The position numbers and the translations under genes were made by a program. A stretch of 64,000 nt of DNA. Source: an uncultured Bacteroidales bacterium (GTDB lineage Bacteria; Bacteroidota; Bacteroidia; Bacteroidales; UBA3824). The stretch spans positions 11,141 to 75,140 of the forward strand of contig CAMVLO010000009.1 in the NCBI GenBank assembly GCA_947168365.1, read 5' to 3'. The notes under the pieces were generated by a model, which worked only from the letters and a program-made list of their open reading frames with translations, was not told where the DNA came from and ran no database searches. This document shows positions 1 through 64,000 of this stretch, in pieces (position 1 is the first letter of the stretch; the number at the start of each line of letters is the position of its first letter).

Positions 1-187
1 TGCTCAACTCAGTTTTGAGTCTTGCAATATATTTTCTACTGTCACGTATCTGAATTGGGCTCTCCAAAGGAGTGATAGCGTGATTGAGTTTCTTCTTTGA
101 ATAATCAGCAACAGCTGCTTTCAACTTCTCTTCCAATTCAGCGGTAGTCAATTCTTTTATTTCTTTATTTTGTACTGAACTTTTCAT
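1..187 (-). CDS. rpmC: 50S ribosomal protein L29 (uL29), partial; C-terminus runs off the window
   Basis: Minus-strand ATG at 185-187 overlaps the rplP stop by 1 nt. My translation [62 protein letters not shown] looks like L29. It sits in the expected position after L16 in the S10 operon. Confidence 0.85.
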   Translation of the reverse strand, partial: MKSSVQNKEIKELTTAELEEKLKAAVADYSKKKLNHAITPLESPIQIRDSRKYIARLKTELS

Positions 188-624
188 TATTCGTTAGATG
201 ATGAAGGGTTGACATAATCGCGTCTTACGACAAATTTTGTTTTAATTGGAAGTTTCTGAGCTGCCAAACGAAAAGCTTCTTTAGCGATTTCGTAAGGAAC
301 ACCGTCTGCTTCAAACATAATTCTGCCTGGTGTAACCGGAGCTACGAAGTATTCTGGTTGACCTTTACCTTTACCCATACGTACTTCAGCAGGTTTCTTT
401 GTTACTGGCTTGTCAGGGAAAATTCTAATCCAAATTTGACCTTCACGTTGCATATAACGTGAAATTGCCTGACGGGCAGCTTCTATTTGACGTCCTGTAA
501 TCCAGAAATTTTCCAATGCTTTCAAAGCGAATGAACCGAATGCGATGTCATGACCTCTTTGGGCAAGACCTCTCATGCGGCCTTTCTGCATTTTTCTGAA
601 TTTCGTTCTTTTTGGCTGTAACAT
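187..624 (-). CDS. rplP: 50S ribosomal protein L16 (uL16)
   Basis: The 145-aa ORF starts [21 protein letters not shown], the typical L16 N-terminus. Operon order fits. Confidence 0.96.
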
Positions 625-653
625 TTTCTTTTTACAAATTTAAATGATTAGAA

Positions 654-1355
654 CTACTTCTGTCTTCTTTGCTTATTAAAATTACCTTTTTTCTGTTGCT
701 TAACGGTAACGTTATTAGAAAGATCTCTCTTTCCGTAAACTTCACCCTTGCAAATCCATACCTTAATACCAACAGCACCTACTTTTGTATTAGCAACTGC
801 CAAAGCATAATCGATGTCAGCTCTAAGAGTATGCAAAGGAATTCTACCTTCCTTGAAAGCTTCAGTACGAGCCATTTCGGCACCGTTCAAACGGCCTGAA
901 ATAACGAACTTAACGCCTTCAGCTCCCATTCTCATGGTAGAAGCTACAGCCATCTTGATAGCACGACGGTAAGCAATCTTACCTTCGATTTGACGAGCAA
1001 CGTTATTAGCAACGATTACAGCATCTAATTCCGGACGTTTGATTTCAAGAATATTAATCTGAACGTCCTTCTTTGTAATGTTTCTTAATTCTTCTTTAAT
1101 CTTGTCAACTTCTTGACCGCCCTTACCAATGATGATACCCGGACGAGCTGTATTTACTGTAACAGTAATAAGTTTAAGTGTTCTCTGAATAATAATTTTT
1201 GAGATACTAGCCTTTGCAAGACGAACATTAAGATATTTACGAATCTTATCGTCTTCAACTATTTTCTCAGAATAGTTTTTTGGATCAAACCATTCTGAAT
1301 CCCAACCTTTGATAATTCCCAATCTGTTACTGATCGGATTAGTCTTCTGTCCCAT
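654..1355 (-). CDS. rpsC: 30S ribosomal protein S3 (uS3)
   Basis: The 233-aa ORF starts [23 protein letters not shown], with KH-domain-like [10 protein letters not shown]. Operon order fits. Confidence 0.96.
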
Positions 1356-1780
1356 TATTTTTCTGTGTTTTCTTTATTACCTAAAACTATAGTAACATGA
1401 TTAGATCTTTTTCTTACTCTGTAAGCTCTGCCTTGAGGAGCCGGACGAAGTCTTTTCAACATTCTGGCGCCGTCTACGCGAACTTCTTTTACGATAAGAT
1501 CTGCATCTTCAATCTGAGCGCCTTCATTTTTGCTTGTCCAGTTTGCAATAGCAGACTGCAAAAGTTTTCTCAACTTAATAGCTGCTTCTTGTGGAGAAAA
1601 TTGCAAAATATCCAAAGCTTTTGTAACATTCTGATTTCTAATCAAGCCAGCTACAAGACGCATTTTTCTGGGAGAAGTAGGGTTATTTCTCAAAACTGCA
1701 AACGCAACATCTTTCTTTTGCGCTTTCAATTTTGCTGCTCTTTCTTTTTTCTTGGTTCTATGCTTTGTTTCTTCAGCCAT
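1355..1780 (-). CDS. rplV: 50S ribosomal protein L22 (uL22)
   Basis: The 141-aa ORF has the basic N-terminal extension seen in Bacteroidota L22 and ends [16 protein letters not shown]. Its stop overlaps the rpsC start. Confidence 0.94.
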
Positions 1781-1810
1781 TTTGTGTATTAAATTTTAAA
1801 TGGTCTATAA

Positions 1811-2077
1811 TTATTTCTTATTACCGCCGTGACCTTTGAAGATACGGGTCGGTGCGAATTCACCTAATTTGTGTCCTACCATATTCTCTGTAACGTAAAC
1901 AGGAATAAATTTGTTTCCGTTATGAAGAGCAATTGTATGACCTACAAAGTCAGGAGAAATTACTGAGGCTCTTGCCCATGATTTGATAACTGATTTCTTG
2001 CCAGATTCGTTCATAGCAAGAACTTTTTTCTCAAGTTTGTAATCGATGAAAGGGCCTTTTTTAATTGAACGACTCAT
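1811..2077 (-). CDS. rpsS: 30S ribosomal protein S19 (uS19)
   Basis: The 88-aa ORF starts [15 protein letters not shown] and contains [33 protein letters not shown]. Confidence 0.96.
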
Positions 2078-2098
2078 AATTTACTAAATATGCATTAA

Positions 2099-2923
2099 TT
2101 ATTTGTTTCTTCTTTCTATGATAAACTTGTTTGAAAGTTTCTTAGGTCTACGTGTCTTGTAGCCCTTAGCAAGCAAGCCTTTGCGTGATCTTGGGTGACC
2201 TCCTGAAGCGCGTCCTTCACCACCACCCATTGGGTGATCTACTGGGTTCATAACAACACCTCTGTTGTGTGGTCTTCTACCCATCCAACGTGATCTACCT
2301 GCCTTTCCGCTTTTCTCAAGTTCATGGTCGCCGTTAGAAACACTTCCGATTGTAGCTTTACAAGTTACAAGGATCATTCTTGTTTCACCAGAAGGAAGTT
2401 TTACAACTGCATATTTACCATCTCTTGCAGTAAGCTGAGCATAAGAACCTGCACTTCTTGCCATCTTAGCACCTTCACCTGGGCGCAATTCGATGTTGTG
2501 AATAATTGTTCCCAATGGAATATCTGACAAGAACAATGCATTTCCAATTTCTGGAGCCGCACCTTTACCTGATTCAATCTTCTGACCTACTTGAATACCG
2601 TTAGGAGCAACGATATATCTCTTTTCACCGTCAGCGTAATAAACCAAAGCGATTCTTGCTGTGCGGTTCGGGTCATATTCAACTGTTTTTACTGTACCGG
2701 GAACACCGTCTTTATCACGCCAGAAATCTACGCATCTGTATTTCTGTTTGTGACCGCCACCGATGTAGCGAACAGTCATTTTACCGGTATTGTTACGTCC
2801 ACCTGTTTTAGCACGACCGTAGGTAAGTGATTTTTCAGGTTTGGAAGCTGTGATCTCTTCAAAAGTACTTAATACTTTTCCTCTTTGTCCCGGAGTAGTC
2901 GGTTTAAATATTCTTACTGCCAT
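2099..2923 (-). CDS. rplB: 50S ribosomal protein L2 (uL2)
   Basis: The 274-aa ORF starts [15 protein letters not shown] and contains [13 protein letters not shown]. Confidence 0.97.
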
Positions 2924-2928
2924 TTTGG

Positions 2929-3321
2929 TTAGATATTGCTATAAAAATCAATATTATCACCCTCTTTCAAAGTGACAATAGCTTTTTTGTAAGTTTTAGT
3001 TTTGCCAACAATATAGCCGGCTTTTGTCATGCGGGCTTTTGTTTTGCCAGCATATTTCATAGTATTAACTGCCACTACAGTAACACCATACGCTTCTTCT
3101 ACCGCTTGTTTGATCTGAATCTTGTTAGCGTTAGGATTAACGATGAATGCAAATTGCGCAATATTTCTGGTGCTTCTGGTATCAGTAGCGATTGTTCTGT
3201 GCTCGCCTTTTTTGCGAGTTCCTTTTTCGCGTTTGATATAAGTTTTCTTACCAGTTCTTACTGTACGTGAAGCAAGCGCAGTAAATTTCTCTGTTACAAT
3301 AGGTTTTTCAATGATTTCCAT
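2929..3321 (-). CDS. rplW: 50S ribosomal protein L23 (uL23) carrying a basic internal insertion of about 35 aa
   Basis: The 130-aa ORF has L23-like ends, [16 protein letters not shown] and [20 protein letters not shown]. They are interrupted by the K/R-rich stretch [39 protein letters not shown]. Operon position is correct. Confidence 0.9.
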
Positions 3322-3332
3322 TATATTTTCCC

Positions 3333-3965
3333 TTATTTATTTTCGAAAATCTTGTTCAAAGCCTCAACTGCACTTTCTGTGAATACCAATGACTGAGCAT
3401 CAAGTACATCGTAAGTAGTTAACTTATTGGCAGTTGTAATTTTGGATTTCTCCAAATTTCTTGACGACAAATATACGTTTTTATTTTCGTTTGACAAAAC
3501 CAATAACGATTTTTTATCGTTAATTTTAAGATTTGTTTTCAATGCAACAAAATTCTTGGTTTTTGGAGTGTCAAATGTAAAGTCTTCTACAACGATGATT
3601 TGTGCATCCTTTGCTTTATAGGTCAAAGCTGACTTTCTTGCCAATACTTTGACTTTCTTGTTCAATTTGAAACTGTAATCACGTGGTTTCGGTCCGAATA
3701 CTCTTGCACCGCCTACCAACAAAGGAGAATTAACATCACCCTGACGTGCACCACCTGTACCTTTCTGTTTTTTCAACTTGCGGGTAGAGCCTGACATTTC
3801 GCTTCTTTCTTTGGCTTTGGCAGTACCTTGTCTCTGAGCTGCTAAATAACGTTTAACATCAAGATACATTGCGTGATCATTGGTGTCAACTGCGAAAATG
3901 CTATCTGACAAAGTGATTTTCTTGCCAGTTTCAGTTCCGTTTATGTTTAATACTGATATTTCCAT
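3333..3965 (-). CDS. rplD: 50S ribosomal protein L4 (uL4)
   Basis: The 210-aa ORF contains [32 protein letters not shown]. It lies between rplC and rplW. Confidence 0.95.
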
Positions 3966-4582
3966 TAGTCTTCGATAATTAAATATGAACCTTTAGGGCC
4001 TGGTACAGCACCTTTTACTAATACTAAGTTGTGTTCAGCGATAATTTTTACGATTTCCAAGTTGCGAACTTTAATTTTGTCGCCACCTGTACGACCTGCC
4101 ATACGCATACCCTTGAACACTTTTGACGGGTATGAAGATGCACCCAAAGATCCCGGTGCTCTCAATCTGTTGTGCTGACCGTGTGATGTTCCGCCGACAC
4201 CATTAAAATGATAACGTTTTACCGGACCTTGGTAACCTTTACCTTTGGAAATACCACTAATGTCTACAAAATGTACATCGTTCAAAGATTCTACAGTTAC
4301 AACGTCACCTAATTTTACGTCTACGTTGATGTTTTTGAACTCGTGAACTTTTGTTTTTGGTGTAGTATTGGCTTTTTTGAAGTGTCCCATTTCGGCTTTT
4401 GATGTATTCTTTTCTTTCTTGTCATCAAAAGCAAGCTGGATAGCATTGTATCCGTCTGTTTCTTCAGTCTTAACCTGAGTAACTACACATGGACCTGCTT
4501 CAATTACTGTAACTGGTACATTAACACCGTTTTCATTGAATACAGAGGTCATGCCTACTTTTTTTCCTATTATTCCTGACAT
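3965..4582 (-). CDS. rplC: 50S ribosomal protein L3 (uL3)
   Basis: The 205-aa ORF starts [15 protein letters not shown] and contains [13 protein letters not shown]. Confidence 0.96.
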
Positions 4583-4675
4583 TTTAATAGAATTTGTTTT
4601 TGTTTACTTAACGGGCTCGGCCGAAAGAGGTAAACTGTTTAAAAAAATTAATTTCTTTTGTTGATTTTCAAATTA

Positions 4676-4981
4676 TCAAACCTTAATTTCTACTGCTACA
4701 CCGCTTGGCAATTCAAGCTTCATCAAGGCGTCAACTGTCTTTGAGGTTGAGCTGTAGATGTCAATCAATCTCTTGAATGATGATAATTGAAACTGCTCTC
4801 TTGATTTTTTGTTAACAAAAGTAGATCTGTTAACTGTGAAGATTCTCTTGTGTGTTGGCAATGGAATAGGACCGCTGACAACAGCACCTGTAGCCTTTAC
4901 AGTTTTAACGATCTTTTCAGCAGAATTATCAACCAAGTTATGATCGTAAGATTTTAATTTGATACGAATCTTTTGACTCAT
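4676..4981 (-). CDS. rpsJ: 30S ribosomal protein S10 (uS10)
   Basis: The 101-aa ORF starts [25 protein letters not shown] and contains GPIPLPT. Confidence 0.96.
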
Positions 4982-4998
4982 GATACCGTTTTAATTAT

Positions 4999-7119
4999 TT
5001 ATAATTGGTCAATAAATGTAATTTTACCTTTTATCTGGTCGATGATACCCTGCGAGATTTGAGGAGGTACCGGTTGGTATTCCTTAAATTGCAGCGACGA
5101 AAGTGCACGGCCTGATGTTAAAGTGCGCAAAACAGTAACATATCCGAATGTCTCCGCCAACGGAACCACCGCCTTGATAATCTTTACTTTGGCTTTTGAA
5201 TCAGTGCTTATAACATTACCCCTGCGTTTGTTAATGTCGGAAATTACGTCACCCATATACTCGTCAGGTGTATCTACTGTAAGTTCCATCACAGGTTCCA
5301 ATAATATAGCTTTTGCATTCTCTGTTGCAGCTCTAAAAGCCTGTTTTGCTGCAATTTCAAACGACAAAGCGTCTGAATCTACGCTATGAAAACTACCGTC
5401 GACAAGTTCAACGGTGAGACTTTGCATCTTGAAACCGCCCAAAGGTCCGTTGTTCATGGCTTCTTGGAAACCCTTCTCAACAGCTTGAATGAATTCTTTC
5501 GGAATCACTCCGCCTTTGATGCTATTGATAAACGTAAGTCCGGTAGCTCCTTCTTCCGACGGCGATACTTTAACAACGATATCGGCAAACTTGCCTTTAC
5601 CACCAGTCTGTCTCTTAAAGACTTCGTGATGTTCCACTGTTTTGGTAATCACCTCTTTGTAAGTTACCTGAGGCTTTCCTTGCGATACCTCTATCTTATA
5701 TTCCCTCTTAAGACGGTCTATAAGAATTTCGAGGTGAAGCTCTCCCATACCCCTCATGATTGTCTGACCTGTTTCAGAGTCTGTTTCAACTTTGAAAGTC
5801 GGGTCTTCCTCACTAAGTTTTGCGAGCGCAACATCAAGTTTTTCAAGGTCGGCTTGAGTTTTAGGCTCAATTGCCACGCCAATAACAGGATCCGGAAAAT
5901 CAATACTTTCAAATATTATCGGATGCTTCTGGTCGGTCAAAGAATCTCCGGTTCGGATATCCTTGAATCCGGCAGCTCCACAAATATCACCGGCCTCAAC
6001 AAAGTCGATAGCCTGCTCCTTGTTGGAATGCATACGGTAAAGATTTGTAATTCTCTCTTTTCTGCCTGTACGTACATTGAATACTTGTTCGCCGGCTTTG
6101 AGTGTACCTGAATATACTCTGATGTATACCAATTTACCCACAAACGGGTCAACGGCAATCTTGAAAGCCAAAGCAGCAAAAGGCTCCTTATTATCCGGCT
6201 TTCTAACCAATACTTCATCAGGATTTTCAGGGTCAGCACCCTTCACCTCGCCCATATCCAAAGGACTTGGCAAATAAGCGACAATGGCATCCAAAAGTTT
6301 CTGTACCCCCTTGTTTCTAAGCGACGAGCCACAAAGAACAGGTACCGCTTTTTCAGACACCGTTGCTTTACGAAGAACAGCCTTAATATCCTCTTCAGAT
6401 ATCTTGCTACTGTCCTCAAGATACTTCTCCAGGAAAGCGTCATCGCCCAAATCAGCACACTTTTCAAGCATCTTGTCATGCCACTCCTGAGCTTGGTCAG
6501 CCAAATCAGCAGGAATTTCCTTCTTAACGAAAGTCATACCCTGATCATCAGAATCCCAAACATAGGCTGACATCTCAATAAGGTCGATAATACCGACAAA
6601 CTTGTCCTCCGAGCCGATAGGAATCTGAACCGGAATCGGGTTAGCACCCAATTTATCTTCAATTTCCTGAACTACAGAGAAAAAATCGGCACCTATTCTG
6701 TCCATCTTGTTGACAAAAGCAACACGAGGAACATTATAATGATCGGCCTGATGCCAAACAGTTTCCGATTGAGGCTCCACCCCTCCTACAGCACAGAATA
6801 CTGCAACAGCACCATCAAGCACCCTAAGACTACGCTCTACCTCAACAGTGAAATCCACATGTCCCGGAGTATCGATAATATTAACAGTGTGTTTGATGTT
6901 ATTGTAATTCCAATACGCTGTGATAGCGGCAGAAGTGATGGTTATACCTCTCTCCTTCTCTTGCGACATCCAATCCATTGTAGCGGCTCCGTCATGAACC
7001 TCGCCCATCTTATGAGTGACACCTGTATAATAAAGAATACGCTCAGTTGTTGTGGTTTTACCCGCATCAATATGAGCCATAATACCGATGTTTCTCGTAT
7101 ACTGAAGTTCGTTATTCAT
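4999..7119 (-). CDS. fusA: Elongation factor G
   Basis: The 706-aa ORF has G1 [19 protein letters not shown], then DTPGHVDF and NKMD. Confidence 0.97.
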
Positions 7120-7173
7120 TTTCTTTAAATTTGCCAGCTAAATAGATTAATTGTTTAAAAATTAAAAAATGTC

Positions 7174-7650
7174 TTAGAATCTGAAGAATGCGAAAGCTTT
7201 GTTAGCTTCTGCCATTCTGTGAGTATCTTCTTTCTTCTTGAAAGCTGCACCTTCTTCATTGTATGCTGCAATGATTTCGTTTGCAAGCTTTTCAGCCATA
7301 GAGTGACCAGAGCGAAGACGAGCGTATTTAATCAAGTTCTTAACGCCGATAGATTCTTTTCTGTCTGCACGGATTTCGGTAGGTACTTGGAATGTAGCAC
7401 CACCTACACGGCGAGACTTAACTTCAACGTCTGGAGTAATGTTTTCCATAGCTTTCTTCCATACTTCGGTAGGAGTTTTGCCGGTTTCTTTTGTTTTTTC
7501 ACCAACGAGTTCCATTGCCTTGTAGAAAATTTTGAAAGCTACACTCTTCTTTCCATCCAACATCATGTCATTGACAAAACGAGTTACGAGCACGTCGCCG
7601 TAAACCGGATCTGGAAGAATCACTCTTTTCTTTGGTTTTGATTTTCTCAT
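7174..7650 (-). CDS. rpsG: 30S ribosomal protein S7 (uS7)
   Basis: The 158-aa ORF starts [19 protein letters not shown] and ends [15 protein letters not shown]. Confidence 0.96.
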
Positions 7651-7679
7651 TTGTTTTTTTAACTAATCAATTAAATGAT

Positions 7680-8057
7680 TTACTTTTTCTTAGGTTTCTT
7701 AGCACCGTATTTAGATCTCTGCTGTCCACGATTTGCAACACCTGCTGTATCCAATGTACCGCGGATGATGTGATAACGTACACCAGGGAGGTCTTTAACA
7801 CGACCGCCACGTACCATTACAATTGAGTGTTCCTGCAAGTTGTGTCCTTCTCCCGGGATGTAAGCATTTACTTCCTTAGAGTTAGAAAGCTTTACTCTGG
7901 CAACTTTGCGCATTGCAGAGTTAGGTTTCTTAGGAGTTGTTGTGTATACACGTACACATACACCTCTCTTCTGTGGACAAGAATCTAATGCTGGAGACTT
8001 ACTTTTTACAGTAATGGTCTTTCTACCTTTTCTTACTAACTGTTGAATTGTAGGCAT
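7680..8057 (-). CDS. rpsL: 30S ribosomal protein S12 (uS12)
   Basis: The 125-aa ORF starts [13 protein letters not shown] and contains [15 protein letters not shown] and [14 protein letters not shown]. Confidence 0.97.
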
Positions 8058-8092
8058 TTCTCTTATCTTTGAAATTAATACATTTTGAGACG

Positions 8093-8100
8093 CAAAGTTA
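8093..8100 (-). promoter_or_regulatory. Candidate Bacteroides-type -7 box (TAACTTTG) for the rpsL operon
   Basis: The minus strand reads TAACTTTG, matching the TAnnTTTG consensus, about 36 nt upstream of the rpsL ATG. A TTG lies 19 nt further upstream. Confidence 0.4.
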
Positions 8101-8492
8101 ATGTTTTTTCATGGATTATCAATAAGTTTTGTGAAAAAATTTTAGTCAAATCCTAAAATTTTTCTTTATTATCGTTGTAATTTATTGATAATCTGATTGG
8201 TAAACCCATATATTAATTTTCCGTTAAATCGCTTTTTATAAAAAATTTACTTAAAACTATTTTCGGAAAATATTGTGTATCAATACCAAAGGTTTTTACC
8301 CTCTGAAATAGTATACTAACCGTTACTTATTTTTTTCAATTTTTTTTTGACTGAAAATATCAAATTTTTCCGCAAATATCGTAATTGTTGTATCAACTAT
8401 ATCGCAATTTCTTTTTCAATCAAAATAATATTGTAACCGTAATTATATAACAAAATTTCAACTCTCAATATTACGACGCCTTATTTATAACC

Positions 8493-8526
8493 AATGCCGG
8501 CTAAGGGAAAATACCCAACCGGCATT
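8493..8526 (-). terminator. Candidate terminator hairpin downstream of the 346-aa secreted protein gene
   Basis: AATGCCGG at 8493-8500 pairs with CCGGCATT at 8519-8526, with an 18-nt loop. The trailing T-tract is weak. Confidence 0.3.
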
Positions 8527-8625
8527 ACAACTAAAAAAACTATGATAATTTATAAACAGACTATATGAGTGTTGAAATTTCGCACTTTATATTAATTGCT
8601 CTTTCAATAAAGATGTAAAAGCGGT

Positions 8626-9666
8626 CTACAAACCTCCTACTCGTACCTTTTGCTGACCTGTGGTTTCCATCTTTACGAAAGGATTGCTTTTCATAAGAAC
8701 ATGAGCCACGTCCTGATTTTTGCATTGAAGAGCATAGTTAACAGCGCAAGAATAGAAATCCATACGACGTTGTTCAAAGCCCAAACTCTTCATACGCTCG
8801 TTGGCGAAAGCTGTTTTGTATGCAACACCCGGATTGTTGTTAAGTATCGCATAATATCTCAAACGTGCATAAGCATTTCCGGCTTCAGCTGCGATTTTCA
8901 ATGTATCAGCTTCGTTCATATCTACATATTTTGACTTTGCTGTATTCCATTCGTTTTTCACAAACGAATAATCAAAGGCTTTTGATTTGAGAAGCTTTTC
9001 ACACTCAGAATCTACAAGCAAAGGATTAAACGGCTCACCGTGTTCAATCAAAATCTTAGTTAAAGGTGCACCTTTCTTTACTAATTCTTCATCAATCAAA
9101 GCACCGGCTGTCATATTTACCGACACAGCTCTGATAATCGAATAGTAGAGTCTTGACACCGCAAAATCATCAGCATCTTTCTTGATACCTTCGGCAAAAG
9201 TCAAGAGCTGCTCTTTGTAATCGGCAAATCTTGCAGCCGACAATGCTACGTAAACAACATCGCTGTACTGACTGTAATCAGAAGAGATGTTGGCACGAAT
9301 ATCAAGTACCTGCGGAATCGAGTTGTACTTAGAATCAATAGAACCCGAAACCGAAGAAAATTTAGGCATTCTGTTCAAAAACAACTGATTATTATAAACA
9401 GTAGTCTGAACCACTACACCCATTTTGTTACCGCAAAGACCACGGTTCTCTGCCTGAAAATCCGAAGCTACTTCCACACACATCGATTTAGAAGTTTGGG
9501 CACTGTCAAGAAGATAACTAAGAACATCGATGAGATTATCTGCATCGTCAACAACTGTCAAATAAGTTAAATTGTGCCATTTTTGACCCGGGATTGCATC
9601 TACTACCTGACCCCAAGTACTAATAGTTACGAACATCGCAACTAATAAAGAGAAATATCTTTTCAT
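8626..9666 (-). CDS. Hypothetical secreted protein (signal peptide; no recognisable family)
   Basis: The 346-aa ORF has the N-terminus MKRYFSLLVAMFVTISTWGQ, which looks like a Sec signal. I recognised no motif. Confidence 0.6.
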   Translation of the reverse strand: MKRYFSLLVAMFVTISTWGQVVDAIPGQKWHNLTYLTVVDDADNLIDVLSYLLDSAQTSKSMCVEVASDFQAENRGLCGNKMGVVVQTTVYNNQLFLNRMPKFSSVSGSIDSKYNSIPQVLDIRANISSDYSQYSDVVYVALSAARFADYKEQLLTFAEGIKKDADDFAVSRLYYSIIRAVSVNMTAGALIDEELVKKGAPLTKILIEHGEPFNPLLVDSECEKLLKSKAFDYSFVKNEWNTAKSKYVDMNEADTLKIAAEAGNAYARLRYYAILNNNPGVAYKTAFANERMKSLGFEQRRMDFYSCAVNYALQCKNQDVAHVLMKSNPFVKMETTGQQKVRVGGL

Positions 9667-10262
9667 TTTAATTGTTATAATAAGTGTTTTATTTCAGCCG
9701 TAAAGATAAAAAAGAATGGGGAACGAAAAACATATTAATATCAGAATTCACTATTCTTTAATACCAAAGCGACCTAAAATTATCAATAATTTAAACAATG
9801 CCTCAGACTGCGTACATTTTGACAACGCAACCCGTCACGTTATCCCACATCAATACGCCTTTCACCAAGGTGATTTAATATGTAACAAAGATTCAGCACC
9901 GTAATTACCATGGAATTTATGATGATAACACCGGTTAAAAATAAAAATTCCCTTGGGAAAAACAAAAATTACATCAAGTCACGGCTGCAATTACCCTGGG
10001 AATTATGACCGCGACCCCAAGTAAAATGTAATTTTCCAACGTCATTCTTAATGATGAACCTTTATAAAAATTACTATCTTATACGAAAAACTTCAAAGAA
10101 AGTCACGACAAAATTTATAATTTAATCTTTTTTAACATATCACGTCTACAGATACTTCTAAGTACATTTTTTGAGCAAAAATCTACTATTATAACCATAA
10201 AAACATAGGTATTTTGTATACAAATAACATAGTTGAATTTGCATAATTGAATTATTTTTTTG

Positions 10263-10270
10263 TATATTTG
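10263..10270 (+). promoter_or_regulatory. Candidate -7 box (TATATTTG) upstream of the 235-aa ORF
   Basis: TAnnTTTG match about 100 nt upstream of the ATG at 10369. Confidence 0.3.
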
Positions 10271-10368
10271 TAGTGAATTTGATATTTATAATATAAATAA
10301 ATATCGGAAAGAATACAGAGCAAATGCTCTATTAAATTATTTTTACAACAATATTAAATTACAGAATT

Positions 10369-11076
10369 ATGAGAACAATAATCTTTAAAAGTCTTGTGAG
10401 ACTGAGGAGCAAAGAAATCATTTTCTTCATCTCACAAGCCGGAGAAGCAACGAAATTGCTTACCGAAGACGTAAATGCTGACAAGGTCAGCAAAATATTA
10501 AAAGCAAGTCAGGATTATATCTTGGCTATGAAAAAGCGTATGCCTAATGGTATTACCGACGAACTCAACGCATTGAAGCGAAAGTGTCTAAGTAATTATT
10601 ACTGGATAAAAACTTTTGTGAGATATGCGCAGGAGATGGAGTATAATAACTATAAGGCAGAATTAGAAGCCGTACAAAAGGCTTTGGCAAAACATGTTAT
10701 TCACAAGGCGGACAATAATTTTATTAAGATGGCAAAAATGGACATCTTGATAAAGGACTTGCTGTCGCTAAATCCGGAATATCTGGTAAGACTGAATATC
10801 TACAAACTTGTAAAAAAGGTTTCGGTACACTTATCACGATATGAGGTGTTGTATAATGAGCGTGCCGAGTGCTGCGAAACTTTGAAAGGGCAAAAACTCA
10901 AAACACGTAATATTGTACGCAAGGCATGGTACGAATTTGTAGAATATGTCAACGCCGTAAATATTGTTACTGAAGGCAAGGAAGATGATTTTATCAGAGT
11001 TGTCAACGGTCTTTACGACAAGGCATTGAATTTAAGACACAACACTCAAGAAAGAAAGATTACTTCATTTTTTTAA
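10369..11076 (+). CDS. Hypothetical all-helical protein resembling the Bacteroidota DUF6261 family
   Basis: The 235-aa ORF has no signal peptide. Its layout (L.RLRS.E..FF near the N-terminus; YNERAE...VRKAWYEFVEYVNAVNIV near the C-terminus) resembles what I remember of DUF6261 proteins. This was not verified by a search. Confidence 0.5.
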   Translation: MRTIIFKSLVRLRSKEIIFFISQAGEATKLLTEDVNADKVSKILKASQDYILAMKKRMPNGITDELNALKRKCLSNYYWIKTFVRYAQEMEYNNYKAELEAVQKALAKHVIHKADNNFIKMAKMDILIKDLLSLNPEYLVRLNIYKLVKKVSVHLSRYEVLYNERAECCETLKGQKLKTRNIVRKAWYEFVEYVNAVNIVTEGKEDDFIRVVNGLYDKALNLRHNTQERKITSFF

Positions 11077-11101
11077 TTAAAAGATTAATAAACTATGGCT
11101 C

Positions 11102-11569
11102 AGGGGGCTGTGATGCGCTAATTTTTTGCAGCCCTCCTTTTTTCTTGAACAGTGTTTTGTATTTTGCCAATGAGAATAACAATTTAAGAAAGATTTTTTT
11201 TCATTAATGATTGCATTTAATTGTTTATTAAAACACGATTAATTGTATGTGAGGGCTGAACTCGCGATAAATAAAAAATCAGCCCTCTTTTTCTTGGTAA
11301 CTAAAAGTGTTACCGGGAAATGCAACTTGTAGGATTTTTTTCCATTTTAACAAGATAAAATTTAGTAGACTATTTATTTAGAGGGCTGCGATATTACGAT
11401 ATATTTTTTATATAAACAGCTCCCTTTTACTTAGACAACAAATTGTATTTGCCACAGATAATGACAATACATACAAGATATTTCATTTCATTAGCATAAA
11501 AAATTTTAAATTGTTTTACTTTAAGAGGGCTGGACTCGCGATTAAAATTAATAAACAGTCCTCTTTTTT
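11102..11569 (+). repeat. Array of four terminator-like hairpin units (GAGGGCTG-loop-CAGCCCTC-T run) spaced about 130-150 bp
   Basis: The stems are at 11102-11110/11129-11137, 11251-11259/11279-11287, 11381-11388/11417-11424 and 11525-11532/11556-11563. Each is followed by T4-6 then CTT. Units 2 and 4 share the loop start ACTCGCGAT. The sequence after units 1, 3 and 4 (TTGTATTT(T)GCCA/GTCAC) is homologous to the last codons of the minus-strand CDS ending at 11571. Confidence 0.7.
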
Positions 11570-11570
11570 C

Positions 11571-13028
11571 TTAATCACCGAATTGTATTTTGTCACCGCT
11601 CTTCAACCGGCTCTCCAATAATGATTTGTTGATTGTAAATTCGGTTTTGGAAAACTCCGGTACATTGTAACTGTACATCAAACTGCGATTGTAATCGGGA
11701 TGTTTTTGCGGCAAGAGAAATGCTTTGTCGGCGTTACCTTCTGAATTGATGTGAGCGATATATATTCGGGTGTACAATCCGTCGTCACGGCGCGACTCAT
11801 AGGCTATCCACTCTGAATTGTTTGACCATGTATGATAACTTTCTGCATCCGGACTGTTAGCCAAGGTAAGAGGATAGGTTTCTTTGGTCTTTAGATTGAG
11901 CATCCAAAGGTCGGCTTCCTTGTGCCAGATTGCAAATTGTCCGTAATTAAACTTTGTGAACAACAGGTATTTGCCATCGTAAGAGGGGCGCGGGAAAGCT
12001 GTTGTCATGGAATCGGATGATACTTTTACAAGCGTGTCAACGTTTTGAGAGAATTCTCGGTTTGTAGCATCAAAATCAATTCTACAGATGTCGTAATATA
12101 ATTTTTTAGTAAACAAGTTAGCATCCGTTGACTTGCAAGTGGTATAATACAACGAGTTGCCGTCAGGAGAAAACGACGGCTCGGTGGTAAATGTTGTGGT
12201 ATCATTTATCATATCATTGGTAAACAGTTTATTGTTGTCGATATCATATATTACAACACGGGATTGAGCGTCGTAAACTTCCACACGGTTGGGGTCGCCG
12301 GCATGAAATGACTGCATTGTATTGTTTTGCGAATATGCCACAAATTTTCCTGAGGGATGCCAATAAGGGTAGACACAGTTTAATTTGTATTTATCTGTAA
12401 CAGCACGATATACGCCAAAATCTCCACCGCTACGGATTACAGTGCTATTGAGGTCGCCACGAATATGCAACGAGCTGTACTGAGGATTTCCCGCGCAAAA
12501 GGAATGACAGTTGACGCAATTGGCATTTATCAAACGATTGTCAATCACTGTGTTTTGGTCGAAATTGGTAAGGTTGCGACAGTAGATACCCATTCTTGTA
12601 AAAATCTCGTAACCGGGTGCTATAAGTCGGTAACTAAGAAACGAATCTATCTCAGAATCAGCAATATTTATTGTAAAAGCCTTGTAGATGTATTTCTTGG
12701 AGTTTTTCACTTCTGACACTTTAATATTGATAGCGTTTCCGGCAGCAGAGGTTAGGATGTGTTTCCAGTCAGACTCCGGGATATCAATATACTTATCACC
12801 GTTATAAGAATACAAACTGCCGTCGGGTAATTGAATATCGGCAGAGATGTCTTGCAACGAATCGTATGACGATGTAGTGAAATTGAGCGGTGCGATGTTT
12901 TTCGGAATGGTAACATCGATATAATCGGGATACAAAGAAGGTTTGCTATCTACTTGAATTTCATTGTAATGAGCATCAGAACAAGCTGCAATTATAAAAA
13001 GTGTAAGTAAAAAACAAAAGGGTTTCAT
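11571..13028 (-). CDS. Lipoprotein with a CxxCH heme-binding motif and PD40/TolB-like beta-propeller repeats
   Basis: The ORF runs 11571-13094. The likely start is the ATG at 13026-13028, giving MKPFCFLLTLFIIAACSD (lipobox). CVNCH is encoded at 12504-12518. The PD40-like repeats are PSGKFVAYSQ, FSPDGNSLYYTT, PSYDGKYLLFT and SEWIAYESRRDDG. Confidence 0.75.
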   Translation of the reverse strand: MKPFCFLLTLFIIAACSDAHYNEIQVDSKPSLYPDYIDVTIPKNIAPLNFTTSSYDSLQDISADIQLPDGSLYSYNGDKYIDIPESDWKHILTSAAGNAINIKVSEVKNSKKYIYKAFTINIADSEIDSFLSYRLIAPGYEIFTRMGIYCRNLTNFDQNTVIDNRLINANCVNCHSFCAGNPQYSSLHIRGDLNSTVIRSGGDFGVYRAVTDKYKLNCVYPYWHPSGKFVAYSQNNTMQSFHAGDPNRVEVYDAQSRVVIYDIDNNKLFTNDMINDTTTFTTEPSFSPDGNSLYYTTCKSTDANLFTKKLYYDICRIDFDATNREFSQNVDTLVKVSSDSMTTAFPRPSYDGKYLLFTKFNYGQFAIWHKEADLWMLNLKTKETYPLTLANSPDAESYHTWSNNSEWIAYESRRDDGLYTRIYIAHINSEGNADKAFLLPQKHPDYNRSLMYSYNVPEFSKTEFTINKSLLESRLKSGDKIQFGD

Positions 13029-13436
13029 AATCAACGGATAATTTTGAGAGCACAATATTAGTGAGAAATTTTGACATGAACGAGTATTTATCAACCTTTT
13101 TTACAGAAAAACCACTATATTTGCCTGCCGTAAAAAAACGGAAACATGGAAACTACACGACGATTTCATTTAACACCGAATTTAACAAATGAAACAATTT
13201 TTAAATCACTACTAATAAATTAAAATTCAACAAGTTGAATTCTAATTTTACGAATAAAACAATTTTTTGCGGATTTGTTAAAAATTTGCCGACACTTGTA
13301 GCATTTGTTTGATGAAATTCATTGTAAAACATTTTGTTTAATTCGTTTTATTCAGTGAGATTTAAAAAAAATTGAAAGAGTCGTGAAGACCACAGCAATT
13401 TTCAATCAACAACGTAAAAACACAGAACAAACAGAA

Positions 13437-15149
13437 ATGAAAATAAATAAAAATCAATACCCGACAATATTAACCGGATTATTTGTAATCTTGAGTACAC
13501 TGTTTATCTACAATCCGATGTACGCGTATCAAGAAGGGTTACAGATATTTATGTTGACAACTGATTATTTGAAAGATACGATGTTGCGTCCGGGAGGTTT
13601 TAGTGATTATGTCGGGAGCTTCGTTTTACAGTTTTTCATGTATCCCGTACCTACTGTATTGATTCTTACGGCGATGATTTGCAGTTTGCAAATGATGTTG
13701 AATAAAGTATTTGTAAAAAACGGAGCTGATAATAATCAAGCCAAAATTTTGAGCGTAATAGCTGCGGGAGTTTTTTACATGCCGTTAACAGAAGTCAACA
13801 TCATTTTCAACGGTATTTTTGCGATATATTTATCAGTAGTGTTGTTAAGGCTTTCGTATATTACTGAGAATAAGATTATATTGAGTTTGTTGACAATTGC
13901 TGTATATTGGTTGACCGGCGGCTGGGGCACAGTAATATATATTGTGTCAACCACGATAAGATTCTTTGATACCAAGGTTTGGAAGTTGTTGATTGTAAAT
14001 TCGTTGATATTGGTTATCAGCAGTTTGTTAACAAAATACATAATGCAAGACGATAGCTTGAGAAACGTTTTTGAGGGAGTTGACTTCAACAGATTTCAAG
14101 ACAAACCTGCCGTTATTTGGTATGTTATGATTATGACATTTGTTATAATATTTGTAATATGCAAGCTGAAGTTTCTATTTTCTAACTTCAAAGTGAGTTA
14201 CGGGATATTGATAGTTGGTTTAGGATTGATATTGGGCTCGATGATAATGCGTTACGACAGCGAAAATATGTTGTTTTACAAGATAGACCGCATGGTAAGA
14301 TTGAAACAATGGGGCTTGATAATTTCAGAATGCGACAGCAGGGAAATTAGACATCCGCTTACGATGTGTTATTTGAATCTTGCTCTCAATGAGAAGGGAT
14401 TGCTGTTGAACAAGATGTTTAACTATAGTCAATCGGGGTCGGAAGGTCTTGCGTCATCAAAGATAGACAGTCAAAAGAAAATCATAGTAAACAGTGAGAT
14501 ATATTTCCGATTGGGCATGGCAAACACGGCAGAACGTCTTGCGATAGATGCGATGGAATGTTGCAACACGTTTCAAAAGAGCGGACGTCAATATAAACGA
14601 CTTGCAGAAGTTGCGATAATTCAGGGTAACAAACCCTTGGCAATACGCTATCTGAAAAAGTTAGAGTCAACTACATTCTATAGGAAATGGGCAATGAGAG
14701 CGGAAGAATATATTAAAAACCCGACGAAAGTAGAACCACTTAATGAATGGAAAATCAAACCGTTGGAATTTCAATATGATTTCTTTTTCAGTTCAGAAAA
14801 TACTACAGATTTGTTTTACTATATGTTGGCGAACAATCAAGACAATGCAAAACTAAATTGTTATTATATAGCCAATCTGTTGCTCAACAAGGATGTGGAA
14901 CGTCTGAACAAATTTTTAGGCGACAATTTTGATGAGTATCAACAGCTAACACACATCTACGAGTATAAGTATATACAAATAATGGAAGACAAATCGAACC
15001 AAGCAAAACAAGAGTTGAATAAAAATGATAATACAACTCTGAAATTCAAAGCTTTTCTCAATGGTATGACAAGTAAAGAATCAGACAAAGACAAGAAGTT
15101 GAAAGCGATGTTTGGCGATACTTATTGGTATTATTACTATTGCAGGTAA
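13437..15149 (+). CDS. Large polytopic membrane protein (about 9 TM) with a C-terminal helical-repeat domain; possibly DUF6057-like
   Basis: The ORF is open from GTG 13383, and ATG 13437 (MKINKNQYPTILTGLFVIL) looks like the better start. Hydrophobic segments run to about residue 290. A soluble, TPR-like helical region of about 300 aa follows. Confidence 0.7.
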   Translation: MKINKNQYPTILTGLFVILSTLFIYNPMYAYQEGLQIFMLTTDYLKDTMLRPGGFSDYVGSFVLQFFMYPVPTVLILTAMICSLQMMLNKVFVKNGADNNQAKILSVIAAGVFYMPLTEVNIIFNGIFAIYLSVVLLRLSYITENKIILSLLTIAVYWLTGGWGTVIYIVSTTIRFFDTKVWKLLIVNSLILVISSLLTKYIMQDDSLRNVFEGVDFNRFQDKPAVIWYVMIMTFVIIFVICKLKFLFSNFKVSYGILIVGLGLILGSMIMRYDSENMLFYKIDRMVRLKQWGLIISECDSREIRHPLTMCYLNLALNEKGLLLNKMFNYSQSGSEGLASSKIDSQKKIIVNSEIYFRLGMANTAERLAIDAMECCNTFQKSGRQYKRLAEVAIIQGNKPLAIRYLKKLESTTFYRKWAMRAEEYIKNPTKVEPLNEWKIKPLEFQYDFFFSSENTTDLFYYMLANNQDNAKLNCYYIANLLLNKDVERLNKFLGDNFDEYQQLTHIYEYKYIQIMEDKSNQAKQELNKNDNTTLKFKAFLNGMTSKESDKDKKLKAMFGDTYWYYYYCR

Positions 15150-15679
15150 TGAAGGAAATAAAACAGGCGTATGTTCAACAAAATTAGAACAAATTAATTT
15201 CAATCTACGATTAAAATTTTGGGAGACAACAACTTTCCTAACACCTCTACACCACGAGTAAGAGTATATGTATTAACATACGGCATTTCGACTTAAATAC
15301 ACATATCATATTTCCCTTCAGAATAATAGATATGTGTGGGATTTAACACGTCAGATGACTGTCCGTCTCTGAAATTCCACTAAATTTCTTCCGGCTGATA
15401 ATCACTATACAGAAAACTTACCTGACCACAATAAAAACTCTCATATTGAAAATTAGGGCAAAATCTTATATAATTGGGGAATAAATATAATAGGCGGAAT
15501 CAGTCTCAACATCGTTTTCCCACAAAAGTTCCTTTGACAAATGTGAGCGAGAGTCATCCGTCTTAACACAAAATTGTGTTCCTATTCCGCAAAAAAAGGA
15601 ATCACCAACTAACAATTCATGAATAAAAGACATCTCAATATCCAAATCATCAGCCAATTCACGCACACAACTAAATACA

Positions 15680-15719
15680 CAAAGCCATAGAAAGAAAAAA
15701 AATTCTCTCTATGGCTTTG
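15680..15719 (-). terminator. Terminator hairpin ending the ftsZ-siaB-like-siaC-like transcription unit
   Basis: A perfect 12-bp stem forms between CAAAGCCATAGA (15680-15691) and TCTATGGCTTTG (15708-15719), 54 nt downstream of the stop at 15773. Confidence 0.5.
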
Positions 15720-15772
15720 TATGTAATATTTCCGGAGCAAACGGTGTTGAAAAAAAAATATCAACAGCGAAT

Positions 15773-16150
15773 TTATTCATCAATTTCCACAAGTTCAAAC
15801 GGCACATTAACGAGTTTTTTGTAACGTGCGCCAAGTGTTCTCATGTCTTCGTCGATAGATTCGTAATACCAACGTACTTTCACATCACCCTTTTCAGCCA
15901 CTTTCTGGAGTAAAAGAATAATCTGAATAATTTGTTTACTCGACGCAGTGTTAACATATTCGAGGTCGAAATCGAACTGAGTCTGTACGTTAGGTTCTTC
16001 AGCATATTGTTTGATCCAATCCAAAACGGGTTTATAGAAATCCAAAGCGTTTTCAGGAACTGAAATCTTTGAGATTTTGAAAACACCGCCTTCCGGATCA
16101 AATATTATTTCTGGTGAATCTTCTGTTTCTTCTCTAAAAAATTTTTCCAT
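15773..16150 (-). CDS. DUF1987 / SiaC-family regulatory phosphoprotein-like protein
   Basis: The 125-aa ORF contains PEIIFDPEGGVFKISKISVPENALDFYKPVLDWIKQY, FDLEYVNTASSKQIIQIILLLQK and VRWYYESIDEDM. This matches the DUF1987 pattern as I remember it. It starts 9 nt after the upstream gene. Confidence 0.8.
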   Translation of the reverse strand: MEKFFREETEDSPEIIFDPEGGVFKISKISVPENALDFYKPVLDWIKQYAEEPNVQTQFDFDLEYVNTASSKQIIQIILLLQKVAEKGDVKVRWYYESIDEDMRTLGARYKKLVNVPFELVEIDE

Positions 16151-16159
16151 ACTATTAGT

Positions 16160-17308
16160 TTATTTCTTCTTGTTTTTAACAGTGGTTTGCAAAAGATAAA
16201 ATTGTTCTTTGTCGTTGATTGGCTGGAACTCGTATTTAAGCGGCCTGTCGCTCTTGATTCTAAGATCAGAGAAACCCAAACCAGTTTTCTTAGCGTCAGC
16301 AGTATCAAAGTCGAGAAGGATATCATCGTAATAGTCAGAAAGTTCGTCTTTGCTCATGCCGTTAACGAATTCGAGACGATCGGTGATAACTTGCTTAGCT
16401 TCGTTAGGAATAATATTTCCTGAAGTAAGAATAGTTTCGTTGTCTTTCTGACCGAGGAAGAACACTCCTGAAGTACCGGCTGAATCGGCAGTACGGATAC
16501 CGTGTTTGATAATATTCTGAAGCATTTCCACCATTACGTTTGAAATCTTGATGGTGGTGAGCGGCATATTCATTCTTGACTTGATGATTGCGAGCAAACT
16601 CAAGAGGTTTTCCTGATTGAAGAAGCCGTTGAAATACAACAAAATATTTTCAGTGTTCATCTGTTGGTGCAGTTCTTTTACGCTTTCCAACGAACTATGT
16701 TTTCCATTACAGTTGACATCGCCGTATGTAGAATCAGTAGGTATCAAAGTCTGAAGATAGAAATATGTATACTGATCGTTAAGATGTTCAAAACTATAAA
16801 GCAATTTGTTGCCCGACTTTCTTGACATCTCAATCAAACCCAAACCGGCACCACCTTTGTCAGAAATATTACCGTTAGAAAGAATCTCACGGTGAAATTT
16901 CTTGAGTTCTTCGGGAGAAAGCGAGTTGATTACGTCAAGTTTGGATTTTAGACTATCGATTTTGTCGTTGGCAACGATATTACCGGTAGAGATAAAATAC
17001 TTATCGCCATTTTTTTGAATAGCGAATATGCCAGGATATTCTTCAAATTCTTTGTCGTTGGCAATTTCTTCCTGATGGTGGGTGATGTTTTGTAAACCTT
17101 CCACCATGATGTAATAGATACGTTTCTGCAAAGTAGCTTGAGCTTGGTGAGTTACTTTAGCAATACTTGTATCAGCCAAGTAAAGAATTTTCTTGGTAAT
17201 GCTGTGATCGAAATAACCTCTGTAAACGTATTCAAAGTCGTTGTCGTTGATTCTTTGAAACAAAGGATATGCGATTTCAAAAAGATTTTGACCTGATTCC
17301 TGTGCCAT
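16160..17308 (-). CDS. Tandem-duplicated SiaB-like (DUF6272, GHKL-type) protein kinase
   Basis: The 382-aa ORF has two homologous halves. Half 1 has MVEGLQNITHH and KGGAGLGLIEMSRKSGNKLLYSFE. Half 2 has MVEMLQNIIKHG and KKTGLGFSDLRIKSDRPLKYEF, where the Gly-rich lid is degenerate. It starts 51 nt after the ftsZ stop. Confidence 0.75.
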   Translation of the reverse strand: MAQESGQNLFEIAYPLFQRINDNDFEYVYRGYFDHSITKKILYLADTSIAKVTHQAQATLQKRIYYIMVEGLQNITHHQEEIANDKEFEEYPGIFAIQKNGDKYFISTGNIVANDKIDSLKSKLDVINSLSPEELKKFHREILSNGNISDKGGAGLGLIEMSRKSGNKLLYSFEHLNDQYTYFYLQTLIPTDSTYGDVNCNGKHSSLESVKELHQQMNTENILLYFNGFFNQENLLSLLAIIKSRMNMPLTTIKISNVMVEMLQNIIKHGIRTADSAGTSGVFFLGQKDNETILTSGNIIPNEAKQVITDRLEFVNGMSKDELSDYYDDILLDFDTADAKKTGLGFSDLRIKSDRPLKYEFQPINDKEQFYLLQTTVKNKKK

Positions 17309-17359
17309 AGTTATCGTTTGTTATTAATATCCTACCATTATTGCAATAAAAATGCCAAT

Positions 17360-18817
17360 CTATTCCTCGTTTAAAGGGAATTTTTGATATTTAGCGTTAT
17401 TATAATTTCCGCCATTGAGTTTGATTCCCTTGCGAATATACGCCGGTGTATTCTCATATTCCTCAATGTTGCCGGTAGTAAGGTTGATTTTCTTGAATTG
17501 AGTTTCAGTAATAGTTGCGTGTGGCATTTCTTGCTGTTCTGATTGGTTGGTATCAACGTTTTGATCTTGCAAATCAGAATCGGCATCTGTATCAGAATCC
17601 AAATCGATGGTTTCGCCCACTTTTACAGTTGAACTGTCGTTCTTATCAACAAAATCAGAAGCATTTGCCGTTGATTTTACTTGAGAATCAGTTGTTTCAC
17701 TATTATCTGATTGTAGAACTTCAGTTTCGTCTGCATTCTGATTTTTTTTTGGAGTCTGATCAAGGAATTCCGATGTATTAACTTTGGGTTTGTAACCGCC
17801 GTGTTCATACGGATTCAAAATTTCCTGAGGATCGAAACCGGTTGCAATCAAAGTCACACAGATAGCCTCGCCGAGTGTCGGGTCAACAGAGTTACCCCAA
17901 ATAAGGTCGGCATTAGCACCGGCAGCAGACTGGATAAATTCGTTGAGGAAGGCAAGCTCGTTAAGTGTAGTCTGATTTTCACCTGATGACACGTTGACAA
18001 GGATGTTCTTAGAACCTTGGATGTTGTTGTTATTAAGCAACGGAGAGTTAAGAGCCTGCATGATAGCACGTTTAGCACGGTCTTCGCCTTCTGCTTTACC
18101 TGTACCCATCAAAGCCACGCCAGAGTTCTCCATTACCGTCTTCACATCGGCGAAATCGACGTTGACAGAACCTGTTACGGTGATAATCTCGGCAATACCT
18201 TTAGCCGCCATTGTCAAAACGTTGTCAGCGTTGGTAAATGCGTCTTGAATTGTCATCTCGCCGTACATCTCACGGATTTTCTCGTTGTCGATAACCAACA
18301 AAGAGTCAACATTATGCGATAATTCCTCAAGACCAGCAAGAGCTTGTTTTACACGTTTAGGACCTTCAAAACGGAAGGGAATTGTAACAATAGCAATTGT
18401 AAGAATTCCCATTTCTTTGGAAATCTTGGCAATTACCGGAGCAGCACCTGTACCGGTACCACCACCAAGTCCCGCCGTTACGAAAAGCATTTTTGTAGTA
18501 TCGTTGTCAACAAGATGATTTTTGATATCATCAATACTTTCAGTAGCAGCTTGTTTACCGTGTTCAGGATTGTTACCAGCGCCCAAACCCTGTGTAAGAG
18601 ATGCTCCAATCTGAATTTTTGTAGGAATAGGACTTGCAGCAAGAGCTTGATTGTCAGTATTAGCAATAATAAAGTCAACGTCTTTGATACCACATGCAAA
18701 CATGTGATTGACAGCGTTGCCACCGCCTCCACCTACACCCAAAACTTTTATGATATTGTTCTTTTTCTCAAAATTGAAGCCTAAAGTATCATCGGCCGCT
18801 GTATCTAAATCAATCAT
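17360..18817 (-). CDS. ftsZ: Cell division protein FtsZ
   Basis: The 485-aa ORF contains GVGGGGGNAVNHM and the tubulin signature GLGGGTGTGAAPVIA. It has a long low-complexity C-terminal linker. Confidence 0.97.
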   Translation of the reverse strand: MIDLDTAADDTLGFNFEKKNNIIKVLGVGGGGGNAVNHMFACGIKDVDFIIANTDNQALAASPIPTKIQIGASLTQGLGAGNNPEHGKQAATESIDDIKNHLVDNDTTKMLFVTAGLGGGTGTGAAPVIAKISKEMGILTIAIVTIPFRFEGPKRVKQALAGLEELSHNVDSLLVIDNEKIREMYGEMTIQDAFTNADNVLTMAAKGIAEIITVTGSVNVDFADVKTVMENSGVALMGTGKAEGEDRAKRAIMQALNSPLLNNNNIQGSKNILVNVSSGENQTTLNELAFLNEFIQSAAGANADLIWGNSVDPTLGEAICVTLIATGFDPQEILNPYEHGGYKPKVNTSEFLDQTPKKNQNADETEVLQSDNSETTDSQVKSTANASDFVDKNDSSTVKVGETIDLDSDTDADSDLQDQNVDTNQSEQQEMPHATITETQFKKINLTTGNIEEYENTPAYIRKGIKLNGGNYNNAKYQKFPLNEE

Positions 18818-18882
18818 GATGTTCTAAGTTTAGAGTCTGTTAAGTATTTTTCAAACTAAGTAAATATTATTGGTATAGATAA

Positions 18883-20232
18883 TTACATCTTGGTATCTTC
18901 CGGATCTTCCAAAAACTCAGACGCCCATTTCTTGAAACGATTGAAAAAACCGCTTTTCTTGGACTGAGTTTTAGTCTCTTGAGTTTTCTTACCCGTCTGA
19001 GGTTTGGCATTTCCGTTCAGATTGGTATTAACGGCAGCTTCAACTTTTTCGTTTTTAAGTTTTTCCTGCTGCTGTTTTACATACACTTCCAAATATTCAA
19101 AACCTTTTATCAACAAACCGGCAGCAGTAGAATACTGAGGGTTGAGAAAATCGGCAGTTGTTGGAATTATATTTTTAGGAGTTCCGATTCTAACATCCAT
19201 ACCAAGTCGGAATTTTACATATTGAGTAATGCTATTGAGCAAAGCACCACCACCTGTAATCACGATACCGGCAGAGAGTTTTTTAGAAAACCCTGCTTCA
19301 TCAAGTTGATATGCAATACCTCCCAAAATCTCATCGAATCTGGCATTAATAACATTAGCAAGATCTGTAAAAGAAACTTCTTTGGTATTTCGACCGTTGA
19401 TACCTTTCAGGGTAGCGATACGGTTAGAAAATTCAGACAACGACAAAGCAGAGCCGAACTGAACTTTCAATTGTTCTGCCTGACGAGCTAATATTGAAAA
19501 TGCTTGCTTGATATCGTTAGTAATAGAATTACCTCCAAAAGGTACAAAAGAAGTAGTTCTCAGTACTTTCTCTTGATATACAGCAATATCCGTAGTACCT
19601 GCACCAATATCAAACACCATAACACCGCCCTCTTTTTCATCATCGTCGAGAACGGCATCGGCGCTGGCTATTGGTTCAAGTATCACTTTTATAATATTGA
19701 GACCTGTAATATTGATGGCTTGACGCAAATTGGCAATAGAAGTAGCATCGCCCACAGCTACATAGAAAGTTCCTTCCAACTTCTTGCAGTTGCAACCGAC
19801 AGGATTGAGTCCGACGGAATGCCCGTCAACACTAAAATTCTGAGGAATCACGTGAATAATTTCTTCACCCGGTTCCTTGTTGATAGAATACACCTCTTGC
19901 GTAAGCTGATCAACATCAGCTTGAGTAATCAAGTTATTTACGATAAATTTAGAATGAGAGTATACCACACCTCTCACGTTTTGACCCGCAATTCCGACAA
20001 AAACATTCTTGAAATCCACATTGACAGCAGCTTTACATTTAGCAACAGCTTTGTTGATAGCAGCAGCAACATAACCAACGTTTTGAACCGAGCCATGGGT
20101 AACGCCATTAGATTCGGCTTCCCCATAACCAAGAACCGTGATTTTGCCTAATTCATCTTTTTTGCCGGCGATTGCAACTATTTTTGATGTTCCAATATCA
20201 ATCGCAGCAACAATTTGATTTGTCGTAGTCAT
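18883..20232 (-). CDS. ftsA: Cell division protein FtsA
   Basis: The 449-aa ORF has the actin-like motifs AIDIGTSKIVAIAG, DIGAGTTDIAV and ITGGGALL. Confidence 0.95.
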   Translation of the reverse strand: MTTTNQIVAAIDIGTSKIVAIAGKKDELGKITVLGYGEAESNGVTHGSVQNVGYVAAAINKAVAKCKAAVNVDFKNVFVGIAGQNVRGVVYSHSKFIVNNLITQADVDQLTQEVYSINKEPGEEIIHVIPQNFSVDGHSVGLNPVGCNCKKLEGTFYVAVGDATSIANLRQAINITGLNIIKVILEPIASADAVLDDDEKEGGVMVFDIGAGTTDIAVYQEKVLRTTSFVPFGGNSITNDIKQAFSILARQAEQLKVQFGSALSLSEFSNRIATLKGINGRNTKEVSFTDLANVINARFDEILGGIAYQLDEAGFSKKLSAGIVITGGGALLNSITQYVKFRLGMDVRIGTPKNIIPTTADFLNPQYSTAAGLLIKGFEYLEVYVKQQQEKLKNEKVEAAVNTNLNGNAKPQTGKKTQETKTQSKKSGFFNRFKKWASEFLEDPEDTKM

Positions 20233-20269
20233 GCCAATTACCTTTTGAAAATTCTAATTGTTTCTTATA

Positions 20270-21058
20270 TCAAAAACGCTTGCAGACGATTTGATTTTTG
20301 TATTTTACAGATATGAGTTTGTATGTATTCCAACCGGTTTTTCTCATACCTTGAAAATAAAACTCTTTGAGAATATACATCTTACGATCGTAATCCTCGA
20401 TAGTACCCAACGCAAGAATCTGAGGTCCAAGCATCGGAACGAGTTCATACTCACCCAAATTGTTTACATAAATCTGTTCAATCTGGTCACGCCAGAAATC
20501 ATCTTTCTGTATTAATTGTGCCAATTTAAACAAATCGGCTGTAGTCTTATTTTTTTTTTCAGTTAAATCAACTTTGTAAATCTGACCTTTTGAAAAGTCA
20601 AATTTTTCTTTGATATTTCCGTTGGCAACTATCACCAACGACGAATACCTGTCGGATGTCGGGAAAATCATGCCGTCGCTGTCGATATAATATTCCTGCC
20701 CTTCACGATTGATAATCATAAGTACAGGATATCGCTGAACAACATCAACTTTCAGTTTTCCTGATATCGTTTTGTATATTGAAGCATGTCTTATAAACGG
20801 ATGCGATGTAAGCCTCTGTTCTATAAGATTGATGTTAATACTATCAAGAGCGTGACCAAGTACATCATCGGGCTGATCCTGATAAACAAGGTCAAGAACC
20901 ATATTCTGGTCGATGAACTTTGTCTCAGAAGAATCGATAATACTAATATCAATGGAAGTACAAAGTGTTGTGTGAAATTTGCTCATGGTCATGTACATAA
21001 CCACCATCAACAAAATCACCAACGCGATTTTCCATACTTTACGCTTCGATATTTTCAT
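20270..21058 (-). CDS. ftsQ: Cell division protein FtsQ
   Basis: The 262-aa ORF has a single N-terminal TM and lies between murC and ftsA, with a POTRA-like region. Confidence 0.8.
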   Translation of the reverse strand: MKISKRKVWKIALVILLMVVMYMTMSKFHTTLCTSIDISIIDSSETKFIDQNMVLDLVYQDQPDDVLGHALDSININLIEQRLTSHPFIRHASIYKTISGKLKVDVVQRYPVLMIINREGQEYYIDSDGMIFPTSDRYSSLVIVANGNIKEKFDFSKGQIYKVDLTEKKNKTTADLFKLAQLIQKDDFWRDQIEQIYVNNLGEYELVPMLGPQILALGTIEDYDRKMYILKEFYFQGMRKTGWNTYKLISVKYKNQIVCKRF

Positions 21059-21083
21059 TCTTCAAGTTTTACCAAACGATATA

Positions 21084-22496
21084 TTATCTGCTTTGCAACA
21101 ATTCTGTTACAGGCTGAATAAGCTTATCAACACTACCGGCACCTAATGTAAGAAGTACTTGTACATCAAGTTCTTTGATTTTCAGAATGATATGTTCGGT
21201 ATCACTGATGAGAAATGTATTTTTGTTTTTCATCAGACCGGCTATCATCTTGGAATCAACACCCGGTATTGGTTTTTCTCTTGCCGGATAAATATCCATG
21301 AGAATTACCTCATCAAGCAAATCAAGCGACTTTGCAAAATCTGTTGCGAAATCTCTTGTACGTGTATACAAATGCGGCTGAAAAATTCCAGTGATTTTCT
21401 TTTCAGGGAAAAGTTCTCTCACTGAATTTATTGTAGCCGAAAGCTCTTTAGGATGATGTGCATAATCATCGATGTAAACAACATTTTCGTTTTGCACATG
21501 AAAATCCAATCTGCGCTTTACGCCTTTGAAAGTAGCCACGCCTTCTTTAATAGAATCGTTGTCGATACCGGCAGATTGCGCAGCTGCAACACACGCCATT
21601 GTATTTTCAACATTTACTCTGCCTCTGGCTCCTATTGTAATATCTTTGATAAGACCATAAGGAGTCATAGCATCAATTGTGTAAGTTCCGTTTTCGAGTC
21701 GGATGTTTTCCGCATAATAATCGGCACCCTTGTCGTTATCGGAATATGTAAGCTTTTTAATATCTTTGGTATTGATAATATCTTCAATTTTTTTGTTGAC
21801 AATTACCACGCCGTCTTTTTTACCTTTTTGAGCAAACTTGTTGAAAGTATCAATCAAATCAGCTCTGTCTTTGTAGATGTCCAAATGGTCTTCATCCACA
21901 TAGGTAATAACAGTAACATTAGGAGTCAACCACAAAAAAGACCTGTCAAACTCGTCAGCCTCAGCCACAAGGAGAGTTTTAGAGCTTTCAAAGTCTGAAT
22001 GTTTCTTCGGCATCATCAAGTTGCTGTTGATGTTCTTGGAAATACCTCCAAGAAATGCGAAGTTATCTTTTCCGGCGCAATGCAAAATATTGGCAATCAC
22101 ACTGGAAGTAGTGGTTTTGCCATGAGTACCAGAAACCGCAATTGTAGTATAATTGTCGGATATCATACCCAAAACTCTTGCACGCTTCAACATAAAATAT
22201 CTGTTGCCGGCGAAGTATCCGAATATTTTGTTAACAGTAGGAACAGCAGGTGTAAAAACTACCATAGTTTTGTCCTGTTCTGCCATACACTGCATCGGAA
22301 TCAATGAGATGTCATCGTTGTAAACTATCTTGATTCCTTCATTTTCAAGTTGTTGGGTAAGTTCGGATTTTGTTAAATCATAACCGAACACGTTTTTTCC
22401 CAATGAATTGAAGTAACGAGCTAACGCGCTCATTCCAATTCCGCCTATACCTAAAAAATATACGTTGTTGATTTTGTCAAAATGATTCATTTTCAA
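21084..22496 (-). CDS. murC: UDP-N-acetylmuramate--L-alanine ligase
   Basis: The 470-aa ORF contains YFLGIGGIGMSALA, VSGTHGKTTTSS and DDYAHHP. Confidence 0.95.
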   Translation of the reverse strand: MKMNHFDKINNVYFLGIGGIGMSALARYFNSLGKNVFGYDLTKSELTQQLENEGIKIVYNDDISLIPMQCMAEQDKTMVVFTPAVPTVNKIFGYFAGNRYFMLKRARVLGMISDNYTTIAVSGTHGKTTTSSVIANILHCAGKDNFAFLGGISKNINSNLMMPKKHSDFESSKTLLVAEADEFDRSFLWLTPNVTVITYVDEDHLDIYKDRADLIDTFNKFAQKGKKDGVVIVNKKIEDIINTKDIKKLTYSDNDKGADYYAENIRLENGTYTIDAMTPYGLIKDITIGARGRVNVENTMACVAAAQSAGIDNDSIKEGVATFKGVKRRLDFHVQNENVVYIDDYAHHPKELSATINSVRELFPEKKITGIFQPHLYTRTRDFATDFAKSLDLLDEVILMDIYPAREKPIPGVDSKMIAGLMKNKNTFLISDTEHIILKIKELDVQVLLTLGAGSVDKLIQPVTELLQSR

Positions 22497-22547
22497 CTAA
22501 AATCACAAAAAAATTATATAAATACTAACAATTAATTATAAAAAAAC

Positions 22548-23450
22548 TTATTCATTTGCAGTCGAGACATTGTTGATATTACCAATCAAAACATCTACTC
22601 TATTTAGCAAATTCAAGACAGTAGTTTTGTCGCATCTGTCTTTTTTGAGTTCGTCAGTTGCTGAATGCAAGCACTGAAGAGCCGAAGTGATGTTGCTGGT
22701 TTTATTCAAAAATGTCAAAAGTTGATTGCGACGCTCTTTCAAAAGATTGAGCTTATATGCTTCAACCAAATTATGTTTGCCTTCGTATGGTTGGAAAACA
22801 TATTTAGAGAGTTTTTCTTCGTTGAAAGATGATTCCGGAATAGAAGCGAGAGTATTCTGGTAATCAATGAAAGACTGATTCAAATTTGCACTCCAAGTTT
22901 TGATATCATCGCTCCAAATTTCTTCCAATGCCAAAAACAAGCAAGACATTACAGCGCTTTCGCTATAACGTTTGGAATTGATATGCGATTTAACAACTTT
23001 AACAGTTTGTAATGCAACTGAATCACCAAGAGTAGAATAGTAAGATGTGATGTTGTTACAGCATTTAGAAAACGCGTCTTGTTTACCGGTAAAACCGTTG
23101 TCAGCCAACACTGCATATTCCGAAGCCACTTGCTTGTAAAGATAAAGTAACTGCAATTTTACTTGCATCGAATCGTTTACAAGACCAACATGCGGATAAT
23201 CGATATCAGAATTAGCTAAAATACCACTGACAGCATTTTCAAATTCGCTATCAAATGTAAGATTATCAACCTCTTGATATGCCTTAACTATAACATCGAC
23301 AACCAATGATGTCTTTTCAGCCAAAGTGGTCTCAAGCTTCGATTTTGATGTAGTAAAAGTATCGGTCAAAGAAGAATCTGAACAACTTTGAACGAACAAT
23401 GCAGCCACAAATGCAGCTACAGAGTATATTAGTATTTTTGCGCGTTTCAT
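22548..23450 (-). CDS. Hypothetical helical lipoprotein inserted in the dcw cluster
   Basis: The 300-aa ORF starts MKRAKILIYSVAAFVAALFVQSCSD (lipobox). I recognised no family. It is co-oriented between murG and murC with gaps of 61 and 51 nt. Confidence 0.65.
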   Translation of the reverse strand: MKRAKILIYSVAAFVAALFVQSCSDSSLTDTFTTSKSKLETTLAEKTSLVVDVIVKAYQEVDNLTFDSEFENAVSGILANSDIDYPHVGLVNDSMQVKLQLLYLYKQVASEYAVLADNGFTGKQDAFSKCCNNITSYYSTLGDSVALQTVKVVKSHINSKRYSESAVMSCLFLALEEIWSDDIKTWSANLNQSFIDYQNTLASIPESSFNEEKLSKYVFQPYEGKHNLVEAYKLNLLKERRNQLLTFLNKTSNITSALQCLHSATDELKKDRCDKTTVLNLLNRVDVLIGNINNVSTANE

Positions 23451-23511
23451 ATTTTTACAAAATTTTACAGCGTAAAAGTAAATATTTTTTTTTGTTTACA
23501 AAAATATGCAA

Positions 23512-24606
23512 TTATTTTTTTATCAATTTTAATATTTCTCCTGCAATTATCTCAGCTGAATTGGGAATAGCAAGTTTTGAAATATTATTAGAAAAAATAT
23601 TACGTTTTTCCTTGTTGTTTACCAACTCTAATACAGTTTCAAAAAATTTTTCCTCGGCTTCATTATCTTTAAGCATCTCGGCAGCATTTTCGTTTACCAA
23701 AGCCATTGCATTCTTAGTTTGGTGATCTTCAGCGACATTGGGCGAGGGTATGAAAATCACCGGCTTTTTTGCAAGACATAATTCTGATACCGACAAAGCT
23801 CCCGATCTTGAAACTACAACGTCAGCAACTGTATAAGCCAAATCCATACGTTTTACAAAAGCCATTGCATGGATATCAGGACAATTTTTTGTTGACATCT
23901 GTTTTTCAATATCATCGTAATAATATTTTCCCGTTTGCCATATTAACTGTACATTGGATTTCTGAAGTTTTTCAACACAAGCCATGATACTTTTGTTGAT
24001 AGTCCCGGCTCCAAGACTTCCTCCAATAGACAATATCGTAAGTTTTTCCGGATTAAGCTTAAAAAAGTTAACGGCTTCTTCTCTTGTTGATGTATTGTTA
24101 ACAATATCAGCACGAACCGGATTTCCTGTAAAAACAATTTTGTCAGCATCAAAATACTTGTCCATATTGCGATAAGCAGTAAAAATCTTAACCGCTTTTT
24201 TTGCAAGTATCTGATTAGTAACTCCGGCATGAGAATTTTGTTCCTGAAGTACAATCGGGATTCCGGCTTTGGAAGCAGCTCTCAAAATCGGTCCACTTGC
24301 ATATCCGCCAACACCTACAGCAATATCAGGACGAAAATCCTTGATTATTTTTTTGGCTTTTATCATGCACGACATCAATTTGAACGGCAACGTAATATTC
24401 TTAAAAAGATGTTTACGTTGGAAACCCGCAGCCGGCAAACCAATAATTTTGAATCCTGCAGCCGGAACTTTTTCCATCTCAATTTTGTCTTTCGCACCTA
24501 CAAAAAGGATGTCGATACTCTCATCTATTTTTCTCAGTGCTTGAGCAATTGCGATAGCGGGGAAAACATGTCCGCCGGTTCCGCCACCTCCGATTAAAAC
24601 TTTCAT
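23512..24606 (-). CDS. murG: UDP-GlcNAc:lipid I N-acetylglucosaminyltransferase MurG
   Basis: The 364-aa ORF starts MKVLIGGGGTGGHVFPAIAIA and contains SRSGALSVSEL and HQTKNA. Confidence 0.95.
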   Translation of the reverse strand: MKVLIGGGGTGGHVFPAIAIAQALRKIDESIDILFVGAKDKIEMEKVPAAGFKIIGLPAAGFQRKHLFKNITLPFKLMSCMIKAKKIIKDFRPDIAVGVGGYASGPILRAASKAGIPIVLQEQNSHAGVTNQILAKKAVKIFTAYRNMDKYFDADKIVFTGNPVRADIVNNTSTREEAVNFFKLNPEKLTILSIGGSLGAGTINKSIMACVEKLQKSNVQLIWQTGKYYYDDIEKQMSTKNCPDIHAMAFVKRMDLAYTVADVVVSRSGALSVSELCLAKKPVIFIPSPNVAEDHQTKNAMALVNENAAEMLKDNEAEEKFFETVLELVNNKEKRNIFSNNISKLAIPNSAEIIAGEILKLIKK

Positions 24607-24649
24607 AATCCGAATTATATTGTTTTTACTAAAAAATATACTTTATCAA

Positions 24650-25852
24650 CTATCCTGCAATAAACGGATAATCAGTAATTTCTTCCACATTTTGTTCTTC
24701 TTCAATTTCTTCCACAAGTTCTTTCTTGCCGGCATATCTCGAGATGTTGAGAATAATTCCGACCGAAATCGATGTAAAAATAATTGAAGTACCACCCATA
24801 CTAACAAATGGTAACGGCTGACCTGTTACAGGCGTGATATTCACAGCAACCAACATGTTGGCAAGAGCTTGGAAAATTATATTAAGCGACAATCCCAACG
24901 ACAAAAACATCGGGAACGCCCGCTCGGAATTTCGTATGGTATACAAACACCTATAGAAAAAAATCAAGTAAAATATCATAACACCCAAACCGCCAATCAA
25001 TCCGTACTCTTCACAAATGATTGAAAATATAAAATCGGAATACGGATGCGGCAAAGAGTTACGCTGAACACTTCCGCCCGGACCAACACCTGTTAATCCG
25101 CCACGTGCTACTGCAATTTTGGATTGTTCTGCCTGATAATTTGATTCCCGACTCGATTCGCTATCGGACGACATAAATGTTTCTACACGACTTTTCCATG
25201 TATCAACACGAGAATGGAAACCCAAAAGTGATGCAAATAATATCAACAAAATACCTGCACCGATACAAATTCCAATTCCGGCAAAAATCCATTTTATTTT
25301 GACTCTTGCTATAAATAATACAAACAAAGAGGTAAAACCTACCAAAAATGCGGTAGAAAAATTACCGAGAAGTATTAATCCGCAAACTCCAACAATCGCT
25401 ATCAAACATTTTTTGAACCCGGCAAACAACTGTTCCTCAGAATCTTGTGACACGGAAAGAACTTTTGCCAAATACAACATCAAACTTACCTTTGCCAAAT
25501 CGGAAGTTTGAAACGAGATTCCGGTTAAAGGTATTGTAAACCAACGTTTTGCATCGTTAGTAGATGATTCAAACAATGTAAGGAACAACAAGCCCAACGA
25601 AACCCATAATAATGGTCGCGCTAATTTGAAATAAAATTTGTAAGAAAGACGACTTGTGAAATACATCACAAAAAATCCAACTACAATAAAAATGAAATGT
25701 TTGAAAATATAATAAACCGTGTTGCCGCCTTGATATTTGTAGGCAAGCATCGACGTGGAACTATACACAGCTGCAAGACTTACGAATGTTAATACAAACA
25801 CCGTAAACCAAATAGTGCGATCTCCTTTTAGTAAATTAAAAAAACTTTTCAT
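24650..25852 (-). CDS. ftsW: SEDS-family peptidoglycan glycosyltransferase FtsW
   Basis: The 400-aa polytopic ORF contains PHPYSDFIFSIICEEYG and PFVSMGGTS. It sits in the dcw position of ftsW. Confidence 0.9.
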   Translation of the reverse strand: MKSFFNLLKGDRTIWFTVFVLTFVSLAAVYSSTSMLAYKYQGGNTVYYIFKHFIFIVVGFFVMYFTSRLSYKFYFKLARPLLWVSLGLLFLTLFESSTNDAKRWFTIPLTGISFQTSDLAKVSLMLYLAKVLSVSQDSEEQLFAGFKKCLIAIVGVCGLILLGNFSTAFLVGFTSLFVLFIARVKIKWIFAGIGICIGAGILLILFASLLGFHSRVDTWKSRVETFMSSDSESSRESNYQAEQSKIAVARGGLTGVGPGGSVQRNSLPHPYSDFIFSIICEEYGLIGGLGVMIFYLIFFYRCLYTIRNSERAFPMFLSLGLSLNIIFQALANMLVAVNITPVTGQPLPFVSMGGTSIIFTSISVGIILNISRYAGKKELVEEIEEEQNVEEITDYPFIAG

Positions 25853-25868
25853 TTTTCATTACAAAAAA

Positions 25869-27209
25869 TTACATCATTTCCTTTACCTGATTCTTAAACT
25901 GCTCGCCGCGATCCTCGTAACATGTAAAAAGATCGAAACTTGCACATGCCGGCGACAACAAAACTGTATCTCCGCTTTTAGCAATTTCACGACATTTTTT
26001 CAAACATTCTGACATACTTTTGGTATCATAAATATCTACCATAGAATCGAATGCAGCATGAATTGCTTTGTTATCAACCCCCATTGCAACTATTGCACGT
26101 ACTTTTTCTTTTACAAGATTATCAAGTTGAGAATAGTCGTTACCTTTGTCAACACCGCCAAGAATCAATACAACTTTGGTTTTCATTGCGTCCAAAGCAT
26201 AGTAAACAGCGTCAACATTTGTTGCCTTGGAATCGTTGATATAAGTAACACCGTCAACAACTCCGGCAGGCTCTATTCTGTGCTCAATCGGTTGAAAAGA
26301 ATCAACGCTTTGTTTTATTTTGTCAACCGGAATTCCAAGATAAAGAGCAGTAAGAACAGCAGCCATGATATTACAATGATTGTGCTTACCCGCAAGTTGA
26401 AAACCTTCAGGAGAAATCGAATCATGATGTTCAGGCAATCTGACTTCCAAATTTCCGTTGTCCAAGAAATACGCACCAAGTTTCAACTCTTCTTTTACAG
26501 AAAAAGCCCAAACTTGCTGATTGAATGTACGTTTTTTAACTTCTTCAGCAGAAATAGGATCGTCGTTGAAATAAATAAAAACATCATTTTTACCCTGATT
26601 TTGGGTAATTCTGAATTTAGAATTTGTATAATTCTGCATTTTAAACTCGTAACGGTCAAGATGATCGGGAGTTACATTCATCAAAACCGCAACATCAGCT
26701 CTAAAATTATACATATTGTCGAGTTGGAAACTTGAAAGTTCCAAGACATAATAATCAAAAGGTTTATCCTCAGCTACTTGCATAGCGAAACTGCGTCCTA
26801 CATTACCACCTATGGCAACGTTAAGGCCGGCATCTTTCAAAATCTTGTAAGTAAGCTCAGTAGTAGTGGTTTTACCGTTGCTACCCGTGATACAAATCAT
26901 CTTGGCATTGGTGTAACGTCCGGCAAATTCAATTTCGGAAATTACACGAATATTTTTAGCAACAATTTTTTTGATAATCGGAGCATCATCACGAATACCG
27001 GGAGATTTGATAACTTCCTTTGCTTCAAGTATTTTGGATTCAGTATGACCGCCTTGTTCATATTCAAGTCCATATTTTTCGAGCAAATCGCGATAATTAT
27101 CTTTAATCTTACCAAAATCAGAAACAAAAACTTCAAAACCCTGTTTCTTAGCGAGAACAGCAGCACCAATACCGCTTTCTCCGGCTCCCAATACTACTAT
27201 TTTGTCCAT
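25869..27209 (-). CDS. murD: UDP-N-acetylmuramoylalanine--D-glutamate ligase
   Basis: The 446-aa ORF contains VLGAGESGIGAA, ITGSNGKTTTTE and NDSKATN. Confidence 0.95.
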   Translation of the reverse strand: MDKIVVLGAGESGIGAAVLAKKQGFEVFVSDFGKIKDNYRDLLEKYGLEYEQGGHTESKILEAKEVIKSPGIRDDAPIIKKIVAKNIRVISEIEFAGRYTNAKMICITGSNGKTTTTELTYKILKDAGLNVAIGGNVGRSFAMQVAEDKPFDYYVLELSSFQLDNMYNFRADVAVLMNVTPDHLDRYEFKMQNYTNSKFRITQNQGKNDVFIYFNDDPISAEEVKKRTFNQQVWAFSVKEELKLGAYFLDNGNLEVRLPEHHDSISPEGFQLAGKHNHCNIMAAVLTALYLGIPVDKIKQSVDSFQPIEHRIEPAGVVDGVTYINDSKATNVDAVYYALDAMKTKVVLILGGVDKGNDYSQLDNLVKEKVRAIVAMGVDNKAIHAAFDSMVDIYDTKSMSECLKKCREIAKSGDTVLLSPACASFDLFTCYEDRGEQFKNQVKEMM

Positions 27210-28456
27210 TATCTAATTTTTAAAGTTAAAACAGAAACTACAGCAAGGATAATTGCAACAATCAAAAATCTGGCAACGATTTTGGATTCGTGCATGCCTT
27301 TTTTCTGATAATGATGATGCAAAGGCGCCATCAAATAGAAATGTAAACCTTGTCCGTATTTTTTTAATGTATGTTTAAAATACCATACTTGCAACATCAC
27401 GCTGAGATTTTCTACGAGGAAAATTCCGCAGAAAATCGGAATCAACAATTCTTTTCTCACAAAAATTGCAAGTACTGCAATAATACCTCCGATAGTTAAA
27501 CTTCCGGTATCGCCCATAAAAATCTGAGCCGGATAAGCATTGAACCAAAGGAATCCTACTGTAGCTCCGATAAATGCAGATGTAAATACCACAACTTCAC
27601 CGATTCTCGGAATATACATTATATTAAGGTATTGTGAGAAAATTACGTTTCCCGATAAATAAGCAAATACAAGCAGCGTGGCTGCCGATACCGCCGACGT
27701 ACCCGAGGCCAAACCATCGATACCGTCAGTAATATTGGCGCCATTGGACACTGCTGTGATTATAAAGGTTACCACCAAAATAAAAATAATGCCGGCAACC
27801 CATCCGTATTTGTTGCTGTCTAAAAACCAGACAATTTTTGAGTAGTCAAATTCGTTGTTTTTCAAAAAAGGAACTGTTGTTTTCAAGGATTTAACATCGT
27901 TGCTTGATTGAGTGCCTTGAATTTCAGGAGTTTCATCTTGAAGCAACTGATGTACTTCCTGTGTTCCGACATGAACGTTTTCCCTTATTACAATATCCGG
28001 ACTGAGATAAATTGCTGTACCGATCACGATTCCTAAAAATACCTGACCGATAAGTTTGTATTTACCATCAAGACCATCTTTATTTTTCTTAAACACTTTG
28101 ATATAATCGTCAGCGAAACCGATTGCTCCGAGCCATACTGTAGTGAAAATCAGCAAAATAATATAAATATTACCGAGTTCACAAAGCAACAAAACCGGAA
28201 TAAGTATAGCACCGATAATCATCAGACCGCCCATTGTAGGAGTACCGGCTTTCTGATTCTGTCCCTCAAGATACAACGAACGAACGCTCTCTCCTACTTG
28301 TTTTGAACGCAAATAATTGATAAGACGTTTGCCCGCTATCATGGTGAACAACAGCGAGATAATTACAGCCATAGCCGAACGGAATGAGATGTAACTAAAC
28401 AATCTCGCTCCCGGAAAATCGTATTGTTGTAAATAATCAAACAAATAATATAACAT
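27209..28456 (-). CDS. mraY: Phospho-N-acetylmuramoyl-pentapeptide transferase
   Basis: The 415-aa membrane ORF contains [27 protein letters not shown] and APLHHHY. Confidence 0.96.
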
Positions 28457-28462
28457 GTTGTT

Positions 28463-29929
28463 TTACTTTATTAATAGTTGTAATTGTCCGCTAACAATTT
28501 CTTTATCATCAAAATGGTGACGTACACCGTTGATTTCCTGATAGTTTTCGTGTCCCTTGCCGGCAATAAGAATAATATCGCCTTCTTTTGCCATCATACA
28601 AGCAGTCTGAATTGCCGATTTACGGTCGGAAATTCTTACTACTTTTGCTAAATCAGTTGTATTCAATCCCGCAAACATGTCGTCAAGAATAGCTTCAGGA
28701 TTTTCAGTACGAGGATTATCCGAAGTTAAAATTACCTTGTCGGAAAGTTTGCAAGCCAACTGTGCCATAATCGGACGTTTTGACTTGTCACGATCGCCAC
28801 CGCAACCACATACAGTAATCAATGTAGAGGTTGATTTAGAAGCTGCTCTGATATCATCAATTGTATTCAACACATTTTCCAACGCATCAGGAGTATGTGC
28901 ATAGTCAACAATTGCCGTGATTTTAGCGATGTTAACAATATCGAATCTGCCTTTTACAGAATGTAAAGAACTAAGTTCTGTTAAAACTTCTTCAGGCTTT
29001 TGACCAAGCAAAACTGCTGAACTGTAAACAGCCAAAATATTGTAAGCATTGAATGTTCCGGGCAAGAATGTCCACATCTCTTTGCCACAGATATTCAACA
29101 ACATCCCTTCAAAACCGCATTCCAAAATCGAAGCTTTGAAATCTGTAAAACCTCTCAATCCGTATGTCTTGACTTCGGCTTTGGTATTTTGTACCATTAC
29201 CGAACCGTTTTTATCATCAGTATTTGTAAGAGCAAAAGCATCTTTGGGCAAATTATCAAAAAACAATTTCTTGGCTTTGATATATTCTTTGAATGTTTTG
29301 TGATAATCCAAATGGTCAAGTGTGATGTTGGAGAAAATACCGAGTTTGAATTTCAAGCCCGAAATACGTTTCTGAACCACAGAATGCGAACTTACTTCCA
29401 TGAAACAATATTCGCAACCTACTTCCACCATCTCCGCCAACAATTTGTTGATTGTAATAGGATCCGGTGTAGTATTGTGAGTCGGATAAACCTTTTCGTC
29501 AACATAATTTTCCACTGTAGAAAGCAAACCTGCCTTGAAACCCAATTTACGGAAAAGCTTATAAAGCAAAGTTGCTGTTGTGGTTTTACCATTTGTACCG
29601 GTTACGCCTGACAATGTAAGTTTTTCGGAAGGATAACCATAAAAAGCCGAAGCAATTTTACCAAGTCCGTCGGCTGTATCTTCCAATTTTACATAACAAA
29701 CGTTTTCCGACAACGTTTCAGGAAGATGTTCGCAAACTACTGCAACAGCTCCTTTTTTTACAACGTCATCTATAAAAGTGTGACCGTCAACCTTGGTACC
29801 GGCAACGGCTACAAAAAGTGTTTTTTCATTTATTTGTCTTGAATCTGATGTAATATCAAGGATATCCGTATCAAGATTTCCTTTCACTTCTTTTACATCG
29901 ATTCTCTCTAAGATGTCATTAAGTTTCAT
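28463..29929 (-). CDS. murE: UDP-MurNAc-L-Ala-D-Glu:meso-DAP ligase
   Basis: The 488-aa ORF contains GVTGTNGKTTTA, VDYAHTPDAL and DNPRTE. Confidence 0.95.
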   Translation of the reverse strand: MKLNDILERIDVKEVKGNLDTDILDITSDSRQINEKTLFVAVAGTKVDGHTFIDDVVKKGAVAVVCEHLPETLSENVCYVKLEDTADGLGKIASAFYGYPSEKLTLSGVTGTNGKTTTATLLYKLFRKLGFKAGLLSTVENYVDEKVYPTHNTTPDPITINKLLAEMVEVGCEYCFMEVSSHSVVQKRISGLKFKLGIFSNITLDHLDYHKTFKEYIKAKKLFFDNLPKDAFALTNTDDKNGSVMVQNTKAEVKTYGLRGFTDFKASILECGFEGMLLNICGKEMWTFLPGTFNAYNILAVYSSAVLLGQKPEEVLTELSSLHSVKGRFDIVNIAKITAIVDYAHTPDALENVLNTIDDIRAASKSTSTLITVCGCGGDRDKSKRPIMAQLACKLSDKVILTSDNPRTENPEAILDDMFAGLNTTDLAKVVRISDRKSAIQTACMMAKEGDIILIAGKGHENYQEINGVRHHFDDKEIVSGQLQLLIK

Positions 29930-29944
29930 ATACTTCAGTTTTTT

Positions 29945-32098
29945 CTATTTCAATTCGAGAACTACTTTAGTACCACTTTTAATACTTGAACCCATCGGTA
30001 TCGACTGAGTTTTTACCGCGCCGCGACCAACAACTGTCACAACAAGACCACGGTTTCTCAAGATACACAACGCATCACGCAAACCCATTCCCGTAACATC
30101 CGGCATAATGCCCTTACGAGTATCTACCGGATCCAAATGAATGGCATTCGGATTGGATCGTGCATCGGTATAAACGAACTGACTTTCAGTATTTTTACCG
30201 CTGTTTTCCACTTGAATATTAAATTTACTGAACAATCTGTCCAAAATTGCCCTATCACCGGATTTTGAATATGGATTTTGTTTTTCAAAATCTTTATGTT
30301 TCAACAAATCAAATTCCTTATTATCTGACTGCAAATCATAATCTTGCGAATACAACTTGTCAGAAATTGCTTTGAATACCGGACCAGCAACCGCACTACC
30401 GTAATACGAATCCTTTTTCGGAGAATTGATTACTACAATGCAAGAATATTTAGGCTTGTCTGCCGGAAAATATCCGACGAAAGATGCCAAATAACTCTTG
30501 TCGCCTTCTGCATTTACATAACCCGAATTAGCATTAGCAATCTGAGCTGTACCGGTTTTACCCGCAATTTGATAATTTTTTGAACGGATATTTTTTGCAG
30601 TACCATTCTCGACAACGCCTTTCAACAAGATTTTTACCTTTTCCAAAGTAGACTTGCTGCAAATAGCAGAGTTGAGAACCTCAGTTTTTTCTACCCGCTC
30701 TATTTCGCCGTGAGTTCTTACGGCTTCCAAAATATGAGGTCTTACCATCACACCGTCGTTAGCCACTGCATTATAAAATGTAAGAGTCTGCAACGGAGTA
30801 AGCCGCACCTCGTATCCGATTGAAATCTGTGTTAACGATACTGTACCCCACCAATCCTTGTCGCCCGGATATTTGAAATCAGGAATCGGCTCACCCGGAA
30901 TATCAATTTCGGTAAGTTTCTCCAAATGCATCTGATCCAAACGGTCGATAAATTCAGATTGATTTTTCTGATACGTATTGTAAATCAACCTTGCAACACC
31001 CACATTAGACGAATGTTCAAAAGCTTCACGGATTGTCATCTTAGGCGGCGCATCATGATCGTCCCTAATGATATGACCTGTACCGGGAATTTCAAACTGT
31101 CCGTTGCCGGGCGTCAAAATTGTATCATCGATGTCAGCACCTGTCTTCTCAAAAACTGTAATCAACGAAGCGAGCTTAAATGTAGAACCCGGCTCCGAAA
31201 GATTACCGACAGCATAGTTGTAATTTTCCGAAAAAGTACCGTCAGCATTCATATCAATATTTGCCATCGCCCTTATTTTTCCGGTTTTTACTTCCATTAC
31301 GATTACCGTACCATGCTTAGCATTGTTTTTAACAAGCTGGTTCATAAGGTTTTGTTCGGCAATATCTTGGATGTTGACATTTATTGTACTAATAACATCC
31401 TTGCCATCTTCCGCATCGAGCTGACCGTCCTCATCCACAGAAGAAGTAGCGTGATAATCGCCCGAAGGAAGCCTTGCCATAAGCTGCACACCATCATGAC
31501 CGGCAAGAATTTCGTCAAAACTTGCTTCCATACCGTATTTATGGTCGCCGGGTTTACCGATTGTTCTGGCAGCCAACGACTTATGAGGCAATGTTCTATT
31601 GTAACTACGTTCAATAATAAGTCCGCCCTTATTTTTTCCGCGATTGAAAATCGGAAACTTTTTAAGAGCTGCAACTTGCGTGAAAGTAACCTTGTTTCTC
31701 ACCAACACAAAGCGATTAGACTTCTGGGTACGTTTCTCGCGGAAATATTTTGCATATTCATCTTTTGACTTATCCTTGAAAAGTCTGCTGAGACAAGCCG
31801 ACAACGAATCGATATTATTGTTGAAAAGAGTATCTTTCAACACTTGCTTACTCATATCCCAATGCACAGAATAAAAAGGCATTGACGTAGCAAGAATACG
31901 ACCGTCGGCAGCACAGATGTCGCCTCGCAAAGCTTTTACTTCCGCCTCTTTCATGGAATTGGATTTAGCTTCCCATTCCTCGCCATGTCCCTGAAGATAA
32001 ATAATCTTCATAACAACGGCGATAACAGCTACCACCACCAATCCATAAATAAAGAACAGTTTTACAACTATATTGTGTTTAATATTATTTTCAACCAT
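29945..32098 (-). CDS. ftsI: Penicillin-binding protein 3 (FtsI-type transpeptidase) with a C-terminal PASTA-like domain
   Basis: The 717-aa ORF has an N-terminal TM and the motifs STFK (EPGSTFKL), SSN (HSSNVG) and KTG (GKTGTA). Confidence 0.92.
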   Translation of the reverse strand: MVENNIKHNIVVKLFFIYGLVVVAVIAVVMKIIYLQGHGEEWEAKSNSMKEAEVKALRGDICAADGRILATSMPFYSVHWDMSKQVLKDTLFNNNIDSLSACLSRLFKDKSKDEYAKYFREKRTQKSNRFVLVRNKVTFTQVAALKKFPIFNRGKNKGGLIIERSYNRTLPHKSLAARTIGKPGDHKYGMEASFDEILAGHDGVQLMARLPSGDYHATSSVDEDGQLDAEDGKDVISTINVNIQDIAEQNLMNQLVKNNAKHGTVIVMEVKTGKIRAMANIDMNADGTFSENYNYAVGNLSEPGSTFKLASLITVFEKTGADIDDTILTPGNGQFEIPGTGHIIRDDHDAPPKMTIREAFEHSSNVGVARLIYNTYQKNQSEFIDRLDQMHLEKLTEIDIPGEPIPDFKYPGDKDWWGTVSLTQISIGYEVRLTPLQTLTFYNAVANDGVMVRPHILEAVRTHGEIERVEKTEVLNSAICSKSTLEKVKILLKGVVENGTAKNIRSKNYQIAGKTGTAQIANANSGYVNAEGDKSYLASFVGYFPADKPKYSCIVVINSPKKDSYYGSAVAGPVFKAISDKLYSQDYDLQSDNKEFDLLKHKDFEKQNPYSKSGDRAILDRLFSKFNIQVENSGKNTESQFVYTDARSNPNAIHLDPVDTRKGIMPDVTGMGLRDALCILRNRGLVVTVVGRGAVKTQSIPMGSSIKSGTKVVLELK

Positions 32099-32103
32099 TT
32101 CTC

Positions 32104-32793
32104 CTACCTGATTTTTTTGTAATCATCCTCAAACTCATTGAAGTCGTTGGTATACTTACGTTTAACAACAGGTTCTTTTGATTTGAGAGAATCAGCTCTC
32201 TCAAATTTTTCGATGAAGAAAATCATAGGAGGCTCTTTCTGCTCATGAAGACCGAGTTTTTTGGTTTCCACCCTTTTTGCTACCTCAGTTTCTTTGCTGA
32301 TAGACATCAGCTGAGCTGAGATAATAATAGATTCTGCCCTGAGCTCACGAACCTCACGTTGTAACAAAAGATTTTTTCTGATGATGGCTTCTGCATTATT
32401 TCTAATTGTAATATAAGCAATAGCAAGCCCCACCAAAAACAAGAAGAATTTAAAATAGGAATGAAACTTTTCGTTGGAGATAAAGCTGCCGTCCAGAATA
32501 GATTTCAAACCGAATTTTGTTTCAGTTTCTTCCTCTACTTCGGAATTTTGGTCAGATTCATCCACAACGGGGTCGTCCGAAATCTCCGGATCGCCGACTT
32601 CTCTTCCGATACCATCGTCATAGATATCGTTTGAAAAAGGATCGCCGGTATCTTCGCGTCCAAAGAAATCATCAATGGAAGGCATCTCACCACTACCCGA
32701 AACTCTGTCGTAAGCTTCGTTTAAAAGTTCAATATCTTCATTTTCATCTTCCTGATCATCTTTCCCGTCTATTACGTCTTCCTCGTCTGTCAT
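32104..32793 (-). CDS. FtsL-like division protein with an acidic N-terminal extension of about 110 aa
   Basis: The 229-aa ORF has a D/E-rich, probably disordered N-terminus, a single TM (FKFFLFLVGLAIAYITI) and then a coiled coil. It lies between rsmH and ftsI. Confidence 0.7.
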   Translation of the reverse strand: MTDEEDVIDGKDDQEDENEDIELLNEAYDRVSGSGEMPSIDDFFGREDTGDPFSNDIYDDGIGREVGDPEISDDPVVDESDQNSEVEEETETKFGLKSILDGSFISNEKFHSYFKFFLFLVGLAIAYITIRNNAEAIIRKNLLLQREVRELRAESIIISAQLMSISKETEVAKRVETKKLGLHEQKEPPMIFFIEKFERADSLKSKEPVVKRKYTNDFNEFEDDYKKIR

Positions 32794-32830
32794 CTATTGA
32801 TGTTAAAAAAAAATTTTTTCTACCTAAAAA

Positions 32831-33751
32831 TTAATTATACATCGTTCTCTCAGCAATTCTGAGTTTTGCACTCCGTGACCGGGTATTTGTTTCAAGCTCG
32901 GTTTCCGACGGCGTAATCACCTTCCGGTTTACCTGAGTAAAAGGCGAAATCAAATTACCGTAAAAGTCTTTTTCTTCCTTGCCTTCAAAATTTCCCGCTT
33001 TAAGGAAATTTTTCACAGGACGGTCTTCAAGCGAATGATATGTCATAATCACGAGCCTTCCGCCTTCCTTAATAGCATTCGGAGTATTTTTCAAAAACTC
33101 TTTCAGAACTTCAATTTCCTGATTTACCTCAATTCTAATTGCCTGAAACATCGTGGCAAGATATTTGTTCTCATTAAATTGAGGTACGCAATTGCCGGCA
33201 GCTTTTATAAGGTCGGCAACTGTATCAATACCATTGGAATTTCTGTAAGCAACGATATTACTTGCCAATTTCCAAGCGTTCTTAATTTCGCCATATTCAA
33301 GAAAAATCTGTTTCAAACGTTCAGCACTATAAGTGTTGATAAGATCGCGAGCCGAAAAATTAGCATTTTGATTCATCCTCATATCCAGAGGAACATCAAA
33401 TCTAAAAGAAAAACCGCGCTGTGCATCATCAAAATGATGACTTGAAACTCCAAGGTCGGCAATCACGCCGTCTACTTTCGGACAACCCGCAAGTCTAAGG
33501 AATTGCGCAAAATATCTGAAATTGGTTCTAAAAAAAACAATTCTGTCATCATTTTCCGGCACATTGTCCATTGCATCGGCATCTTGGTCGAAAACAAACA
33601 ATCTGCCGGAAGAATCCAATCTTTCGAGAATTGCTTTAGAATGTCCTCCGCCTCCAAAAGTCACATCAGCATAAACACCTGACGGATTGATATTAAGACC
33701 ATCCAAACACTCTTTAAGCATTACGGGATTATGATAAAAACATTCCGCCAT
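32831..33751 (-). CDS. rsmH: 16S rRNA (cytosine1402-N4)-methyltransferase
   Basis: The 306-aa ORF contains HNPVML, DVTFGGGGHS, DLGVSSHH and YHSLEDR. Confidence 0.96.
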   Translation of the reverse strand: MAECFYHNPVMLKECLDGLNINPSGVYADVTFGGGGHSKAILERLDSSGRLFVFDQDADAMDNVPENDDRIVFFRTNFRYFAQFLRLAGCPKVDGVIADLGVSSHHFDDAQRGFSFRFDVPLDMRMNQNANFSARDLINTYSAERLKQIFLEYGEIKNAWKLASNIVAYRNSNGIDTVADLIKAAGNCVPQFNENKYLATMFQAIRIEVNQEIEVLKEFLKNTPNAIKEGGRLVIMTYHSLEDRPVKNFLKAGNFEGKEEKDFYGNLISPFTQVNRKVITPSETELETNTRSRSAKLRIAERTMYN

Positions 33752-33819
33752 AATTTAGTTGCATTTTTTTAGAGGTTAAAAATAATTAATTTTTTTAATT
33801 CATAATTTCAATAAAACAA

Positions 33820-34266
33820 TCAATCACACAAAAACTGCTGAGCCATTGCTGCAAACTCATCAGCCGAAGGTCTAGTTGCATTATAAACCTCTGCGCTCCA
33901 GACCTCGATTTTGTCACCGAGGCCCAAAACGCAAATATCCTTTGTAAGCTCTGTAATTTCAACCAATCGTTTCGGAACTAACAACCGGTTGCTGGAATCG
34001 AGTTCCACTTCTGCGGTATCTTTAAAAAATTCACGCAAGAAGATATTATGTTGCTTATTAAAAGGATTTAAGCGAGATTTGATTGTCTCCACGCGAGCTT
34101 GCCAACTGCTCTGCGTGTAAACTGTCAAGCATTTTTCATAGAGATCTTTCTTTACCACAAAAGTGCGCATGTCCTTGTCTCCCAGTTGATCCAAGAAGAC
34201 CGACGGGAAAACAAAACGCCCTTTGGGGTCAATTTTGATTTGAAAATCTCCTGTAAAAACGCACAT
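33820..34266 (-). CDS. mraZ: Transcriptional regulator MraZ
   Basis: The 148-aa ORF has two SpoVT/AbrB-like halves, with DPKGRFVFP and DSSNRLLVP. It is the first gene of the dcw cluster. Confidence 0.93.
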   Translation of the reverse strand: MCVFTGDFQIKIDPKGRFVFPSVFLDQLGDKDMRTFVVKKDLYEKCLTVYTQSSWQARVETIKSRLNPFNKQHNIFLREFFKDTAEVELDSSNRLLVPKRLVEITELTKDICVLGLGDKIEVWSAEVYNATRPSADEFAAMAQQFLCD

Positions 34267-34289
34267 AATAGTCCATTTAAAAATTCTTT

Positions 34290-34297
34290 CAAAATTA
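34290..34297 (-). promoter_or_regulatory. Candidate -7 box (TAATTTTG) of the dcw/mraZ promoter
   Basis: The minus strand reads TAATTTTG, matching TAnnTTTG, about 24 nt upstream of the mraZ ATG. Confidence 0.45.
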
Positions 34298-34319
34298 CAG
34301 TTTTTTCATAACATCACAA

Positions 34320-34346
34320 CCACTTTCTGCCACTTTTTCCCACTTT
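34320..34346 (-). promoter_or_regulatory. Candidate MraZ operator: three direct AAAGTGG boxes with 10-bp spacing
   Basis: Plus-strand CCACTTT starts at 34320, 34330 and 34340, which reads AAAGTGG on the mraZ strand. The boxes sit just upstream of, or over, the expected -33 region. Confidence 0.55.
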
Positions 34347-34587
34347 TTACACAATTACATCACAATAATCTTTTTATCAGCAGAATACAAAAGAAATTTT
34401 ATTTTATGTTTTTACAATTTTTACTTAAAAAATATAGTTAAGTATACAAAAAATAGTAATTATGAAATCAGGTTTTTGGTAAATGTTCTAAAGAGGTAAC
34501 AGAAAATCTACTTCCTTAAAAATTCAATATAAAATCAATAAATCTGCCAACGATTTTTTTTTATTTGTTTATTCAAATCGGATAATG

Positions 34588-34595
34588 TAAATTTG
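34588..34595 (+). promoter_or_regulatory. Candidate -7 box (TAAATTTG) for the esterase-nucleotidase gene
   Basis: TAnnTTTG match 33 nt upstream of the ATG at 34628. Confidence 0.4.
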
Positions 34596-34627
34596 TTTCG
34601 TGAAATTTAGCAGAATTACTGAGTATA

Positions 34628-35719
34628 ATGGACAATCAAAATTACATACAATATCCCGAAATGATGTCGGGAAAGAAAATACTTTACGTACACGGCTTTG
34701 CATCTTCGGGCGCAAGCGGTACAGCAAAAAGTTTAAGAAATCTGTTGCCTAATGCCGAGGTAATTTCTCCGGATTTGCCTCTTAGTCCACTAAAAGCCAT
34801 GGAGTTGTTACTTAATATCTGTGATACACAAAAACCGGATTTAATAATCGGAACTTCTATGGGCGGATTTTATGCGGAACAGCTTTACGGGTTCAACAGA
34901 ATTCTTGTAAATCCGGCATTTCAAATCGGCGAAACCCTCAAAGCACTTCACGGTATGGGCAAACAAAAATGGCTGAATCCGCGTGAAGACGGTGAAACTG
35001 AATTTTGGGTTACTCAAGATATTGTGGACGAGTTCAAACAAGTAATGAGCAACAGTTTCTCAAAAATAGATGTCAACGAAAGAAGAAATTTGGTTTACGG
35101 ACTTTTCGGTGACAAAGATCCTTTGGTTCATACCCACGATTTGTTTGCCTCAAAATACATGAACGCAATTTGGTTTGACGGTGAACACAGACTGAACGAC
35201 ACAGTATTATTAAATTCGGTAATACCTGTAATTCATTGGGTTGACGACAAAATCAACAACCGTCAACGACCGATTTTATACATCGACCTCGATGGCGTAT
35301 TAACCGATTTTGACAAAGGTTGTTACAAATTTGACGACAAAATTATTGAACAATACGAAGGTCATCATTGGGACATCCCCGGATATTTTGCAGCATTAGA
35401 ACCGATGCCGAGTGCAGTAAAAGCATTCAGAAGTTTGGCGCTAAGATACGACACCTACATCTTGTCGAGTGCGCCATTTACAAATCCTTCGGCATGGACA
35501 GACAAAATGCTTTGGGTACAAAAATGGCTTGGCGTAGCATCGTACCGAAGATTGATTTTGTCGCACCACAAAAATCTTAATTACGGTGATTATCTGATAG
35601 ATGACCGACCATACAATGGTGCAGAAGATTTTATGGGAACTTTCATACATTTTGGCGAAGCTCCGTACAAAACATGGGACGACATTTTGGAATTCTTTTC
35701 TCATCTGGGCGGTCAATAA
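34628..35719 (+). CDS. Fusion protein: YqiA-like alpha/beta-hydrolase (esterase) N-domain plus 5'(3')-deoxyribonucleotidase (HAD, NT5C-like) C-domain
   Basis: The 363-aa ORF has the N-domain features KILYVHGFASSG and the GTSMGG nucleophile elbow. The C-domain has ILYIDLDGVLTDFDKG (HAD DxDxV/T motif) and LIDDRP. Confidence 0.7.
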   Translation: MDNQNYIQYPEMMSGKKILYVHGFASSGASGTAKSLRNLLPNAEVISPDLPLSPLKAMELLLNICDTQKPDLIIGTSMGGFYAEQLYGFNRILVNPAFQIGETLKALHGMGKQKWLNPREDGETEFWVTQDIVDEFKQVMSNSFSKIDVNERRNLVYGLFGDKDPLVHTHDLFASKYMNAIWFDGEHRLNDTVLLNSVIPVIHWVDDKINNRQRPILYIDLDGVLTDFDKGCYKFDDKIIEQYEGHHWDIPGYFAALEPMPSAVKAFRSLALRYDTYILSSAPFTNPSAWTDKMLWVQKWLGVASYRRLILSHHKNLNYGDYLIDDRPYNGAEDFMGTFIHFGEAPYKTWDDILEFFSHLGGQ

Positions 35720-35752
35720 AAAAAATTAACAAAAAACATTAAGCGAAAACAA

Positions 35753-38700
35753 ATGATACCAGCAAGATACACAACACTAAAAAATATTCTGAAACAAAGA
35801 GTATTGCTGCTTGACGGCGCGATGGGAAGTTTAATTCAGGATTACGGACTTTCAGAAGAGGATTTTACAGGCGATAAATTCAAAGGTCTTGTTCCTCAGA
35901 TGAAAGGAAACAACGAAACTCTCAATATCACAAAACCCGAAGTAATCCGCGATATTCACAAACGCTATCTTGAAGCCGGTTGCGATATTATTGAAACTAA
36001 TACATTTAGTGCCAACAGAATATCTCAAGCCGACTACTCGTTGGAAAATTATGCTTACGAGTTAAACAAATACGGTGCAAGTATCGCAGCAAATGTCGCA
36101 AAAGAATATTCAACGGCAGACAAACCGCGTTTCGTTGCCGGCTCAATGGGTCCGACCAACAAAACAGCGTCAATGAGTCCGGATGTCAACAATCCGGGAT
36201 ACAGAGCCGTAACTTTTGACGATTTGGTACAAGCTTATTCAGAACAAGTAAAAGGTCTGCTGGACGGCGGTGTTGACATCTTTTTGATTGAAACATGTTT
36301 TGATACGCTGAATATCAAAGCCGCGCTTTTCGCTATAAATGAGGAACTTAAAAACAGAGGAATCGAAAAATTTCCGATAATGGTTTCGGCTACCATTGCT
36401 GACAAATCAGGTAGAACACTTGCCGGTCAAACGGTAGAAGCATTGTTGTATTCGGTTTCTCATGTTGACTTGCTGACAATCGGATTAAACTGTTCGTTCG
36501 GAGCTCGTGACTTAAAACCGTATTTAAAAATACTCGGCAACCGTTCTATTTACGGGATTTCAGCGCATCCTAACGCCGGACTTCCAAATCAATTCGGGCA
36601 ATACGAACAAACTCCCGAAATGATGAAAGAACAAATTCAAGAATATCTTGACGAAGGTTTGGTAAATATCATCGGCGGATGCTGTGGCACAACACCGGAG
36701 CATTGTAAAGCAATGAGCGAAATACTCTCAACAGCCAAAATTCACCAACCGGCAGAAAACTTGCACGAAATGCGTCTTTCCGGTCTTGACCCGATGATAA
36801 TTTCCAAAGACCGAAAAGCATTTTACAATGTCGGTGAACGATGTAACGTGGCGGGTTCCAGAAAGTTTTTACGATTAATCAACGAAAAAAAATACGAAGA
36901 AGCAATCGAAATAGCCAAAAAAGAAGTTGAAGAAGGAGCAGATGTTATTGACATCAACATGGATGACGCAATGCTTGATGCAAAACACGAGATGGTAACT
37001 TTTATCAACCTTTTGAAAGCCGAACCCGATGTTGCAATCCGTCCCGTAATGATAGATTCCAGCAAATGGGATGTTATAGAAGCCGGACTCAAATGCTTAC
37101 AAGACAAAGCAATAGTTAACTCAATATCATTAAAAGAAGGCGAAGAAAAATTCTTGGCACATGCCCGTACAATCAAAGAATACGGAGCAGCAACTGTTGT
37201 AATGGCATTCGACGAAAAAGGTCAGGCTGATACATTTGACCGTAGGATAGAAATCTGTTCCCGGGCTTACAAATTGTTGACTGAAAAAGTAAATTTCAAT
37301 CCCGAAGATATAATTTTCGACCCCAACGTTTTGGCAATCGCTACAGGCATAAGTGCTCACGACAATTATGCAGTTGACTTTATAAAAACTGTAACATGGA
37401 TAAAAGCCAACCTGCCTTACGCAAAAATTTCGGGCGGTATCAGCAATTTATCATTCTCATTCAGAGGCAACAACCCGGTACGCGAGGCAATGCACAGCGT
37501 TTTCTTGCATTACGCCGTAGCAGAAGGTATGGACATGGGAATTGTAAATCCGGCGGCAATGATAAAATACGAAGATATCGAGCCGGAATTGCGTCAAAAA
37601 GTAGAAGACGTAGTACTCAACAAATACGAAGGTGCGTTTGAAAAACTTGTGGATTACGCCGAAATTGCAAAAGCGAACGCTCAAGGCAAAAAAGTTGTAA
37701 AAGACGAAGAATGGCGGCATCTCTCTGTAGAAGAGCGACTTCAATACGCTTTGAAAAAAGGAACAACTGAATTTTTACAAGCCGACATCCAAGAGGCACT
37801 ACAAAAATATCCGCTTGCAATCGACATCATTGAAAAACCGTTGATGGACGGTATGAATATGGTTGGCGAACTTTTCGGTCAAGGCAAGATGTTTTTACCT
37901 CAAGTAGTAAAAACTGCACGTGTAATGAAAGATGCCGTAGAATTTTTGAAACCTACAATAGAGGAACAAAAGCAAAAGTCCGGTAAATCAGGCACTTCAG
38001 CAGGCAAAATAATCATGGCAACAGTAAAAGGCGATGTACATGATATCGGTAAAAATATCGTTTGTGTAGTAATGGCATGCAACAATTTTGACGTTGTAGA
38101 TTTGGGCGTAATGGTTCCAACCGAAAAAATTGTAGAAGAAGCTATCAATCAGAAAGCCGATGCAATTGGACTTTCGGGTCTTATCACACCATCGCTCGAT
38201 GAAATGATAAATGTAGTAAAAGCTTTGGATGCCAAAGGTTTAACAATTCCTGTTATGATTGGCGGAGCTACAACTTCAGAAATTCATACAGCCGTAAAAA
38301 TTGCACCTAACTACAAAGGTCCGGTAGTATATGTAAAAGATGCATCTCAAAATGCTTACGTTGCAACAGCTGTTATCAACAAAAATCAAGAATTTCTCGA
38401 TAATCTAAAAAAACATCAACAAGAACTTCGCGACCAAAATTCAGGCACAAAACCTCAAAAACTATCGGAAGAAGAGGCTCTGAAACTTGCACCGAAGTTT
38501 GATTACAACAATATATCAATTGTTAAACCTAACAATCTTGACAAAATTGTTTTAAACGACATCGACTTAAATTTGTTGATTCCGTATATCAATTGGAGGA
38601 TGTATCTGATAGCTTGGAAAATAAACGGCGACGCCCCTGATAAAAAGGAAGAAGCCGAAAGAATACTCCAAGAAGGTAAAGAATTCCTGCGCGAAATAAT

Positions 38701-39313
38701 TGACAACAAACTTACCACGGCTCATGCAATATTACAGATTTTCAGAGCCAACAGCAATGGCAATTTTGTTGACATCTATTGCGATGAACAGCGGAAAAAC
38801 AAAATTGAAAGGTTCAACTTTTTAAGACAGCAACAACCTGATACTGACGGACATTGCACTTCGCTTGCTGACTATATCGCTCCCCAAGGTTACGAGGATT
38901 ATATGGGTATGTTTGCTTGTACAACGGGTGTCGGTTTGAAAGTTCATACCGACAAATTGATATCAGAAGGTAATGATTACAAAGCAATTGCAATAAAACT
39001 CTTAGCAGACCGCCTTGTAGAAGCTCTCGCAGAATATCTTCACAAAGAAGTTAGAACCAAATATTGGGGATATTCGCCTGATGAAAATCTAACTCCGGAC
39101 GAGCTTATCAAAGGTCATTACAAAGGAATACGTCCGGCTATCGGTTATCCGGCAACACCATTGCATGAACAAAAAAAGCAAGTTTTTGACTTGTTGGAGG
39201 TTACAAAAAATACTCATATCGATTTAACCGAAACAATGGGGATGTCTCCGGCAGCATCGGTTTGCGGTTTCTATTTTGCGAATCCCAACACAAGATATAT
39301 AATTGTAAGATAA
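35753..39313 (+). CDS. metH: Cobalamin-dependent methionine synthase
   Basis: The 1186-aa ORF has all four modules. These are the Hcy domain ([15 protein letters not shown]), the pterin-binding domain, the B12 domain ([11 protein letters not shown]) and the C-terminal activation domain. Confidence 0.96.
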
Positions 39314-39319
39314 AAAAAC

Positions 39320-39368
39320 AACCTCGTTTGAAATTAAATCCAAATTGAATTAATTTTCAAACGAGGTT
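39320..39368. terminator. Bidirectional terminator hairpin between metH and the Rpn-like gene
   Basis: A 14-bp stem forms between AACCTCGTTTGAAA (39320-39333) and TTTCAAACGAGGTT (39355-39368). It has an A-run on the left and TATTTTG on the right. Confidence 0.6.
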
Positions 39369-39396
39369 TATTTTGAAAATACAACAAAAAGATATA

Positions 39397-40542
39397 TTAT
39401 TTATCTAAAACCTTATTAACGTAATCAATTGAAATATTGAGTTGAGCAGCAATCTTATCAGAAGGAACTCCAAAAGAAGACAACATTTTTATTGATGTAT
39501 TCAGTTGTTGTGTTGCTTCATGCAACTGTTGAGTTGCTTTATTCAATTGTTGATCTTTTGCATTTAATTGTTGATCTTTCGCATTTAATTGTTGATCTTT
39601 TGCGTTCAGTTGTTGTTCTTTTGCATTCAACTGTTGTGTTGCTTCATTCAATTGCTGATCTTTTGCGTTCAGTTGTTGAGTTGCTTCTTTCAACTGTTGC
39701 TTTTTTGCATCTAACTGCTGATTTGTTTCTTTCAATTCATCTTCAAGATCTTCTCTCTCCGCCATACGAATTGCGTAAAGGCGTTTTGCATAATCTTCTG
39801 CATCAACATTTCTACGCAATTGTTCATCACCTGCAGCAGATAACAAACGTCTGAAAATTACATTAAAATCGGAATCTGAATCTTTATCTTCTGTCAATTC
39901 AAGATATTTTGAATCGTACTCCAATTTGTACCTTTGATCAAAAGCACGCAATATATTTTCCAACGGTTTTTTGGGCTTTTCCGGTAAAAACGGAATTTGT
40001 ATAATATATAAATGATATGTCATAGCTTTTATAAACTCACATTGAGTCTTAAAGTTCAAGACATTGTCATCCTCATCGTAAAATACTGTACTGCCTTTTA
40101 TCAATGGATATTCAAATCCTTTACCTAAAGTATGTCCTAATATAAAAATTCCGTAAATATGTCGCGGTTTCTTAACTTCATACGGTGTTCTCTCCTTGTT
40201 ACGACGATATTTAATAACTGAATCGGCATTAGATTCGTTAGCCATTTGAATACCAAAATATTTACGGAAACGCATAACTTCTTCCGGCTCAGATGCTTTT
40301 TGAAGTTCTATTGTTACAGTTTCCTTTGTACCGTCAGGATTTTCTATAGTTCCGGCAAAATCAAATCTTAAAAGTTTAAGATTGTTGTCCTCGTCTGAAC
40401 TATAAGCATATTCGTGACCCTTTATCTCTATATCGACTATTGTTTTATTTAAAATAGCACCCAAAAGAATCTTTGCAACACGCTTATCTTCAATCAAGAA
40501 TTTAAAAACGGTATCATATATAGGATTACAAACTTTTGCCAT
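39397..40542 (-). CDS. PD-(D/E)xK (Rpn/YhgA-like, 'transposase_31'-type) nuclease-family protein with a heptad-repeat coiled coil
   Basis: The 381-aa ORF has an N-domain with LRFDFAG...TVTIELQK, a D...ExK-like core. Eleven heptads (QQLNAKD-type) follow. The tail is short and HTH-like (VPSDKIAAQLNISIDYVNKVL). Confidence 0.65.
   Translation of the reverse strand: MAKVCNPIYDTVFKFLIEDKRVAKILLGAILNKTIVDIEIKGHEYAYSSDEDNNLKLLRFDFAGTIENPDGTKETVTIELQKASEPEEVMRFRKYFGIQMANESNADSVIKYRRNKERTPYEVKKPRHIYGIFILGHTLGKGFEYPLIKGSTVFYDEDDNVLNFKTQCEFIKAMTYHLYIIQIPFLPEKPKKPLENILRAFDQRYKLEYDSKYLELTEDKDSDSDFNVIFRRLLSAAGDEQLRRNVDAEDYAKRLYAIRMAEREDLEDELKETNQQLDAKKQQLKEATQQLNAKDQQLNEATQQLNAKEQQLNAKDQQLNAKDQQLNAKDQQLNKATQQLHEATQQLNTSIKMLSSFGVPSDKIAAQLNISIDYVNKVLDK
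39493..39729 (-). repeat. 21-nt coding tandem repeat (about 11 copies) inside the Rpn-like gene
   Basis: The nucleotide periodicity TTGCATTTAATTGTTGATCTT is visible on the plus strand. It encodes A-K-D/E-Q-Q-L-N heptads. The central four copies are nearly identical. Confidence 0.85.
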
Positions 40543-40569
40543 ATCATATCTGTTTGATTAATTATGCTA

Positions 40570-40577
40570 CAAAGATA
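40570..40577 (-). promoter_or_regulatory. Candidate -7 box (TATCTTTG) for the Rpn-like gene
   Basis: TAnnTTTG match on the minus strand about 28 nt upstream of the ATG at 40542. Confidence 0.4.
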
Positions 40578-40601
40578 ATATTTTTTTGAATTAAAAAAGA
40601 A

Positions 40602-40642
40602 AACTCAAGTTTCGAAACGTTTTTACTTACGAAACTTGAGTT
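40602..40642 (-). terminator. Terminator hairpin after the purF-like gene
   Basis: A 13-bp stem forms between AACTCAAGTTTCG and CGAAACTTGAGTT. On the minus strand it is followed by TTTCTTTTTTAATTC. Confidence 0.55.
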
Positions 40643-40675
40643 ATTAAAATATAAATCTATTTCTTTAATTTTTTT

Positions 40676-42085
40676 CTAACCCCAAGAACTACCGTCAAAA
40701 CAATGCGTACAAAGTTTTGTTTTGGGAAGTCCGATGGCTGCTACTAAATCAGACAAACGTTGAAATTTAAGAGTTGTAAGTCCCAAATCTTTACGAATTT
40801 GCTCTACCATAGCAGCATATTCAGGAGAATCACAATCGGCATATTTTGCAAAATCCACATCCAAATTGCCGTGAATCTTTAAAATAGCTTTTCTTGTAGC
40901 AAGTTCCAATGTTGTACGTGAACGACTGAAATTCAAGTATTCACACGGATAAATCAACGGCGGACAAGCAATACGCATGTGAATCTCTTTGATACCATAT
41001 TCCACCAAATCCTTAACATTATCCTTCAACTGTGTACCACGAACAATTGAGTCGTCAAGGAAAACACCACGTTTACCGTCGATAAGAGCAGTATTTGGAA
41101 TAAGTTTCATTTTAGCCACCAATTCACGCTGCTTTTGATTTTGCGGCATAAAACTTCTAGGCCATGTCGGAGTATATTTTGCATAAGGTCTCAGATACGG
41201 AATATGTCTTGTATTAGAATAACCAAGTGCGTGACCTACACCTGAATCCGGAATACCTGCAACAAAATCGGCTTCAACATCAGAATCATTTTCAGCAAGT
41301 TTTTTACCGCATTCATAACGACATTTATCAACATTGATACCTTCATAAAAAGATGGCGGATATCCGTAATAAACCCAAAGGAACGAACAAACCTGCATAT
41401 CAGTATTCTCTTTTTTAAGAGTTGTAATACCGGTGGTTTTTACAGATACAATTTCGCCCGGACCCAAATACGAATAAATTTTGTAACCGAGATTCAAGAA
41501 AGAAGTGGTTTCGGATGCCAAACAGAACGAACCGTCACGATGTCCGATAATAATAGGAGTACGACCCAATTTGTCACGTCCGGCAATTATCTCATCTTCT
41601 GTAAGAATAAGGACTGAACATGAACCTTTTATTGAATCATAAACATTTTTTATACCTTCAGTAAAAGTAGATTTTTCACAAATTAGCATTGCAACAAGTT
41701 CGGTAGGATTGATACCGCCTTGTGAGGTTTCTGCAAATGTTTTACCTTGTGACAAAAAACGTTCTGCAATTTCATCAACATTATTGATTTTGGAAACAGT
41801 TGTAATAGCAAACCTGCCTAATTTTGAATATATTACAAGAGGTTGTGCTTCAGTATCGGAAATACAACCGATACCGATTTTTCCTTCAAAAGCGTTGATA
41901 TCGTCCTCAAATTTGGTTCTGAAATAAGAGTTTTCCAAACTGTGAATTGCGCGTTGAAAACCTTTATCTTTTGAATACATCGCCATACCGCCTCGTTTGG
42001 TACCCAAATGCGAATGGTAGTCGGTTCCGTAGAACACTTCATTAACACAGTCTTCTTTGGAGACTGCACCGAAAAAACCGCTCAT
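40676..42085 (-). CDS. Amidophosphoribosyltransferase-like protein (PurF family) lacking the N-terminal catalytic Cys
   Basis: The 469-aa ORF has an intact PRTase domain (AGIPDSGVGHALGY; VFLDDSIVRGTQLK). Its N-terminus is MSGFFGAV instead of the canonical MCG. Confidence 0.75.
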   Translation of the reverse strand: MSGFFGAVSKEDCVNEVFYGTDYHSHLGTKRGGMAMYSKDKGFQRAIHSLENSYFRTKFEDDINAFEGKIGIGCISDTEAQPLVIYSKLGRFAITTVSKINNVDEIAERFLSQGKTFAETSQGGINPTELVAMLICEKSTFTEGIKNVYDSIKGSCSVLILTEDEIIAGRDKLGRTPIIIGHRDGSFCLASETTSFLNLGYKIYSYLGPGEIVSVKTTGITTLKKENTDMQVCSFLWVYYGYPPSFYEGINVDKCRYECGKKLAENDSDVEADFVAGIPDSGVGHALGYSNTRHIPYLRPYAKYTPTWPRSFMPQNQKQRELVAKMKLIPNTALIDGKRGVFLDDSIVRGTQLKDNVKDLVEYGIKEIHMRIACPPLIYPCEYLNFSRSRTTLELATRKAILKIHGNLDVDFAKYADCDSPEYAAMVEQIRKDLGLTTLKFQRLSDLVAAIGLPKTKLCTHCFDGSSWG

Positions 42086-42124
42086 TATTTAGAAGTTATG
42101 ATTGTTTTGATTGATTTACTGCGG

Positions 42125-42132
42125 CAAAGATA
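42125..42132 (-). promoter_or_regulatory. Candidate -7 box (TATCTTTG) for the purF-like gene
   Basis: TAnnTTTG match on the minus strand about 40 nt upstream of the ATG at 42085. Confidence 0.4.
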
Positions 42133-42378
42133 GGAAAAAAATGTTTTTTTGGAAAACAAAAAATTCAACATTTATAAAAAGGTCTCATCAAAACCACTAT
42201 CTCTGTATAATACCCGATATTTTTTTTAACATCTTTTATAGAAATATCATATAAAAATATTATAACAACTAAATGATTATTAACGGGAAATATATACTTT
42301 TGCAAAAACTTTAATTAACAAATTATTCTATCAAAAATCTGATTTTCTATAATATAAACCAATAATAAATAAACAGAA

Positions 42379-42642
42379 ATGATTAAAAAAATCAAGGAAT
42401 TTTTACAAGGTCTATCCTTCAAAACAGGTGTAATTGTTTTATCACTTTGCATACCTTTTTACATCTTATCTTTTTATCAGGCGACATTTGATTCACTCTC
42501 TGCACAAACCAAAGGTGTATTATGGGTAATATTGTTCGGACTTGCCAAAACATTTCAATACGGAGGTCTTACAATTCTTGGTGCTGAAGGTATCAAAAGA
42601 TTAAAAGCAAAATTCAAAAAGAACAAAAAAGAATTGCAATAA
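42379..42642 (+). CDS. Small membrane protein resembling 'transporter suffix domain' proteins
   Basis: The 87-aa ORF has two hydrophobic helices and a basic tail, KRLKAKFKKNKKELQ. A TACTTTTG -7-like box lies at 42295-42302. Confidence 0.5.
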   Translation: MIKKIKEFLQGLSFKTGVIVLSLCIPFYILSFYQATFDSLSAQTKGVLWVILFGLAKTFQYGGLTILGAEGIKRLKAKFKKNKKELQ

Positions 42643-42858
42643 CGGATTTTTAAATTACAAGGTTTTAAAAATCTTCGGATTTTATCATTCAATTATTCCG
42701 AGGATTTAAAAAGCATTTTATTATTCCGGGGATTTAAAACCTACGGTTTACATCCCCGTCGATATTCAAACACCACTCCGTGGTTACATCGCATTCATGT
42801 AGACTTACATAAATTTAGTACTTTTCATTATTAAATCGCTTGCGAAAATTAAATCAGT

Positions 42859-42987
42859 TTATTTACGTTTTATGCAATGTCCGCAACAACAATCTTTGTT
42901 TTTTTTACGAAACATCGATACGATTTTGCATAAAACGTAAATTACTGATATTAAAATCAATATATATGTTATTATCTCCTGCCACAT
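42859..42987 (-). CDS. FeoB-associated Cys-rich small membrane protein (42 aa, absent from the ORF track)
   Basis: My translation is MWQEIITYILILISVIYVLCKIVSMFRKKNKDCCCGHCIKRK. The ATG at 42985-42987 is 1 nt after the feoB stop. It has one TM followed by a CCCGHC tail, as in the known FeoB-associated family. Confidence 0.75.
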   Translation of the reverse strand: MWQEIITYILILISVIYVLCKIVSMFRKKNKDCCCGHCIKRK

Positions 42988-42988
42988 C

Positions 42989-45526
42989 TTAAAACATCTT
43001 ACCGATTGAATTAATTGCAAATGCTAACAACCACGCAATTGTAATACTATATGCAACTGAAATAAGTACCCATTTTGCTGTACCGGATTCTTTCGCCATA
43101 GCAACTGCCGTAGCAATACAAGGAAAATATATCAATACAAAAATCATAAAGCCGAAAGCCGCGTATGGTGTCAACGGCAAATCTGAAGTTTTGTCGTTAG
43201 ATATTTTTTCTGCTAATGATTGTGTATCATCTGTTTCGGAGTGATACAACACTCCCATTGTAGAAACAACTATTTCTTTGGCAGCGATACCGGTGAAAAT
43301 AGAAATTCCCAATTTCCAATTAAATCCAAGAGGTTGGAGTACAGGTTCTACAAATTTTCCGATTCTGCCGATATAACTGCATTCTTGACGTAAATAATTA
43401 TATTCAGCCTCTTTGATAGTCAATATGCTATCTCTCTCTTTGATAGTATTTTCAATCAAAGTTTCATCCGAAAGATTAGCAATTTTAGAATCATATCTGT
43501 CTTGCAAAACTGCCATCTTGTTTTTTAAAGATTCAGTTTCTGGAGTTGACATCGGGAAATATCCTAAAGCCCAAATAATAATTGAAGCAATAAGAATAAT
43601 ACCGCCCATTTTCTTGAGATACTGAACTGATTTTTCCCACATGTGAACCAAAACACTTTTCAAAGTAGGAATACGGTAAGGCGGCAGTTCCATTACAAAA
43701 GGTGCATCTTGACTTTTGAATGTAGTTTTACGTAACAAAATTGCTGTAAGACAAGCAACAAAAATTCCGATTGCATAAACAGATGTTGTAACAATTGCCT
43801 GATGTTGAGCAAAAAAAGCTCCGACGATAACAGTATACAGCGGTAATCTTGCCGAACAACTCATATACGGACTTATCATCATAGTCAACAACCTGTCACT
43901 ACGGTTTTCAAGAGTACGAGTTGCCATTACAGAGGGCACATTGCACCCGAAACCCATAATCAACGGTATAAACGATTTGCCGTGAAGACCGATTTTATGC
44001 ATTATCTTGTCCATCAAAAAAGCAACTCGAGCCATATATCCGGAGTCTTCCATAAAAGATATGAACATAAAAAGTAAAACGATGTTAGGTAAAAATACAA
44101 TAACACCTCCTACCCCGCCGATAATACCGTCCACGAGTAAATCTTTCAGCATACCGTCGTCCAAATTATCTTTTACGATACCGCCCAACCAATCAACAAA
44201 CATCCCGATCCAATCCATCGGATATTGTCCGACAATGAATGTAACCTCAAACATCATGAAAATCACAAACAAGAAAATCGGGAATCCTAAAAATTTGTGT
44301 GTTATTACCTTATCAATTTTATCAGTAAATTTTCTGGTGTTGACATTTCCTATCTTGAGAGTTTCTGCCAAAGCGCCGTTTATAAAACCGTAACGGATAT
44401 CAGTAATAACAGATTCTGTATCAGCATTATAAGCAGCCTCCAGATTTTTGATTTCAATTTTTGTTTGATTGATAATACAAGACGGTTCGTCGATATGAGC
44501 TTCTGAACTGTTGCCGTGTGTATGACTTCCTTGCGCTGAATTATTAAGAACAATACGTTCAATCTCGGAATCTTTTTCAAGAAGTTTCAGAGCCATAAAG
44601 CGCGAAGGTATTCTCATAAAGATTTCATTATCATTATGTTGATAAATCTTATCTTGAATATTTTTAATTGATTTTTCGATATCGTTACCATAATTGATAT
44701 GAATATGCCGATAAGTAGAAGATTTGTCTTCGAATATATTAATAATAGTGTCAAACAAAACACCAAACCCTTTTCCCTTATTACTAATAACGGGCACGAA
44801 TGGAATACCAAGCATTCTACCGAGCGAAACATAATCCAGTTTGTCGCCACGAGCCTCCAATTCGTCGTACATATTAAGTGCTGCCACCACTTTTACATCC
44901 ATATCAATAAGTTGGGTAGTAAGATACATATTACGTTCCAAGTTACTAGCATCCAACATGTTGATAATAATATCCGGAGATTGTTCTGTTATAAAACGTC
45001 TTACATAAAGTTCTTCGGCAGAATAAGCGGTTAATGAATATGTACCAGGCAAATCGGTAATATTAAAAATATAATCCTTGTAAACAAATTTTGCCGTTTT
45101 GGCATCAACAGTAACTCCTGAATAATTTCCGACTCTCTCTTTACTACCGGAAGCAAAATTATAGAAAGTAGTTTTACCGCAATTAGGATTTCCCACAAGA
45201 CCGACATTAATAACATTGCCATGGTCTTTCAGTTCATTTTCAACAAGTTGTTCAAAAGTAAGTTCATGATTTCCCTCTTCCAAAGATGATTTGGCAATAT
45301 GTTCCATCGTAACAACCTCAATCATCTTAGACTCACTACGTCTTAGCGAAACATGATATCCCATAATTTCGTATTCAATAGGATCGTTAAAAGGAGCTTT
45401 TTTTACAACATGAACATGTTTACCTTTTACAAAACCCATTTCCATAATACGTTTGCGGAATGTACCGCGACCTATTACTTTGGTAATTATGGCATCACTA
45501 CCAATTTCAACTTCACTGAGATTCAT
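42989..45526 (-). CDS. feoB: Ferrous iron transporter, fused FeoA-FeoB
   Basis: The 845-aa ORF has an N-terminal FeoA/SH3-like domain (about 75 aa). The G domain follows (GLVGNPNCGKTTFYN, DLPGTYSL), then a polytopic permease. Confidence 0.93.
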   Translation of the reverse strand: MNLSEVEIGSDAIITKVIGRGTFRKRIMEMGFVKGKHVHVVKKAPFNDPIEYEIMGYHVSLRRSESKMIEVVTMEHIAKSSLEEGNHELTFEQLVENELKDHGNVINVGLVGNPNCGKTTFYNFASGSKERVGNYSGVTVDAKTAKFVYKDYIFNITDLPGTYSLTAYSAEELYVRRFITEQSPDIIINMLDASNLERNMYLTTQLIDMDVKVVAALNMYDELEARGDKLDYVSLGRMLGIPFVPVISNKGKGFGVLFDTIINIFEDKSSTYRHIHINYGNDIEKSIKNIQDKIYQHNDNEIFMRIPSRFMALKLLEKDSEIERIVLNNSAQGSHTHGNSSEAHIDEPSCIINQTKIEIKNLEAAYNADTESVITDIRYGFINGALAETLKIGNVNTRKFTDKIDKVITHKFLGFPIFLFVIFMMFEVTFIVGQYPMDWIGMFVDWLGGIVKDNLDDGMLKDLLVDGIIGGVGGVIVFLPNIVLLFMFISFMEDSGYMARVAFLMDKIMHKIGLHGKSFIPLIMGFGCNVPSVMATRTLENRSDRLLTMMISPYMSCSARLPLYTVIVGAFFAQHQAIVTTSVYAIGIFVACLTAILLRKTTFKSQDAPFVMELPPYRIPTLKSVLVHMWEKSVQYLKKMGGIILIASIIIWALGYFPMSTPETESLKNKMAVLQDRYDSKIANLSDETLIENTIKERDSILTIKEAEYNYLRQECSYIGRIGKFVEPVLQPLGFNWKLGISIFTGIAAKEIVVSTMGVLYHSETDDTQSLAEKISNDKTSDLPLTPYAAFGFMIFVLIYFPCIATAVAMAKESGTAKWVLISVAYSITIAWLLAFAINSIGKMF

Positions 45527-45658
45527 ACCGATATAATTATAAAAATACAGCTACAAAAATACAAAGTCAAAAAATAGTCCGCAATACTCAAAAGTAGGTA
45601 TTTTGATAATTAAATAATACTTAATTTTGGGTATCGTAATAATTTAACATCACAACAA

Positions 45659-46906
45659 TTATTCGTCCAGAGCATTAAAGTTTTCTACATCACGCAAACG
45701 TCTTTCTATAGCACGACTACGAACGCCTGCCGAATCAATAACGTTAGCAGCTTCGTTAAGCTTTTTACGAGTTTTGTCGAGCACATCACCAAAGTTGGAA
45801 AATTCGGTTTTTACTTGTGATAACAGTTTCCAAACTTCAGAACTGCGTTTTTCGATTGCCAATGTTCTGAATCCCATTTGTAAACTAGAAAGAAATGCTG
45901 CTAAATTGGCAGGACCTGTTACTGTAATTTTGTAATCACGGCGTAATGTTTCAAACAATCCGGTTCTACGCAAAATTTCAGCATAAAGACCTTCGGTTGG
46001 TACAAACATAATTGCAAAATCTGTAGTAGAAGGCGGCATTATATATTTACTATTGATTTCAGCAGCGCATCTTTTTACAGAAATTTCAAAATTACGACCT
46101 TCTTTTTCGATGTCGCCACCATTGTCGTAAGCTTCAATCAAACGCTGATAATCTTCAATAGGGAATTTAGAATCTATCGGCAACAGAACAGGTTTGCCGT
46201 CAGGATCGGAACCCGGCAGTTTTACCGCAAATTCTACTCTACGTTGCGAATCTTCTTCTACACAAGCATTTACGATATATTGCTCAGGACTAAGAATTTG
46301 CTCTAAAATATTTCCAAGTTCCACCTCACCCATGTTTCCTCGGGTTTTAACATTGGATAATACTTTTTTCAAATCGGTAACACCTTCTGCCAAACCGTGC
46401 ATTTCGCCTAAACCTTTAGAAACTTGCTCCAAACGTTCGCTAATCAACTTAAAAGATTTATCAAAACGAGTTTCAATAGTTTCTTTAAGTTTGTCATCAA
46501 CAATATTTTTAATTTCATCAAGTTTAAGACGGGTTTCTTCTCTAATTTCTTTCAAAGCCTTAGTAGTTTCATCGCGGTTGGCTTGAGCAGATGCTGCAAA
46601 AAGAACATGTAATTCTTTCAATCGTTCAGAAAACAATTGCAATTGAATTTTTTGAGATTGAGCCAACGCATCCACATTACGCCCCACCGATTCACCCATA
46701 AGTCTAAATTGAGCTCCCATCTCAATACGAGATTGAGATTCAGAATTTTGACGGTCACGCCGCGAAGTATCAAATTCCTCGGAAACTACGTCTTCCAACC
46801 TTTCGATTTCGCCACGCAACTCACGAAGCTGCTGTTTTGTTAAAAAAAATCCCAACAACGAGATTATTGCGAATATACTGATTAAAATTAATGTTACAAT
46901 TTCCAT
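45659..46906 (-). CDS. rmuC: DNA recombination protein RmuC
   Basis: The ORF is open to TTG 46918, and the ATG at 46904-46906 gives MEIVTLILISIF (TM). The rest is a long coiled coil and a C-terminal nuclease-like region, which is typical of RmuC. Confidence 0.85.
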   Translation of the reverse strand: MEIVTLILISIFAIISLLGFFLTKQQLRELRGEIERLEDVVSEEFDTSRRDRQNSESQSRIEMGAQFRLMGESVGRNVDALAQSQKIQLQLFSERLKELHVLFAASAQANRDETTKALKEIREETRLKLDEIKNIVDDKLKETIETRFDKSFKLISERLEQVSKGLGEMHGLAEGVTDLKKVLSNVKTRGNMGEVELGNILEQILSPEQYIVNACVEEDSQRRVEFAVKLPGSDPDGKPVLLPIDSKFPIEDYQRLIEAYDNGGDIEKEGRNFEISVKRCAAEINSKYIMPPSTTDFAIMFVPTEGLYAEILRRTGLFETLRRDYKITVTGPANLAAFLSSLQMGFRTLAIEKRSSEVWKLLSQVKTEFSNFGDVLDKTRKKLNEAANVIDSAGVRSRAIERRLRDVENFNALDE

Positions 46907-46967
46907 AACTAAAAGCAAACAAAACTAATACTAAAAGAAGTCAATTTTTCATTTTAATTTTTTTTAA

Positions 46968-47729
46968 CTAAAATTCTACCTGCAAACCATCGTAAGCAAG
47001 CGTAACATTCTCAGGCAAAGATGCTTGTACCTCATCATAAAAACCCAAAGTATGTCCCACATGAGTAATCCAAGCATGTTTGGGATTAATACGCGAAATC
47101 AGATCCAAAGCCTGCTGAAGTGTAAAATGCGAAGGATGCGGCTCTTTGCGCAAAGCATTAACCACAAGATATTCCGTACCTTCTATTTTTTTTACAGATT
47201 CTTCACTGATAAAACTTGCATCAGTAATATACGTAAAATTATCAAACCGATAAGCATCCACTTTCATTTTGGCATGCATTACAATAATAGGAACCACCTT
47301 TACGCCAAGCACCTCAAAAGGCTGATCATCAATACGATGAAGCTCAATATCCGGCACTCCCGGATACCTGTTTTCGCCGAAACAATACGAGAAATCACGT
47401 TCCAAACGTTGACAAACATACTCAGAGCCGTAAACCGGAATAAAAGCCTTTTGCTGATAACAAAACGGTCTGATATCGTCCAACCCAGCAATATGATCGC
47501 GGTGAATATGAGTAATAAGCACAGCATCAATATGTTGCACATGATTTTTCAGACATTGCATCCTAAAATCAGGACCGGTATCCACAATAAAATTTTTATT
47601 GTCAACCGAAACAAGAACCGAGCTTCTAAAACGCTGATCTTTGGGATTTTGCGATTGACAAATCTCACATTTACAACCAATAATGGGAACCCCCATAGAA
47701 GTACCTGTACCTAAGAAAGTAACTTTCAT
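46968..47729 (-). CDS. MBL-fold metallo-hydrolase (PhnP-like)
   Basis: The likely start is the ATG at 47727-47729, giving MKVTFLGTGTSMGVPIIGCKCEIC. The HxHxDH motif is THIHRDHIAG. The upstream 50 codons of the tracked ORF are probably not translated. Confidence 0.85.
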   Translation of the reverse strand: MKVTFLGTGTSMGVPIIGCKCEICQSQNPKDQRFRSSVLVSVDNKNFIVDTGPDFRMQCLKNHVQHIDAVLITHIHRDHIAGLDDIRPFCYQQKAFIPVYGSEYVCQRLERDFSYCFGENRYPGVPDIELHRIDDQPFEVLGVKVVPIIVMHAKMKVDAYRFDNFTYITDASFISEESVKKIEGTEYLVVNALRKEPHPSHFTLQQALDLISRINPKHAWITHVGHTLGFYDEVQASLPENVTLAYDGLQVEF

Positions 47730-47820
47730 AACCAAATAATTTTCCACAAAATTAAAAAAATTTACAGATTTGAATATAAATATGTAATTTTGGATTAAAA
47801 TTTGATAAAAGATTAACAGT

Positions 47821-48309
47821 ATGGCATCAAAAGAAGAGATAAAAAAGAACATCGAAGACAATGCAGGCAGTATAAACAAAAAAGATTATGTGTTCTACAA
47901 TATTGATTTTCTAAACACATTAGCCGACGCGACAGAAAAAGAAAGAATAAAATGCCAAGAATGTGTTGGAAATCTGGAATTATTATTAACTTTGTCGCGA
48001 AATTATCCTGCCCAAATTCAGTCCGGTTCAAAAGGCAAAAAAGAGTTGGAGGAGGCTGTAGAAGGTATAACAAATCATTTGATAAAAGTACACGGATACA
48101 GAAGAAAAGGCTGGCAAAAAGCACTATATACATTTTTTGGCTTGATAATTGGATTGACAATAGCAGCATTAGTATCGAAATTTGCAATAGTAAATTTGGA
48201 AACCGCGAAAATCGCATTTTGTCTGATTACGGTGATATTTTGGATAACCGGTAGCATAATAGGCGGTATCAAAGAACGCCGACAAGCAAAAAGCGGAAAA
48301 ATATTATAG
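47821..48309 (+). CDS. Hypothetical membrane protein (soluble N-domain plus 2 C-terminal TM helices)
   Basis: The 162-aa ORF is divergent from the MBL gene. I recognised no family. Confidence 0.55.
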   Translation: MASKEEIKKNIEDNAGSINKKDYVFYNIDFLNTLADATEKERIKCQECVGNLELLLTLSRNYPAQIQSGSKGKKELEEAVEGITNHLIKVHGYRRKGWQKALYTFFGLIIGLTIAALVSKFAIVNLETAKIAFCLITVIFWITGSIIGGIKERRQAKSGKIL

Positions 48310-48336
48310 TTTTTTTTTGATTAAAAAAAAAATTTA

Positions 48337-48344
48337 TAATTTTG
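48337..48344 (+). promoter_or_regulatory. Candidate -7 box (TAATTTTG) with an upstream TTTG for the TPR lipoprotein gene
   Basis: TAnnTTTG lies at 48337-48344 and TTTG at 48316-48319, about 50 nt upstream of the ATG at 48394. Confidence 0.45.
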
Positions 48345-48393
48345 CGGAATTAAAAATTGAAACACATATAATAAATAAATTGTAGTAGTAATT

Positions 48394-50172
48394 ATGAAAA
48401 AAGTAACTGTTAACTATCTGGCATTGATGATTGCAACAGCTTTCGTAGCCGGAGGTTGTAATGGCCTTAAGAAGATGGCTGATAACGCTAATTCTATTGG
48501 ACGCAGTATTACTCCAAATCCATTGGAAATGCACGCCGGTAAAGTTCCTGTAAGCATTACAGTAACATTCCCTGCTAAATACTTCGACAAGAAAGCTTAT
48601 TTAGTTTGCACACCATCAGTAAAATCAGAAACAACTTCTGATGAAACAAAGATGAAGCCTGCAACACTCCAAGGTGAGAAAGTAAAAGACAACAACACAG
48701 TAATTCCTTTCAAAGCAGGTGGTTCTTACACTTATCAAGACACAATCGATTACTCTGATCCATACAGAAGATCAGACCTTATGCTTTCTTTGAAAGCTAC
48801 AAAAGGTTCTGAAACTGTAGACGTAGCAGATATCAAAATCGGCGACGGTATCAACGTAACTCCATTGTTGGTTGAAGAAGGTTTGAAAGTAGACAACGGC
48901 ACAGTAGGCCAGACAGCAGATTCAAAAGGTTCTGCAAGAACTGTAGAAGCTAAAATTGCTAAACCTACAGCAAGTTACGAAACCAAAGATTTGACAATGT
49001 ATTATCCTATGCAGAAAGCTGCTCTTGACAAAAAAGAACAGAAGAAAGCTGACGTAGCAACATTCGTTTCTAACGTACAAGCTGCTGCAAACGATGCTAA
49101 TACAAAGATCAAATCAATCGAAGTTGCATCTTACGCTTCTCCTGATGGTCCTACCGATATGAACGAAAACTTGGTAGACGGTCGTGGTAAAGCAGGTGAA
49201 AAATTCGCTAAAGAAACTTTGAAGAAAGTTGAAGGTACAAGCGATATCATCACTCGTCAGACAACTCAAGCAGAAGACTGGGAAGGTTTCAAGAAAGAAG
49301 CTGAAGCTTCTGATTTGAAAGACAAAGACCTTATCCTCCGTGTTCTTTCTATGTATTCTGATCCTGATGTTCGTGAACGCGAAATCAAAAACATCTCTGC
49401 TGCTTACAACGGTTTGAAGACTTCTGTTCTTCCTAAACTCCGTCGTTCTGAAATCAAAGCTGTTTTGGAAACTAAAGAAAAAACAGAAGCAGAACTTATC
49501 GACTTGGCTAAAAACGACAAAGATAAACTTTCTCAAGACGAAGCTCTTTACACTTCTACCTTGGAAAATCTTGACGTAGATACAAAAATCGCTCTCTTGA
49601 ACGATTACACAGCTAAATATCCTAACGATTGGAGAGGTTTCAACAACTTGGGTGTTAACTACATCAAAAACAACGACCTCAACAACGCTAAAACAGCTTT
49701 GGAAAGCGCTAAAGCTGTAGACGCTAACCAATCAGCTATTTACAACAACTTAGGTGTTATTGATTTGGCTAACGGTGATACAAACGCTGCTAAAGAAGAT
49801 TTAAGCAAAGCTAAGAACTTAGGTTCTGACGAAGCTGGTTACAACTTGGGTGTTATCAACATCCGCGAAGGCGAATATGCTAAAGCAGTTGCTAACTTCG
49901 GTCAAACTCCTACTTTCAACAAATCTTTGGCTGAACTCCTCAACAAGAACACTTCTGGTGCTTCTTCTACAATCGATGCTGTTGAATCAGAAGACGGTTG
50001 GGTTGACTACTTGAAAGCTATCGTTGCTGCTAAAAACAACAACGAAGACGGTGTAATCTCTAACCTCAAGAGCGCATTCAAGAAAAACGCTGACCTTAAA
50101 GAATACGCTAAACTCGATGTAGAATTCATCCGCTACTTCGAAGAAGATTCTTTCAAAGCAATCGTTGACTAA
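48394..50172 (+). CDS. Lipoprotein with C-terminal TPR repeats, probably highly expressed
   Basis: The 592-aa ORF has the lipobox AFVAGGCNG. TPR-like repeats occupy the last 200 aa or so. Its codon usage (GGT, GCT, AAC, TTC, TAC, GAC, CGT) resembles the ribosomal genes rather than its neighbours. Confidence 0.75.
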   Translation: MKKVTVNYLALMIATAFVAGGCNGLKKMADNANSIGRSITPNPLEMHAGKVPVSITVTFPAKYFDKKAYLVCTPSVKSETTSDETKMKPATLQGEKVKDNNTVIPFKAGGSYTYQDTIDYSDPYRRSDLMLSLKATKGSETVDVADIKIGDGINVTPLLVEEGLKVDNGTVGQTADSKGSARTVEAKIAKPTASYETKDLTMYYPMQKAALDKKEQKKADVATFVSNVQAAANDANTKIKSIEVASYASPDGPTDMNENLVDGRGKAGEKFAKETLKKVEGTSDIITRQTTQAEDWEGFKKEAEASDLKDKDLILRVLSMYSDPDVREREIKNISAAYNGLKTSVLPKLRRSEIKAVLETKEKTEAELIDLAKNDKDKLSQDEALYTSTLENLDVDTKIALLNDYTAKYPNDWRGFNNLGVNYIKNNDLNNAKTALESAKAVDANQSAIYNNLGVIDLANGDTNAAKEDLSKAKNLGSDEAGYNLGVINIREGEYAKAVANFGQTPTFNKSLAELLNKNTSGASSTIDAVESEDGWVDYLKAIVAAKNNNEDGVISNLKSAFKKNADLKEYAKLDVEFIRYFEEDSFKAIVD

Positions 50173-50201
50173 TTAGATTTTTTTTGAAAAATCTCAATAT
50201 T

Positions 50202-50235
50202 AGAGGCTGTCACAAAAATGACAGCCTCTTTTTTT
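50202..50235 (+). terminator. Intrinsic terminator after the TPR lipoprotein gene
   Basis: AGAGGCTGTCA (50202-50212) pairs with TGACAGCCTCT (50218-50228) and is followed by T7. Confidence 0.7.
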
Positions 50236-50310
50236 ATTTTTCTTTCTCACGATTGTTTATTTCTCAAAAATCATTTACCTTTGCCGTTGATAATCAAAAC
50301 CGATACAATT

Positions 50311-51168
50311 ATGCCAAAATATCTTGACCCGAAGGCTGATTTAACCTTCAAGAAAATATTCGGACAACACAAACACTTGGTGATGAGCCTTTTGAATGCG
50401 TTGCTACCCTTGCCCGACGGAATGGTGATTAAGTCGGTTGAATATCTTACACCCGAAAATATTCCGGACACTCCGGCTAAAAAATATTCCATTGTTGATG
50501 TATATTGCACTGACAATTACGGCAGAAAATTTATCGTTGAAATGCAGTCGTATTGGAACACGGAATTTTTTGCCCGTACACTTTTTAATGCAGCAGCTGT
50601 TTACACCAAGCAATTGAAAAAAGGGATGTCGTTCAGCGACTTAAAAGATGTTTACGCTTTGAGCCTTGTAAACGACAAAAACGGGTTCAATTACGGTAAC
50701 GAAGAATATATTCAGGAGTATTATCTTACTAACAAGCAACATGAGGGTGATAAACGTACTGATATTTCAATGGTGTTTATTGTGTTGCCAAACTTTAAAC
50801 CACAAAACCGTGCCGTAAAAAAGATGCACGACCTTTGGCTTAAATTCTTAACAGAAATTGATGAGAACACCATAGATGCAGACCCGGAACTTATTGAAAA
50901 CGAGGATACAAGTGAAGCATTAGAAATGTTGCGTGCTTCGGCATTTACCGACGCTGAGATGTTGGCATACGATAAATATTGGCTTGATGTCAGCACCGAA
51001 AAATCCGCTTTGGAACACGAACGTGCTGAAGGTCGTGCAGAAGGTCGTGCTGAAGGTGAAATGTCCAAAGCCATCACAATTGCCCGCAACCTAAAAGCCG
51101 CAGGTCTTGACATCAATTTTATTGCAGAAAACACAGGTCTTACCGCCGAAGAAATTTCAAAATTGTAA
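50311..51168 (+). CDS. Rpn-family PD-(D/E)xK recombination-promoting nuclease / putative transposase
   Basis: The likely start is ATG 50311 (MPKYLDPKADLTFKKIFG). The core is IVDVYC...FIVEMQSYW. The C-terminus carries an (AEGR)x3 repeat and a helix, as is typical of the family. The upstream part of the tracked ORF crosses the terminator. Confidence 0.8.
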   Translation: MPKYLDPKADLTFKKIFGQHKHLVMSLLNALLPLPDGMVIKSVEYLTPENIPDTPAKKYSIVDVYCTDNYGRKFIVEMQSYWNTEFFARTLFNAAAVYTKQLKKGMSFSDLKDVYALSLVNDKNGFNYGNEEYIQEYYLTNKQHEGDKRTDISMVFIVLPNFKPQNRAVKKMHDLWLKFLTEIDENTIDADPELIENEDTSEALEMLRASAFTDAEMLAYDKYWLDVSTEKSALEHERAEGRAEGRAEGEMSKAITIARNLKAAGLDINFIAENTGLTAEEISKL

Positions 51169-51182
51169 AAATAACAGCAATA

Positions 51183-51222
51183 AAGAAGGAGAAGAATCAA
51201 GTAGTTTTCTCCTTCTTTATTT
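51183..51222 (+). terminator. Intrinsic terminator after the Rpn-family gene
   Basis: AAGAAGGAGAA (51183-51193) pairs with TTCTCCTTCTT (51207-51217) and is followed by TATTTTT. Confidence 0.6.
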
Positions 51223-51460
51223 TTAAGACTATCCCCAAAACCTTAGTTACAGACGAGCCGAACGCATTCCAACCTAAATTTTGCAGTGAGGAATTTTAAA
51301 TAACAAACCACTGACCGATGATAAAATATTTCCGGTTCAATCCATGTGCTGGAGAAATGAAAAAAATCATAAAATTTTCATTTTTTGGCAACTTTTTACT
51401 TACTTTTGCAGTTTAAATAGATATAACACCCAAATTATAATTTATTAATTTCAGAAAATC

Positions 51461-51577
51461 ATGAAAAAAACATTAATCATAATCTTAGCTGTTGCTATTT
51501 GTAGTTGTTTGGCGGCATGCAAAACCGGCTACAAAACAATTCCGTGCCCAAGATTTCAACTTGGCGTAACGAAATAG
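51461..51577 (+). CDS. Small predicted lipoprotein (38 aa, absent from the ORF track)
   Basis: My translation is MKKTLIIILAVAICSCLAACKTGYKTIPCPRFQLGVTK, a signal peptide with a lipobox. A TACTTTTG -7-like box lies at 51401-51408. It ends 20 nt before the ribF ATG. Confidence 0.45.
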   Translation: MKKTLIIILAVAICSCLAACKTGYKTIPCPRFQLGVTK

Positions 51578-51597
51578 CTAAAAGCAATCAATTAAAA

Positions 51598-52536
51598 ATG
51601 AAAATAGTTAGAGGAATAGAAAATTTTTGTTACGATTATAATACTTGCATTACGATAGGAACTTTTGACGGACTGCATATCGGTCACCAACAGATTCTTT
51701 CTACTCTAACAAATATCGCTAAAAACAACAATCTCAAAAGCGTGGCAATTACATTTGACCCTCATCCACGTCAAATATTAATGCCGGACAAAAAGGTAAA
51801 TTTTGTTTTGACTCAACACGAAAAAATTAAAGCTTTTGAAAAAATAGGAATCGATTTCCTTATCATTCACCCGTTTAGCAAGGAATTTGCAGCTCTATCT
51901 GCACGCGAATTTCTAAAAGATATTTTGTGCGGGAAACTTAATATGAAACATCTGATAAAAGGTTTCAACAATCATTTTGGAAAAGACCGTTTATCAGATA
52001 TTTCTGTTATAAAACAATACGGAAAAGAATTCGGTTTTGATGTAACTGAAGTCAACAAAAGAACATTAAACGGAATTTCTGCATCGTCAACAGTTGTAAG
52101 AGAAATGATTTTGAGCGGCGATGTGGAAAAAGCCGCAATGATTTTGAATTACAAATTTATGTTTACCGGAATTGTTGTACACGGCAAACACCTCGGCAGC
52201 CAAATCGGTTTTCCAACGGCAAATATTTCGATAGAAGACAACAACAAAATAATTCCTAAAGCCGGAGTTTATGCGGCAACTACTACAATCAACGGCAAAC
52301 AATACGATGTAATGCTAAATATCGGCAGCAATCCTACCGTAAATGCCGATAATACTAAAACTTTTCTTGAAGCTCATATTGTAGATTTTAGCGGTGATAT
52401 TTACGGCAAAGAAATTACACTGGAACTTTATAAACGTATAAGAGATGAACATAAGTTTGCCTCGATTGATGAATTGAAACAACAATTAACGAAAGACAAA
52501 CTTATGCTGAAAACTATTCTCCACCAAACTGCATAA
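51598..52536 (+). CDS. ribF: Bifunctional riboflavin kinase / FMN adenylyltransferase
   Basis: The start is ATG 51598, giving MKIVRGIENF...TIGTFDGLHIGHQQIL. The C-terminal kinase domain has GFPTANI. The tracked ORF start at 51505 overlaps the small lipoprotein ORF and is unlikely. Confidence 0.92.
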   Translation: MKIVRGIENFCYDYNTCITIGTFDGLHIGHQQILSTLTNIAKNNNLKSVAITFDPHPRQILMPDKKVNFVLTQHEKIKAFEKIGIDFLIIHPFSKEFAALSAREFLKDILCGKLNMKHLIKGFNNHFGKDRLSDISVIKQYGKEFGFDVTEVNKRTLNGISASSTVVREMILSGDVEKAAMILNYKFMFTGIVVHGKHLGSQIGFPTANISIEDNNKIIPKAGVYAATTTINGKQYDVMLNIGSNPTVNADNTKTFLEAHIVDFSGDIYGKEITLELYKRIRDEHKFASIDELKQQLTKDKLMLKTILHQTA

Positions 52537-53603
52537 GGTAAGATTTGAGGAAATCGTTGATTTGACCGTCCATTACAGCTTGAACATTAGAAGTTTCGAG
52601 ATTGGTTCTGAGGTCTTTTACCATCTTGTAAGGCTGCATTACGTAGCTTCTAATTTGGCTTCCCCATTCTATTTTTTTCTTTTTACCTTCTATTTCGGCT
52701 TGTTTCTCACGTTTTTTGTTCATCTCGATTTCGTACAAATGAGATTTCAAAATACGGAGAGCATTTTCACGGTTTTGCCCCTGAGAACGGCTTTCTGTGT
52801 TTTCTACAACAATTCCCGACGGAATATGTCGAACTCGCACACCGGTTTCCACTTTGTTGACATTCTGACCGCCCGCACCCGATGAACGGAATGTATCCCA
52901 CTCAAGATCAGACGGATTGATATTAATTTCAATATCATCATTAATCAACGGTACAACATAAACCGATGCAAATGTAGTTTGACGTTTGCCCTGAGCGTTA
53001 AACGGCGAAATTCTTACAAGTCGGTGAACACCGTTTTCTCCTTTCAACCATCCGAATGCATAATCACCGGAAATTGTCATTGTTACGGTTTTTATTCCAG
53101 CTTCTTCGCCTTCCAAAAGGTTGGTAATTGTAACTTTAAACTTGTTGTCTTCTGCCCAACGGCTGTACATCCTCATAAGCATTGATGCCCAATCGTTTGA
53201 CTCAGTACCACCGGCTCCGGCATTTATTTTTAGAATTGCATCAAACGAATCTTCTTCGTTGCGCAACATATTTTTAAATTCAAGATTTTCTATTAAAAGA
53301 ATTGTCTTGCTGTATTGAGCATCATAATCAGTATCAACATTTTCACCCATTTCGGCAAACTCTGCCAATACTTGTAAATCTTTTAAAGCCGATTCTATAG
53401 AATCATATTCATCAGTCCATTTCTTAATATCCGCAATAGTCTTCAAATAAGCTTCAGCTTCTTTGGGATCGTCCCAAAAACTGTCTTCTTCAGTTTTTTT
53501 TTGCTTTTGAATTATATCACTGCGTTTAGCATCGATGTCAAAGATGCCTCCTCAGCTCTGCTACACGTGCAACAAGAGCTTTATACTCGTCTTTATTGTA
53601 CAT
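52514..53603 (-). CDS. prfB: Peptide chain release factor 2, requiring a programmed +1 frameshift
   Basis: Frame 0 gives MYNKDEYKALVARVAELRRHL followed by TGA (53603-53538). After skipping T53540, the sequence continues DIDAKRSDIIQKQ...KTIADIKKW into the tracked ORF 52514-53446. The SPF and GGQ motifs are present (RISPFNAQGKR; SGAGGQNVNKV). Confidence 0.93.
53537..53553 (-). other. RF2 autoregulatory +1 frameshift site (SD-like GAGGAGG, 3-nt spacer, CTT TGA C)
   Basis: The minus strand reads GAGGAGGCATCTTTGAC, the same architecture as the classical prfB site. Confidence 0.9.
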
Positions 53604-53623
53604 ATTGTCTAAAAAAAAGAAAT

Positions 53624-54184
53624 TTATCTGATTTTTAAAATAGAACCGTCAATATTTACTTTTATTATAGAAGACGGCTCTGCAATAGTATCATCGTCTT
53701 GTCTGTATTTTGTTACATAATCTACAGCATTAATAATATCAGATGAAATATTTTTGAAAATACTAGATGGCTTTTCACCGCTGATATTTGCAGAAGTAGA
53801 AACGATAGGTTTACCAAATGCAGAAATTAGTCTTTTACAAAATTCATCATTAGGAATTCTAATGCCCACCGAACCGTCTTCACCGATAAGATTACCGGCA
53901 ATATTTCTTGCATTAGGATAAATCACTGTCAACGGACCGGTTGCTTCTTCCATAAGCTCAACGGCTTTGAAAGGAACACTATCAATATATTGTTGCAGCA
54001 TCAAAAAATTGCTTACCATTATGATAAGACTTTTGGAACTGGGACGATGTTTGATTTCATAAATTTTGTCAACTGCGTCCTTATTAGTAGCATCGCAGCC
54101 CAATCCCCATACCGTATCAGTGGGATAGAGTATAATCTGTCCCTTGTTTAGGGCATCAACCAATCTGTCTAGTTCTTTCTGCAT
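53624..54184 (-). CDS. tsaC: L-threonylcarbamoyladenylate synthase (TsaC/YrdC family)
   Basis: The likely start is the ATG at 54182-54184 (MQKELDRL). The YPTDTVWGLGCDA motif is present. The protein is about 186 aa. Confidence 0.88.
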   Translation of the reverse strand: MQKELDRLVDALNKGQIILYPTDTVWGLGCDATNKDAVDKIYEIKHRPSSKSLIIMVSNFLMLQQYIDSVPFKAVELMEEATGPLTVIYPNARNIAGNLIGEDGSVGIRIPNDEFCKRLISAFGKPIVSTSANISGEKPSSIFKNISSDIINAVDYVTKYRQDDDTIAEPSSIIKVNIDGSILKIR

Positions 54185-54441
54185 TATACGTATAAATATT
54201 AAATTTCGGTGCAAAAATAATAATTGTAAACGAAAAATTCAAATGTTTTTTCTCGATAAAGTATAATTATTACATCACTTAACCATTTTAACTGTATTTT
54301 ACTCTGACTTTTTACTGTAACAACATATAAATCAGTAAATTTGGCAGATAAAGATTGAAAGTTGAAAAATAAAAAATGAAAATGCTCATAATCATAATTC
54401 GTAATTTTCTAAAAAAATTTTTTGATGATATATTTTTACAG

Positions 54442-54449
54442 TAATTTTG
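54442..54449 (+). promoter_or_regulatory. Candidate -7 box (TAATTTTG) for sstT
   Basis: TAnnTTTG match 21 nt upstream of the ATG at 54470, which implies a very short leader. Confidence 0.3.
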
Positions 54450-54469
54450 TAATCTAAATTATAAAAAAA

Positions 54470-55687
54470 ATGATAAAGAAATACCTTTCTATTCCGCTGA
54501 TTTACCGAATGATTGGCGGATTAATTTTAGGCGTAATTTTAGCCTTGATTCCTAAAGGGGAAACTGATTTTTTGAGTATTATTGAAAGTTTAGGAGAAGT
54601 TTTTATACAATTGCTTGTAAGTATTGCACCTGTATTAGTATTTATATTGGTGATGGCAAGTATAGCTTCCGCAAAAACCGGCATCGGGAAACGAATGCGA
54701 ACTGTAATTTTATTGTATATCGTATCTACATTGCTTGCAGCGTTTATCAGTGTAATTATCGCAAAACTATTTCCTGTAGCGGTAGAAATCAAAAGCATAA
54801 ACGATGTAGCTACTCACCAAACGTTGAAAGAAATTTTAAGCAATTTGGTTCTAAAATCTATTTGCAACCCTCTGAAAGCCATTATTGAAGCAAATTATAC
54901 GGGAGTTTTGTTTTGGGCGATTTTGTTCGGATTTGCAATCAAAAAAACTGCTACTCTAAAACTCGCAAATGTTCTAAACGATTTATCAAAAGTAATTGGC
55001 AAAATAGTAAACTGGATAATACAGTTTGCACCGTTCGGAATCCTCGGATTGGTTTTCAAAGCGGTAAGAACCAGCGGTATAGAGATTTTCACAACTTACG
55101 GCAAATTGGTTTTGCTGCTTTTGGCAGGAATGCTGATTGTAATTTTGATTACCGACCCGTTGATTGTAGCAATTGTCACCAAAAGAAATCCGTATCCATT
55201 GGTTTTCAAATGTTTGAAAGAAAGTGGAATCACTGCATTTTTTACAAGGAGTTCAGCATCTAATATTCCAATCAATTTAGACCTTTGCGAAAAAATGGGT
55301 GTTAACAAAGATTTTTATTCAGTATCCATTCCGTTGGGCTCTACAGTCAACATGAACGGAGCAGCGGTTACGATTACAATCATAAGTCTTATATTTGCAG
55401 GGAGTTACGGCATGGAAGTAGGTTTAGGAATGGGCTTTGTAGTAAGTGTAATAGCTGCAATAGGTGCTTGTGGTTCGTCGGGAATTGCGGGCGGAAGTAT
55501 GATGTTGATTCCTTTGGCATGCAGCACACTCGGTTTGCCGGTGGAAGTTGGAGCAACAGCGATGTCAGTTTGTACAATAATCGGAGTTATACAAGATTCC
55601 ATGGAAACAGCAATTAATTCATCTACAGACGCAATTTTCACAATTGCAGTAGACCAAAGAATCAATAGAAAAGAGGGTAAAATCTAA
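54470..55687 (+). CDS. sstT: Serine/threonine:sodium symporter SstT (DAACS family)
   Basis: The 405-aa ORF contains AFFTRSSASNIPINLDLCEK, YSVSIPLGSTVNMNGAA and IQDSMETAINSSTD. These closely parallel E. coli SstT as I recall it. Confidence 0.9.
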   Translation: MIKKYLSIPLIYRMIGGLILGVILALIPKGETDFLSIIESLGEVFIQLLVSIAPVLVFILVMASIASAKTGIGKRMRTVILLYIVSTLLAAFISVIIAKLFPVAVEIKSINDVATHQTLKEILSNLVLKSICNPLKAIIEANYTGVLFWAILFGFAIKKTATLKLANVLNDLSKVIGKIVNWIIQFAPFGILGLVFKAVRTSGIEIFTTYGKLVLLLLAGMLIVILITDPLIVAIVTKRNPYPLVFKCLKESGITAFFTRSSASNIPINLDLCEKMGVNKDFYSVSIPLGSTVNMNGAAVTITIISLIFAGSYGMEVGLGMGFVVSVIAAIGACGSSGIAGGSMMLIPLACSTLGLPVEVGATAMSVCTIIGVIQDSMETAINSSTDAIFTIAVDQRINRKEGKI

Positions 55688-55824
55688 ATAAAACACAGGA
55701 TGCACAATCGTCACGGAAATGTAAAACCTGACGATTGTACATCCCCGATACAACATCAATTCAGATATTTTTTGTTGAAATTCAGAATTTTATTTAAAAT
55801 TGCATCTTCTAATTTATATTTATC

Positions 55825-56625
55825 ATGAATCCCGGAAAAGTAACATGTGAAGAATTGAAAAAAATTCGCAAGATGATTGCGGACAAAAATAATATTCCGT
55901 ATGAAATTACTGAATGTAAATTTTCAGGACGTTGCAGCGGAACATGTCCATTTTGCGAATCTGAAGTAAAATATCTTGAAACACAACTTGCAAAAAGGAA
56001 ATCTCTCGGTAAAAAAGTTTTAGTAACAGGAATTGCCGTAGGTTTGTGTGTTTTTGCACAAGCTCAAGACATTCAACAAATTGATACTGTAGAAACTGTA
56101 AAAAAAGAAGCTTCTAATACAATCAAACAAATGACAGTTAAAGGAATTGTTTTGGATGAAAACAAAGATCCTTTGCCGGGTGTAACTGTTATAGAAGAAG
56201 GAACTACTAATGGTACAATTACAGATCTTGACGGAAAATTTAATATATCAGTAACTCACGATAAAATTCAGTTCTCTGATATTGGCTATAAAACATCGAC
56301 ATTGGAAGTAAGTGAAAATATGAAAGTTGTGATGGAAGATGAAGAGCTCACAATGGAAGAGGGCATTATTGTTATAGGGTATGATCGTGAAATAATAATT
56401 GATTTTTTAGTTCGCGGAGAAATCGTTGATGAGTGTGGTTTTAGTATTGATAACGTAACAATCAGCGAAATCGGTTGTTTTAATAAAAATTATTCAGATA
56501 GCGAATTTGAATTTCAAATGGAAAACAAAATTCATGAATTGGAATTTTCCGCACCAAATTATGAAACAGTTATAATGAAACCGACCAATAAAATGCGTGT
56601 TGTAATGAAACGAAAATTATTTTAG
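55825..56625 (+). CDS. Single-pass membrane protein: Cys-rich cytoplasmic N-domain, TM, carboxypeptidase-regulatory-like (CarboxypepD_reg) domains
   Basis: The 266-aa ORF has an N-terminus with TCEELKK...ECKFSGRCSGTCPFCE (includes CX3CX2C) and the TM VLVTGIAVGLCVF. The exported part has VKGIVLDENKDPLPGVTVIEEGTTNGTITDLDGKFNI. Confidence 0.65.
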   Translation: MNPGKVTCEELKKIRKMIADKNNIPYEITECKFSGRCSGTCPFCESEVKYLETQLAKRKSLGKKVLVTGIAVGLCVFAQAQDIQQIDTVETVKKEASNTIKQMTVKGIVLDENKDPLPGVTVIEEGTTNGTITDLDGKFNISVTHDKIQFSDIGYKTSTLEVSENMKVVMEDEELTMEEGIIVIGYDREIIIDFLVRGEIVDECGFSIDNVTISEIGCFNKNYSDSEFEFQMENKIHELEFSAPNYETVIMKPTNKMRVVMKRKLF

Positions 56626-56639
56626 TTGATATCTTTTTT

Positions 56640-57147
56640 CTATATTATTTTTTTCAACATCGTAGTCCCGACGTGACGACATAAAAAGCCGATTAAGCAC
56701 ATTTTCATCTGCAATTTCAGGGCGGAATCCGTCTGCATTTTTATTATGTCAAGTCCCAATTTATGAAAAGTAGTTGCTTCAACAGGTATGCCGAGCTTGT
56801 CTTGAATACGTTCTGTCATTTCTTGTGCGGATTTCTTTGTGAATGAGATAAGAAGAATATCTTTTGGATTGATATTTTTTATTTGACATTTCGTGTTTTT
56901 TAGGAATGTTAAATTTTATCAAATCCAAGAACAAATATTTCCATTTATTGATGAAAATATTTTCTTGGGGTTCTGATACATAATTTTGCTGTAAACCGTT
57001 TAATTCATCGAAAAAGTTTTTTATTGGTTCTTTGTAATTTGCTGAAAGTTTTTGTAAATATTCAACTTTTTTCTTATGTCTGAGAATAAGAAAAACAACA
57101 ACTAAAAAAATTATTATAAAACCTAATATAATGAACAAGTTAGTCAT
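56640..57147 (-). pseudogene. Decayed fragment of a UvrD/helicase IV-like gene
   Basis: The tracked ORF 56779-57222 encodes a TM plus an N-domain. A different frame reads NPKDILLISFTKKSAQEMTERIQDKLGIPVEATTFHKLGLDII (helicase motifs Ia-Ib). A third frame reads GFRPEIADENVLNRLF. No Walker A is present, and only about 150 of the several hundred aa expected for a helicase IV-like protein remain. Confidence 0.7.
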
Positions 57148-57339
57148 ATTTCCTAAATTGTAAAGCGTTTTTGATGTAATTATTTTTGAGGCAAATTTAG
57201 ATTTTTTTTGAAAATATGCCAATAAAAAATGCCATAAAACATTTTGGGAGCGAAAAAACTCTATAATTTTTCGTTATTTTTACTGATATTATTTCAATTT
57301 TTTTTATAATTTTACCCGCAGAAAAAATTATACAACGAT

Positions 57340-59949
57340 ATGAGAAAATTACTTTTGATGGCGGCGGTTGCTGCGTTGTCGGCGATGAATGTCAATGCGC
57401 AATCAACGGAACAGTTGCTTCTTGGCGGCTGGAAATTTCAAAAAGGTGCGCAATCGGGCGCACAGAATTCCAATTTTGACGATTCCAAATGGCAGAACGT
57501 AACAATCCCCCACGATTGGGCAATTTCAGGTCCTTTCGACAAAGAGATTGATAAACAAGTGGTTGCAATCGTTCAGAACGGTGAACAAGAAGCCACCGAG
57601 AAAACCGGACGCTCAGGCTCGTTGCCGTGGTTGGGCGAGGGTTGGTATAGAACTTCTTTGTCAATTCCCGACAAATACAGTCACGCAGAACTGATTTTTG
57701 ACGGTGCAATGTCAGAGCCGACGGTCTATGTTGAAGGCAAGTTGGCAGGTTATTGGGCTTACGGCTACAATACTTTTGCAATTGACATCACGCCTTATCT
57801 GCCCAAAACCGGCGATGGCAAAATTGCAAAAGGTCGTTATGCCTTGGCGGTACATATTAAAAACGTTGAAGAATCAAGCCGCTGGTATCCGGGCGCGGGA
57901 CTTTACAGACCGGTGAGGTTGTCGCTCTCGCAAAATGCGGCGATTGAGACTTGGGGCATTTTTGCAAGAACAACGGCTTTGTCTGCTGACAATCAGACAG
58001 CGCGTGTTACCGTTACAACCCAAGTCCGCATCGACGGCGGCAAAACCGACGGTTTTAAAGTTGTTCAAACGCTTGTCAGTGACGGTCAGGAAGTTGCAAA
58101 ATCAGAGGCTTGGCTCAGCGACAGCAAATCGACCGAGCAAGTGTTGGCGGTGAAAAATCCAAAACTTTGGTCGCCCGAAAGTCCGACACTTTATACGCTC
58201 GTTACAAAACTTTATCAGGGCGACAAGATGGTTGATATGCGCGAGACTCCAACCGGCATTCGTACAATTAGTTACGAAAACGAGGGTTTCAAACTCAACG
58301 GCAAAGTGGTCAAGTTTAAGGGCGTTTGCCTCCATCACGACCTCGGACCTCTCGGCGCGGCTTTCAACAAGGCTGCATTCCGCCGTCAAGTGGCTCTGTT
58401 GAAGGATATTGGCTGCAACGCCATCCGCACCTCCCACAATATGCCCGCGCCCTGGCAGATGGATATTTGCGACGAAATGGGCATTATGGTTATGGCTGAA
58501 AGTTGCGATATGTGGGTCTATCCGAAATGCAAAAACGGCTATTCAAGATTTTTTGAACAAATTGACACTCAATCGCCCAACGCCGACGGTCGTCCGTGGT
58601 GGCAGCGCGATTTTGAAAACTTGATTCTTGTTCACAGAAACCATCCGTCAATCGTGATGTGGAGCATTGGCAATGAAATCCCCGACCAAGGCAGCGCAGT
58701 TGGTCTGAAATATACACGCCTGATACAGAACTTGATACATTCTCTCGACAACACCCGCCTCTGCACACAAGGCCTCGACCGTGGAGAACAATGCCTTGCA
58801 TCGGGAGTTTTTCAAAATACCGACGTTCCGGGCTACAATTACCGACTGCACGTCTATGACAAGGGACACGAACATTCGCCTTCCGGACTTGTTCTCGGCA
58901 CTGAGACGGCTTCCACGATTTCGAGCCGTGGCGTTTATAAATTCCCCGTTGAGGAGGTTCACGGCGATGCCTACGACGACGGACAGATTTCAAGTTACGA
59001 CCTTGAAAGTTGCATTTGGAGCAACCTTCCCGACGACGATTGGATGTGGCAGGACAAGGCTCCGTGGGTGACGGGCGAGTTTGTTTGGACAGGTTTCGAC
59101 TATCTTGGCGAGCCTACGCCTTACGATGACTATTGGCCGTCGAGGAGCAGTTATTTCGGAATTTTTGACCTTGCCGGACTTCCCAAAGACCGTGCGTTTT
59201 TGTATAGGACGCATTGGGCTCCCGAAAAAAAGACCCTTCACGTGCTTCCGCATTGGACTTGGCGTGGTCGCGAGGGTCAGGTGACGCCTGTGTTTGTTTA
59301 TACTTCATACCCCGAAGCCGAATTGTTCATTAATGGCAAATCGCAGGGCAGGAAAAGCCACATTGACATTACTCTCGACGACTACCGTGACAACCGCATC
59401 GACGTCAAAATGCCGTGGGGCGATATGTCGAAATTTGCCGACCCAAATGCACCCGAAGGCAAAAATCGCCTCGACCGTTACCGTCTCCGTTGGATGAATG
59501 TGAAATACGAGCCGGGCGAAATCAAGGTTGTGGCATACGACAGTAACGGCAACCGTGCCGACGAACAAATCATCAAAACCGCCGGCAAGCCGCATCATTT
59601 GGTGTTGGAGGCAGACCGCAATACTCTCAACGCCACGCAGTTAGAGAACGGAATGCCGCAGTCGTCGCCCGATTTGAGTTTTGTAACGGTCAGCGTTGTT
59701 GACAAGGACGGCACTCTCTGTCCCGATGCCGCCAACCAACTGACTTTCAGCGTCAGCGGTGCCGGCAAATTCAATTCGGTCTGCAACGGCGACGCTACTT
59801 CCACCGAAGTTTTCACCAACCCGACAATGAAAGCCTTCCACGGTAAATTGGTGGTTGTTGTTGAGGCAACAAGTCAGAAAGGCAACGCCGTATTGACAGT
59901 CAAAGGCGCAGGAGTAAAACCGGCGACAATTTCGTTGTCAGTGAAATAA
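57340..59949 (+). CDS. Secreted glycoside hydrolase family 2 (beta-galactosidase-like)
   Basis: The 869-aa ORF has the signal peptide MRKLLLMAAVAALSAMNVNAQ. The GH2 TIM-barrel motifs are NAIRTSHNMPAPWQMDICDEMGIMVMAE, WSIGNEIP (acid/base) and GEFVWTGFDYLGEP (nucleophile). Confidence 0.9.
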   Translation: MRKLLLMAAVAALSAMNVNAQSTEQLLLGGWKFQKGAQSGAQNSNFDDSKWQNVTIPHDWAISGPFDKEIDKQVVAIVQNGEQEATEKTGRSGSLPWLGEGWYRTSLSIPDKYSHAELIFDGAMSEPTVYVEGKLAGYWAYGYNTFAIDITPYLPKTGDGKIAKGRYALAVHIKNVEESSRWYPGAGLYRPVRLSLSQNAAIETWGIFARTTALSADNQTARVTVTTQVRIDGGKTDGFKVVQTLVSDGQEVAKSEAWLSDSKSTEQVLAVKNPKLWSPESPTLYTLVTKLYQGDKMVDMRETPTGIRTISYENEGFKLNGKVVKFKGVCLHHDLGPLGAAFNKAAFRRQVALLKDIGCNAIRTSHNMPAPWQMDICDEMGIMVMAESCDMWVYPKCKNGYSRFFEQIDTQSPNADGRPWWQRDFENLILVHRNHPSIVMWSIGNEIPDQGSAVGLKYTRLIQNLIHSLDNTRLCTQGLDRGEQCLASGVFQNTDVPGYNYRLHVYDKGHEHSPSGLVLGTETASTISSRGVYKFPVEEVHGDAYDDGQISSYDLESCIWSNLPDDDWMWQDKAPWVTGEFVWTGFDYLGEPTPYDDYWPSRSSYFGIFDLAGLPKDRAFLYRTHWAPEKKTLHVLPHWTWRGREGQVTPVFVYTSYPEAELFINGKSQGRKSHIDITLDDYRDNRIDVKMPWGDMSKFADPNAPEGKNRLDRYRLRWMNVKYEPGEIKVVAYDSNGNRADEQIIKTAGKPHHLVLEADRNTLNATQLENGMPQSSPDLSFVTVSVVDKDGTLCPDAANQLTFSVSGAGKFNSVCNGDATSTEVFTNPTMKAFHGKLVVVVEATSQKGNAVLTVKGAGVKPATISLSVK

Positions 59950-60081
59950 CGGGATTCTTTGAATAAAAAATCTTGCTATCACCTTAATTTTTTTGTTGTC
60001 ATATAAATCCAAATACTAATAATGTTGGAAAAGAATTGATTTAACAATCAAAGGTGTGCGCAAATTCTTTTTAATACCTCT

Positions 60082-60108
60082 ATCCACGGACGTTCAATGT
60101 TCGTGGAT
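60082..60108 (+). terminator. Weak hairpin downstream of the GH2 gene
   Basis: ATCCACGGAC pairs with GTTCGTGGAT (one mismatch) around a 7-nt loop. The T-tract is poor. Confidence 0.25.
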
Positions 60109-60384
60109 ATTTGAGGTAGATTATCTCTGATGTCAGCAAGGCAATTGTTTTCTGCAATTTCATTTGCGGTAATATTATTTGAAGAGGCGATATTTAGTAT
60201 TGGATGTAAATCACCAATTCCAATCTTTTAATAATCGCATTATACTATTCATTATATTTTTTTATTGCGATAAACTATATATGTCATAAAAAAATTAGCG
60301 ATATTATTTGGTTTTACTTTTTTCGACAATTTAAAGCATCCAAATATATCGCTAATTTTCAGAAGATGATATTTTAAAATCTCG

Positions 60385-61590
60385 TTATTTATTACTTGTA
60401 AAATGTAAAATATGTCCCATTCTCTCGCGTTTAGTTTCCATATAACGCTGATTGAATTTGTTAACCGGAATTTCGATTGGAACATTTTCTACAATTTGTA
60501 AACCGTAACTTTCAAGACCGACACGTTTTACAGGATTGTTGGTAAGCAATCGCATTTTCTTAACGCCAAGTTTGCGAAGTATCTCCGCTCCTACGCCGTA
60601 ATCTCTCTCATCAGGATCAAATCCGAGGTGAACATTGGCATCTACTGTGTCATAACCTTCTTCTTGAAGTTTATAGGCTTTTATTTTATTGAACAGTCCA
60701 ATGCCCCTACCCTCTTGATTCATATACAACAAAACACCTTTGCCGGCTTTGTCAATTTCTTCCATCGCCTTGTGAAGCTGATCTCCGCAATCGCAACGGT
60801 AACTGCCGAAAATATCACCCGTAGCGCACGAAGAGTGTACTCTTACAAGAATAGGTTCGTCTTCGCTCCAAGTGCCTTTTACAAGTGCCGAATGTTCAAG
60901 ACCGTTGGAAATCTGACGGAAAACTGTCATCTTGAATTCACCGTATTTTGTCGGCATCATTACCTCCGGACCTTGCTCCACTGTAGTTTCTGTTTTCAAG
61001 CGGTAAGCAATCAAATCTTTTATTGAAACAAGTTTGAGATTGTATCTTTTTGCAACTTCTTCCAATTGCGGAAGACGAGCCATTGTACCGTCAGGATTAA
61101 GAATTTCGATAAGTGCAGCCGCAGGATAAAGTCCCGCAAGACGTGCAAAATCTACAGCAGCCTCGGTATGTCCTGCCCTACTCAACACACCACGGTCTTG
61201 AGCATAAAGCGGATTGATATGTCCCGGACGAGCAAATGTTTCGGCTGTAGATTCCGGATCTGCCAATGCTCGGATAGTTGCTGTTCTGTCATGTACTGAT
61301 ACTCCGGTGGTGCAACCTTCTATTTTATCGATTGTTACAGTAAAAGGTGTACCAAGAATCGAAGTATTTTCTTCTACTTGATGTTGCAATTTCAAATCAG
61401 CAGCTCGGCTTATCGTAATGGGCGAACACAATACTCCTCGACCATTTTGCAACATAAAATTGATTTTCTCTTCGGTAATTGTCTGAGCAGCAGTGATAAA
61501 ATCGCCTTCGTTTTCGCGATCCTCATCGTCTACTACAATTATGATATTACCCTTGGCAAATTCTTCAATTGCCTCTTCTATGGTATTCAT
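60385..61590 (-). CDS. ribBA: Bifunctional 3,4-dihydroxy-2-butanone-4-phosphate synthase / GTP cyclohydrolase II
   Basis: The 401-aa ORF contains [19 protein letters not shown] and [22 protein letters not shown]. Confidence 0.95.
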
Positions 61591-61652
61591 TTTATGAGAA
61601 ATTATATTTTGTTATTTTTTTTAGACTCTTATTAACTATAAAATGATTCATT

Positions 61653-63644
61653 TTATTTTTGAAGTTCTTCAGGACTTACTTGCTCTGTTTTAACAGGTTC
61701 TGAAGTTTTTGACTTTTTGGATTTGTATTTCAAAGCCGACATCGAAACTCCTACAATACAAATTATAATTGCCAAAATTGCAAATTTACTCTTGAACTTG
61801 AATTTCTTATTAAGCAAAATTACAATAACTGCCAAAACCACACCGATACTTCCCATGATAATCGCACCAAATTTCATCGGTGAGAACGAAAGTCCGACTG
61901 ATACAAAACCAAGGATGTACGCAAAGGTCTGACAGAAACTTCTAAACGGATGACTGTCAGTACAATCACCGACATCAGAGAATTTTCCCAACTTTTGAAA
62001 GAAATTCTTAACGGGTTCAAATATCCGTTTGAAAATATCCGTATTGAAAAGCTGAGAATCCACTGTAGCTTTGTAAGTAAGGAAAATACCAAAAGGCAAT
62101 ATCACAAACGAACTAAGCCACATCCCTTGCCAAGACGGCCAAACACCTTCTCTTGACATCTTCATGCCCGCCATGGATATCATATAATAAATCAAAAATA
62201 CGATAATGGAAACCACAATCGGCAATCCGAAACCACCTTTTCTGATAATTGCTCCAAGCGGCGCACCGATAAAGAAAAATATCAAACATGCCAACGACAA
62301 TGTAAATTTCTGATGCCATGAATTGCGATATTTTGCCATTGTACGTTTTCTTGCAATAAAATCATCTGTATATCTTGTAACTATAGATTGTGTTTCGGTA
62401 GAAAACTCTTTGGTTTTGCTCATCACACGGTCTTTATCCGCTTGACAGAAATTGTCATAAACTGAATCCAAATCTACAACAAGTTGCAAATCAGCCGGTT
62501 TTATAGAATACACATATTTTGTAATTGAATCGGAATTTTGAGCAATTCTCACTTTTATAATAGAATCCTCAATAATATAATTGGAATCTACGTCCGACAA
62601 ATTTTCTTCTTCTGCCAACAAACCGTCGGTTGGTCTCAGATGTACCTGATCATACGAACCTTTATGACGGAGTTTATACTTACGATTGCTTCTCAAACTG
62701 TCAGCAAAAAGTCGCTCCTTGTGATTGGCATATTTCAAATAATAGTGAGAAGTAAGATTAGAAGTATGTTCCGTAATACGGCGATTAAGAATCTCAGACA
62801 ACGAATCAATAGAACTTGTTAATTTCAAAAACGGCTGAACCTGAGGATTATTCAAAAACATCTCCTCGTCCATACGGTTGAAATCAAACCCCGCAAGCGA
62901 AAACAATAATGTCTGTTTCTCAAAAAAGTCCTTTCTAAACGGAAAATTCTTGTTGTTGATAACATTAGAAGGATTGTTGTCCATTTCGTCGTAACGAACA
63001 CCATGATACAAATCCACAAGCATATAACGGCTGTCGTCAGTTACCGACATCTTACCCGAATCGGCAAGTATTACAACTGCATTACCTTTTGTACCTCTAT
63101 CGTTGCTGTGATCGTAACAAACAAAATCATACAACATATTGGTTTTGGGATCTTTGGACGAAACACGAATAGAGAAGTTTTCAATATCATTGTTGAAAAT
63201 ACCCGGTTTGATATTCAATTCCGGACGCTGATTAGCAATACTTCTCTTCAAAGCAATAAACCTCAGATTGGCGTATGGGATTACCTCACTCGCAATAAAG
63301 AAAGCTCCGATACTTACAATAATTGTTACAACAAAAAGCGGAAGCATAGCTCTTTGCAGCGAAATACCCGAAGCTTTTATGGCTGTAAGTTCAAACTTTT
63401 CGCCCAAATTGCCGTAAGTCATAATCGACGCCAACAATATCGCCAAAGGCAATGCCATCGGTATCAAACTGACCATAGCTAAATACATAAACTCCGCAAT
63501 TACCGAAGTATCAAGCCCTTTGCCAACCAGTTCGTCGATATATCTCCACAGAAACTGCATTAGCAACACAAACAATGCAATGAGAAATGTTGCTATAAAC
63601 GGTCCTGCGTATGACTTTAGCAAAAATATATCTAATTTTTTCAT
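61653..63644 (-). CDS. LptF/LptG-family (YjgP/YjgQ) permease, long form with an enlarged periplasmic domain and a C-terminal TM extension
   Basis: The 663-aa ORF starts MKKLDIFLLKSYAGPFIATFLIALFVLLMQFLW, which is typical of the family. Residues from about 530 onward add two further hydrophobic helices and a charged tail. Confidence 0.8.
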   Translation of the reverse strand: MKKLDIFLLKSYAGPFIATFLIALFVLLMQFLWRYIDELVGKGLDTSVIAEFMYLAMVSLIPMALPLAILLASIMTYGNLGEKFELTAIKASGISLQRAMLPLFVVTIIVSIGAFFIASEVIPYANLRFIALKRSIANQRPELNIKPGIFNNDIENFSIRVSSKDPKTNMLYDFVCYDHSNDRGTKGNAVVILADSGKMSVTDDSRYMLVDLYHGVRYDEMDNNPSNVINNKNFPFRKDFFEKQTLLFSLAGFDFNRMDEEMFLNNPQVQPFLKLTSSIDSLSEILNRRITEHTSNLTSHYYLKYANHKERLFADSLRSNRKYKLRHKGSYDQVHLRPTDGLLAEEENLSDVDSNYIIEDSIIKVRIAQNSDSITKYVYSIKPADLQLVVDLDSVYDNFCQADKDRVMSKTKEFSTETQSIVTRYTDDFIARKRTMAKYRNSWHQKFTLSLACLIFFFIGAPLGAIIRKGGFGLPIVVSIIVFLIYYMISMAGMKMSREGVWPSWQGMWLSSFVILPFGIFLTYKATVDSQLFNTDIFKRIFEPVKNFFQKLGKFSDVGDCTDSHPFRSFCQTFAYILGFVSVGLSFSPMKFGAIIMGSIGVVLAVIVILLNKKFKFKSKFAILAIIICIVGVSMSALKYKSKKSKTSEPVKTEQVSPEELQK

Positions 63645-64000
63645 AACTTCTTGTAAGTATCCAAATGTCTTGATTTCTTATCAGGATATACATCATCTAC
63701 TTTTATAAGAATACCGGTTTCTTCCACATCTCCGAAAAACGGATTGAGAGCAGTACCGAAACATCTCATAGTAGAGGAAAGATTCATGTAAGAATTTACA
63801 AGCGGCGGTATATTCTCGCCATGAGCACGTACAATATGATTAAGTGTTTTGTAATCTTTCTTGTAATCGTTACCGCAAAAAGTTTTGTTGACAACGTCCT
63901 GAGAAAGATTGATTTCAAGAGGCTCACGAGGAATTACAAGATTGTCTTTGTCCTTGAAATAGAGATTCAAAAACGACAAAATATAATCGCGGGCTTCTTG
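63641..64000 (-). CDS. C-terminal part of a probable GNAT/OlsB-like N-acyltransferase (start beyond the window)
   Basis: The frame stays open to position 64000 (QEARDYI precedes the tracked TTG). IPPLVNSYMNLSSTM resembles the PPLlkgYlrlGA motif of the OlsB/hemolysin-like acyltransferase family. Its stop overlaps the lptF/G start by 4 nt. Confidence 0.4.
   Translation of the reverse strand, partial: QEARDYILSFLNLYFKDKDNLVIPREPLEINLSQDVVNKTFCGNDYKKDYKTLNHIVRAHGENIPPLVNSYMNLSSTMRCFGTALNPFFGDVEETGILIKVDDVYPDKKSRHLDTYKKL

Follow-up and report, generated by a model that had tools for sequence, protein, structure and literature searches.

Does a kinase and phosphoprotein gene pair that directly follows ftsZ in a Bacteroidales genome belong to the cell division machinery, or is it a regulatory unit in its own right? 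The two genes encode relatives of SiaB and SiaC. To our knowledge, SiaB/SiaC switches are known only as diguanylate cyclase regulators in Pseudomonas, and Bacteroidota are mostly without c-di-GMP signalling. A literature search returned no mention of DUF6272, the Pfam family of the kinase, and no description of a SiaB/SiaC system in Bacteroidota. We analyzed the window (the whole 64-kb stretch of DNA) together with 80 species-level loci carrying the pair, consisting of 24 ftsZ-linked loci (L001-L024) and 56 loci not linked to ftsZ.

Gene arrangement downstream of ftsZ

In the window, ftsZ ends the dcw cluster (mraW...ftsQ-ftsA-ftsZ), and the order murC-ftsQ-ftsA-ftsZ was kept in L001-L024. Coordinates and folding calculations agreed with the layout given in the earlier note, in which two genes on the ftsZ strand follow at short intervals and a hairpin appears only after the second gene. 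The positions of the features are listed in Table 1. The closing hairpin had a predicted folding energy of -36.2 kcal/mol (z -8.0), which none of 200 shuffled sequences matched. Hairpins were present at the equivalent position 3' of the pair in most related loci. The ftsZ-kinase spacer was unstructured, with a minimum free energy of -2.4 kcal/mol (z +0.67), and no terminator-like site was detected in this spacer or in those of six related loci.

Table 1. Positions of the kinase-SiaC pair, its predicted control elements and the preceding ftsZ gene in the window.
Feature	Position	Strand	Remarks
ftsZ	17360-18817	(-)	Pfam Tubulin, E 3e-47; FtsZ_C, E 1e-22; upstream neighbour, outside the module
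ftsZ-kinase spacer, 51 nt	17309-17359	(-)	Without terminator
Sigma-54 (RpoN)-type -24/-12 element, TGGCATTTTTATTGCA	17342-17357	(-)	33 nt upstream of the kinase ATG
Kinase ORF, 382 aa	16160-17308	(-)	51-nt gap after ftsZ
Kinase N-terminal SiaB-like module, about aa 1-192	16733-17308	(-)	NF038262 match, residues 14-189
Kinase C-terminal SiaB-like module, about aa 206-382 plus stop	16160-16693	(-)	Second DUF6272 stretch
SiaC-family ORF, 125 aa	15773-16150	(-)	9-nt gap after the kinase
Predicted acceptor Thr68 codon	15947-15949	(-)	Alignment to SiaC
Terminator-like hairpin closing the two-gene unit	15677-15722	(-)	20-bp stem

Family assignment of the two products

Profile-HMM searches with both proteins gave scores above the SiaB and SiaC family cutoffs. 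The 382-aa protein matched Pfam DUF6272 (PF19788) in two stretches (E 3.9e-67, 224.5 bits, cutoff 26.6), and it also matched the NCBIfam model SiaB_fam_kinase (NF038262) in two stretches with 241 bits (cutoff 85). Its halves shared 26% identity (E 2e-19), and residues 54-188 aligned with SiaB (6KKO_A) with an E value of 2.5e-10 by phmmer. An AF2 model of the kinase (pLDDT 78, pTM 0.78) was compared with the PDB by Foldseek, and the best match was SiaB 6KKO_A (E 4e-8, TM (target) 0.78), followed by SpoIIAB, RsbW, and UsfX with probabilities of 0.97-1.0 and TM scores of 0.5-0.7. The two HMM stretches and the fold match bear out the proposal that this product consists of tandem SiaB-like GHKL modules.

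The N-terminal module contains the N-box MVEGLQNITHH (E70, N74), a TGN motif, and the lid GGAGLGL, and the C-terminal module contains the N-box MVEMLQNIIKHG (E261, N265), an SGN motif, and the lid KKTGLGF. Both lids are present as the earlier note had read them. It had also assigned an LQNI.KH box to both halves; the conserved Asn is found in both, but the sequence in the first half is LQNITHH. In the alignment of the halves, the counterparts of E70 and N74 are E261 and N265, and all four residues were invariant in 92 homologues. When the kinase is aligned directly to SiaB 6KKO_A, E70 and N74 fall on the E and N of its YIEMTQN motif, and we equate the Glu of this motif with the predicted catalytic E61, allowing for a one-residue offset in PDB-chain numbering. 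In the C-terminal module, E261, Q264, N265, H269, G343, L344, G345, and D348 were all invariant (92 sequences), and the second half retains the [ST]GN motif and GLG. Its TGLGF segment resembles the SGMGF box of the active kinase SpoIIAB. The suggestion that the second half is a pseudo-kinase was not adopted, since neither its predicted catalytic Glu and Asn nor its GLG varies among the homologues; this half may be active.

The 125-aa protein matched Pfam SiaC (PF09345, DUF1987) with an E value of 3.1e-36 and 124 bits (cutoff 24.5). T68 in its YVNTASSK segment aligns with T68 in LLYLNTSSIK of P. aeruginosa SiaC (PDB 6KKO_C / 6K4F), the residue on which that protein is phosphorylated (bioRxiv 10.1101/674879). 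Position 68 was Thr in 69 and Ser in 4 of 73 homologues, and Y65, N67, S70, and K72 were invariant in this set. The Pfam match and the T68 alignment confirmed the DUF1987/SiaC identity that had been read from the motif pattern. Both proteins scored below the equivalog cutoffs, the kinase with 96 bits against 225 for SiaB (NF038264; single module, about 180 aa) and the small protein with 78.5 bits against 150 for SiaC (NF038265). Judged by these scores, the two proteins are members of the SiaB and SiaC families and are not orthologues of SiaB and SiaC. The Bacteroidota branch of the family is large, with 1527 kinase homologues and 5333 SiaC clusters at 50% identity.

A predicted sigma-54-type promoter element in the spacer

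Across the 64 kb of the window, TGGCAN6TTGCW matched at a single site, a sigma-54-type element inside the spacer. The element has the form TGGCA(C/T)-N5-TTGCA, with the GG (-24) and GC (-12) at canonical spacing, and it departs from the consensus only at the sixth base of TGGCAC, where the window has T but many related loci have C. From the usual spacing to -12, transcription is predicted to start near 17331. The exact element was found in 22 of the 24 related loci, and the two others have TTGTA at -12. It lies 29-45 nt from the ATG in 21 of the 22 loci with the exact motif and 73 nt from it in L014. When 25 sequences were compared, the element was the only island with more than 90% conservation in an otherwise unalignable ftsZ-kinase spacer. 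A near-identical element was present upstream of the pair in three sister loci that are not ftsZ-linked (L026, L029, and L030), where no co-oriented gene lies upstream of the pair and gaps of 667-821 nt separate it from a divergent gene.

Metagenome contigs were scanned for the exact 16-mer. The scan returned at least 120 stretches, mostly chance matches from unrelated environments; it was rejected for defining a regulon, and its use was limited to that of a positive control. On unrelated contigs, amtB, flgF/G, fliE, and an NrtA-like gene were preceded by the identical 16-mer at distances of 42-99 nt, and no SiaB-like gene lay beside it among the matches listed. Sigma-54-dependent transcription has been documented in Bacteroidia (PMC12316311).

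These features suggest that the element is probably a sigma-54-dependent promoter of the pair. It resembles canonical RpoN promoters in its GG/GC elements, their spacing, and the short leader to the ATG, and differs from them in where it sits, only 3 nt past the stop codon of ftsZ, which is essential for division. Alternatively, the 16-mer may bind a protein, act at the RNA level, or be a relic, in which case the pair would simply be transcribed with ftsZ, at the 3' end of its message, without regulation of its own. Consistent with this, searches with the GAFTGA motif and the RpoN box detected no rpoN gene or enhancer-binding protein in the window or the loci, no inverted repeats that could serve as an upstream activator site were found in the last 280 nt of ftsZ, and no terminator separates ftsZ from the kinase gene. 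We nevertheless regard this alternative as quite unlikely, because the sequence matches the sigma-54 consensus except at one position, has been conserved where its surroundings diverged, keeps a consistent distance to the ATG, occurs where the pair has no co-oriented gene upstream, and precedes amtB and flagellar genes elsewhere. Moreover, an Rfam scan of the window gave no match, and the spacer has no fold that would point to an RNA element.

The earlier note had described the pair as attached to the ftsZ operon and had named beforehand an independent promoter between them, together with missing synteny in related genomes, as evidence against this. The description stands in that the pair follows ftsZ directly without a terminator, but the spacer holds just such a predicted promoter, the conserved -24/-12 element, and attachment to the operon is not supported as the chief reading. 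Compared with a member of the dcw/ftsZ operon, the pair is likewise co-oriented, separated by a short gap, and not cut off by a terminator, but it is not syntenic with ftsZ wherever it is present and it has a predicted promoter of its own. Gene order alone, namely the position after ftsZ and the missing terminator, had over-suggested both an operon and a role in the divisome.

Distribution and neighbours of the pair

The kinase and SiaC genes adjoined each other in 78 of the 80 species-level loci, and natural kinase-SiaC fusions were found (P0118, L047, L051, L064, L076, and L080), of which P0118 was modelled with a pLDDT of 84.8. The survey of synteny with ftsZ, which had been proposed for Bacteroidales in general, gave a divided result. 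The gene was located upstream of the pair in 24 loci, all belonging to one monophyletic clade of herbivore-gut Bacteroidales, but FtsZ was encoded within 8 kb of the pair in 0 of the remaining 56. Within the clade, the ftsZ-pair junction was kept in 24 of 24 related species, whose FtsZ proteins are 50-61% identical to that of the window, and the downstream flank of the pair was rearranged at least six times. Retention of the junction despite these rearrangements could reflect selection for linkage to ftsZ. The sister group (L025-L034) is not ftsZ-linked and has partly the same promoter and partly a linked PP2C gene.

A sensor SpoIIE/PP2C phosphatase was a recurrent neighbour, occurring in 28 of the 56 loci without ftsZ linkage. 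The sensor domains of these proteins were DUF4154, PAS, or Reg_prop/Y_Y_Y plus PAS. With an HMM built from the 28 linked phosphatases, no SpoIIE-like phosphatase was detected in the six frames of the window or within +/-8 kb of the pair in L001-L024, and a database search with a sister-clade phosphatase gave no obvious orthologue group from the rumen clade. The pair is thus an orphan locally, as had been described, but not elsewhere, where the SpoIIE/PP2C neighbour is an analogue of SiaA. The GG[DE]EF motif was absent from the ORFs of all 80 loci and of the window, and Pfam scans of the window genes revealed no GGDEF domain. Pfam scans, the SpoIIE HMM, and the motif search were all empty for the window, in agreement with the earlier reading that it contains neither a PP2C phosphatase nor a GGDEF gene.

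The SiaC profile was also searched against 1.84 billion representatives, and the long matches were scanned with Pfam. They included SiaC-SiaC tandems, kinase-SiaC fusions, HEAT-SiaC and zinc-ribbon-SiaC proteins, and a single SLT-SiaC protein, and no output domain was consistently fused to SiaC among them.

A proposed relocated partner-switch cassette

Taken together, we consider it fairly likely that the pair is a self-contained, probably RpoN-dependent partner-switch cassette that was relocated beside ftsZ in one lineage, and that it does not act through a linked cyclase that makes c-di-GMP. The cassette would comprise, in order, the promoter, a tandem SiaB-type Ser/Thr kinase, a SiaC-type phospho-acceptor, and a terminator. 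Its expression would be gated by RpoN plus an enhancer-binding protein, as suggested by the promoter sequence, and some basal expression may come from transcripts that run on from ftsZ. By analogy with SiaABC of P. aeruginosa, the kinase would phosphorylate Thr68 of the SiaC-like protein and thereby block target binding, a SpoIIE/PP2C sensor phosphatase, adjoining in many relatives and unlinked here, would reverse the phosphorylation, and the unphosphorylated SiaC-like protein would bind and switch a target (switch logic and Thr68: PMC7278518; bioRxiv 10.1101/674879). The fused kinase would most simply represent a covalent SiaB pseudo-dimer, because SiaB acts as a dimer with a stoichiometry of 2 SiaB : 2 SiaC (same sources). 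Because the ftsZ-linked kinases are monophyletic and the sister group is unlinked, partly with the same promoter, the cassette and its promoter appear to have been relocated after ftsZ in the ancestor of the herbivore-gut clade. The family as a whole is not division-linked, because no FtsZ was found within 8 kb in 56 loci and PP2C is recurrent there.

The large Bacteroidota branch differs from the Pseudomonas switch in three respects, namely a fused double kinase, a sensor PP2C as its usual partner, and no linked cyclase. Since no cyclase is linked and the phylum is, as far as we know, mostly without c-di-GMP signalling, the switch must therefore control something else.

The earlier note had placed this output in the divisome, with the pair being part of the division cluster and the unphosphorylated SiaC-like protein or the kinase binding FtsZ/FtsA to modulate division. 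The position of the pair on the ftsZ strand, 51 nt behind that gene and not cut off from it by a terminator, the junction that stayed invariant in all 24 species next to a variable downstream flank, and the lack of any other linked output gene are in line with this proposal. It is unlikely, however, given that a conserved promoter of the predicted sigma-54 type belongs to the pair itself, that cassette and promoter are found away from ftsZ in the sister clade, that the 56 other loci have no division gene within 8 kb, and that the search for SiaC fusions gave nothing related to division. What speaks for a divisome output is adjacency, and a role of the switch in cell division was not supported. 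The more specific version, in which an RpoN-gated switch captured at the 3' end of the dcw cluster makes FtsZ/FtsA function respond to an environmental or metabolic signal via phospho-dependent binding of the SiaC-like protein, seems to us very unlikely; if true, it would constitute a division checkpoint without a described equivalent. The predicted sigma-54 promoter of the proposed cassette provides a concrete experimental handle, and the ftsZ-adjacent clade offers one hypothesis that is cheap to test.

Comparison with known partner switches

SiaABCD of P. aeruginosa, consisting of the PP2C phosphatase SiaA, the kinase SiaB, the phosphoprotein SiaC, and the diguanylate cyclase SiaD, is the only studied system of this type, and there SiaC binds the output (PMC8457831, PMC7278518). 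The pair resembles it in that sequence and fold place its kinase in the SiaB family, its small protein is of the SiaC family and carries the predicted Thr68 acceptor within the same motif, kinase and substrate are encoded side by side, and many relatives encode a membrane/sensor SpoIIE/PP2C phosphatase next door, like SiaA. It differs from SiaABCD in that the kinase is a fused tandem of 382 aa instead of a 180-aa homodimer, both proteins fall under the equivalog cutoffs, no GGDEF cyclase gene occurs in the window or any of the 80 loci and no phosphatase gene within 64 kb, and a sigma-54-type promoter is predicted to drive the pair.

The structural matches that follow SiaB point to a further possibility, in which the kinase carries the output as in SpoIIAB/RsbW-type anti-sigma switches. 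The tandem kinase would sequester a regulator such as a sigma factor, perhaps via one of its halves, and the unphosphorylated SiaC-like protein would displace it. Besides the matches to SpoIIAB, RsbW, and UsfX, SiaC is structurally related to STAS-domain anti-sigma antagonists (PMC8457831), two non-identical halves under strong purifying selection would suit a catalytic face and a binding face, and an rpoD-like gene (cluster c13) lies two genes from the pair in 9 loci. We assign this mechanism little probability, since SiaC and not SiaB binds the output in SiaABCD, the nearby sigma gene looks like that of the housekeeping sigma factor and is missing from most loci, and no sigma gene lies beside the pair in the window.

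When the pair is set against SpoIIAB-SpoIIAA, RsbW-RsbV, and UsfX-RsfB, it differs from them in lacking a cognate sigma factor gene, in its substrate, which is DUF1987/SiaC and not STAS by sequence, and in the tandem fusion of its kinase. It shares with them the GHKL-type kinase fold predicted by the model, a PP2C phosphatase as the input, and a small STAS-related substrate with a single phosphorylated Ser/Thr where a helix starts (PMC8457831, bioRxiv 10.1101/674879).

Identity of the kinase and the SiaC-like protein

The kinase encoded behind ftsZ gave two matches to Pfam DUF6272 (E 3.9e-67) and passed the NCBIfam SiaB_fam_kinase model (241 bits; cutoff, 85), and the SiaC-like protein matched Pfam SiaC (E 3e-36), so that profile HMMs bore out the family assignments previously made from motifs. 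The two proteins failed the SiaB and SiaC equivalog models, with scores of 96 bits against a cutoff of 225 and 78.5 against 150, respectively. Since both passed the family models and failed the equivalog models, they are, by sequence criteria, members of the SiaB and SiaC families, not orthologues. Thr68 of the SiaC-like protein (YVNTASSK) was aligned onto the residue in LLYLNTSSIK of Pseudomonas aeruginosa SiaC that is reported to be the phosphorylated Thr68 (PMC7278518; bioRxiv 10.1101/674879). Among 73 SiaC-like homologues, position 68 was T in 69 and S in 4, and Y65, N67, S70, and K72 were invariant.

An AlphaFold2 model of the kinase generated from 92 homologues (pLDDT 78, pTM 0.78) had SiaB as its best PDB match (6KKO_A; E 4e-8, TM 0.78), followed by the anti-sigma kinases SpoIIAB, RsbW, and UsfX. 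That the kinase would be the sequestering component, in an anti-sigma-like logic, is improbable in our estimation. The two kinase halves were 26% identical to one another. In the first half, E70 and N74 were aligned with Glu and Asn of the SiaB motif YIEMTQN; this Glu was taken to be E61, the predicted catalytic residue, if a shift of one in the numbering of the PDB chain is allowed for. The residues aligned with E70 and N74 in the second half were E261 and N265. E70, N74, E261, and N265 were invariant in 92 homologues, and so were the [ST]GN motif and the lid GLG; the only difference between the halves was the lid, GGAGLGL in the first and KKTGLGF in the second. The SpoIIAB lid is ERSGMGF, and a lid of the T/S-G-x-G-F type does not preclude activity. 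Judged by these motifs, the second half, suspected in the earlier note of being a pseudo-kinase, does not appear obviously dead. Because SiaB functions as a dimer, binding SiaC in a 2:2 complex (PMC7278518; bioRxiv 10.1101/674879), the fused kinase is most simply read, by analogy, as a covalent SiaB pseudo-dimer.

Gene layout and a sigma-54-type promoter element

A complete division/cell-wall cluster terminating in ftsQ, ftsA, and ftsZ lies on the minus strand of the window and is followed by the kinase and siaC genes (the pair); the remaining genes encode housekeeping functions only, according to Pfam scans. The only error among the coordinates and motifs reported earlier was in the first kinase half, where the N-box is LQNITHH.

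Features of the window at the locus of the pair and at other sites
Feature	Position	Strand	Remarks
PDDEXK_2 gene	50218-51168	+	PD-(D/E)XK family transposase-like
300-aa ORF	22548-23450	-	inside dcw cluster between murG and murC; no Pfam match
ftsZ	17360-18817	-	Tubulin and FtsZ_C domains
FtsZ C-terminus	17360-17450	-	~20 residues beyond conserved TPAYIRKG-type peptide (...KLNGGNYNNAKYQKFPLNEE)
Sigma-54-type site	17342-17357		sole such site in 64 kb
Kinase ORF	16160-17308	-	382 aa; 51-nt gap after ftsZ
SiaC-like ORF	15773-16150	-	125 aa; 9 nt beyond kinase ORF
Non-coding gap	15150-15772		~620 nt, from DUF6057 gene to siaC; contains the hairpin and 66-aa ORF
Terminator hairpin 3' of siaC	15677-15722		20-bp stem; dG -36 kcal/mol, z -8
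66-aa ORF	15466-15666	-	
DUF6057 gene	13383-15149	+	convergent to siaC

In an alignment of the ftsZ-kinase spacer of the window with those from 24 related species, a single block stood out, TGGCA(C/T)TTTTATTGCA, and the remainder was unalignable. The block corresponds to the sigma-54 consensus TGGCAC-N5-TTGCW with canonical spacing. The pair, which had been described as attached to the ftsZ operon, is preceded by a putative promoter of its own that the earlier note had missed. The related loci (1.04 Mb) contained 26 strict matches, of which 22 were the site upstream of the kinase, located 29-45 nt from its ATG in 21 loci and 73 nt in L014; in the remaining two loci, L015 and L023, the -12 element reads TTGTA. 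In three sister-clade loci (L026, L029, and L030), CGGCATTTTTATTGCT was found 63 nt ahead of the kinase ATG, and the pair stands alone there, with a divergent gene 667-821 nt away. L034 and L035 had weaker GG-N10-GC versions.

Among the matches listed, the identical 16-mer also occurred 42-99 nt upstream of amtB, fliE, flgF/G, and an NrtA-like gene on unrelated metagenome contigs; amtB, fliE, and flgF/G are classical sigma-54 targets. Sigma-54-dependent transcription has been documented in Bacteroidia (PMC12316311). No GAFTGA activator motif or RpoN box was found in any ORF of the 80 kinase-bearing loci or the window. We regard it as unlikely that the sigma-54-type promoter is non-functional.

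The ftsZ-kinase spacer was without a fold (z +0.67), and no terminator-grade hairpin was detected between ftsZ and the promoter in the window or six related loci, so that transcription may possibly read through from ftsZ into the pair. Since the sigma-54 site begins 3 nt past the ftsZ stop codon, any activator site would overlap the region coding for the FtsZ tail, which looked partly conserved across the clade in the nucleotide alignment. An ORF of the same size as the 300-aa ORF was present at the murG-murC position in 18 related loci (cluster c6, ~297 aa).

Distribution and genomic context of the pair

A scan with one genome per species yielded 80 loci. In 78 of these, a SiaC gene lay directly after the kinase, including five with the two genes fused, and the remaining two had two kinases in tandem. 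In these two (L061 and L063; 8001-10213), the tandem-kinase genes lie abreast with no adjacent SiaC gene; ahead of them come a Cache-HAMP-GAF-PAS protein of 1113 aa and one of 508 aa without a Pfam match.

The linkage to ftsZ was confined to one group: murC-ftsQ-ftsA-ftsZ was directly upstream of the pair only in L001-L024, and no FtsZ was found within 8 kb in the other 56 loci. L001-L024 are all from uncultured Bacteroidales, with gut sources being rumen, yak, goat, sheep, deer, or horse; their kinases are at least 66% identical to that of the window, with which they form one clade in a neighbour-joining tree, L025-L034 being sister. The downstream flank in the ftsZ-linked clade varied, with the str operon, PD-(D/E)XK transposase-like genes, TPR-PAS-HATPase proteins, an outer-membrane protein, or HtrA. 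Transposase-like copies lie immediately 3' of siaC in L001, L002, L006, and L016 (cluster c26), and such PDDEXK_2 genes may explain the repeated rearrangement of this flank. In the sub-clade L007-L013, the pair is followed directly, on the same strand, by two paralogous proteins of ~700-1030 aa (e.g., L007:11696-14782), the 1028-aa L007 copy having TPR, PAS, and HATPase_c domains. The ORF that follows siaC in L009 and L010 begins 6 nt beyond the siaC stop codon. These paralogues might be a sensor input or feed a sigma-54 activator.

One to three SpoIIE/PP2C proteins, bearing DUF4154(YfiR-like)-PAS or Reg_prop/Y_Y_Y-PAS sensor parts, adjoined the pair in 28 of the 56 non-ftsZ loci, a lower bound as many contigs are short. 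GG[DE]EF was absent from every ORF of the 80 loci and the window. In L044, a strict sigma-54-type site (TGGCAAAAAATTTGCA; 8990-9005, minus strand) lies 31 nt upstream of a SpoIIE/PP2C gene adjoining the pair, a hint that the phosphatase may also be under RpoN control in some lineages.

Natural kinase-SiaC fusions of ~500 aa were found in protein P0118 and in L047, L051, L064, L076, and L080. SiaC-SiaC tandems (~250-280 aa), a 654-aa protein with a weak DUF6272 match and three SiaC modules (P0183), a HEAT-repeat-SiaC protein (P0331), a double-zinc-ribbon-SiaC protein (P0241), and a sole SLT lytic-transglycosylase-SiaC fusion (P0298) were also observed.

Proposed role of the pair

The earlier note had suggested the divisome as the output of the switch. 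Adjacency is the sole support for this reading: no terminator separates ftsZ from the pair, and all 24 species preserve their junction despite variation at the other flank. However, the pair has a putative promoter of its own, the cassette occurs by itself in the sister clade, no division genes lie near the pair in any other locus, and the SiaC fusion proteins have no division-related partner domain. A divisome output is thus unsupported, and we consider it rather improbable.

The best-supported reading, drawn from sequence comparison, is that the pair constitutes an autonomous cassette of sigma-54-type promoter, fused SiaB-type kinase, SiaC-type acceptor, and terminator, belonging to a variant of the Sia partner switch that spans the Bacteroidota. 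This variant takes its input from sensor PP2C phosphatases and lacks a linked cyclase. The cassette would have landed behind ftsZ, together with its promoter, in the ancestor of one gut clade, and the phosphatase would have lost its linkage to the pair. If the module works as SiaABC does, the SiaC-like protein would be kept phosphorylated on Thr68 by the kinase and freed by a phosphatase to bind some target; RpoN and some activator would set the timing of module synthesis.

No publications on DUF6272 or a Bacteroidota Sia-like system were found in the literature searched; the NCBI names 'SiaB family protein kinase' and 'DUF1987 domain-containing protein' are already in place. The new points are the fusion in the kinase, an architecture linked to PP2C but free of a cyclase, the putative sigma-54 promoter, and an adjacency to ftsZ restricted to one clade.
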